Shown: positions 1 to 63,556, counted from the first letter of the whole stretch. The stretch is DNA of 63,556 nt, filler included, from Collodictyon triciliatum (GCA_043381765.1; 8 parts of 8 records of this genome joined end to end with filler, not necessarily neighbours in it), one strand, 5' to 3'. Made by a program: numbers and translations. Notes: generated by a model not told the origin, from the letters alone.

Positions 1-62
<62 letters not shown>

Positions 63-230
63 GAGGAACGAAGCAACCCCGCCGATGGACGCGATGGTGC
101 AAAACACTCACGAAATCACTGCAAAAAGAAAGACGAGGCACAGAGTCATACAGCCACCAATGCTTATATAAAAATTATATAGGGAACACCGATCCTAGTA
201 TCTTCAAACTTTCTCGAAGAACTCTAGAAG

Positions 231-1742
231 ATGCCAAACTACAAAGAGATTATCCACGAAGACGTATGAATGGCACCATTATAATCCCTATTCATATATA
301 TTACATAACTACTCAAACAAGTGTTGTATATCACATATCTCATCTATCTTTTATATTTGCGTGACTAATTGAATCGAATAAAGGAAAAAAAATGTTTGCC
401 TTCCTAAACTAAAAACAAACGGACACTTTTATTTAGTTATTATTATTTTATTTTAGTTTTTTTAGTTTTTTTTAGTTTTTTTAGTTTTTTTATTTTCAGA
501 GTGATCCGGCTCCTATTCTATCAGACTATATAAATTAAGATATCATCAACGCAAGGGAGAGTGAACACATTAATGAGCCATATTGATTTGGCGTATACAG
601 ATCGATATCTTACTCCTGGGAGACGAGGCATACCGCTTCATCTGCTTTATCAGCCCACAAGGTCTCTCGGCCGGACAAGGAGACTCCAAATCAGACGATG
701 AATCAGAAACCTCGTCCGAAAAGCTTGCAACCCCAGGTCCATCCGCAACAGTTTTAAAGGAAAAAAAGGAGAGTTTATCGAATAAGAAATCGGCATCATC
801 TCAACTTTCCAATGCAGAGGCCCTGGTTGAGCCAGGAAATACGCTTCCAATCCCAAACGTCCCTTACGCCCCACCGCCTATGCAACCCACGTCTAACTTC
901 TTCGGTATCCACCGATATACCCACGAGTTTATATCGCAAGAGTTTTGGATGGGCTGTCACTTTACCACACTCACAAGGAAGTCACTGTATGATCCTTTCC
1001 TCATTAACTGCGTGACAGAACCATTTCGCATGGCCATAGTCACTTACACTTTTGGCGATCCAGAGAGTCTTGCGCGAGCAAAAATATATCTAGAAAGGTA
1101 TTGCGAACTGTCGTACTCACATTCATCTGTTTTGGATAGAAGATGTATGTATGAGCATTTTTTGCCATTATTTATCCATCTCTACCTCCCAATGACTGCA
1201 TTTATCAAATTTCAAACTCTTTTTTTTTAAGAAAAAGGAATTATATATCAGTACTCTATGTTTCCTTCCATCTCCTTTTTTTTTTTTTTTTCCTTTTTCT
1301 TTTTGACTCATTTTGGGCACCAGATTCGCATCAGTACGCCAATGGGTAGAGAAGGACCCAGCAAAAGTCTACGCAACCCCATCATTGATAATTCCAGCAG
1401 TACAGCAGACTCCCCAAGCAACGTCCCCGACTGTGCCGTAATTCTCATATAATTTAAAATTACTTTATGATGACAATCATTTCTTTTCTGCATTTGCTAA
1501 TTCTGAACGTTTTTATTTCTTTGACCTGGATGAAACAGAAAGCAAGAAGCAAAGCCCTCTGTCGGTCCACCAGTGCCACCCTCTGTTGTTCCAATCGGCC
1601 GAATTTTGTTTGTAGGAGTGAACCCCGTTACTTCTCTCTCTGAAGCCGCTAACGGCAAAGCAGCTGCATCTCCAACTTCGAGGTGAGAAGACATGGAGGC
1701 TTTGGATTTATCTGATGAAATCCATCTTTGGAACTTTTATAT

Positions 1743-1793
<51 letters not shown>

Positions 1794-2195
1794 AATTTCA
1801 TTGCACACAGGGCAGGAGATGCTCCAGGGACTAGGCTCCCCCAGAGTATTGTGGACTATGCCCGTCAGCACAATTGCACAGCCTTATACATCGGAGAGGA
1901 TGAACTGGAAAATTCGTGCCAGGTTTCACTGCCTTCAATAAATTTAGCTCGGATTTTGTGTCTGTGTTCGCTCACTAAACAGTTTTACAGGCCATATTCC
2001 AGTGGATCTTTGAAAATTACGCAAAAAGTCGGAAGGAGTCATGGGGCCCACCGCCAACGGCTCCAACTCACAAAGCACAAAGTGTTGATGATGCAGCCAA
2101 GAAAGGTTACTATTTTGAATCAAAATAATTCTTTAGAATAGTTTCCAAACAATATGAATATGACTGATATGTCTGGGGCAAGCAATAAAATTCCT

Positions 2196-2263
<68 letters not shown>

Positions 2264-2325
2264 GTTTCTTCCTTTTTCTTTCTGTAGGTGGGGATAGTGG
2301 GAGTGGGTTATGTGGTATTATGTGA
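231..2325 (+). CDS. Divergent Ras-superfamily-fold protein (putative pseudo-GTPase) with C-terminal CaaX; 7 exons
   Basis: Phase-consistent GT-AG model: 231-263, 601-1097, 1324-1437, 1538-1682, 1811-1922, 1991-2105, 2288-2325. Protein reads MPNYKEIIHEDIDILLLGDE...MAIVTYTFGDPESLARAKIYLER...ILFVGVNP...IVDYARQHNC...AIFQWIFENY...GSGLCGIM*. Order of elements matches small GTPases. First exon is least certain. Confidence 0.6.
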
Positions 2326-2564
2326 GAGTTAAATCGCTCGCTGAGACCCAGAGGAACGAAGGCAAGGAGGGTGCGGTGGTTCGTTTTGATAAACAGTTCT
2401 TCGTTTGCCGTTTATAATAAATCGAAAGTCTGCGGATTGCATATTGGATTGCATATTGGATTGCTTCGGGAGGAGACCCCACCGAAGGCGCTATGTTTCC
2501 CAATTTCATTTTATCTTTTTTTCAAAGACAGTGATGCGTTTCCCTTCTCCAGCATTTTTTCCAT

Positions 2565-3200
2565 TCAGATTAAGTTTAAAGTGAGGCTCCAGTCCCTTAG
2601 CCTTCCTTCACATTGGTAATGCTGGGTGACGGAGAAGTAGTCGGTAATCAGGAATTGCATCCTGCGGTTTGGCCTGTAGCCTAGGTCTTGTGCTTGCATG
2701 AGGGATACAAGGCGAGGTTGAATATCTTTCTCAGCTTCTTTCCACATGTCTCTTCTCACAGGGTCTGAGTAGGAGAGAACGTGCAGGTGGCGAAGAAAGT
2801 TGTTGAGGAAATAGATTCGTATGATGGCATCCAGTCTGTTATCAGGAATGGGTGGCTGGTTGTTGAGTCTTGCTCTGCATGAGTATATGCGCGCTATCCA
2901 CACAGTCCAAAGCAAATGGCCTCGCGTCACTGCCCGGAATGTTTTTGCATCTGGACGCAGCTGTTGCAGAGGCCCAAATATCGCCTGGATTGGGATAACA
3001 GCTGCAGCCGTCTTGAGTGTCAGTCGAAGAATCTCACCGGCTGTTTCGCGCAGGTTTTGAGCGAAGGGACATTGCACAAATGTGTGCTCAATAGGTTCAT
3101 CACCGTTGGCGCAATGCGTGCATTGTTGGGAGACTTTGCCAGCTTTTGTCGCACTGCGTGCCTATCCATGTGTACCTATTGGTGGTATCCAGCGGCCCTA
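2565..3200 (-). mobile_element. 3' fragment of L1/Tx1-like non-LTR retrotransposon ORF2 (zf-RVT region), frameshifted
   Basis: Minus strand reads QQCTHCANGDEPIEHTFVQCPFA (zf-RVT-type CxxC..ExxEHxFxxC), then LLWTVWIAR. In-frame TAG/frameshift just upstream. Homologous copies at ~11 kb and ~34.3 kb. Confidence 0.75.
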
Positions 3201-4153
3201 GTCCCAAGCACCAGCCAAGAAGGGACCCTGACCCATGCGAGGGCTGCCCCACACACAACAGAAAGAAGACACTCTTCGGCCTGGGCGTCCGTTGCGGCCG
3301 CCACACCCCGCCGCAAGCCACGGGAACGCGGGTTGCAAGAGTCTCCCTCCCCACCAGCACCACCAGACCGCCTTCGTGTGCGCAATGTGCGGCATCCCTA
3401 TCGACCGGGATACTCTCCCACCCACTTCTGAGATGCGTGACTATTCCACGCGGTTCTCGGCCAACCTCACCCAGCAAAATGTGCCGCCCAGCGCAGCAGT
3501 CACAGCAAGGTCTTCATCCCGAGACACATGCTTGCTTATAATATCCTGGCCATTCGTTCATGAATCGGGGTTTGGACTTTGGGCTCATGTATTTCTTCAA
3601 AAGGCAAAGAAAAAAATGAGAAGGGAAAAATGAAGACAGGTGTTGGTTTGCCGCAGTCAAAGAATTGGAGAAAGGAGAGAGCAGAGGGTGGACGGTTTCA
3701 AAAGACAGAGTGGGACTGGCCAAGGAGGAAAAAGGGAGCAGGCTCTCTCATGAGCGATAAATGTGGTGGTTATCTTGGTTGAATGTCTAGAGTGCGGTAA
3801 AAGGTTAGGTACTCGCCAATCCTACAAGGCCGTTTGGATTTGTTTCAGAAAATGCATAATGTTGATGCCGAGGCATACCTTTTCAAATCGGGTGGCATAA
3901 CATGTCATTCACATTTATTCCTGGCCTTAAAGGTGATAGTCACCTACATGAACAAGATGCATTTGTTTCAAAAACAAGGAACAAGAGCAGAATGTAATGT
4001 CATTAAACTCCTGCTGATTGGCTGTCTTTTCTTTGCTAATTTATTCATCATTATGATTGTTCGTTAATTTCCATTTGATTTCCCAGTGTCGGAAGGGTCG
4101 CAAGATTCCCTGATACTTTACGTATCATATAGATATCGCAGTGCTTACCAAAT

Positions 4154-7100
4154 TTATCCGTCGCGGTCATCTCCGAAAGTTTCAGGGTCCTCCTGTGGTG
4201 CAGATGCTCCACCTCCACTCTCTTTCTTCTTGGAGAGTCCAGAGACAACATCGTCGATGCGAAGAAGCATTGATGCAGCCTAGTCAATAAAATAAGCGTT
4301 TTAGTCAATGATGTTAAAGGAGCCTTGGCATCTGACCTATCAAAGGGATGGTTGTAAAGTATTATTTATGGTATTATATTTAGTAGAGGGAATATGTCAG
4401 CTTCAAGTGACCGAGAGATGAAAATGTTGACAACTGTTAATCTGACCTCGATGGCAGTCTTGATAGTTTGAACTTTGACCACATAGGGCTCCCAGATGCC
4501 GAGCAGCTTCATATCAACAATTTCTCCCTATCACATGCGATAGTAGAAAGAAGAAAGGAAAAAGAAAGAAAAGAAGAAGAAGAAAAAAGGGAGGAAGGGG
4601 GGTCGATTCTACAGTTAACTTTAAAGGGCTAAGTATTTGGACGAAAGAGTACTAAGCCCAACATAAAATAAAGGACATACAGTGTTTCCATCGATACCAA
4701 AAGTGCCGTTGTTCTCGCTGGATGCGTGCTTGGCCTACAGTAAGTCCGCAATTAATTAGTCCATACACAAAACATAAATGACTAAATCAACGACCATAGA
4801 TGTCTAATCATTATTTATCGTTATTGCTAAAGACACGCATATATATACAGCATATAGCTATGTATAAAAAAATGCTAAATTCAATGGTACGTACCCGCAG
4901 AGCGGTGAGTGTACGGATGGTATTGGCGCCGCAGTTCTGGGCAAGGGTACGAGGAATGACCTCCATGGCGACACCAACAGCGTGGAAGGGCCATTGGGTA
5001 GCACCCTCGATTTGCTTAGAGCCTTCGGTGAGTGCCCTTGAAGTGAAAAGGAGGCAAAGTGAGGAGAATGGCCATCGAAAGCGTTTCATGATTTGAATCA
5101 TGCATAATTCTAAACAAAGATGTCTAGTTCGTGTGTTTATATNNNNNNNNNNNNNNNNNNNNNNNNNNNNNNNNNNNNNNNNNNNNNNNNNNNNNNNNNN
5201 NNNNNNNNNNNNNNNNNNNNNNNNNNNNNNNNNNNNNNNNNNNNNNNNNNNNNNNNNNNNNNNNNNNNNNNNNNNNNNNNNNNNNNNNNNNNNNNNNNNN
5301 NNNNNNNNNNNNNNNNNNNNNNNNNNNNNNNNNNNNNNNNNNNNNNNNNNNNNNNNNNNNNNNNNNNNNNNNNNNNNNNNNNNNNNNNNNNNNNNNNNNN
5401 NNNNNNNNNNNNNNNNNNNNNNNNNNNNNNNNNNNNNNNNNNNNNNNNNNNNNNNNNNNNNNNNNNNNNNNNNNNNNNNNNNNNNNNNNNNNNNNNNNNN
5501 NNNNNNNNNNNNNNNNNNNNNNNNNNNNNNNNNNNNNNNNNNNNNNNNNNNNNNNNNNNNNNNNNNNNNNNNNNNNNNNNNNNNNNNNNNNNNNNNNNNN
5601 NNNNNNNNNNNNNNNNNNNNNNNNNNNNNNNNNNNNNNNNNNNNNNNNNNNNNNNNNNNNNNNNNNNNNNNNNNNNNNNNNNNNNNNNNNNNNNNNNNNN
5701 NNNNNNNNNNNNNNNNNNNNNNNNNNNNNNNNNNNNNNNNNNNNNNNNNNNNNNNNNNNNNNNNNNNNNNNNNNNNNNNNNNNNNNNNNNNNNNNNNNNN
5801 NNNNNNNNNNNNNNNNNNNNNNNNNNNNNNNNNNNNNNNNNNATCTTTCTAGGATATTTACAGAACATGGGGTTGTTGCGCAGTAACGCATGAAAATTAT
5901 TTGCATGAGGAAAAAAAATTAGATAAAGTCATCGAACCTGAGACTCCCTTCTCAGTGATAACCAGGTCGGGCTTGAACTTGATGATGTCGTTACAGACAC
6001 GCTCAATATACTCTTCCTCGATGCGCAAGAGAGTGGCAAAGTCTTGTTCTTGCTTCATTTCGACGTCGGTTTGACTCTCGCCCTTCTTGTACTCAAGTGG
6101 GCAGTCCAGCAGGAGGATGCGGGGGTTTTCAATGCGGCGACGCATCTTGGGGTGGATAATGTCCTTGTTCAGGATAACACCACGAAGAACGTTGCTGTCC
6201 GTGAGCTCACCTCCTGGAATCTAAGATATTGGAAGGAAACAACCATGTGAGATCGTATAGCTGTTTTCGTGACAAAAAAAAATCATTCTAGCCCGACAAA
6301 AAAGTCCAAGTGGTTAACTCTTTTAGTAGTCATGCGAATCTAAGTAGGGGATGGAGGAGAACTCAAATAATAAGTGTATTAGGCAGTGGGGCAGACCTTT
6401 TCAACGCGAGCATATCGCTTGATGTCAATTTCCTTCTTGCCTTCGTTGTCGAGCGTAACTGTCATTACAGCATCGAGTGCGAGATTGCACAAAAGATCGC
6501 CCAAGCCAGAGATCCAATTGCTGAACTTGGTTCCAATGCAGCTCTTAATAATGCTGAGCATCTGCTCGCGATTCTTCAGGTCTACCGGGGTGGCTAACTT
6601 CTCCATGGTTTCCAATGCTTTGTCTAGGGCTTTATAGTAACCCCCGACAATGACACGAGGGTGCATGTTTCGCTCCAGGAAAGCAGCCGATACTGCGAGA
6701 ATCTCTCCAGAGAGGACAATGACAGAAGTGGTGCCATCTCCAACTTCTTCGTCCTGGGCACGGCTCAGATCGATCATGCTTTTTGCGGCAGGATGAGTCA
6801 CATCGATTTCGCGAAGGATAGCATTCCCGTCGTTAGTCATCACAATACCGCCCATGGGGTCGAGAATCATTTTGAGCATGGAGCGTGGTCCAAGGCAAGT
6901 GCGAATAATTTCCGAGACGGCCTATTATGAGAGTATTTGGCGTCAGCGAATCTCCTTCTTTGCCTGGGTATTTTATCACAAAACTCTTGAGGTGGAAAGG
7001 TTTAGTGAGGCAACCTTGTTCTAAGGGAATAAAACTGGGTATAGAGAACAAGACGAAACCGTAATAATGTTGTAGAGAGAGAGTTTAATGATTACTTTTC

Positions 7101-7288
7101 CGGCTTGAATGTTTGTCAGTTGGGCCTGACGGCCGCTCTCACGCTTTGTATTTTCGTCTAGTTGACAAGAGAATTGAAGTGTTAAAAGGAGTACTTTACT
7201 GAAACTAGATGAATCAAATCATGGTTGATGTGTAAGAGAACGCCAGACGGGAAGGGCACTTACGAAGAACAAGGACAGGTGCCTGCAT
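4154..7288 (-). CDS. CCT3: T-complex protein 1 subunit gamma (CCT3), multi-exon, internal N gap 5143-5842
   Basis: MQAPVLVL..ENTKRESGR..IIRTCLGPRSMLKMILDPMGGIVMTNDGNAILREI..QDEEVGDGTTSV..RRRIENPRILLLDCPLEYKKGESQT..IPRTLAQNCGA..LLRIDDVVSG..ETFGDDRDG*; GT-AG introns. Confidence 0.97.
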
Positions 7289-7363
7289 CGAAGTACGCCT
7301 TTGGAGGTTGGTTGCACGCTAGAGTGAAGAGAAGGGTATGTTGCTGGTGAGTAGAGCACAATA

Positions 7364-7401
7364 CACGTGGCTGAGAAACCACTAAGCACGTGGCTGAGAA
7401 A
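7364..7401. promoter_or_regulatory. Duplicated 15-mer CACGTGGCTGAGAAA (E-box/G-box core) upstream of CCT3
   Basis: Exact direct repeats at 7364-7378 and 7387-7401, about 75-115 nt upstream of the CCT3 ATG. Confidence 0.5.
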
Positions 7402-7639
7402 GGCGCGTGTTTGCTGAGGGAGGGGACGCGTCCCAGTTTCTGGCTACTCAAGTCATCAACTCATGTCTTCGCTTTCTCGGAGCGTATGTCATCAAACTCA
7501 ACTCAAAGTCTTATTTGGCGTTCGAAGTAGAAGCAAAAATATGATGTTTGGTAGGTAAAGAAAACAATTATAAGTCGACAGTAGGATGATTGATTAGAGC
7601 TTGAAAAGCAACAGCCTGCCAGCGCCCCAAATTAAACAA

Positions 7640-8045
7640 AGGAAAAGAACAAAAGGAGAAAAGGAGAGAAGGAGAAAAGGAACATAAAGGACAAAAGGAC
7701 AAAAGGACAAAAGGACAAAAGGACAAAAGGACAAAAGGACAAAAGGGAAAAGGGAAAAGGGAAAAGGGAAAAGGGAAAAGGGAAAAGGGCAAAAGGGCAA
7801 AAGGGCAAAAGGACAAAAGGACAAAAGGACAAAAGAACAAAAGGACAAAAGAACAAAAGGGAAAGGGAAAAGGGAAAAGGGCAAAAGGGCAAAAGGACAA
7901 AAGGACAAAAGGACAAAAGAACAAAAGGGAAAAGGGGAAATGGGGAAAAGGGGAAATGGGGAAAAGGGGAAAAGGGGCAAAGGGGGGAAAGGGGGGAAAG
8001 GGGAAAAGGGGAAAGGGGAAAAGGGGAAAAGGGAAAAAAGAACAA
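7640..8045 (+). repeat. Compound purine-rich tandem repeat (AAAAGGAC)n/(AAAAGGG)n/(AAAAGGGC)n
   Basis: Directly visible; explains the spurious F/P/L/C-rich minus-strand ORFs. Confidence 0.95.
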
Positions 8046-9370
8046 AGTGCACAAAAACTAAGAGGGGAAAAGAGAAAGAAAAAAAAGAACTTCAGTGGTC
8101 TTGTAGCAGAAACAAATAAAGAGTGACCCGATAATAATGTCAGTCTTGCCCTTTCTCTCCCAGCGGGACCCTACTGTCTGTCGCAATATGAGCGCAACAG
8201 CCCGGGCGAGTTGGGTCTCTCCAAACCGACCACGCGGCGGGTTTCCACCAGGTTCATCGCATCTTCTTGCCCTCATTTCTGATCCATCTCCACGCCCGAG
8301 AGAATAAAGAAGAAAAAGCCCAAGAGAATATTCCAAAAGTTTGTCTAAATGTGTACTATTTGATTGAATTGTCTTATTCTTGAGGCGAACGCACAACACG
8401 TTTTGTTCTATTTGCTAAGGATAGCGTTCATTTAGCGGTCGTATCTTTTCGGCTAAACTAACCACTTCTTTGCAGAATAAGCACACTATGGGGCAAATGC
8501 TTTGGTTTGTGCCATGGAGCAAATGAGTAGGTTCTACGTGATTAGTAATAGCAATTTAATCCCATTCGTAAATTTTCAGGCTCTTTAAAAATTGGTATTT
8601 ACGCAAAGGGTATATGTAAAATGAGCATTTTTTAATATAATCCAAAAATAGAAATGCCAACATCCTAGGCCGACGACTCCCAGCGTTGATACTTCGCGCG
8701 GTGCAAGGTTCCGAAGAGAGCGGCTATGGCCTAATCCAACTTTGCTCGGAGCGCGATGGTGATGAAAAGAGAAGCGATGAGAGAATACTTCGTACGTGCT
8801 TTAGAAGCATAAACAACACAAGTACTAATTACCCACCGCACAAATTTTTAAAAAAAAAATTAAAAATAAAAAATTAAAAATAAAAAATTAAAAATAAAAA
8901 ATTAAAAATAAAAAATTAAAAATAAAAAAATAGTCAAAAGTGCCAAGCATCGAGCCAAGGCGGTTTGAAATATGCATAAATAAAAGGGATTGTTCGATGC
9001 TATCCGAAACTCCACCAGGGAACGTAAATCATATAAACTGTCTCTTTTCGAAATGGATTAGAGCTTGTCTGAGCAACGCAGATATGGGGGGTTGGGGCTT
9101 CATGACTTTTTCTTGTCGTCCGGGGTAATGCGTGAGGCGAGAGCCTTAACAAACAATACAAGATCAAAGGCCTAAATCGCTCATCTTGTACAAATTGGGA
9201 GGGACGGCAATAATAGCGATAAAAAACATTAGGAAATAGTTGCTTACTCATATTACAATATGACTAAGGAGTGAAGAGCGAGACTTGTGTGAAGGGATAT
9301 TCACAGATTTATCGCAAATCCCTTCAAAAAAAAAAGGAGTAAAATATCCTTGGTCGAGGAGGGAAAGGGG

Positions 9371-9892
9371 CTACTGAAGTGTTGCTCGGTAGATGGGATT
9401 CTCGGGACTCTTCTGCCACTCCTTCCACATCATTTCCTTCAATTGAGACATCCGGGCAGTAGGGAATTCCTCCCGGAGCTCTCTCAAGCGGCGCTCTTCA
9501 AAAGCGGCATGAGCAGCTCTAGCTCTTCGTTCAGGGTGGCGATCTGCCTCTGCTGCATCAGATGAAGACGCCGACGCAGAAAGAGATGCTGGCATGGATT
9601 TTGGGCTGCTAGCCACTTTTAAGCCGGACAAAGCCTGGATTGCTCCGTCAACCGAGGACTCTACAATGTGGCCCTCGTCGCGCAAAGCCGCGGTGGTTCT
9701 ATTGAGATTCTCTTCCAGAGGAGGCAGTTCATCTTCTTCATCTGTTTTCTTTTCTAGCTTGGATGATTTCACACTCGGCGATGAGGATGATGACCCCGCA
9801 TCTTGGCCAACCACTGGGGAAGTCGATGTCCTGAATCAAGTTCATGAGAGACATCCGTTATAGAAAGGACAAGTTTCTTTTCCAACTTCAAA

Positions 9893-9935
<43 letters not shown>

Positions 9936-10369
9936 ATACAATTCAATACGATACAATTTAATACAATATAATACAATTTAATACAATATCATACAATACC
10001 AATACATTAAAATTGTAAAAGAAGAAAAAAGGAGAATCATATAAACGAAGCTCACGCTTGTGGTGCTGTTGCAGAAATATAGGCGCGGGTGTACTTTACA
10101 GGACGTTTTGCCTGCAACTCCTTATCGATCTTTTGCTGCTCAGTTTGAAGCTGGACCTTTGCTGCTGCTTTTGCTCGAAGCTTTTCCTCCTGCTTGGCGA
10201 GCTCCTCTTTCTCTTTCTCCTGCTTGCGGAGCACTTTGCTATCGGTTTCCTTCCACTTCGCATCCTCCGCCTCCTTTGTCTTACGATCGTTCTCAGCCCT
10301 CTTTTGTTCCTCCTTGCGGACCCGCGCCTCTGTGGCTTTACTATTTTCTCCAGTCCACCGTTTCGGCAT
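9371..10369 (-). CDS. CCDC124: Coiled-coil domain-containing protein 124 (Lso2/Oxs1 family ribosome-binding factor); 2 exons
   Basis: MPKRWTGENSKATEARVRK..AEDAKWKETD; exon 2 EENLNR..DRHPERRARAAHAAFEERRLRELREEFPTARMSQLKEMMWKEWQKSPENP. Confidence 0.93.
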
Positions 10370-10618
10370 TCCACACGATTCTAGGTTCCGGAGCGTGGGT
10401 TTTGGTGTTGGTATCTTGTATAGGATCCTTCGGGATCGTTTGTTGGCTTCACATGAGACTGAGTTGCGCACATTTCGCCTCGCTTAAAAAAACAAAAAAC
10501 AAAAAAAACGGCATCTATATGAAATGCCACGTATTGTGGAGCCTGAACGAAGGAAAGAAGAAAAGAAAAAAAAGAAAAAAAAGAAAAAAAGAAAAAAAAG
10601 AAAAAAAAGAAAAAAAAG

Positions 10619-10650
<32 letters not shown>

Positions 10651-10750
10651 NNNNNNNNNNNNNNNNNNNNNNNNNNNNNNNNNNNNNNNNNNNNTTAATT
10701 AATTAANNNNNNNNNNNNNNNNNNNNNNNNNNNNNNNNNNNNNNNNNNNN
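10651..10750. other. Assembly linker N44-TTAATTAATTAA-N44; same linker at 21396-21495, 32138-32237, 42875-42974, 53606-53705, 59255-59354, 61520-61619
   Basis: Identical 12-mer with stops in all six frames, embedded in Ns; the first five flanked segments have monotonically decreasing lengths. Confidence 0.97.
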
Positions 10751-10938
10751 TTTTATGGTTTTTATGGTTTTTATGGTTTTTATGGTTTTTATGGTTTTTA
10801 TGGTTTTTATGGTTTTTATGGTTTTTATGGTTTTTATGGTTTTTATGGTTTTTATGGTTTTTATGGTTTTTTTGGTTTTTTTGGTTTTTTTGGTTTTTTT
10901 GGTTTTTTTGGTTTTTTTGGTTTTTTTGGTTTTTTTTT
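10751..10938 (-). repeat. 9-nt tandem repeat (ATAAAAACC)n/(AAAAAAACC)n on the minus strand
   Basis: Directly visible, just downstream of a LINE 3' relic; the same AAAAAAACC unit occurs at ~32068-32137. Confidence 0.9.
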
Positions 10939-10949
10939 ATTCAACTTGA

Positions 10950-11302
10950 GCGAGGTGCGGGGCTTTGGCTTTGAATCTACTGGACTTCGTTTCTACAGGC
11001 GCTGCTTGGAAGTTGTGTGGCAGTAAAGCAGTTGCTTATCAGGAATTGCGTCCCGCGCGTTGGCGTGTGGCTTGGGTCTTGTGCTGCGTGAGAGAGGAAT
11101 GGCGAAGTGTTTACTCCCTTTCTCAGCCTCTTTCCCCGCTCCTCTTCTCACCAGTCTTAGTAATGGAGAATGTGGCGCTGCAGAACGAAAGCCGATGAGG
11201 AGAGAGAGCTTCGTGTGATGCCTTTAGCCCATAGTTGGCATGTGTGATTGAATGTTGCATCTTGCTGTCCATGGGCATTGCGTGCTATCCACACAGTCCA
11301 TG
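10950..11302 (-). mobile_element. Degenerate 3' fragment of the same LINE family as 2565-3200
   Basis: Shares GCTATCCACACAGTCCA with the 2.9 kb copy. Translates with frameshifts to WTVWIARN..VRRGAGKEAEK..AQDPSHTPTRGTQFLISNCFTATQ, versus WTVWIARI..VRRDMWKEAEK..AQDLGYRPNRRMQFLITDYFSVTQ. Confidence 0.75.
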
Positions 11303-12263
11303 GATTATGGGATTGCATGAAAGCACAATCCAGAAACCCACTTGTTGTTGCTACCTTTGATGCTGCAAACCCTCAGCATAAAAAAAAAAAGCATCCTCAC
11401 TGCTTCTCCTTGCATGCTCCACACGAATCAGAGGTATCAGCATTCAATCCTTGTAAACATTACGAAAGAAAAAGAAAGCAAGAAATGAGAGAAATGAAAG
11501 AGAATCCATGATTATAGATAAAGAAAAGGTGAATATGCTGCATGAATCTTGAGAGGCGGAGAAAGTCAGCCATCTGCATTACCAAAATCAGCTTTTAATT
11601 GCGCCAACTTTCTTTCGTGTGATATGGTTTTGATGTATAAAGATGAAAGCTCTCGCATACGTCCCAACGGGCGTAAGAAACGCTAGCACTTAAGAAGTAA
11701 TAATGAATAAAAAAAAATGATTTGCTTGACCCACCGTCGCTTCGTGATTGTTTCCAACCGGAGCCCCGATGGCATAAAATCGCTGCCAATTAATGAGTTT
11801 ATAGACGCCTGGTAATTTTTTTTTCATACAAAGGTTAAACATCCCTAAAGCTTGTCGCCTTTGGAATATATCACATCTATCCCAAAAACGACGCCCACAA
11901 TCGCGCCATTCAATGATTGGGTCACTATGCCGCAGCCGTGACACTCGAAGAGAGTGGCGGCGATGAAATGCGAGGAAACAACATTTGTGTTTTGCGTATT
12001 GGAACATAGCGAGAGGCTGCATTCGTCTTGCGCTTTTTGGTGGAACGAATGTTTCGAAACAAAGCGAAATGGCCTGCTGCTATGTATTAAACATATCAGG
12101 CCTTCATGATATTTAAGCAACCCTTCCAAAAACTCCAAAGTCATTTACAGACCATTCTCACTCTCCCACGAGGCGAAACACAACCAACAACGCAGCCTCT
12201 AATGCGCTTCAATATACCCCGAGTCAGTCGTAGGAGGCGGAAAGTGCGATTATCAAAGCCAAG

Positions 12264-15202
12264 ATGTGCGGGATTCTGGCGGTTTTTTCCTCAAGAAGCG
12301 ACCCTAAAGCCTTTCGAAAGAAAATAAAGCGCTACGCATCTCGGTAACACGCTTGAGAATAAGTGCCACAAAGCAGAGTTATTCGGCATCCACCAACCAC
12401 AAACGTTTATCTTCATACCTCATTCGCCACCGCAGACTTCGGCACCGCGGCCCCGATGGCTCAGGAATTTACAACGACAGAGACAACTGGCTGCTCCACG
12501 AACGTCTCGCCATTGTCGACCTTGACCACGGAGCGCAGCCGCTTTTCAATGGAGAGGCACTTATTCTCCTTCCTCTCGAATCAATCACAAAATAGCCCTT
12601 CTATTACGAATGTGAATCGGAACTACACAAACGCCCCACATCGATGCTGATTTCTGATTAATCCTGACCAGGGCTGCCCTGTGAAAGACAAAATCGCCTT
12701 GGTTGCAAACGGTGAAATCTACAACTACAAGTCTTTGATTAAGTCCCTCACGCAGACTCACACCTTTAGCTCAAACTCAGATTGCGAGCCAATCATTCAC
12801 TTGGTAAGGTCGCCATTCCATACTCCTTGTCTTTATGGATTTACAGAAACAAACACATAAATAAAGGTGGTGTGTTTCTTTCAACAACTCCTCACCTCTT
12901 AACAAGTACGAAGAAATCGGCCTGGATACCGCGTCGAAATTGGACGGCATCTTCTCTTTCGTTCTGTACGACGGAACTCGATTTTATGCCGCCCGTGACC
13001 CGATTGGTGTGACTCCCTTATACATAGGTATTGGGCGACCCTTGTTGTCCTCATCATCGGATCGTATATTCTGGTTCTAAGAAGCCAGTGGTTTACTAAA
13101 ATGTGGCTCACAGGACATAGCAAGGATGGGTCAATCTGGTTCTCCAGCGAGCTTAAAAGCTTGAAAGATGAGTGCAACCAAATCGACGTTTTTCCTCCTG
13201 GTCATTACTATACTCTCGAGACAGGATTTGTTCGCTACTACAATCCCATATGGTACTGATTTATATATTAATACTTTGCCACAGGGCGATTGTAAGTATG
13301 GATGAATTCATCCGACCTTGCATCCGCACTGGCAGCGAATCAAAAGCACTCAACTTGCATCCATGCCAAAGGTGGAATCCCGACTATGTCCCCACAGCAG
13401 AAGTAGACATGGAGAAACTGCGCACGACTTTTGAATCATCGGTCATCAGCCAGCTCATGAGCGACGTATGTTATACACAACAGATAGTTTCCATATGTTG
13501 GTGCTTTGCTAAATGGATTGACTAATTACCAGTCCGCTCTGATACTAAAGTCCGCATAAATGTCTCAAGGTTCCACTTGGCGTTCTCCTTTCTGGCGGAC
13601 TGGACTCGAGTCTGGTTTCCTCTGTTGTTGCTCGATATGCGAGGAAAATGGGATGGCCTGTGTATGTCCCGATATTCCTATGAAACTCTTGGTTTTAATG
13701 ATGTGTAACATTCACACGGCATTATCGATTCAGCGTCCACTCTTTCTCTATCGGACTTGAAGAGAACACACCAGACCTGAAGGCTGCAAGAAGGGTTTCC
13801 GAGTTCTTAGGGACGACTCATCACGAATATCACTTCACCCTTCAAGTAGCCCGCGATGAAAGATTGCCGCGATTGCGCTTTTGCTCATACACTTTCTGTC
13901 ATTCGTAGGAGGGCATCGACTCAATCAGAGACGTCATTTGGCACTTGGAAAGCTACGACGTGACCCTTATCCGCTCTAGCACACCGATGTATTTGATGGC
14001 GAGGAAAATCAAAGGTCGTTTTCAGTCTTTCTGCGATATGACACACAGAAATATATAGTATATACCCTGAACAAAAATATTGGCCAAATATAGCCATGGG
14101 TGTGAAAATGGTCTTGTCAGGAGAAGGCTCCGACGAAATATTCGGCGGGTATCTATACTTCCATCACGCGCCTTCAACCGATGAATTTCACAAGGAATGC
14201 GTTCGCAGATTGAAAAATCTTCATTGGTGTGATTGCCTGCGAGCAAATAAGTCGACTCAGGTGCGGAACCACTTGAGATATTTTTGTTGTTGGTGCGATT
14301 CGCCATTCAATTCGTAACAAACACCAATCTTTTGCAACTAGGCGTGGGGTCTAGAGGCTCGTGTCCCGTTCCTTGATTTGAGTTTCCTTGAGGTAATTGC
14401 TTGTGGATGAAGCAAACATTTGATTAGAACTCTGTAATCGAGCCTATCGGTCTCACCAATCTCAAAAATAAAAGGTCTCCATGGGCATTCGCCCGCATGA
14501 CAAGCTTTGCAGCAAAACAAGAATCGAAAAGTACATTTTAAGGAAGGTTTGGAAAGAATATAGCCACATTAAAAGTAAAAGACTTGGATTCATTCTTGCT
14601 CGCCAAAAGGCCTTTGATGTTCCTGTCGAGCCCTATCTCCCCGAAGACATCCTTTGGAGACAGAAAGAGCAATTCTCTGACGGGGTTGGGTATTCCTGGA
14701 TAGACGGGCTCATCGCATATGCCACCGAGCACGTAAGTCAATCGAATAAATCGCCTTGTTCGGGTTTTCATTTTCCCTCGATTACGAATCAGCTGCAAAG
14801 GCACAACTAAACGATGGGAAAATGTGGCTGGGTGCTGAAAAGGTGTCTGATGCCGAGATGGCGGCAGCCAAATTCCGATTTCCACACGACACACCCACAA
14901 CAAAGGAAGGCTACTACTACAGATGTATTTTCCAGGAGCTGTTCCCAGAGCCCTGTTGTGGTGAGTGCGACGATTCTGGTGAAGTAAAAAAATACTTGCA
15001 ACTTGACAACTGAACCTTAACCGCAGAAAAAACTGTGATGACATGGACTCCTTCGTGGAGCGAGAACAAAGACCCTTCAGGGAGAGCACAGAGAGCACAC
15101 CAGGCCTCCATCCTTGGCGATGTACTTTCACTCCAAAAAGAGTCGTGTGCATATGGCGCCTCTATTCACAAAAGCACAAATGAAAAAAAAATAGGGAACT
15201 AA
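12264..15202 (+). CDS. ASNS: Glutamine-hydrolysing asparagine synthetase (AsnB type); 15 exons
   Basis: [115 protein letters not shown]; 14 introns, one GC-AG. Confidence 0.97.
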
Positions 15203-15819
15203 TCTCTCAACTTAATAGAACGAACAGGACACAAAGAAGTTCAAGGCGAGCGCCTAACACAACTATCATTGCTGACGATGGTATTTTCGAGGCAAAGTGC
15301 GAGGATGTTTGTGATTGAAGAAACCCAGCATCGGTCTCTGCCTTTCAGCAAACAGTTTTTTCAACGAGAACGAATAAATTTGATGAGCGTGCAACACATA
15401 GTCCAGCCACTCTCATTCGCACCCCACAACCACAATTGAATATGCGAGTGAAAAGAGAAAAACATTTCTTTATTTCGACAGTCCCTTGAGGAAAAAAATA
15501 GAAACGGGGACAGCCGCCTTCGCCTCTACGACAAAAATGAGCTGTGGACAAGACAGTGGAAAACCCCGGATTGTGTGGTTGGATTTTTTTGTCTTGGAAG
15601 CAAGGAAAGGAAAAAAAAAGTAGAAAGGAAAGTGTTCTCACAAACAGACTATTCTACCCGAGGTGAATCAGCTCCAACGCGATTTCTGGTTGTGTTTGAG
15701 ACTGACAGAAGAGCAGATAAGGCTGTGTCGATGAAAGTACGCACATGGCTGTTACTTCGAAAATCGATTCCAACGAGTCCTTTCAACCATCTATCTCAGA
15801 CAATCTTTCATTCTATTTC

Positions 15820-17000
15820 ACCCCACAAGATGAGTCTTTTGAGGAGACAACGGGTCACTTTCCTTGCGTTTCTTGCTGGGCGACTCAAAAAGAAAGCGAT
15901 ACATCGTTGTTTGTCTGGTATTAAGGGAAGTAGCGCTTGACTGTCCCCTGGTTTCGGAACCGTGCGTAGCCGGCAGTGGACTTTGCTTAACCGGAATATG
16001 GATACGCGTTTGTCGATTTATTAACATATGCTCCTGCTTGCTCGGACTGTCTTGAGTGTGTGTAGTTCCAAGCTTGGATTCGACTTGTGCTGTTTGCTCT
16101 TGCTGCTTGGTTCTCGGTGCGACGGGCTGGGGCAGAGAAAACGGACTATCTTGGTGGGCGCTGATTCTTGTGTTGCCTTCGCTTTGGAGCATCCTTTCGG
16201 ATAAGTAACGAAGACTGCCTTGATGCCTCCTTTGTTTAACCATATTCACGTCGGTCTGAATGGGTAGTTTAGGGGAGATTTCTTTCGGGGTTTCGAGATG
16301 CGCTGCTCTTGGGTCTTGCGATGTGCAGGCTTGTCCGGTGTTGGCGATGGATGGCTCGAGTGCGAGGATTCTGAAGAGGAATCGAGATTTCCTTCCATGT
16401 CATCGTCGCTGTCGCTGTATGCGCGTATCTGCTGGGAGTCTTGCAGACTCTGTTGTTACCTGGCCTTCGCTTCTTTGGCATCGTTGCTGCTTGTCTGCTT
16501 GGCGTGTGTTTTGTTTTGCGGGTTTTTACTTTTCGTTCGTTTTTCGCGGCTGGTGGGCACTCTTTGAGGATGCGCTTGGATACCCTTTGCCCATGACCGT
16601 AAACTTTGCAGGGAGCTGGTTCTTGTGACAAAGAAGCTTCACCACGGCTGTGTCTGTGAAGAAGCATTTGTCCTTTTTATATCTCCACGTGGGTCGGTCT
16701 GAACGGATTCAGCTCCTCACGAAGGATTTGTGGCCATACGTCCAGCGGTAGTTGGTAGAGCATCACCAAAGTCTTTGTTGGTTTACTTCTGCTGAAGCTG
16801 CTATCATTATCAATCAAACTTAACTGCTTCAGCTACAGAAGCTTTCGGGCGCTTTCTGCTATGCGGAAGGCAATAAAGAAAAGGCCTTCGCTGTCCGGCA
16901 AGCGTGTTTGGATGGACTCTTCCCAAAGTTTGTTCGCTTTCAAGAAGGCAAGCGAGCGCATCTGTGAGCCTGCAGGTCTTGTTCTTTTTCTAAACGACTT
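15820..17000 (-). mobile_element. Decayed non-LTR retrotransposon ORF1 (gag-like) relic
   Basis: Stop- and frameshift-broken reading: FFIAFRIAESARKLL*..TLVMLYQLPLDVWPQILREELNPF..FFTDTAVVKLL..QLPAKFTVMGK, then a long K/S/P/Q-rich disordered tail. This resembles the L1/Tx1 ORF1 RRM-like pattern. No coherent intron model. Confidence 0.5.
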
Positions 17001-18528
17001 GCTTGGCATCATGCAAAAATACAGTCTGCTCAAACAGACTTGCAGGCTTACTTGCACGGGTCTTCCTGGACTTGTGTGCAACTCGGAGTTTTCTCTGCAT
17101 CAGCGTTGGAACTGGGAGAACTGGATGGTTTGTAAATCGTCCGATAACTCACATTTTGCACCCAGCTTTCTTCTTGGTTTGTGTTTTCCATCACAAACGC
17201 CATTTGCTTTGAAGTGGTGAAGAATTGATTAAAGTGAAGCGAGATGTAAAAGAAAAAAAAACTACTGGGGTTGTTTTTGTTTTTTAACTTCGGATGACAA
17301 GGGATGAAAAATCAACGACTTTAACAAAGTAATAGAAAAGATTACAAATCCCAAAATGCATCGCTTATATACGATTCGAAAGAAGATAGTGCACTCATGA
17401 TGTGCCAGAGGAATAAAGCGGCGTAAAACAAAGATTGAAGTGTGAGAAATGTGTTGTGGCTATGGTGATTGAATGTGATTCAAATATCGAGACTTTCAAA
17501 ATGGTTAAAGAATCTCTATATTTTACACTAACCGAGGGACAAAACAGAATTCAGTCATTTAAAAACTCCGTGGAAGCGCATAGCGAAGCTTTAAATATCA
17601 GACTTTGCCTCCGTAAGCTTCTTGGGTGTTTCGCCTCGTTTTTGTCTTTCAAGGATTTATTTTTATTTTTTTATCAACATTTTATCTTTTTTTTTCAATG
17701 ATTTTGTGGGGATACATTGATGTCGACAAACGAGCGGCTTAATTGAGATAAAACATCGTTGACCTTCACTCGGAAAGACAAGTTGTATTCAAGGCGCAAC
17801 GCTTTTAATTATGAAGCGATATGGTACAAGCTTTAAAATGCCTTGTCCTTTGTGCAATACTTTTTCGCATGGGACAGTTGACGACATCCTTGGCTTCCGG
17901 TTAACAAATCATACTTTTTCTGTATTGATATTGATACAGCAGGTTCATCCAGTTGCAAAGCTGTCTGCAATCTACTTGCATCGTATCTTGTGTTTTCAAG
18001 GCTCTTGAGTTTGAAAGGTCAAAGTGTCTCATAACTTCTGCTTCAACATGTAAATCACAAACACGGTCTCATTCACGAATAAATCAGGTGGTTGCTCTTT
18101 GGTCAGTTTTTGTCTCTCAATTATATAATAGTCAGTTATTCCCTGCCATCTAGTTCTTTCAAATTGGCCATGAGCCAAAATAAATAATAAAACGCTTGCC
18201 TTTTCAATTCAATGCCAAATCACCCACAATATTCAAATAAGCTATCGGAGACGAAGCCTGCTGCTTTTGTAATGCTCGATGCGAATGCACATGCCTTTCA
18301 CTGAGCTGCACAACATATGTGTTTTCTTCACCTCTGCATTGTTCAAAGTATATCTAAATCGCCCTGCATTGTGACACAACTTGAGAACCACATTAAAAGA
18401 GCACAAAGTCCATCGCTTGACACGTTATTTCGTCTGCCGGAAAAGGTCTCTTGCCAAGTTTATTTTACAGATGATAAACGGATGAAAATAAGGTGTTAGC
18501 CGCACAAAACTACAAACAGTACATCAGT

Positions 18529-21121
18529 TTAATATGGAACTCTAAACATCCTCACGCGTTCAACTTCAATCCCTAATCCCTGAAACCTTTCCTCGCTTGT
18601 TTGCTTTGCCTCTTCTCGGAATTGCAGTAGCTTCGGTATGCTTCTATCTCTGCCTCCTAGAGCACTTCTCAAGTCGGCGTCGTGGAAAAGGACATATCTT
18701 TCGTGTAATGCGAGAGCTTCTCCATACTTCTGTCCGTATTGACTCGATGCGTTATAACAACAAATAAGCGCCTACAAGTTTAGAAAAAAAGTGTCACTCC
18801 CGCTGATTGAACATCGGATATCTCATAAATATTGTATGCAGCTCATCATTATGAGAAAACAGTCCATTTTTTTCTTTTCTTTAAAAACTTACTTTCATCG
18901 AGCCTACATACTCAGACTTCCTGTGCAATAAGTGCATCTGAAATCGCCAGTAGAAGCAAAGCCCAACACAAAAGTACCCACTGAACTTGCCGAGATACGA
19001 AACTGAGTTCTTGATGCATCTTTCAATCCGCCTGTTGCGCTCACTTCCTCCCTCCTTCTCTTCATCAAGCTCCCGAATCAGTCGTGTAAGTCCAAGCTCA
19101 TAGCCGTAGATGACAGACACCGCCTATTTCCCCACCAAAGATGTCATTACAAAATAAACGTGGATGTGCATACCTCTCCATCTTATTTTTGCATGTTCAC
19201 ATTAACCTCTTGTTTAAAAAAAGTATTACTGTGATGTCAGCGTTGTTGCACCTCTCAAAAGCATCCATGATACAGTCCACGTCGTTAAAAATGCATCCAT
19301 AGCAAACATGCGCAAGAGTCTGTTCGACCATCGGCAATATCTGGCAAAGCTCAATACTTTCTTTTGATATTTGCTTCATCATTTGCTCCTCTCCATATCC
19401 AAATTTGATGAAATTGTAGACTTTCCAGTTGTTTTTCCATACAGTCGACTGCTTGTCAGTTTTGTTGCTGTACGAGGAGTCTATCCTTTTGTTGAGAGCT
19501 ACAAGACTCATGAATTCTCCACAGAGACAGTATGATTCCCATAACATCGCGTTGAGCATGTCGATTTTTCTTGTATCTCCAAGCATCACTGCAACACAAA
19601 GTCCCTTTTCTGCATGCGCCTTTGACTTTTCAATGTTCCCTACCATGATTAAATACAACGCAGAGAGCATATGCACCCACGGCTCTTCTCGAGGCTGAAT
19701 CTGGTGTTTTTCCGCCCATCCCTCAGCATAGTAAAACTCAGCCCATGACCTGAAAGTATGAAACAACAAATAAATCTGCAAACTTAAACAAAATTTGTGC
19801 ACACTAAAAAAAATATTATGAAAAGAATTTTATGAAAATTCATGAGGCGCATCAAAATAAAGAGGTAACAAAAAAAAAAATGAAGGCTTCATATCGGGAT
19901 GCAAAGTCCCACGTACCTGGGTGCTTTTGCTAGAACACAGACACTGCACATGGATAGGTACATCGATGGAAGCAAATAGAACGGCGAGATTTTCTCGCTG
20001 TTATTGAGTCCTCGAAATCCACACAAAAGAGTGGACACAATATCGGCCTCAAGATAGTAAAACTCTTGCATGTGATAGTTCACACATACAACCCTTCCAA
20101 TATCCTCCCCAACTTCCCCTCTTTCCCTACAAATTCCCAGATACCTATGACAGTGACTATTATTGTTCCGATTTTGACGTTGAATCCGTCCCTGCTTGGG
20201 TACAATAGCCTTGTTCATGCTCCGCCATATGCAACCAATCCAACCCCATCATGGACACAAAGTCATATTCAGATAACAAATCCTACCTGTTCGGGTTGCA
20301 TCGATGCTTTATCTGTGTAAATACTTCTCTCACTAATGAAAACACCTGTCAATTTATATAGACATATATTCAGGCACTTGTTTGTTTGCGAAATGAAGTA
20401 TTATAACAAAACATCAGGCATCCCGCTTTTACGGTCAAAAAAATATATTTGCCTACCCGCCCGATGGCGAAGTTCGGCTCCTCGTATCCAAGGCGCCTCA
20501 AACACTCCCGAAAATGCCTCTTCGACTCGCGCACGTTCCCAAGATACTTGTATGCCAGTCCCAGGCAGCTTTCGTAGTACCCTGTTTTGCGCTCACACAC
20601 CTCAGTTTTCCCCTCTTCGATGTACTTGACAATCTTGCTGAAGAACTCTACTGCTTCGGCATTTGAGAAGGACCGAAGTGCCTGATTCCCTGCGAGCTCC
20701 AAATATCCTATTGCCAAACAACAATCCGGTCTTCAATGGTATTCATTCACCTGTATACCCAACGAATCCGAAATGTCTTTCTGGGCAGTGCCCACATTCT
20801 TTTTACCAATCCGAATCTCATTCAAAAATTACGTATGGCCTGTGAATATTCTTCTGCGTTGCAGTAGTGGTGAGCGAGCAGAGGGTAGATTTGCTCCATC
20901 TCATGTCCACCTTGGCTCTGAACAAATTTGGTTTAGTACAAACCCCTTCGATTCAACAACAACCGTGCATTGCAAATGATTAAATGTAATTTTGCAAATG
21001 CGGCATTCTAAACTTCTGTGGCATATTCTTGTAGGTAATCAAATTGTACCAACCTCTATGTACTTTGCGATGGATGCGTGGATTGATTTCTTTTGTGAAA
21101 ATAAGAGCATGTCGTATGCGA
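18529..21121 (-). CDS. 3' part of a STAND-NTPase/TPR protein of the soluble adenylate/guanylate cyclase type; 5' part missing
   Basis: Spliced reading AYDMLLFSQKKSIHASIAKYIE..IYPLLAHHYCNAEEYSQAIRYLELAGNQALRSFSNAEAVEFF..LGLAYKYLGNVRESKRHF, the post-ATPase winged-helix/TPR segment seen in cyclase-AAA proteins. About 8 exons, stop at 18529. Confidence 0.7.
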
Positions 21122-21181
21122 CTAATCGTTATAGGTTGCTCTTATTAGCAAAAAAATAAAAATAAACTAAAAAGATGTCTG

Positions 21182-21395
21182 TATCTTTTTTTATCTTTTT
21201 TTATCTTTTTTTATCTTTTTTTATCTTTTTTTATCTTTTTTTATCTTTTTTTATCTTTTTTATCTTTTTTTATCTTTTTTTATCTTTTTTTATCTTTTTT
21301 TATCTTTTTTTATCTTTTTTTATCTTTTTTATCTTTTTTTATCTTTTTTATCTTTTTTTATCTTTTTTTATCTTTTTTTATCTTTTTTATCTTTT
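21182..21395 (+). repeat. (TATCTTTTTT)n microsatellite at contig end
   Basis: Directly visible. Confidence 0.95.
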
Positions 21396-21677
21396 NNNNN
21401 NNNNNNNNNNNNNNNNNNNNNNNNNNNNNNNNNNNNNNNTTAATTAATTAANNNNNNNNNNNNNNNNNNNNNNNNNNNNNNNNNNNNNNNNNNNNGTATT
21501 ATTATTAGTATTATTATTAGTATTATTATTAGTATTATTATTAGTATTATTATTAGTATTATTATTAGTATTATTATTAGTATTATTATTAGTATTGTTT
21601 TCTTGTAACAAGCACTCCACATTTTGCCGTCGAACAGCAACTCTCGTCAGCGACGATTAACTATGTTCTTTATATAG

Positions 21678-23034
21678 CCGAAGCGAAGTGAGCGTGACTC
21701 CAGCTGATTTGCTGCAAGCTGCTCCAGGCACAATCACTGCCGCTGGACTTCGCGGAAACGTCGAGTATATTAGCATACAGACTCATTAATTACATATGTT
21801 CCTCTTCTTTTTTTTCTTTTTGTTGAAAGAAATATGTTCAGAGCATAACTTCTTCAGTCATTTAATCCGATGGGGCTCGTGTGTTTCATGGACTTGAATA
21901 CCACCTGAACTCTTTTAAATAACGTTTCCATTCATTTCTCCTTTTATTTGGGTGTCATTAGAGTTGCCATTCGATACATGGAGGCGTGGCTCAGAGGAGT
22001 TGGCTGTGTGCCGATTCATAATATGGTACAACGCAGCAGTTGCACCCATCTGTTCATATCCAAGCGATTTCATGGCCGCATTAACCACTCTTTTGCTTTT
22101 GGTGGAAGAAAAGAAATTCACAGCTTTATTATTTTATACACACTCGATTAGATGGAGGATGCAGCAACCGCAGAGATCAGTCGCTCTCAGATTTGGCAGG
22201 TTCGCTCAATCAATCACTGTTGCCTACTTGCTTTTGCCCACTGAGCGTATTTTTATGTGTTTGGGTATCTTGTATCGAACTTTCAAAGCCATCATATCCC
22301 AAGATGTTCATGTAGAATCAAAGAGACGCATGGGAAAAAAAAAACTTACCAAATAGCTAAACTCTACATTTTCCAGTCGAATGATTATTCCTGACAAGAT
22401 CCTTTTTTTTTTTTTTCTATTTTTTTAATTTACTTTATTCGCCTAGTGGATTCGCCACGGAGCAAAGACAGCGGATGGAATCCCCATCACTGTCGAATAT
22501 GTTAGATCTGTCTTCAGCGAGGTTTCTGCTATTAATTATCATTCTGAGTCTGCATGACACAAACAAAACAAAACAAAAACAAAAAAAGCAACCACTTTCG
22601 CTTTGGTTTTTCTTATTTTTCTTTGTTCCGAAAAGTGCGAAATGAGAAATTAACCTGCTGCTGTTGCTATTTATTTTGTGTGAAGGTGATGGACGCCATC
22701 CAGAAAGAATCTGGGCCGAGATACCCACAGGTTGCTTTCGTATATTGTCACCATAACCCTCATCTCCTCCGGCATATTATCATCATCACCATCAAAAAAA
22801 AATAATCATAACTGGATATATATATGTATATTCCCATCTCCCCTCCTCTTTTTTTTTTCTTTACTTGGAGCAGAGGCCTAGGCTTTATCGACACAGCACT
22901 TCCATTATGTGCCCATGCTGACAATCCACCCATTACCCCAGACAAAGTACGACCTGGCCGGCCAGCTCGTTCTGCAAATGTCCATCGGCGAGTATCGTGA
23001 CTTCCTCACCACCGTCGCCTATGAAAACATGTAA
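21678..23034 (+). CDS. Malate synthase (MSA type), last 6 exons; 5' part missing
   Basis: [73 protein letters not shown]. Confidence 0.93.
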
Positions 23035-24001
23035 ACAAAACAAGCAACGCGGCCTGGGATGGTGGCCACCGGGGGCAGAGAAGAAGAAGGAAAGAAAAAA
23101 AAAAAGACATCATGAAACTAAATGGTCGATCCAAACACCGGAACACAACGCTCCCGCATGATGGTGATGATGATGATGACACAGTAAAAAAAAAAAATGA
23201 AGAGAAAAAGAATCAACATTTTTGAAAGGGAATAAAGAATAAGCGACAGCTCCGGAAACAACCACCACCCGAGCGCGGCTGCATGCTTGCTTTAATACGG
23301 AGCCCAGAAGCAGACAGTCTTTGCCCCTCCTCGCGTGTGGAGCTGCGCAGGCCGATCGGCGAGCATGCGTGCTGATCCCACGGAAACCCGATCAAACGCC
23401 TCCGTCCGCGTGAATCAGCAACACAACCCGCAGCATTCGCGCGGTGCGTCTGTGGGTTCTTTCCGGCACTTCCATCCACTCACCCGTTTGTTTCGCTGAT
23501 GCATACACTATCTCGGGCTGCGGTTGTTGCAAGGGAGTTGGGTTTCTATTTATTGTTGTTGTGTTATCTGCTGGGTTGAGCGGGAGTCAGAGGTGGTGGA
23601 TGTTTGGATGGGAGGCTTTGAATACTATTTTTTTTTAATAGATATAAATATGAGCACTGCCGGACTGGGCACTTGGATGTAGAGTAGAGAAGAGAAGAGA
23701 GAGAAGAGAAGAGGGTGGGGCTGGGATGTATATGGATGTATCGAGAGTGTATCAAAGGAAGAGAGAACCAACGCAGGTGCGGCAGTGACCCTCGCACGCA
23801 ACGACGCAGAGAGAGCACACGAGACTGTATTGTGGTGGGGTTTGTGCGCCAGCAGAGGCAGGCGGGACTGTTGTTGGATTGGTATCTATGTTATGTCCCA
23901 GGCGTCCGTGGCAGCCATGCCGTTTATGGCATGGGTATGTGGGTGTCTGTGTGTTTTGTGTCCGCAGCAGCGTCGTGGGTGCGCTTAGTGCAGAGAGCGA
24001 G

Positions 24002-25690
24002 CTATGTTGTTTTTTTAAATGATGAGGAGTGCGGAGATGCGGGGTTTGTAGAGCGATGGAATGATGGTGCGGTTTGTGGGGATATGGTGATTGGCGTTAC
24101 CGGGCAGATGGGATGTGGGATGGCGGTGGTGTGTGCTGCTTGGACGCTGGTGCTTGTGCTGGTGCTGGTGCTGGTGCTGGTGCTGGTGCGGGTCGGGCTG
24201 CTGTGGGGGGATTGTGAGTTGCGCGATAAGGAAGATGACGCTGGTGCAAAATAAGGTAAAGCATATGCGTCTTTCTGTGTGCGGATGCAAACCATGTTTT
24301 CTGCGGCTGTGTGGTTCGTAGAGAACTTCAAAGAAGGCAACAGTCTCCTGTACGAAGAGGAAACCAAAAAATATGTATTTTTTTTTAAAAAAAAAAAGAT
24401 GAGTGGGGCGGTGGTGCGGGTCGGTAAGAGAGAAAGTAGTTGTGTTCCTCGGTATTATTAAATGTGTCGTGCGTGTGTCTAGGGATTGGTTTTGTTGTCA
24501 TGGTTCGATGGCGATAAAGAAATGGGTGAGATGATACCTTCTGGCGTTAATGAACCAGTTGTTGACCTGGCATAGCGAAAGAGAGGTCAATGCAACAAGC
24601 TCGTGCTTCTCGTCTTCGGTCGGGTATGGGAAGTTCATGTGGCCCTTGAGCCACTTCTTGAGCTCGTCTGTGGCAGTCTTTGGCAGGTTTCCTCTCTTTC
24701 TCTTGCTGGAGGCTGCAAAGCAATCTGTACGCAAATTGAGTGAACTTACTGTGCATTTGATTGATTTGTACGCAGATGTCATATATATGTAAATTAAAGG
24801 GTCGAGTACAGATATCAGTCTCTTACCTTTTCCTTGCTCATTTGAGCCGGAGTCTGAGCCTTCTTCATCGCTACTGCTTGACAACACCAGAGAGAGACGA
24901 TGGGGAATAGGGCCTAGTCAAGGTATGAAAGAATGTGAGTGCAAGTTATGAGGAAACTCGGTAAGAAACAATCATAGGCGTGATGATGGTAATCATACGT
25001 GAGACGCTAGAGTCGATCTCGAACTTGCGCTTCGTCTGGTTTTGTTGGGTGGAGCTCGACAAGATTGCGGCACTGTTCGTGGAGTGGCCAAGGTTGCTAG
25101 AATGGACATGGGTCTCCACAGGGGCGGTCAGCACTGGATATGGCATCCTAAGGGCAGTGCCCGTCAAGACTTGCTCGAGTCCGTGGTTGACGGGGCTAAG
25201 TTTTGTCCACGGTGTCGGTATTTAATACAGTATTACGTGAGCTGAGATGAGGGGCATTTAGTTGGGGGAAGTGCTTCTTGTTACCTGTGGACTTTGACAC
25301 AGTCTAATTGGGGCACGAGACTGACATTGGGGGACACAGAGCGAGCGAGGTATCCATGCTTGACGGAGGGTACAAACAGGTGCGAGCCTCTGGGCTGGTG
25401 ATGTTCCTTCCGGTCAGACGGAGAGATAGCATGCGGGGATGAGGACGTGGACTTTGGAGCTGTGGCAAGTTCGTTGTAATTTCTGTGGGGAAAAATGTCA
25501 AGTTAGCGGTACGAGCAGCGAGCGAGTAGAAGTATGTCTGGTGAAGAAAAGGGAAGCTGAGTGGTCGATTGGACAAGGACACTCACAAGCTAACATAGTC
25601 GGCCAGCTGGAAGAGTCTGCTGGAGATTTCGTTCTCAGTCAGTGCAAGGGATTGCTGGGCGGGGGAGTGGTTCTGGACGGACATCGACAT
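24002..25690 (-). CDS. TALE-class homeodomain transcription factor; 6 exons
   Basis: KRKRGNLPKTATDELKKWLKGHMNFPYPTEDEKHELVALTSLSLCQVNNWFINARRRLL (PYP loop, WFIN); phase-consistent upstream exons from ATG 25690. Confidence 0.9.
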
Positions 25691-25896
25691 TGCTGTTTGG
25701 TTCTGTGGCGTGCTTCGGGTTTCTTTGGGGCTTTCTTGAGTCTTGGCTGTAGGGTTGGTGACGGTCTGTCTGGTTCTGCTGAACAACAGAGTATAGTTGG
25801 GGAATTAATATACAAGACAGCAAGAGCAAAGTGGGATGTGTCTGGGGGTTGGGTGACTGAGGTGGGCGAGGAAAGGACACGTGTCAAAACAATCCG

Positions 25897-27346
25897 TGAC
25901 AGGAAAAAAAAATAAAGGGTGCCACAGCAAAAGGACACGCAGATACGTGTCGCTCTTTTGTAAGGTCTTCAGGTTAAGAAAGCAATAGGGGGCACTTAAT
26001 AATTGCGTAGTTTGTTGAAAATAAGACGAACAATAAAAAGCTCTTTTCATAGGGTTCTTACAGGAATGACTTAGGAATCACTATAGTGCATGGATGTGAG
26101 GTGTTTTTTTTTGGCAGGAAAGATGACAGAATACAGACAACTCGAGGGGTGCCGCTCAGGTCGGGGGAGAGCGAAACGTGAGGGAAAGGGTGGGAATAAA
26201 TATTAGACTGTGCTGAGGAAAAATAAGGTTGTCGAGAGACCACTTGGCAGTTTTTGGTTTGCGGTTAGAAGAGATTGGTTTTCTGCACGTTGGCATTGGC
26301 TACATGGTTCCACCATTTCATTATCATTGTGTGTCGATGTGGTGAGCAAGGCGTGAAGTGAAAAGGACTGACACAACAGCTGCTTGGGAGAGTGAAAGAA
26401 TGCTGAGGGGGAGGTTTGTTTGCTGGCTGGCTGGTTTTCTTGACTGACTGCAACACAGCGGGGCAAATAGATGACTTGGCACAGTGCGGCGCAATTGGTG
26501 ACAGCTAGTGCCATATCCAAAGGCTTTGGGGCACGTATAGTGACAGGCAAAAATAATTGCGATTCATTGGAGCAATGGCTCGTGGTCATTTGCGTAGCAA
26601 CAAGCCATTGTAATTTCAATACACCATATATGAATTTCAATTTCGGTGCGTGGCCAACAAAGCATAAATATATATATGCCCAAAAATGAAGGCAAAGCCA
26701 AAAAGACATTGGCAAAATTTGAAAATTTAAATTCCCTTTTCCATATGGTGCGTTTGCTGACTGAGTGCTTCGTGTGTGGGCAAAGTCAGTGCGCTGAGAC
26801 AGCCAAAAGTAAAGTGTTGATAATGTGTTGGGAGGGGCGCGTAGTGGGGCGTTCTTTGGTGTGGGGTGAGTGGTTTGTGCAAGGCTGTCTTTGTGACAGG
26901 GAGCGAAGGAGGGCGGGTTATATATGGGCTGTCGAGAGCGAAAAGTCGCCTGGAGTCAGGGTCTGCTGGCGACTATTCTCCAGGCGAATTTTCCGCTAAC
27001 GCGCCCCTGGAGATAACTTGGTCGAGAATGCAAAAAGTTACCAAGACCAACCCCTCCGATGAAAGGCCGGGGAGTGAGGTGGATTTGTATTTATATGGAA
27101 GAAAGAAAACATATTCCAGGCTCTGGACTCAGAAAAAACAGTTCGTGAACCGGAAGAACTTTTGACCTCTCTGCCCAACGAAAAAAAAAAAAAATACTTG
27201 GCGCCCTCCAGTTTATCATGCTGGGCGCGTTTTGTGTATCGGCACAGCATTCTGTCAAGCAGGCTCGAGACTTTGAGAGCTCTCGAAACTGGTGACTCAT
27301 CATTAGCAGGAATGATTAAAATTTTCTCGCGTTGCCTGCGTGACAG
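25897..27346. promoter_or_regulatory. Upstream region of the TALE gene with 7 TGACAG/CTGTCA sites
   Basis: TGACAG at 25897, 26124, 26499, 26541, 26894, 27341; CTGTCA at 27252. Confidence 0.5.
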
Positions 27347-27699
27347 ACAACTCCGGTGGATCGCCTCTGTCTCGCAAAAAATACGTGTTCTTATTTAGAT
27401 CCGCATTATCCACTCGCACACACATTACATTGCGAACATTCGAGAGACCATGTGCCGAAAAAGCGCGACCAACATCGTTAGTGGGGCTTGGATGAGGGAA
27501 TTTTCGTTTCCGTTATGGAAAGTGACGGGGAAATGTAACGGCCCGTGCCGGAAATTCCCCTTCTGGAAAATCTGGTTTGTGGTCGAATGTTCTTGTCCAA
27601 ATATGGGTATTCGACAAATTCTTGCTCTGGAACGAACGAATTTCTATACAAGGAATAAGATGTAATGGGGGTTATTGTTTTGGTAGTTTCGGAGAGTGC

Positions 27700-27778
27700 A
27701 GAACTTTCTAGAAATTTCTATATCCGATCGTTTTCTATGTATCATAATTGCCTCGATACAAATGGAAAGTTCCAGAAC
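27700..27778. promoter_or_regulatory. Heat-shock-element-like nGAAn inverted arrays
   Basis: aGAAc tTTCt aGAAa tTTCt (27700-27719) and gGAAa gTTCc aGAAc (27764-27778). Confidence 0.45.
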
Positions 27779-28028
27779 AGCTATTACAATTGTGGATTTT
27801 CTGTTCATTATGTCCAGAATTCGTCATGGAAGGGTGAAATGAGCGCATCACCCCTCTTTTTCTCTTTTTTTCTCTTTTTTTATTTCTGCATTTCATCCTG
27901 AATTGAATGGTACCAACATAGATGACTGGGTCTCGATGGAGAGGATATATGAATTTAATGGGGCTTTTTTTGATCGTCGAGAAAGGAAGAATAAGAAAAA
28001 AAAAACGTGGGCTTCTCTCACCGTTCGC

Positions 28029-31000
28029 TCAGTCCAGATGGATGGACGAATAAATCTTTTGTGTGAAGAATAAGGCCGAGATGTATCCAACAGATGCCGA
28101 TAGCAAGAAAAAGAATATGGTCATTATCGAAGTATATCCAAAAAACAAAACTCCTGGAATAAAAGCTATGATTTCAAGGTTAGCTTTGAAGTAGTACATC
28201 GAGTATCCCAGGAAATATATGGCCGCGCTTCCTGAGTTCCATATGGAGCGCCACATCCAATTATAGTCCTTGATTATTGGTATGTTTCCTATTAAAAATA
28301 GAATAAAAAATAATAGAATAGAACAGAAAAGCAGGGACTTACCCCATATGACAGTTGGAGATAGCACAGAACGATGCTAACTTCGGCCGTGGTCAAGACA
28401 AGGATTAGAAAAACGAGACCGAGGATTCCAAAGAGGTAATAAAACTGATGCTGCCAAATGGATGTGAGGATAAAGTACAGCTCGACAAAGACAGCGCCAA
28501 ATGGGAATATTCCTCCAACAACAACCGTGAACAAAGGGTTGAGAAACCACGGCTGCGGAGGTATCGGACGGGCAACTGGGCTTGCTTTCTTGGCCAGCTC
28601 TGCGTTTCCCCGCGTGTAGCCAAAGTACGTCCCGACAAACACCAGAGGCAGAGATACGCCGACCCAGAGTGCAAAGAGCGTGATGAACGAGGTGAATGGA
28701 ATGGCACCAGAGGATTTCTTGCTCCATGCAAACGTGTTGAGGACAAGCACCATTCCGAGAATGAGTCCTGGGAAGAGCGCAGCAGTTGCAAGGGTGTTTG
28801 TTTTCCACCGTGTTCCGTGAAGCAGGCGATATATTCTCGCAGAGACGTACCCTGCAACAAGGCTGGAATTCGATGTGAGTCAAATTTAACTATTTAGTTT
28901 CATTTTCTTCCAGGCGATTACATACTTTTGAGATTCTTAATGTAAAGCAGTGTAGTCGCCTTGAAAAGAAAAAAGAAGGCGTGGGGAAAGTAGAACATAA
29001 CTGCTTTCTACTATTCGAAAAAAAATTGAGTTTGTATGCGTCTAATGAAAAACGGACTAACCCCATCATGACAAACAGCAGCAATGCAGAAGATATTAAC
29101 CCGCCTCGGTTGGCCGGTGATAAGAACCCGAGCATGGCAAACACTAAACCGAAATGAGCATTTTGAAAATTGATGAATAACAAATATATAATTTATTGTG
29201 ATTGTTTTACATAAAATAGAATTTTTGGGAGTTACGGACAGAAAGGACCTACCAAGAGTGACTAGGGACATGCCGAAGATTTGGGCACCTGACCCAACAA
29301 TTACACAAAGTACAATTGAGTTTCTTGGCAATCGGAATATATCTCCGTGCAGAATTTTCCACCCCGTATTAGACTCCAAGTCTTCCATCAGGTCGTGCGT
29401 GCTGTATTTTATCAGGTCCTTTTACAGCAAAAAAATAAAAAAATAAAGCATATGAGTATACTTTTTTTTTTTTTTACAAGTTTGTATTGTTGTTTCCCCT
29501 CTAAAAAAAATAAAGGAAACATGACCAGAAAAAAACCAGTAAGAAAGGAAAGAAAGGGAAGAAAGGGAAAAGAGAGAACCAACTTGGTGCAGAGTGCGAG
29601 CGAATATAACAGCGATGATGCCGGTCAAGAGCAGGATCATTATAAGCGAATTAATGATAGAGAACCAATGTATTTTACTATCGGTAACCATTAGGTATAT
29701 GTCCCATCGTGATGCCCATTTGATTGGACTAGGCTATGGGAAGTTGTAATTTAGATAACAAGTCTGGTTCGTGGAATATATATTGCAAAGTGATGCACCA
29801 TCCTCTCCTATTCGAAGCAAGTTTTCAATCTCTCTTTGGATTCATTAAGAGATCATGTAATTGCGTATAGGACAAACTTAGAAAATGAGCAAACAGACGA
29901 ACCTCCCATGTGACATCATAAGTCCACGTAATAGTGGCAGGGTGTTGCACTGATTGCGGGGACATATTGGCATTCGATTCACACGAAACTTTATATTGTG
30001 CGCTTCCAGCTTGGAAACTGTGTTGGATGCTGGATGGGAAAGCCTCGACTCCAACCACACGCGACTTAATTCCTCGCGGAGTCTCTTCGGAATGATACAT
30101 CACTTTCAGGGACACGTGGTTATGTATGTACTGCTCGATTTCCCTGTCCTTTGATTACACATTGATTTTGATTTCATCAGAACATCATTTGATATTGACC
30201 CATTACTCGAATTGTAATAGAAAAAAGGTTCGTTGAGGGTCAAGGAAGACGTTAAGACTTATTTTGGGGGTGATTCATTTTCTAACTTTCTTTTTTTCAT
30301 AACATAACAATATAAGAAAGTATCGTGCTTTGAATTACCAGGAATATATTCTGGTATAAGCGTGAATTGGAATAATAAAGTAAAAAAGTATGGTATGGAA
30401 GGTAGGCGGGTGGCTCATACATCAGGGTTCTTGGCACTATAGCCGAGAGGGAATCCTATTTGATATGTTTTTGTAGATTCGCTTCCTTCCTTGGTGGGTG
30501 CGATTGGCACAGCAACAGGGAGATTATCCAGAATCCTGAATTTATTGGTTAGCAAATAGTTGGGAGGCCTATTTAAAGCACAAGAGAGAAATGAATGGGT
30601 GCATCGTGGTTGAACACTAATAAAATCAATGAATCATCCGGTTTATAATATCATCAGATCGGATATCAAAGAAAGAATAAAATAAGAACGGAGACACATA
30701 ATGGCCTGTTGGTTACCAATTGACTCTGTATTCTTGTTTTATTCTTGTGGCAAACTTTCGAATTTCCGCCTTGTTATAAGTGACTGTACATAATACTTTA
30801 CATTTTTCCTCTACTTTCATTTTAATCTATGGCAGAGAAGCCTAATTAGTTCCACTATTTTATGATATATCCATGTTTGAGATCAATTGTGCAAGGACTG
30901 TAAAACGAATAGGTACTTCGTATCTCGAGTTTTCAATCCGGTCCCCATACAACGCCTCTCCTATGTTTTCGATTGTTTTTTCAACTCTTGATGGGCGGCA

Positions 31001-31519
31001 GAATGGTAGAGAGTAATACTCGTACGGTAGTTGCGTCCGAACCGAAGTCAGTTTGTTAACCTTATGTAATAGAAGGGCTGAGTTTGATAGTAAAATGTAA
31101 TGATTTAGATGAGAGTCAGAAGAATAATAGTAAAAGTAAAAATAGAAGAATATAGGGAACAGGTGAATGCACCCAATCTTAATAGAAAATTAAATAATAA
31201 TAAAAACACGAGAAAGAAGACTACATACACTTTTAAGTGATTCATATAAATATATATAATCCTCATGAGAGTAGTTTGCGTTCAATGATGTGATAAACGT
31301 AAGAATCGAACGAAAGAATCGAACGAAAGAATCGAACGAAAGAATCAAACGAGAATGCAATAATACTTTCAGTTCTACGAGGCCGCCATCGTCGTAGTCC
31401 ACTGGCGCAACGCCCTGCAAGTAAAACCCGGCAGACTCCGATCGCGAAAGACTCAGCACAACCACAAAAGCCACGGCATTGCAGAGCCCAACGCAGCGAC
31501 CGCGCGTGTGTCTCAACAT
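28029..31519 (-). CDS. Transmembrane 9 superfamily / EMP70 protein (TM9SF2/4-like); about 10 exons
   Basis: Signal peptide then [116 protein letters not shown]. Confidence 0.96.
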
Positions 31520-32252
31520 CGTCTCTTTGCAGAGAACTCTTGGGCGATGAATGTGGTGAATCAAACGGAGGTTCTCGGACGCAAACCCAGAGGCAAAGCC
31601 ACACGTCTTTCACAATCAACTCACCAACAAACTGTAGTCAAGAAAAGAGAAAGAAAAAAAAAAAAGAGGACGAAAAAATGATGCTTTGCCATTGTTCACA
31701 GCCCCACCACATGACCGACGTACTGCAGATCAGCTGAACCGATGAGGCATATTAATTCATTTCAGTTTATAATTTGTATATGTGCAATTATGCAAGTGGA
31801 TTATGCAATATCAGATCTCTTCGGACATATTTTCGAGAAATGAGATGCAATTATTATAAATTCCAATATTAGAACTAACCACAGATCGCGCGTTGTAACC
31901 CCCCCTTTTTTTTTTATATTCACGACAGACTTAGCTGTTGGCGCATCGTAAGCCCCTTTTTTTCTGCTCTCTCTGTTCATTTTTTTCTTTTTTTTGGTTG
32001 CTGATGTTTTGCCCAACGCGCCAGTCAAGTTATTCCAGCCTAATTATTTTTTCTCTTTACAAGAAAACCAAAAAAACCAAAAAAACCAAAAAAACCAAAA
32101 AAACCAAAAAAACCAAAAAAACCAAAAAAACCAAAAANNNNNNNNNNNNNNNNNNNNNNNNNNNNNNNNNNNNNNNNNNNNTTAATTAATTAANNNNNNN
32201 NNNNNNNNNNNNNNNNNNNNNNNNNNNNNNNNNNNNNGGGTGGGGGGCGTTG

Positions 32253-32287
<35 letters not shown>

Positions 32288-34194
32288 ACGTTTTTCTCTC
32301 CCTTCCTGCTCATTCCCCAGAGACTTAATATTATGCTTGCAAATAGCTCTTGTGAGGTGATGGCTGGTGCAAAGGGCGGGTGTGGGCGCAAAACGTGCTG
32401 TGATTACACAAAAAAAAACACACAAAAAACACACAAAAAACACACAGAAAACACACAAAAAACACACAGAAGATACCGGGCGACAGCAGCAGAGGATTCT
32501 GTTTTCTCCCCAGATACCTGTGTGGTCATTCTTCACAACGCATTTTCTCTCTGCATTCATCATCTGCTATGCGGAATAAATGAAGTGATTCTAATTAGAA
32601 CGTTTCCTATTTGCCTGCACATAATTACAGGCTCCGCCCATCACAAACTTTCGGTGCTGAGCAGGTGCGACCGAACGATTGTCCAACTGACTTCGGAATC
32701 GTTTGAATGTGTCTGTGGTTATTTTCTTCAAAACATTAATATGTCCAGGTTTAGAATTTTTGACTACATGTTCAATAATGTTCAATTATTTTGGTATTAT
32801 TTTCGAAATTATGCAAATCTGGAGGTGACCTGCCAGCTTTCCTTTCTAGCTTCAATACCGGGTTTGGATATTGAAGTGCCCCTAATTTCTATTTTTGGTT
32901 TGAATCGTCCATAACAGGATAGTGCCTCCCGTAAATAGCATGGAATCGTATCGGAACCAAATGTTTCTATTCCAGGGAAAGAATGACAAACCACTGATAA
33001 TAGCTCTACACTGATATACATCGATGAATGATATCTTATATGACAAAACTAGATATTGGTAAGAAAATAGGATATTATATTATAATATCCAAAATAAGAA
33101 AACACGAGCTCTGCTCGGCGCTGAGCGGTCGCATCTGTTCTGTTCGCCATCGAAGTAAACAAGTCGTGCGGTATACCAGCTGTGTATAGCCCACAAGGGG
33201 ACTCAGTTATTAGTCATGGAAGGATTTTTAGGTCTACGATTATATCAGTGCAGCCGTTGACCAAACCCTATCGCAAGAAACTTTTTTTTTCCTTTATTCG
33301 ATTCAAAGTGCAGCGAGGTTATGTCATACAAAGGGGCGAGATGGGTGCACATGGCAGAGAGCAAACGCGAGTAGGAGAAGACGCTGCTGTGGAGAGGGTA
33401 GCACCGGAAAGAAATCAGTGATAGCGAGTTGGTCAGGCGGGTGTCCCAACTGATTGATTGGTTGCGTGGGTAGCAGGGGTTGAATGTGTTGATTGTGGGA
33501 GATATCTCACGTCACATTCCGACAACACTCTTCGCTTGCGGTCAGAGTAGCCCCTACACGAAAGGGGACGAGTTTTGTCTATTGCTATCTGGTCTGGCGC
33601 ACCCATAGTCATGGTGTTTAATATCCTAGTAGGATGGTATTCTAGCAACGATGGGCATACTCCAAACAACTGGACCCAAAGATGAATCTATGTGTACCGG
33701 CCGGAAATCCTTGCGCAGTAGCACTCTTGGATGTACAGCTGAAACGCCGCTGCATTCATCCTTACTCCTACCAAAAGCGAAGAGATGCAAATGAGAGTGT
33801 GTCGTGAGATATCCACCATGACAGATTCAACACCTGTTACCCATCCGATGAATTAAGCAACCAGTCGGGTTGCCCGCCTAACCAACTCTATCACTGTCAT
33901 TTTTACAGCGGATTACCACTCTCGTTAACCTCTCATACCCACATCCACTCTTTTCCATGAGCCTCACTCACCTCCTTGTATGGTTTTTTTTCTCTTTATT
34001 CCACTCAACCTCCTTTAACGTGGCTAATATTGAACTGTGAACCCAACAAGAGAAAATAAAAACGTTCTCTCGCATTACTTTTCAATCACCAAAATGCGTA
34101 TATCCTTTGTAAGCCCATTACTATCTTACGACCAACCTCTACAGCCACTATTTTGATAAGAAAATCTAAAACGTGGAGTGGTTATCTTTAAACA

Positions 34195-34582
34195 ATACCT
34201 ATGGATTGTCTGCAGCAACCCATTTTGGCACACGAGCAACAAGAATAAACTTCAGTTAGCCAACATCAGAGGATAAAGACAGGACGACAAACGCACACGC
34301 TCTACCCTTTTATTATTTGTGGAAACTATGTGGTCTAACCCGCCTTTAAGCCCCAGAAAAAAAACAGCTTTTACCTCCTCGAATCTCTGGGCAATTGGAT
34401 GGGTCGAAGAAAACAACTCTAAGTTAGTTGCCCAGCAACAGGCCAAACCGCAGGACGCAATCCTGAGTAGCGACTACTTCTCCGCCACCCGGCCACTAAG
34501 TAGCGACCATGCAAACGACGGCTAGCGAACCAAAGCCATCATCCCCACCATGTTGCACAAACTTGAAACGAAGAAAAAAAAA
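34195..34582 (+). mobile_element. Third degenerate 3' fragment of the same LINE family
   Basis: 34440-34492 AGGCCAAACCGCAGGACGCAATCCTGAGTAGCGACTACTTCTCCGCCACC aligns with the reverse complement of ~2627-2675 (AGGCCAAACCGCAGGATGCAATTCCTGATTACCGACTACTTCTCCGTCACC). YLWIV lies about the same distance upstream as LLWTV. Short A-run at the end. Confidence 0.7.
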
Positions 34583-34712
34583 GGCGAGGCAGGCGCCTGA
34601 AGCTGGAAAATATGAGGCGCTGAATCACTTTGCCATTTCGTTTCCTATTGTCTTTAGCCAGACTCAAGCTTGAAACTATGTAGGTGCAACCTTACCTGCA
34701 GAAAAGTTCCTA

Positions 34713-36838
34713 ATGTCGGGCTCGTCAACGAGGAAGACCCCGAAACACTCTACGTTTCAGAACGACGATGAACTAGCTGGTAAGAATGTTTTTCGTTCGC
34801 TTCCAAGCCGTGTAATCACGGTATTTTGCTGTATGGGGCACACCGAGTGGATGTTCAGCGATATTGGTGTCGGCAGCAAGAGGCTATAATGCCCATCCTA
34901 TTGCTTTTCATTTCTATTCTTTTTAATGTTTTTTTTTTATTGCTATTATTGCTACTATGTTGGGTAATGATTTTAGCGAGCCTCTCACGAAAAGTTGTGT
35001 GTAATTGTTTTATTTAGTAGCTGCTTTTCTTGAGATAAGAATATTTAAGATTAAAAAAAAAGTAAAAGCTACTTTATGTTATTACGATCATGGTTCTGAG
35101 AAAGATAGCTCAAACTGAAACAATATTATCCTGTGTGCCCAGTAAAGAGACCGTGAACCTCGTAATAATCCCCTTAAAAAACGGCAGGAGACGAATATTT
35201 GAAGCCCATTCGCAGCGTCTCAAAAGAAGGTGATATTCTCAAAGGCGACGCAGAGGAAGCGGATATCGCTGAAAGAGACATAGTGGATGAAGATGATGAA
35301 TATTACCACCAATCCAATACGGCCGGAGGCAGCGAACCCAAAAAACCTGGTTTGCCTACGTTTATCTCTTTGGTAGTCACTGCCATAAATGGCTTTTCCT
35401 TCTCATCTCCCTTTTAAAAAGAGCAAACAAATTCACAAACTCGACACTATGATTCGAAATAAGAGTTTGAAACAAGGTGCAAGTAATAGCCAATATGTTG
35501 ACTCAGATGCACTATTGTCTAAATCTCTTTCCCTTTCCTTGTGGTTAGTGAAAACGCGCAAACGAAAGAAACTTGAGAAATTGAAGGAGAAAAAGAAACG
35601 AGCCAAAGAGATGGAGCGCGAAGCTGATGCCTTGGAGCAAGGAAACTTGCNNNNNNNNNNNNNNNNNNNNNNNNNNNNNNNNNNNNNNNNNNNNNNNNNN
35701 NNNNNNNNNNNNNNNNNNNNNNNNNNNNNNNNNNNNNNNNNNNNNNNNNNNNNNNNNNNNNNNNNNNNNNNNNNNNNNNNNNNNNNNNNNNNNNNNNNNN
35801 NNNNNNNNNNNNNNNNNNNNNNNNNNNNNNNNNNNNNNNNNNNNNNNNNNNNNNNNNNNNNNNNNNNNNNNNNNNNNNNNNNNNNNNNNNNNNNNNNNNN
35901 NNNNNNNNNNNNNNNNNNNNNNNNNNNNNNNNNNNNNNNNNNNNNNNNNNNNNNNNNNNNNNNNNNNNNNNNNNNNNNNNNNNNNNNNNNNNNNNNNNNN
36001 NNNNNNNNNNNNNNNNNNNNNNNNNNNNNNNNNNNNNNNNNNNNNNNNNNNNNNNNNNNNNNNNNNNNNNNNNNNNNNNNNNNNNNNNNNNNNNNNNNNN
36101 NNNNNNNNNNNNNNNNNNNNNNNNNNNNNNNNNNNNNNNNNNNNNNNNNNNNNNNNNNNNCATCTCACAATACAGCATCCCACTTTGTGGAGACATCTAC
36201 AACCCCAGTATCTAGCCTAATCAAGCAGCTACATCCCACCTGGAAGAAGTCATTCCGCGCGAGCGAAGCCACACTGGATTCCTCTAACGATGCAGACGGA
36301 GTTCGTGGGCTGCCTGTTGTCGTCATCATCACTGGGTCAGCCATGCGAGCAGCAAATATATACAGGTCCAACGAGAATACAAAGCCCTGCATCATTCTCA
36401 CTTTGCCTGCATCCCGAAACCACCATAGAAAGTCATTTAATATACGTATACTTATGTCTCTACCTGACCGGTTTCTACACTTGCTCTCTCTCTCTCTTGT
36501 CAACCCTGCTCAGAACTCTCAATGACTTCACCTCCATCGGCCACGTTGGGAAGCTCTTTGCTAAGCACATCAAGATGTCAGAGCATGTGGAGCTACTTCA
36601 CTCCATAGTGATGAAAATCATCGTGGGGACTCCGCACCGAATCCTGAAGCTGGCTGAGTCGGGCGAGCTGCGCTTCACTCGCACAAAGCACCTTTTCATC
36701 GACGGGCAGCTCGATCAAAAGTCGTTCAGCGTCTTCGACGTTAAGGACACAAAGCGCGAACTTCTCGCTCTCCTTCAGCAGTTTGTCATCCCTTGCGTGC
36801 AAAGCGGCAATCTCAAGCTGGGCATCACCGAGAACTAA
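34713..36838 (+). CDS. CMSS1: CMS1/CMSS1 90S pre-ribosome factor (degenerate DEAD-box-like); internal N gap 35651-36160
   Basis: N-terminal DDELAGDEY; PVVVIITGSAMRAANIYR..VGKLFAKHIKMSEHVELL..IIVGTPHRILKLAESGEL..LFIDGQLDQKSFSVFDV. Confidence 0.85.
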
Positions 36839-36999
36839 CCGTCCCCCTCTTCCCAGCTCTTCTCACATCATATCATACCCGCTCTCTTTCCGACCGACAC
36901 ATACACACACATATATAAGATGCACACCTTCTGGGGCGGGTATTTGTGCTTTGCAATTCTGTTTGTGTGTATTCGGGTGTTTGCTTTGCGTGGTTGGGA

Positions 37000-39929
37000 T
37001 TACTGACCTCCTTCCCTCTTCTTGCGCTCCTCCTCTTCGGCCAGGGACATGCGGATGGCCTCCTGCAAATCAGCGTCTTCGTCTTGCTGGGGGTTCGCTG
37101 CAGGTTGGCCGGGCTGCTGTGTGGCTGGCTGTGTGGCTGCAGGGGTCTGCGCCTGGCCGAACGGCGGCATGTTGGCCATGAATCCGGGGTTTGTGAACTA
37201 GTTGGGGTGGTGTGTCAGGTTCGGTGGGATTGATTCTGAGTGAATGTGGAAAGTTTCATGGCAGTTTACAATCTGTTGGGGAGAATAAGGGGAAAAGAAA
37301 CTATGGTTCTAAAGCAAAGAATTTTGGGGATTGGTGGACGATGGAAGACATTTGAAAGGAGATAACAAGGCCGTTACCATGGACGGGAATGTGTTTGCCC
37401 CGCCCATCCGCTGCATTTGTCCCATCATCCTCGACATGATGGCAGGGTTCGCCATGAGGCGGGCAGTGATTTCCATCATACGCGGGTTTTGCATCAGGGA
37501 CGCGTAGTTTGGAGGCCGACTTGGGTCTGTGTCGCGAGAATACAATTAATGTGTATTTTATGGATCCAAGTGTCCCAGTATGACGAGTTAATTCTACAAG
37601 CATGTATGGGTCTTCGGTGGGAATGATGAGGGATTCTGTTTACCTGTGAAGGACTGCATCATTTCAGTCATCAAAGCAGGGTCTTGCATAATCTAAGTTT
37701 TAACTTAATATCAGAAAGGGAAAAAAAGATACACTACGATTATTCAAATGATTCTGTCTACCGATAACTGGGATAATATAAAAAAGGGGGTTACACTTCT
37801 TTGGATATGCTATTTTATAGCGAACGAGTGCAAACTGGGTAACTGCAAACCCATGGATACATGCCAGAACAAAAGGAAGGAAGGAAGGAAGGAAGGAAGG
37901 AAGGAAGGAAGGTGAAACCTCTTGCATGATTTCGGTGCTCATGGGGTCATTCATTAGTGCCTCACGAAGTTCGGCATCCTGGGCAATGGCCCCAAATCCA
38001 GGAGCACCTGGAAATGTGGACCCCATCCCCGGGAAGGATGGGTTCGGTTGAGCTTGTGGGATAGGAGTTGGAGCTGGAGCTGAAGTTGAAGTTGATGAAC
38101 CAACATTGGAGCCCAAGGCAGATTCTAGCATTGACTTGATTCTGTGATTGTAAGAGAACAAATGCTTTACTGTAGGGAAAATTGAGGGAATATTGTGAGA
38201 GTTTGAAAACAGCAAAGAGTGCGTATGCTTAAAAGCCGAGTAGATTAAAAACGACTCACAATCGAGGCCAAACCACATATATCAATAAATTAAAATGAAC
38301 TTTGGGAGTTGGGGGTCGATCGAGTCCATGTAATAGAATGCTTCTCCATCTTCGAGGATTTCAAAGAACCCAAAGCTCTTTAGTGCTTCGACTCCTCCAG
38401 TACGCCCACTAAAAAAAAAGGCATTGAAAATATGTGCAAAGATAAATAGTTCAATTTAATGTGTATCTATTTCGAGTGGTGACAGTATTGTCTTCATTAG
38501 TAATATCTCTCATAGGTAAAGGGGAAAAAAAAAAGCTACACAATGCGGTTTTTGAAAGCTTGATTGCTCTGCTTTATTCTCCGGAACTTCATCTCAGTGG
38601 GGTTCTTTAACACTGTTTTACCATTACATTAATCACCCATACCTTTCTTTATTTAAAATAATAAAATTCAAATGCACAAACAAGAACTTTAATCTCCACA
38701 AATCAATCATATCAAGACAATTAAACGATTTTTTCTGAGATTTTGATCACCATTATCAACATATGCTAACAATAGCTTCGTAGTATCGATGAAGTCGTTG
38801 AATGGCACATTTTCTTTGACGATTTTAAGTGCCTGTGCAACACGTTCAGGGGTTATTCTAGGTTTAGTGCATCGTTAATTTAGTAAGTATCGAATTCTTC
38901 GACATAACTCGAAATAAAAATCCAATAATCTGTTTGGTTTTTTCAACAGCAAATAGATGAAATCTCGTCTGAACTGCATATTAGCCACGTCATAACAATT
39001 CTTGTATGACATAGCCGTGTTACATATTTAATCAAATAAACGGGATAAAAAAACCGTATCATAGCAAAAGAAAAAAATTACGGTATGGGGTTAGGGTTAA
39101 CGTGTCTCTTCGGCGCGGGTGTTTGTTGGGCCTATGAAATGCGCCATTGTAAGGATTATATTTTTGAACTAGACCTGATTGCGCTACATAATATTGGATA
39201 TAACAAGACGAGGTGATAAAAAAAATCGTATGAATTTGGTCTCTGACATAACAAATTCTTTTCTGAGAAAGATTTGATAACTAGCAGCTTAGATAAGTAA
39301 AGAAGATAACATAATTGAAAATATAAAAGAAATTTTGATTGCTCACAATTCCACCGTGCGTAACAACCGATGACTCGACTCGGTATATATCGGCACCCTT
39401 AAACTCAAGAATTCGAGACATATTCCTATAGAAATGAAAGGTCGGATATGCGTTGATGACAGCTTCTCGTACAAGGGCCTTGTTTGACGCGGTGGCCTCG
39501 CTATCGACCTGGACGAATGTGACATCTATTTTGCGTAAAAGGAAAAAGTGATTCACGCATGAATGAGATACAGCATGCAAAGAGCCCTCAAGATGACCAT
39601 GAGTAATAGGCCACAGTTAAATGCAACGAAAAATACATCGCCCATGCTTGAAATATCACACTGATTACTTGTATATTTCTCGGACAAGGCGACATACGAA
39701 TCATGGATCGCACGACATGGCCCACACCACGGAGCAAACCAATCTACCACAATCAATCGATCTCCGGCTGTTGATAGGATGTCACGGAGTTCATTACCTC
39801 CATCTACGATGATTCAATAAGGTTTTGTTTAATGAACGATAGGATATCCGACCCTTTTATCAATAGAGTAATAATATTTTTTCCTCCAATAGAGTAATAA
39901 TATAAATGAACAACAACAACAACAACAAC

Positions 39930-40015
<86 letters not shown>

Positions 40016-42119
40016 GTCAATCTAACACATGTGACATTTTCATAGAGAATGTATGCCGTTAAGAGCTTTTAGACAATGGCAGAGAGGATATGTTGCCACT
40101 TTTCTTACCTTGGACATTGATTACAGATCCGCCAGAATGGTACTTTGAGCTACTGCTAACTACTGGAGCAGGAGATACAGTAGAGGATGCAACAATCGGT
40201 ACTGAAGGAAGGGAAGTAGTGTTGGATGAAACTGTCGTTGTTTTAGATGGCTGTGAAGCAGTTGTTGGCGCAGTACTAACGGATGCGGCAGTCTTTTGTA
40301 CCAAAATTACAATAGAGTCTCCAGCCTAATTGAACGAACACAAGGTAAACAACGTGAAGACCTTACAAAAAAAAAACATTTTGAAGTGTGAGTCCGGATG
40401 AAATATGAATAAGTATTGGTATCTCTCATCGATGATGACGATAGACATGCCTTGACATTATATTGTGCCAGATTTTTTTCATCTTCGAGGCGAGAGCCAC
40501 CAAAGATAAGGCGTTGGTTGGCTGGTTGAACCCCGATGGCTGATTCCACAACTTCTTTGAGTTGGGAAACTTTAATTGACAACGATGGTACCTTAATCTC
40601 CGTACTTTTGCCTTGGACCTATGTATGGAATTAATTGGCGGTAAGGTGTCGTATTTATTAAGACATACAGATAAAAAAAAAACATATCATTACTCTTTCA
40701 TGAAACATTTGTTTCGTAATGGGATGTAAACGCGAACATTTTTTATGTACAAGGAGACAAGTTTAGCAGCTTCGGTGGCCTGGTTTCATTTATCAAATTA
40801 GAATAAATTGCTAAAGAAAAATAAAAAAAACATGTTCAAAATATGGTGTTAGATATCGTAAGATAGGTATAATTCCTTTTATTCAATTCAAATTACAAGA
40901 TCTAATATCGAGGTATTCTATGTGAAGAATAATTCAATAACAAGACCCTATAAATGTGAATGTCATGGACAGTATAATGAAGAGATCAATTTAAAAAATT
41001 TGATGGTGAAGTTTTGGACGTTGATTAGATGGAACATACTGAAGAAGTTGGAGATGTAGGGGCTTGGGTGGCTAGTGGAGATTTTGGTGCAGATAAGGAT
41101 GGTTCCTCCGACTGTTTGGGAATGGATGATGATGTCTGAGTTGCAGGCAGCACAGGTGTAGATGTGGAAGGAATAGAGACTGATGAAGGTGGATTGGCTT
41201 CTGTGCTGAACTTCAGTGCCTCCTAGGCAATTAAATTATCTGGTAAGTGACTAAAAGCTGAAATCAATATCTTTTATTAGGATGATGTTATAACATATCA
41301 TTACATTTTGTGTATTCGTGTTATGCGTATAACTCAGACTATTGTTCAGAAATTAACCCACAGCTAATAAACTTTCTTCTTCCTCCAGTTGTGAGCTGAC
41401 AACTGGCGCAACAGCTGATGGCTTAGGCTCTTTTGGTGCTTCTTTTGGTGCTTCTTTTGGTGCTTCTTTTGGTGCTTCTTTTGGTGCTTCTTTTGGCGTA
41501 GCAGCTGACTGGATGGGCGCCTTAAGCTTTTTTACCAAATCCTGAGGAAACCAAGATTAATATGAGCTATTGATAAAAATGAGCAGATGGGAGAAGACAA
41601 GCGGTATCACTCAAGGTACTTGGTTGTCAACCACATATCAAATGATTTACCGAAAGAATCTCTTTAACGATATCATATTTTGCTGCCATGACTAACACTT
41701 TTTCAGAGGATGCCTACAGTGAAACAGTAAGTTTTCGTATGAGTATGATATTTAAAACCTGCTTATACATAGCCATGTGGTAAATAGACGCTTTACTCGT
41801 CCATAAACACCAAGGTAAGCTCATGTGTACAGTATTCGTATTTTTCTTTTTGTTTGGCAAATAAGTAGGAAGCGAGACAAACTTGATTCAGTGTTTTCTT
41901 CTCTGGATTGGTTTCCAGAGCCATCTTACGCAGCTTTTCAACCTGAGGTTCGACAGCGATCAGATCCTTCTGTAGAGCTAGAGCATGATTTCGGGTCTCG
42001 ATATCCTCGATTGAATCGTCTGCCTCTGTACGCCAGGTGGAAGGCAACTTGGCAAGTAATGTTTGGGCCCGCGAGTCCATCGAAGAGACGGCTGCTTCGG
42101 TTGTTTTCAGGATGGTCAT
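37000..42119 (-). CDS. Multidomain protein: helical N-terminus, UIM, ubiquitin-like, thioredoxin (WCGPC), PUB, STI1-like, UIM; about 17 exons
   Basis: One phase-consistent model: EEEESLLAEALKFS (UIM); KVSQLKEVVESAIGVQPANQRLIFGGSRLEDEKNLAQYNVKAGDSIVILV (UBL); LIVVDWFAPWCGPCRAI..AYPTFHFY (Trx); LLLAYVDNVLKNPTEMKFRRIKQSNQAF..GGVEALKSFGF (PUB); LMNDPM..IMQDPALM..LMQNPRMM..LMANPAIM (STI1); DEDADLQEAIRMSLAE (UIM). Confidence 0.85.
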
Positions 42120-42974
42120 ATCTGTAGATTTTCCAGGTTTCTGGCAGAGAGAAAGAAAGAAAGAAAGAAAGGAAAAGGCACAGAAGTTTACACCAACAAC
42201 ACCAACAACACTAACAACAACTGAAATGAGGGAAATCTGAGACTTGTCCTTCATATCTACAGCACTTTACTAGTTTACTACAATCAAGGAGATGCGCTTA
42301 CTCCACAGGTTTAACAAACACGTGAATGTTTTTGTCGCTTGACTGGGTTATTGTGTGCCGAAGGTTGCACGCCCCCCTCGGCTTCTGATCTGCGGATGGA
42401 ACCGATCGATTGGATCGAGAAGCAGAACACCCAAAATATTTTCTATTTATGGAATATACTGCTATATAATTTTTGGAAATTATATGGGGCACACAGATCA
42501 TTCAACAGCTTAAGTAAACGTAAAGTTTATCATAATTTGTACACATAAGCAAGAAGGTTTAAAGCTGCACCTCACCTTCGCGGTCAACGCCTCGGTAACG
42601 CATTTTCATTAACAGTCTTATCTAATTTTGGATGACTAGCACATATTGTATATAAATAAAATACCACATATGCAATTATTCTTGGCACCATCTCCCCATC
42701 AAGCAGATGACCACAATACCCAGGGGAAGTGTTCAAATCACGCCACACAGCCAAACCATCCGTTCACCTGACAGACCCTCACCACACCCAACATTCCACT
42801 TGGCTCCACGGAGACAAATAACTATTTAATAATTAGGAAAACAAAAACAAAAAAAAACAAAAAAACAAAAAAACNNNNNNNNNNNNNNNNNNNNNNNNNN
42901 NNNNNNNNNNNNNNNNNNTTAATTAATTAANNNNNNNNNNNNNNNNNNNNNNNNNNNNNNNNNNNNNNNNNNNN

Positions 42975-44421
42975 AAAAAAAGACAAAGAAAGCCGCCGCT
43001 GCAAACTCAGGGGCCGCTGCAGCCCCAGCCGGAACGCCAGGCGCAAAAGTCAGGACAAAGGTAGTCACAAGGCGAATGACGAAGCAAAAAACCACCGAGG
43101 AAAATAGTGAACCAAACGCAAACGCAAACGCAAACGCAAACGCAAACGCAAACGCAAACGCAAACGCAAACGCAAACGCAAACGCAAACGCAAACGCAAA
43201 CGCAAACGCAAACACAGACACAAGTGCAGATGCAACTGATTCGCAGCCAGGAAAACAGCCGCAAACATCCTCGCAATTATTCCTTCAGGTATTACCTCTA
43301 CCAGAACCGCAATTGCTCCTTCCATCGCTGCAGCAGACAGACTTGCAAACAAGCGTTCCGGACACCCCAGCAAAGCGTTTGCGCAGCAATTACGATAATG
43401 ATTCGGACCATTTCCAGGAGACCGGGTATTTGCCGTCGGACAATATGGATGATTCTTTCTATTCTCTCGATAGAGATACAATGCCGTACAATTTGCACCA
43501 ACTGCACACCCAATCGCCGCATAGCTCGGCTTCTCTCGGCCATCATATCTACGTTGGCCAGGCGCATAATCCCCCTCTGACAGATTCTACCGCCAATAGT
43601 AATACTAATATCACCATTACTGCTCCTACTGCTACTGCTGCTGCTCTGCATCCAATAAACGGGATAGACGAGTTTGGTCCTCCATTGGCTGACATGAGCG
43701 GGTCGTACACTGGGTCTCTTCTCAAAGGCCACATCCACGGCAAAGGTCGCTTTACCTATCTCAACGGCGATGTCTTCGATGTGAGTTGATTGCTTACTTC
43801 TCGGCATGCAATTTTATATCAAAGTTGTGTTCGTCTTTTCTTTCTAACTAATTTTTTTTTTTGTGTTGCGGGTATCAATTTGTTTTGTTGGCATTAATCA
43901 CCAACAATGTTCTAAACTTTCAATATATTTATCTCGTCCCACTCTGCCTATGTTGGTTTCATCAATATTAAACAGCTATTTTTTTGATTGTTCTTTAAAG
44001 AATTTTTTTGATCCTAGTAAAGACTTATTCTATTATGCGCTCGTTTTTTTTAATTTCTCCATTTATCACAAACACCCCTCTTTATTTTGAATTTCCTCCT
44101 TTTTTTTTTGTACGTTATGACTCCCTTTCTTATTCTATTTCTACCCCACTACTAAATTCTCTTCTGAATATCTCTTATCATCGACAATCAATATTGTCAT
44201 TCAATTTCATGGCCATTCTCTGGTCGAACGCTGTTCATTATTGGTCTATAATCAGTTTCATTCATTTTTATAGGGAGAGTGGAACATGGGAAAACGCCAC
44301 GGTTATGGGGAATTTTATCAGGCGGATGGATATCATTACAAGGGGAATTGGCGTGATGATAGGGTTCAAATAATCAATTAATTATTTTTTAACATAGCCC
44401 AGTTACGTTATTATTATTATT

Positions 44422-44455
<34 letters not shown>

Positions 44456-46472
44456 ACATCAACAACAACAAAGAAATTCGCAGCAAAGTCTCTTTACTGT
44501 TACTGTCGAAGCTTATTTTGTCCATATTTTCCTTTTGACCCCCATCTCCTTTTTCTTATTACCTCTATGCAGCAACACGGTGAAGGCCATTGCGTGTTTC
44601 CAAGCAAAGATGAATATAGCGGGGAATGGAACTATGGAGAAATCACAGGGCGTGGAAATCTTAAATTTCACGACGGGGATATGTATTCCGGCTTCCTTGT
44701 GAACGGAGTTAAGAATGGGATAGGTTTGGTATTGATATTATCCTTCCTGAAAAGATTTGGATTCATGTTTCATATATTTTCATGCACATCATTCATCTCC
44801 TGCAGTTTGTGATATTTAGGATATATAATTGAGATTTATGATGCTCAAATAAAACAACTAATTCTAAAAGGGACCTACCGAACAAGAAATGGGGATACTT
44901 ACGAAGGACATTGGGCAAATGGAGCGAGGCATGGTGAGTTTGCGGATTTCAATAGCTTGTCCAAACCTACCTTAAAGTAATTGCCAGAGAAATCGGGTTA
45001 TTCAATTATTTCATATGAACTTGAGTAAAAAGAAAATAGTGTTGTTCTTATCCCTTTAATCACTAAAATAGGATACGGAGTTAATATATTTGCTCGACAA
45101 GATGATAGCGAAATAATTGAAAGATACGAAGGATACTTTGAGCATGGTATTAACATCATAATCACTCGATACTGATAATTATTTTCATCATCATCACTCT
45201 GTTAGAATCTATAACTGTGATTCGACTTTTATTATTCATAGGTCTCATGAGTGGTACAGGACGTTATTTTTATTCAAATGGTGGAGAATATGAAGGCGAT
45301 TGGCAGAATGGAGTTGTAATATTTCATTTATAAGACATGCATCTCACCGATTCAAGTCATCCATTCACTAGCTTAATTTCGTTCCTGAATTGTTTAAAAA
45401 GATGCATGGAAAAGGAAAATACAAATATGCAAATGATGATATTTACAATGGGGATTGGGAGACGGACAAGAAATCGGGTCAAGGAATAATGCTTTATGCT
45501 GATGGAAGAAGGTTTTTGTTTTCATCAATAAAAACACCGAACCCCCCCCCCCCCCCCCCCCCCCCAAATCATTATAGATTTTCAGTTGATATGTTTGTAA
45601 CTACCACGAAACCTATGTTGAGTCTATGTCATACATCACCTACTCCGAAGGGAAAATAAAACAGGAATAAACACCTTTTGAAACCACACATTTATAACAT
45701 GCTTATTTTCAACGTATTTTTTTTTTTTAAAAAAAATTAACTCATTTAATCCAGGTATGACGGAGCCTGGTTGGACGATAATATGCATGGATATGGAGTG
45801 ATGACCTATCCAAATGGTGGTCACTACGTCGGCGAATGGAGCGCTGGTTTGCGACACGGAAAGGTTCTTACATATATCCGTATATTTTGATTGTTATTAT
45901 ATTCTACGGATATATTCTATATTCCTTTTCCAATTCCTATTCCTATTCCTATTCCTTTTTTATTTTATTTTATCTTTTAAGAAACATTAAATCAATAAAT
46001 TGACGTCTTTTCTTTTCGTTCCTTTCAACCAACATTGCAGGGTAAAATAATCCTTCCAGACCAATGCGAGCATCACGGCGAGTGGGTGGACGATGTTTTG
46101 AACGGGGAAGTGACAATAACCACAAAGGATTACGTCTACAAAGGCGACATGAGAGACGGAAAGGTAGTTCATCAGCTTTTCCCTTGAAGTACTTAAATGT
46201 CTGCAGCCGACTGGGACAAGGTGTCCGTTTCCTAGGGCATCGGCACGTCTAACACACGCTTTTCCAATTTCCCATAACAGAGACACGGACACGGAGCTTT
46301 GGAACATAGTAACGGCGACAGGTTTCTTGGGGAATGGGCCAACGACAAACCAGACGGACGCGGCACTCTGACTCTCGCTGCAGGGTTTGTGATTAGCGGT
46401 GTCTGGCAGAATGGGGAGGCTCAGCAGCCGCTCCAGGTGGAGGCGCTCTCGAATCCAGCGTGGTTCGGCTGA
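42975..46472 (+). CDS. MORN-repeat protein with long disordered N-terminus including (Asn-Ala)16; start lost in gap
   Basis: YTGSLLKGHIHGKGRFTYLNGDVFDGEWNMGKRHGYG..YEGDWQNGVMHGKGKYKYANDDIYNGDWETDKKSGQG..; about 11 exons, stop 46470-46472; (AACGCA)n at 43115-43213 in frame. Confidence 0.9.
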
Positions 46473-47057
46473 TTATCGTCTCGCACCTGGTCTTTTGTCT
46501 ATTTCCAGTAATCTCTCTCTCTCTCTCTCTCTTCTTCTGTGTATACAAGAATACATCCTATTCTTGGGATGTATTGCCTTGTTGTGGAGAGAGGGAAAGA
46601 ACAAAAAGAACAACAATCACGTTTTCAAGATGGTTAGTCGCCCACCTTGACCAACATTCTGATAACTTTGTCTCGGTGTGATTTTTTAATATATAAAGGA
46701 TATATAGGGTGTTCATAACATCCTTCACATATAGTAACTTTTTTTTTCCATTCCTTTAGCCTGATGAATGTATTTAATTTTCCGTCTATTCTTTTTGAAA
46801 ATTCACTCATATTCTTCATTAATGAGATGTGATGAGAATAGCACACAACCCAGGTTCAATATTAATATATCCGGCCACGCTTGAGATAAATCATCAACTC
46901 ATTCTTACATCGCAATACATTTTCTCAAAATATATCGCAGACAGTGAATGTGACAAAATGAAACTCCAAACGATTTATATTCAGCGACGAAGCATATCCT
47001 CGTGTGGGATAAGTGGCAAATTAAAATCATCATCCCATTCAAATAGACTTTGATGAC

Positions 47058-47150
47058 CTAGTTTGGCCCGGATATTTGGTTCATAAAGACTTGCCGGAGG
47101 ATTTGGTGGAGGCCCTCGGTTAATCCATCGGTGACCGTGTTGATCGGTGG

Positions 47151-47182
<32 letters not shown>

Positions 47183-50100
47183 GCGACGAAGAAGATGATG
47201 ATGGTGGCGTTTGTGATGGTGTAGAAGACATTGGTGATTGCCTCTGAGGATACGCACCGTACGAAGGAAAAGCCATCCTGCGCTGGTGCTGTGATGCGAG
47301 ATGCGAGCCGAGCTGTTGCATCGTGATGTCCTGCGGAGATTGTCGAAAGAACTGCGTGTTTTGCTGATGAAGCTGGTGCTGCGCATTCTCAAGTGCGCGC
47401 GGGTGGACATCAGTTGCAATCGGACGCGCATGGGAGAATAACCCACGATGCAGTTCTTGCGAGACTTGGTCAAATTGCTGTAGGGATTAATTGATGTGTT
47501 TACTGACTTGACTTTCTATTTGTCGATTTCCAATCTCTTTTCTTTTCCCATGGTTTAGGGGTTGATTGATTATTTTTTTATTGCTCATTCCAATTTTATG
47601 CAAGATGGTGAGAGTGCTAGTTTTATTGGTTTATAAACATCATAATATTGTAGTTACGTTTTGTGTGATGGGAGGTTGCGTGTGTGCATTTGTTGCTGCT
47701 GAAGTCGCGCCGTTCAAGCGAGCGGTTTGTTGTTGGTGACAGAGCTGATGATATTTGTATATACGTTATGAATTGCAATTTAGTGACATGAATCCATGGA
47801 TAACTTTCTTTGTATTTGGAGCAAATCAAAGAGCAATTTGTTTGATAGGGTTGGGTTTGTGGAGTGTGTGATTATTGCGGTAGGGATAGGTGAAGTGACC
47901 TTGAGAATCTCATCGCCGTGGCTGATTCCAGAGGCAGTAAGTATGAAAATCAAATGACGACAATAAAAAAAAGTAAGAAAAAATGAAGGTTGAAAAGGAA
48001 AAATAAATGAGAAAAGGAAATGGGTCAATGGACTGTTTAGAAAAGAGATTCTTCAGTTTTTTCTTTATCTTTATGAATATAATGTAGTGCGATAGGATGC
48101 AGAGACTTGCAAAAGGGTTTTATTACCGTGCCATGATTTGCTCCACACTCTCACGACGCAGCCTGTCAAATGCTGTTTGCTAGAGCATAAAGATGATTTT
48201 GATGTTTGTATAAACATGAATAGATTCGTTGTTTGGTTGAGACTTTAGCACGATTGTTCCAGATTAAAAAAATGAATTGAACTGCTTTTTTTTTTTTTTT
48301 GAGAATGCAAGAGAAATGGACGAATAAATGAAATAGCGCAAATATCCGTATATGAATTTAAATGAAATATCGAGTTTATGCACCCTGTTATTTGATCTAT
48401 ATATGGCTAGATTATCCTTGTATAATTGCTTTTTCCCAGGCTGCCAAAGATGTATGACCGGCTGACACAGAGATAGTTTCATGCAATTAATTATTTTTAA
48501 TTGTTTTAGAGAGATAGTTTGTTTACAAAACACAGAAAATTGTTCGCAGACACAGCATTTGGACAAGAATAAATAGAATTAGCTAGGGATATAAAACGTG
48601 CATCTAGGGTATGTATGCAGATGTCATTCGAAGATGTTCATACAAATTCCACATTGCATGAGGCAATCAAAGGAAAATCTCCAGTCGATGCTGGCTCAGC
48701 TATATGGACCACCTTTTATGATACCATAATTCAGATTATTATGATTATCGCAGCAGAGATTAAAAATGAAGATAAATAAATTGCTAAGAGAAAAAGCAGT
48801 ACATAAATTATTAGCTATCTTCTTTTTTTTTTTTCATGGGTGAATACTATAAACTAGAATCCGAATGACAAAAGCAGACCCCCTCGTAGAAATCCACTTT
48901 TTTCTCGATTTTGCAGGTATTGGCGTCATAAATGTAGATGAACCCATTTTCAGAGCCTGCATTGATGGGAGTATTACTTACCATAATTACATTTCCTTCT
49001 TTTCAGCCGATGGAGTGCATGGATATGTATGTTTCAACCACTGAGCTACAATCTGAATGGAAGATGTGCATATGCTTGATTCTCTTTACCCGTTACTATG
49101 TATTTTTCATTCATAAAGTATTGCGCTGCGATATTGTATGATTGGCACTGATGTCCTCTGTACACTTTCAATCCTCCGCTCATGCCTGGGTTGCGAGTAT
49201 TTGTATGGCGAATATCCCATAATTTGATAGTTCCGTCTCTTGCGCTGCTCAAAAGTTGAACACCATTCTTGCTGAATTGAATCTGTGTGGGAACGAAAGA
49301 AAAAAAAGTATGATATGTATAGTTGAGAAAAAGCTGTGTCTGGGCAAAATAAAATAAAATAGTCAAGCCAAAGTATTTATTAAATCAAAGATATATATAG
49401 ACATTACGTTGTTTAACTTGTTTTGATGTGCTTGAAATTCGAATACAGCACGGTTCGGAGCGCGCCTATACAGAAAAATGATTTCATTATAATCAGAGAA
49501 AATTTCATCTTAGAGATGAAGAAACTATCATTGAAAAAAATTGAATACGAATTATGAATTATAATACAATAATGATCAGATGATATAATATACAAAAAAT
49601 TCAAACATATTGAGAAAGGCAGAAATACCTGTCCCACATTTTGATATATCCATCCCGGGTAGCAGAGAGAAATGCATCATCATTATCGGGAATAAATGAA
49701 AGGCTGTTTATTGTGTTCAAGCCTGTCTGCGTGGGTAAAGAATGAAAAAATCAATCTCTATGCCAGTTTAAGCAAATAATAATTGATGGATGGAAGACTA
49801 CGGGAAAATAAAAAAATTCGTGGTTAATCATATTTCAGTAAGGTAGCAGTCATAAAAATGATATGTTGTGATAGAAACCTGTGAAGGATCTGGAGATGCC
49901 GTTGGTATACGAAATACAATCTATCACGCAAATAAACAACGATGGTATCGTAAAAGAAAACGAAATGATATTAATATATTATGACTTTTTTTTTGTTCTT
50001 TAATTGGTACTTTTTTACGTGTGAAAAAAAATGCACAACACATATGAGAGAGACTGAAAACATAGTCTTAAAATAAAAGAATTCAAAGCTTTCTAGAAAA

Positions 50101-51388
50101 AAAATTAGGAAAAGATGAAATAGAGAGGAGAGAAAAATAGATAGAGCGCACCTTGAAGGTATTAACATCCCACCCACATACAACAGAAGATACACACCCA
50201 GATAAAAGCATCGAATCAGACGAATTTCCAGCCAAACATCGAATCCAGTCTGATAAGTTGAGTTCATTGCCACGTGCAATTAAAAATAGAGTTAAAGAAG
50301 GACTTGAATGTCATATTACAAACATATGTTTTATTTTCCGTTATTAACATTTATTCAACTCGTGGGTCTATGATAAGTATTTTTCCATCTGTTTCATACA
50401 ACTGCAAATGGACATATGTCTTATGATTTTTATTTTTTGCTTTGTTTCATGAGCACATGGCTTTAGCCGTTCAACAATGCTCAACATTACCAGAGTGTTC
50501 GCGAAGCACTTGAACACTTTCGTAATCGCACCAGAGTCGGATGGTTCGGTCCAAACTGCTCGTGAAGAATGTGGGTCGAGGCTGCCGCATCCAAAGTATG
50601 TTTGTCACAACCTCGGTGTGGTTTGCCAGAGAATGTAGCGGTTGTGTATCCTCTGCGACGTTTGGCAGATTCCATACATAGACGCAATTTCCTATAAATA
50701 AATCAATAAATAAATAAATCAATAAATAAATCAATAAATAAATCAATAAATCAATAAATAAATCAATAAATAAATCAATAAATCAATAAATAAATCAATA
50801 AATAAATCAATAAATAAATCAATAAATAAATCAATAAATAAATCAATAAATAAATCAATAAATAAATCAATAAATAAATCAAACGAAAATAAGTAAATCA
50901 ATAAATAAATCAATAAATCAATAAATCAAACGAAAATAAGTAAATCAATAAATAAATCAATAAATAAATAAATCAAACGAAAATAAATAAATAAATAAGT
51001 CAATAAATCAAACGAAAATATAAATGAATAAATACACGATGGTTGAGTGAGATATTTAATAAGTAAATAGAGAGGAAAAAAGTGGCTTGACAAAAAGATA
51101 AAAGACAATGGGTCACGATGCCACCAAACCTCCCGCAGCCGCAAGCCTTGTCGAAGAATGATCGAATTGGATGTTGAAAAAGCACTTTTGACTGAAACGC
51201 AGCTTGCAGGACCGATCAGGCACCAGCGAATCAATCACTGCACTTACGGCGTTTACCGGTTGCTTTGATTGTGCCTTTTGAAGCGAGGACGAAACGCTCT
51301 TTCTCTGCAGAGCACAAAAGACATTCTTTGGCGCGCGACTTTGGAAAGCAGCTGAAGGCGCAGCAGTGTTTGGCTCCTGTCTTCTCAT
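47058..51388 (-). CDS. WD40-repeat protein with Q/S-rich C-terminal tail; about 13 exons
   Basis: HTEVVTNILW..FTSSLDRTIRLW; HSDWIRCLA..GWD; FLSATRDGYIKMWDR; HQNKLNNIQFS..LLSSARDGTIKLWDIR; YIVTGSENGFIYIYD. Confidence 0.88.
50693..51015. repeat. Intronic (TAAATAAATCAA)n repeat in the WD40 gene
   Basis: Directly visible inside intron 1. Confidence 0.9.
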
Positions 51389-51760
51389 CTGTCGCTCTTC
51401 AATAGAGAATTCTCAATAAGTCGGGCTGGGTTGTAAGAAAAAAAAATTGCAATGAAAATTAGGTCAATATAATAACAATAAGATAAAATTCAGACACGGG
51501 AAAGAAACGTGAGAACAAAGCAATGCGCCGATGTTTAGTTGTTTGATTTTTAGGCCCGAGAGGAAAGTCCGTGTATTCAGCCTTTCATTCGTCTTAGAGA
51601 GGTGCTGGTGAGTTGCATGCTTGCCTTCATCGTCTGGATTCTGCTCCAGTCTATTCTTTATTCTATCGCTGAGGAAAAAATAATAATTTTAGTGGTGAGG
51701 ATACCAAGAGAGTGGGGATAGGCATCATAGTATTGGGTTGATTGGTGCGAAATCCAAAGA

Positions 51761-51975
<215 letters not shown>

Positions 51976-63556: not shown

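What the first reader, a model, noticed from the sequence alone, without database searches (positions are those of the whole stretch)
37000..42119. Single-chain UIM-UBL-thioredoxin-PUB-STI1-UIM protein: candidate redox-coupled p97-to-proteasome shuttle
Seen: one phase-consistent spliced ORF carries two UIM-like helices, a ubiquitin-like domain, an intact WCGPC thioredoxin, a PUB domain and Met/Asn-Pro STI1-like repeats. Established: UBL plus STI1 plus a ubiquitin binder is the Rad23/Dsk2/ubiquilin shuttle design; PUB domains bind the p97/Cdc48 C-terminal tail; WCGPC reduces disulfides. Partial pairings are known (Trx+PITH in TXNL1, Trx or PUB on PNGases), but I do not recall a characterised protein with all of them. 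Inference: it may capture ubiquitylated substrates at p97, reduce their disulfides, shield hydrophobic segments and deliver them to the proteasome, for example in ERAD.
Basis: partly seen in the sequence, partly recalled or inferred. Interest (0 to 1): 0.8.

Follow-up and report, generated by a model that had tools for sequence, protein, structure and literature searches.

The report
Ubiquilin-like shuttle carrying thioredoxin and PUB
One expressed 17-exon gene of a little-studied freshwater protist encodes a 786-residue protein that joins ubiquitin-binding, proteasome-docking, Cdc48/p97-docking, chaperone-like and disulfide-reducing modules, a combination found in no paper searched, whose function is still only inferred.

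Summary
Spliced RNA contigs from three public runs support all 16 introns. They link 17 exons between the ATG at 42119 and the TAA at 37000-37002 on the minus strand, with a poly(A) tail at about 36950.

The spliced frame is open for 786 codons. The order is:
- helical N-terminus
- (PKEA)5 repeat
- UIM
- UBL
- thioredoxin with WCGPC, which holds the protein's only two cysteines
- PUB
- Met-rich STI1-like region
- UIM

UBL and thioredoxin are significant in Pfam. PUB, STI1 and UIM score below Pfam's cut-offs because exons had to be scanned singly, but other tests back them.

No relative with this layout turned up. These searches were weak, though, because a spliced protein could not be submitted. 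A neighbouring CCT-gamma exon is 89% identical to Diphylleia rotans, which places the genome in CRuMs, a poorly sampled lineage.

Six literature searches found only Trx+PUB (sPUB of complex plastids), never the full set.

The shuttle-with-reductase reading is reasonable domain logic and untested. I rate it a new variant of a known kind, of moderate interest.

The parts
41883..42119 (-). Exon 1: start codon (ATG 42119-42117; alternative M14 at 42080) and residues 1-79 of the helical N-terminal region.
   Evidence: Joint 41712/41882 (read +1) in X1 and X2. AF2 on this exon alone gives a helical hairpin, pLDDT 81. No Pfam, PDB, Atlas or Foldseek match.
41651..41713 (-).
   Evidence: Joints 41540/41650 and 41712/41882 in X1 and X2. 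AG and GTAAAT splice sites.
41362..41541 (-). Exon 3: end of the N-terminal region, the (PKEA)5 repeat (41422-41499) and the acidic first half of UIM 1 (41362-41391).
   Evidence: Joints in X1, X2 and X3. The X2 contig lacks 25 nt inside the repeat at depth 5.8 (table 4).
41040..41222 (-). Exon 4: second half of UIM 1 (41199-41222) and a Ser/Thr/Pro-rich linker.
   Evidence: Joints 41221/41361 and 40778/41039. Motif test.
40738..40779 (-).
   Evidence: Joints 40778/41039 and 40616/40736 in X1.
40451..40618 (-). Exon 6: core of the ubiquitin-like domain. It is followed by a GC-AG intron.
   Evidence: Pfam ubiquitin, E 6e-13, 48.8 bits. Closest solved single-domain matches are NEDD8 and ubiquitin. 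Joint 40323/40449 in X1 and X3.
40109..40325 (-). Exon 7: last UBL strand (no C-terminal Gly-Gly), a Ser/Thr-rich linker and the start of the thioredoxin domain.
39669..39803 (-). Exon 8: first half of the thioredoxin domain, with WCGPC at 39715-39729.
   Evidence: Pfam Thioredoxin, E 1.4e-8. 153 PDB matches at E<=0.001; the 60 shown are thioredoxins and PDI domains. These are the only two Cys in the protein.
39347..39525 (-). Exon 9: second half of the thioredoxin domain, including the cis-Pro position.
   Evidence: Pfam Thioredoxin, E 0.0036. Best PDB matches are thioredoxin f2, the TXNL1 Trx domain (1gh2) and human thioredoxin.
39082..39131 (-).
   Evidence: Joints 39130/39346 and 38855/39082 in X1; X3 record 9.
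38751..38857 (-). Exon 11: first third of the PUB domain.
   Evidence: Joints. No Pfam hit on its own. Assigned by its position next to the PUB exon.
38540..38612 (-). Exon 12: central PUB signature (N-P, K-F-R, I-K, N-x-x-F).
   Evidence: Pfam PUB, E 1.4e-5, profile positions 19-41 of 82. 5 of 5 PDB matches are PUB domains.
38301..38408 (-). Exon 13: last third of the PUB domain. It has a weak GTTCAT donor 18 nt before an in-frame TGA.
   Evidence: Joint 38141/38301 in X1 shows that PUB and the STI1 region are in one mRNA. No Pfam hit on its own.
37919..38141 (-). Exon 14: linker with an SHP-like F-x-G-x-G-x-x-F motif (38012-38035) and the start of the Met-rich STI1-like region (37919-37987).
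   Evidence: The SHP-like pattern occurs in 201 of 20000 shuffles.
37644..37692 (-). Exon 15 (49 nt): Met-rich STI1-like segment.
   Evidence: X3 record 8 and joint 37526/37644 in X1, X2 and X3.
37378..37526 (-). Exon 16: STI1-like segment.
   Evidence: Pfam STI1-HOP_DP, E 1e-3; XPC-binding, E 0.0075. PDB matches are Sgt2 and yeast Sti1 DP domains, 3 of 3.
37000..37197 (-). Exon 17: Gln/Pro-rich tail, UIM 2 (37036-37089) and the TAA stop (37000-37002).
   Evidence: Pfam UIM, E 0.024, 14.9 bits, cut-off 21. Motif test. Joint 37197/37378 in X1 and X2.
36943..36999 (-). 3' UTR and poly(A) site.
   Evidence: T-run loose ends at 36950 (X1) and 36943 (X2) (table 7).

Best explanation
This is one nuclear gene for a soluble 786-residue adaptor of the ubiquitin-proteasome system.

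In outline it is a ubiquilin/Dsk2-type shuttle: a UBL to dock on proteasome receptors, a Met-rich STI1-like region to hold hydrophobic client segments, and ubiquitin binders. It differs in three ways. The ubiquitin binders are two UIMs instead of a UBA. A catalytically intact thioredoxin sits directly in front of a PUB domain between the UBL and the STI1 region. The N-terminus is an unassigned helical domain.

Proposed mechanism:
1. PUB binds the extreme C-terminal tail of Cdc48/p97, at the D2 end.
2. An SHP-like motif may add a contact with the Cdc48 N-domain.
3. The UIMs hold the client's ubiquitin chain.
4. The thioredoxin reduces disulfides in clients that Cdc48 has extracted or unfolded.
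5. The STI1 region keeps the client soluble.
6. The UBL hands it to the proteasome.

Shown here: gene structure, expression, open frame, domain order, intact WCGPC, and absence of a signal peptide or membrane segment. Inferred: every binding event, the reductase activity and the pathway.
For: - One transcription unit: joints for 16 of 16 introns and a poly(A) tail.
- A 786-codon open frame across 17 exons.
- Pfam ubiquitin 6e-13, Thioredoxin 1.4e-8 and 0.0036, PUB 1.4e-5, STI1-HOP_DP 1e-3, UIM 0.024.
- The PUB exon matches only PUB domains in the PDB, 5 of 5.
- The STI1 exon matches only Sgt2 and Sti1 domains, 3 of 3.
- Two UIM cores; 5 of 5000 shuffles reach two.
- The only two cysteines are those of WCGPC, and the highest 19-residue hydropathy is 1.17, so no membrane segment or signal peptide.
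- PUB binds the p97 C-terminal DDLYG peptide (PMC5559722, passage read).
- Ubiquilin STI1 domains bind hydrophobic sequences (PMC11257586, abstract start in a search listing).
- A thioredoxin-fold cofactor at the degrading proteasome has a precedent in TXNL1 (PMC12700817, abstract).
- A thioredoxin on a cytosolic ERAD enzyme has a precedent in C. elegans PNG-1 (PMC6429583, passage).
Against: - No binding or activity was tested.
- PUB, STI1 and UIM scores are below Pfam's cut-offs. Two of the three PUB exons give no hit alone.
- No homologue with this layout was found, so conservation is unknown.
- The listed differences between the window and its close relatives X1 and X2 are 13 non-synonymous against 7 synonymous. 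That is no sign of strong constraint, though most lie in linkers and none in the thioredoxin.
- The X2 contig has a 25-nt gap in the PKEA repeat, which would shift the frame if real (depth 5.8, in a repeat).
- The PUB domain of HOIP prefers OTULIN over p97 (PMC5559722), so a PUB domain need not mean p97.
- The helical N-terminus has no assignment.
Confidence: 0.5

Rival explanations
1. The thioredoxin acts on Cdc48 itself rather than on clients. PUB tethers a reductase to the ATPase to keep redox-sensitive cysteines reduced or to switch its activity. The UBL, UIM and STI1 parts only target the protein to sites of ubiquitin-dependent work.
For: This role was proposed for sPUB, the Trx+PUB protein of the diatom periplastidal compartment (PMC3101018, passage read). 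Papers on redox switches in Cdc48 appear in a search listing (PMC13616930 and bioRxiv 10.1101/733709; titles and abstract starts only). Trx and PUB are separated by only 17 residues.
Against: It does not explain why a client-holding STI1 region, two UIMs and a UBL are on the same chain. No Cdc48 sequence of this organism was examined for suitable cysteines.
Confidence: 0.2
2. It is a proteasome- or ubiquitin-associated reductase and chaperone, comparable to TXNL1, whose PUB domain binds some partner other than Cdc48.
For: The second thioredoxin exon's second-best PDB match is the TXNL1 thioredoxin domain (1gh2, E 8.7e-4). The HOIP PUB domain binds OTULIN about 100 times more tightly than p97 (PMC5559722, passage). 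UBL and UIMs are proteasome and ubiquitin modules.
Against: No PITH domain is present. The PUB exon keeps the conserved signature shared with the p97-binding PNGase and UBXD1 PUB domains.
Confidence: 0.15
3. It is a recent, lineage-restricted gene fusion, or a set of alternative isoforms, without an integrated function. The parts would act as they would in separate proteins, or the long form would be a minor product.
For: No relatives were found by any search. There are 13 non-synonymous against 7 synonymous differences from close relatives. The linkers are long and low in complexity. Contigs cannot show isoform ratios. Earlier scan notes record that protists shuffle Cdc48-docking modules freely.
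Against: All 16 joints are present and the frame is kept through 17 exons. No alternative joint was listed, although one row was not shown. There is no Met between residues 88 and 444, so the UIM, UBL and the start of the thioredoxin cannot be translated without the N-terminal exons.
Confidence: 0.15

Closest known systems
Ubiquilin / Dsk2 shuttle factors (UBL - STI1 repeats - UBA)
   Same: A UBL lies upstream of a Met-rich STI1-like region, and a ubiquitin-binding element sits at the C-terminus. The protein is soluble with long disordered linkers.
   Different: No UBA was detected; two UIMs take that place. The UBL is internal (residues 226-302), not N-terminal. A Trx-PUB module is inserted between the UBL and the STI1 region. 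There is an extra helical N-terminal domain.
sPUB of the SELMA plastid import machinery (thioredoxin + PUB; PMC3101018, PMC12412216)
   Same: A thioredoxin domain lies directly in front of a PUB domain on one chain. A redox role at Cdc48 has been proposed for it.
   Different: sPUB carries a bipartite plastid-targeting signal. It is reported only from Stramenopiles and Chromerida, and its thioredoxin is reported to be nested among YbbN-like proteins (PMC12412216, passage). The protein here has no signal peptide. Its thioredoxin halves match cytosolic, f-type and TXNL1 thioredoxins best. It sits in a CRuMs-like genome. It also carries a UBL, an STI1-like region and UIMs.
TXNL1 (thioredoxin + PITH, proteasome cofactor; PMC12700817, PMC12700798)
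   Same: A redox-active thioredoxin brought to the degradation machinery. There is sequence similarity in the second half of the thioredoxin fold.
   Different: No PITH domain. Docking would be through the UBL and PUB instead.
PUB-domain Cdc48/p97 cofactors: PNGase/NGLY1, UBXD1, HOIP
   Same: The central PUB signature exon matches these PUB domains only.
   Different: No transglutaminase/PAW, UBX or RBR parts are present. C. elegans PNG-1 has a thioredoxin in place of PUB (PMC6429583), whereas this protein has both.

Membership tests
Ubiquilin/Dsk2 | Ubiquitin-like domain | tested here: met
   Pfam ubiquitin, E 6e-13 on exon 40451-40618. The domain is internal rather than N-terminal.
Ubiquilin/Dsk2 | STI1-type Met-rich client-binding region | tested here: inconclusive
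   STI1-HOP_DP, E 1e-3, 19.4 bits against a cut-off of 29.1 on one exon. 3 of 3 PDB matches are Sgt2 or Sti1. The region spans three exons and could not be scanned whole.
Ubiquilin/Dsk2 | C-terminal UBA domain | tested here: not met
   No UBA hit on the last exon; a UIM is found instead.
sPUB (SELMA) | Thioredoxin followed by PUB on one chain | tested here: met
   RNA joints link the exons.
sPUB (SELMA) | N-terminal bipartite plastid-targeting signal | tested here: not met
   No hydrophobic N-terminus from M1 or M14. An upstream in-frame ATG at 42254 would add a hydrophobic stretch, but it lies in microsatellite DNA beyond the RNA contig's end.
sPUB (SELMA) | Thioredoxin of YbbN type, as reported in PMC12412216 | tested here: inconclusive
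   Best PDB matches are thioredoxin f2, TXNL1, human thioredoxin and PDI a-domains. No YbbN or CnoX name appears among the rows shown. No tree was built.
TXNL1 | PITH domain after the thioredoxin | tested here: not met
   No PITH hit on any exon.
PUB-domain p97 cofactors | Complete PUB domain above the Pfam cut-off | tested here: inconclusive
   Only the 23-residue middle exon hits (25.4 bits, cut-off 34.3). The flanking exons have the right length but give no hit alone. The joined domain could not be submitted.
PUB-domain p97 cofactors | Binding of the Cdc48/p97 C-terminal Leu-Tyr peptide | not testable with these tools
   No Cdc48 of this organism is at hand, and no genome is held.
Classical thioredoxin | WCGPC active site, buried Asp before it, cis-Pro loop | tested here: met
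   Read directly from the translation of exons 39669-39803 and 39347-39525. Pfam and PDB matches. That these positions define an active thioredoxin is recalled knowledge.
UIM | Acidic run, then hydrophobic-x-x-Ala-x-x-x-Ser-x-x-acidic | tested here: met
   Two such sites, at residues 159 and 765; 5 of 5000 shuffles have two. The Pfam UIM hit on the second is below cut-off (14.9 against 21 bits). The first spans a splice joint and could not be scanned.

The most novel reading that the evidence does not exclude
This single chain would link the exit (D2/C-tail) side of Cdc48 to the proteasome and carry its own disulfide reductase and client holdase. It would then be a 'Rosetta stone' showing that disulfide reduction is a built-in step of the Cdc48-to-proteasome handover, preserved as one gene in a deep-branching eukaryote (CRuMs). 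It would also be an independent, non-plastid origin of the Trx+PUB pairing. That pairing was recently used as a unique shared character linking stramenopile plastids and apicoplasts.
Probability: 0.25. Interest if true: 0.7.

Novelty: new variant of a known kind. Interest (0 to 1): 0.5.

Why it matters
Three points would matter if the reading is right.

1. How disulfide-bonded or oxidised clients are made fit for the proteasome after Cdc48 extraction is only partly understood. TXNL1 at the proteasome is a recent example (PMC12700817). A natural fusion that puts a thioredoxin next to a Cdc48-tail binder inside a ubiquilin-like shuttle gives a concrete, testable model. It also offers a ready-made bait for substrate trapping.

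2. PMC12412216 (passages read) reports Trx+PUB only in Stramenopiles and Chromerida and treats it as a valuable shared character for plastid ancestry. A Trx-PUB adjacency in a CRuMs-like genome shows that the pairing can arise elsewhere. Here the thioredoxin looks cytosolic in type and there is no targeting signal.

3. The gene comes from a supergroup with very few studied proteins.

Tried and rejected
Searches for relatives all failed, and all were limited to single exons because a spliced protein could not be submitted.
- The search for homologous proteins with the second thioredoxin exon: 21 candidates, none passing. With the first thioredoxin exon: 8 candidates, none passing.
- Metagenome scans with the thioredoxin exon (598 pattern matches, none confirmed) and the UBL exon (592, none confirmed).
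It gave 2503 hits at E<=0.001, but the best 150 were multi-UBL or polyubiquitin-like proteins. A local phmmer of the spliced model against those 150 found no match outside the UBL and its adjoining linker, and none of them contains CGPC.
- ESM Atlas: no usable hit for exon 1, and only thioredoxin fragments for the thioredoxin exon.

N-terminal domain. There was no Pfam hit. The single PDB match had E 0.55. AF2 on exon 1 alone gave a helical hairpin. Foldseek against the PDB gave 3 matches, all with E>=6.6. The domain remains unassigned.

The PUB flanking exons, rescanned at E<=10, gave nothing. PDB searches with them gave nothing relevant.

No genome is held for this window. There are no earlier notes on this genome and no look-alike windows.

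Run X4 laid nothing.

I considered that the in-frame TGA after the PUB exon ends one gene and that a second gene starts at the next Met. I rejected this because of joint 38141/38301 in X1.

I considered a plastid-targeted sPUB orthologue. I rejected this because there is no signal peptide and the thioredoxin type and lineage differ.

Complex prediction was not used, because no Cdc48 or proteasome receptor of this organism was available.

Supplementary figures of PMC12412216 (S12, the sPUB architecture and tree) could not be seen and may bear on the comparison.


Full report
**What is there**

The minus strand between 42119 and 37000 carries a chain of short open frames separated by stop-rich DNA, as expected for a eukaryotic gene with introns. 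I laid the contigs of four public runs on 36800-42400. Run X1, two further runs of its study (X2 and X4) and a freshwater metatranscriptome (X3) were used. X4 laid nothing.

The other three runs gave spliced joints for all 16 introns:
- Fifteen are listed in table 5, all of them in X1. Five are also in X2 and three also in X3.
- The sixteenth (37692/37919) is shown by X3 record 8 and by the 49-letter step in X1 record 1.

X1 and X2 are on record only as 'RNA?'. They behave as cDNA all the same. Their joints sit on GT-AG borders. T-run loose ends at 36950 and 36943 mark a poly(A) tail of a minus-strand mRNA. Template-switch adaptor letters cap several contig ends.

Donors are 15 GT and one GC, the GC belonging to intron 40326-40450. 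All 16 acceptors are AG. Introns are 109-305 nt long.

No single contig covers the gene. Four or more tile it; two of them meet in exon 38540-38612 with a 30-letter overlap. Every internal exon has a joint on each side, so the exons form one transcription unit.

This removes the two weak points that I saw before laying reads. The first was the poor GTTCAT donor at 38300, which lies 18 nt ahead of an in-frame TGA. It is used, so PUB and the STI1 region are on one mRNA. The second was that the UBL appeared to lack its first strand. That strand sits in a 42-nt exon (40779-40738). Two more small exons (41713-41651 and 39131-39082) complete a 17-exon model.

**The protein**

The spliced CDS is 2361 nt and open for 786 codons. 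The coordinates given in the finding are the first base of the ATG and the last base of the TAA.

The order along the chain:

| Residues | Element |
|---|---|
| 1-110 | helical region |
| 115-140 | five PKEA repeats |
| about 151-167 | UIM 1 |
| to 225 | Ser/Thr/Pro linker |
| 226-302 | UBL, with no terminal Gly-Gly |
| to 355 | Ser/Thr linker |
| 356-468 | thioredoxin, WCGPC at 389-393 |
| 469-485 | 17-residue linker |
| 486-581 | PUB |
| to 632 | linker holding an F-x-G-x-G-x-x-F motif at 617 |
| 633-722 | Met-rich STI1-like region |
| to 757 | Gln/Pro-rich stretch |
| 758-775 | UIM 2 |

The two cysteines of WCGPC are the only cysteines in the protein. No 19-residue window exceeds a hydropathy of 1.17, so there is no signal peptide or membrane segment from M1. 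No Met lies between residues 88 and 444. Translation must therefore start in the N-terminal exons to make the UIM, the UBL and the thioredoxin.

The start itself is uncertain. An X2 cDNA end at 42101 lies just inside the ORF, which would favour M14. An upstream in-frame ATG at 42254 lies in (GTT)n/(CTTT)n microsatellite DNA, beyond the last RNA letters at about 42236.

**How solid the domains are**

Only contiguous stretches could be scanned, so every domain was tested in pieces.
- UBL: E 6e-13.
- Thioredoxin: E 1.4e-8 and 0.0036 on the two halves. PDB matches are thioredoxins, PDI a-domains and TXNL1.
- PUB: this rests on its 23-residue middle exon (E 1.4e-5, 25.4 bits against a cut-off of 34.3, profile positions 19-41 of 82). 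That exon's five PDB matches are all PUB domains, four PNGase entries and UBXD1, at E 0.6-1.1. The two flanking exons have the right lengths to complete the domain but give no hit alone, even at E<=10.
- STI1: one exon reaches E 1e-3. Its three PDB matches are Sgt2 and two Sti1 DP domains.
- UIM 2: 14.9 bits against a cut-off of 21.
- UIM 1: it spans a splice joint and could not be scanned.

As a motif test, I looked for an acidic run followed by hydrophobic-x-x-A-x-x-x-S. It occurs twice in the protein, and two or more occurrences were seen in 5 of 5000 shuffles.

The N-terminal region stays unassigned. There was no Pfam hit and one PDB match at E 0.55. The Atlas gave no usable hit. AF2 on exon 1 alone gave a helical hairpin with mean pLDDT 81. 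Foldseek gave only matches with E>=6.6.

**Surroundings and organism**

Downstream, a convergent plus-strand gene for a CMS1-like protein (Pfam E 7.7e-17) ends with its own poly(A) at 36920. That is only 23-30 nt from this gene's poly(A) sites. Upstream, a divergent plus-strand ORF begins near 42.9 kb; its 43400-43789 stretch gave no Pfam hit at E<=0.001.

No genome is held for the window. I used a CCT-gamma exon (6382-6921, minus strand) to place the organism. It is 89% identical to two EukProt proteins and 72% to a third, then 62-71% to a wide range of eukaryotes. The top-scoring row, P0151, is unnamed and only 59% identical. The 89% cluster is from Diphylleia rotans and the 72% protein from Rigifila ramosa. 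The window therefore comes from a collodictyonid-like member of CRuMs. This fits the freshwater metatranscriptome that holds part of the gene.

**Relatives**

I found none, but the searches were weak.
- Two word-based searches with the thioredoxin exons scored nothing.
- Two metagenome scans confirmed nothing.
- My one exhaustive HMMER scan used the UBL exon. Its best 150 rows were filled by multi-UBL proteins. None of them aligns to the model outside the UBL and its linker, and none holds CGPC.

Absence of relatives is thus not shown.

Against the close relatives X1 and X2, the differences listed are 7 synonymous and 13 non-synonymous. Most are in linkers and the N-terminus, two hit one UBL codon, one is in the STI1 region, and none is in the thioredoxin. 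The sample is too small to argue for or against constraint. One X2 contig lacks 25 nt in the PKEA repeat, at depth 5.8. If real, this would break the frame in that organism. I regard it as a likely assembly artefact in a 12-nt repeat, but it stands unexplained.

**Literature**

Six searches found no paper that describes a UBL, thioredoxin, PUB, STI1 and UIM on one chain.

The nearest item is sPUB. It is a thioredoxin+PUB protein of the diatom periplastidal compartment, proposed to regulate the plastid Cdc48 by redox (PMC3101018, passages). PMC12412216 (passages) states that only Stramenopiles and Chromerida hold this combination in its 864-species set. It also states that sPUB's thioredoxin is nested among YbbN-like proteins, and it uses the pairing as a shared character for plastid ancestry.

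The protein here differs in four ways: no targeting signal, thioredoxin halves closest to cytosolic, f-type and TXNL1 thioredoxins, a CRuMs-like genome, and four extra modules. It looks like an independent fusion, though I built no tree.

Other background comes from passages or abstracts:
- PUB binds the p97 DDLYG tail, while the HOIP PUB domain prefers OTULIN (PMC5559722).
- TXNL1 is a redox-active cofactor of the degrading proteasome (PMC12700817, abstract).
- C. elegans PNG-1 carries a thioredoxin where other PNGases carry PUB (PMC6429583).
- Ubiquilin STI1 domains bind hydrophobic sequences (PMC11257586, abstract start).
- Earlier notes of this scan record other protist fusions of Cdc48-docking modules. 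These make domain shuffling of this kind look common. I did not check those notes.

**Reading**

The best-supported view is a ubiquilin-like shuttle that has swapped UBA for UIMs and taken in a Trx-PUB module. PUB would seat it on the Cdc48 C-tail. The SHP-like motif, which appears in about 1% of shuffles, might add a contact with the N-domain. The UIMs would hold the ubiquitin chain. The thioredoxin would reduce the client, the STI1 region would keep it soluble, and the UBL would dock on the proteasome.

Everything beyond gene structure, expression and domain content is inference. I give this reading 0.5.

The rivals are:
- a reductase aimed at Cdc48 itself (0.2)
- a TXNL1-like proteasome or ubiquitin reductase whose PUB binds another partner (0.15)
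- a recent fusion or isoform set without integrated function (0.15)

**Verdict**

I rate it a new variant of a known kind, with interest 0.5. The decisive work is a full-length profile and architecture search, a look in the CRuMs transcriptomes, and simple binding and reduction assays.

Noticed in passing
window 40326-40450 (minus strand): A GC-AG intron inside the UBL domain. It is the only non-GT donor of the gene's 16 introns. It is confirmed by RNA joints in X1 and X3, and within the allowed shift of the joint no GT-AG reading is possible.
   Followed up: yes
window 36920-36950: The poly(A) sites of this gene (36950 and 36943, minus strand) and of the convergent CMS1-like gene (36920, plus strand) lie only 23-30 nt apart, so the two 3' ends nearly abut.
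   Followed up: partly
window 38012-38035 (residues 617-624): An F-x-G-x-G-x-x-F motif lies in the linker after PUB and resembles the SHP box that binds the Cdc48/p97 N-domain (the consensus is recalled). It occurs in 201 of 20000 whole-protein shuffles. If functional, it would give two-point binding to Cdc48.
   Followed up: partly
window 41422-41499: Five tandem PKEA repeats (12-nt period). One contig of a close relative (X2, depth 5.8) lacks 25 nt here, which is not a multiple of 3 or 12. This is unexplained and may be an assembly artefact.
   Followed up: partly
window 42138-42266: The 5' leader is microsatellite DNA, (GTT)n and (CTTT)n. It happens to be open in frame with the gene from an ATG at 42254 and would encode a hydrophobic stretch. 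The RNA contig ends at about 42236, so it is probably untranslated, but the true 5' end was not fixed.
   Followed up: partly
window 6382-6921 (minus strand): A CCT-gamma (TCP-1) exon. It is 89% identical to Diphylleia rotans and 72% to Rigifila ramosa proteins in EukProt, which places the window in the CRuMs lineage.
   Followed up: yes
window 2565-3161 (minus strand): An ORF with a zf-RVT match (zinc-binding region of reverse transcriptases, E 3e-4, below cut-off). It is probably the tail of a non-LTR retroelement.
   Followed up: partly
window 24498-24917, 28292-28879, 9371-9835 (all minus strand): Exons of a TALE/KN homeobox gene (E 5.9e-18), an EMP70/TM9SF endomembrane protein (E 3.8e-65) and a Ccdc124/Oxs1-like protein (E 3e-24).
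   Followed up: partly
window about 5140-5850, 35650-36160, 42930-42975 and others: Runs of N (assembly gaps), several of them next to (AAG)n/(CTT)n-type low-complexity DNA. One gap interrupts the CMS1-like neighbour gene.
   Followed up: no
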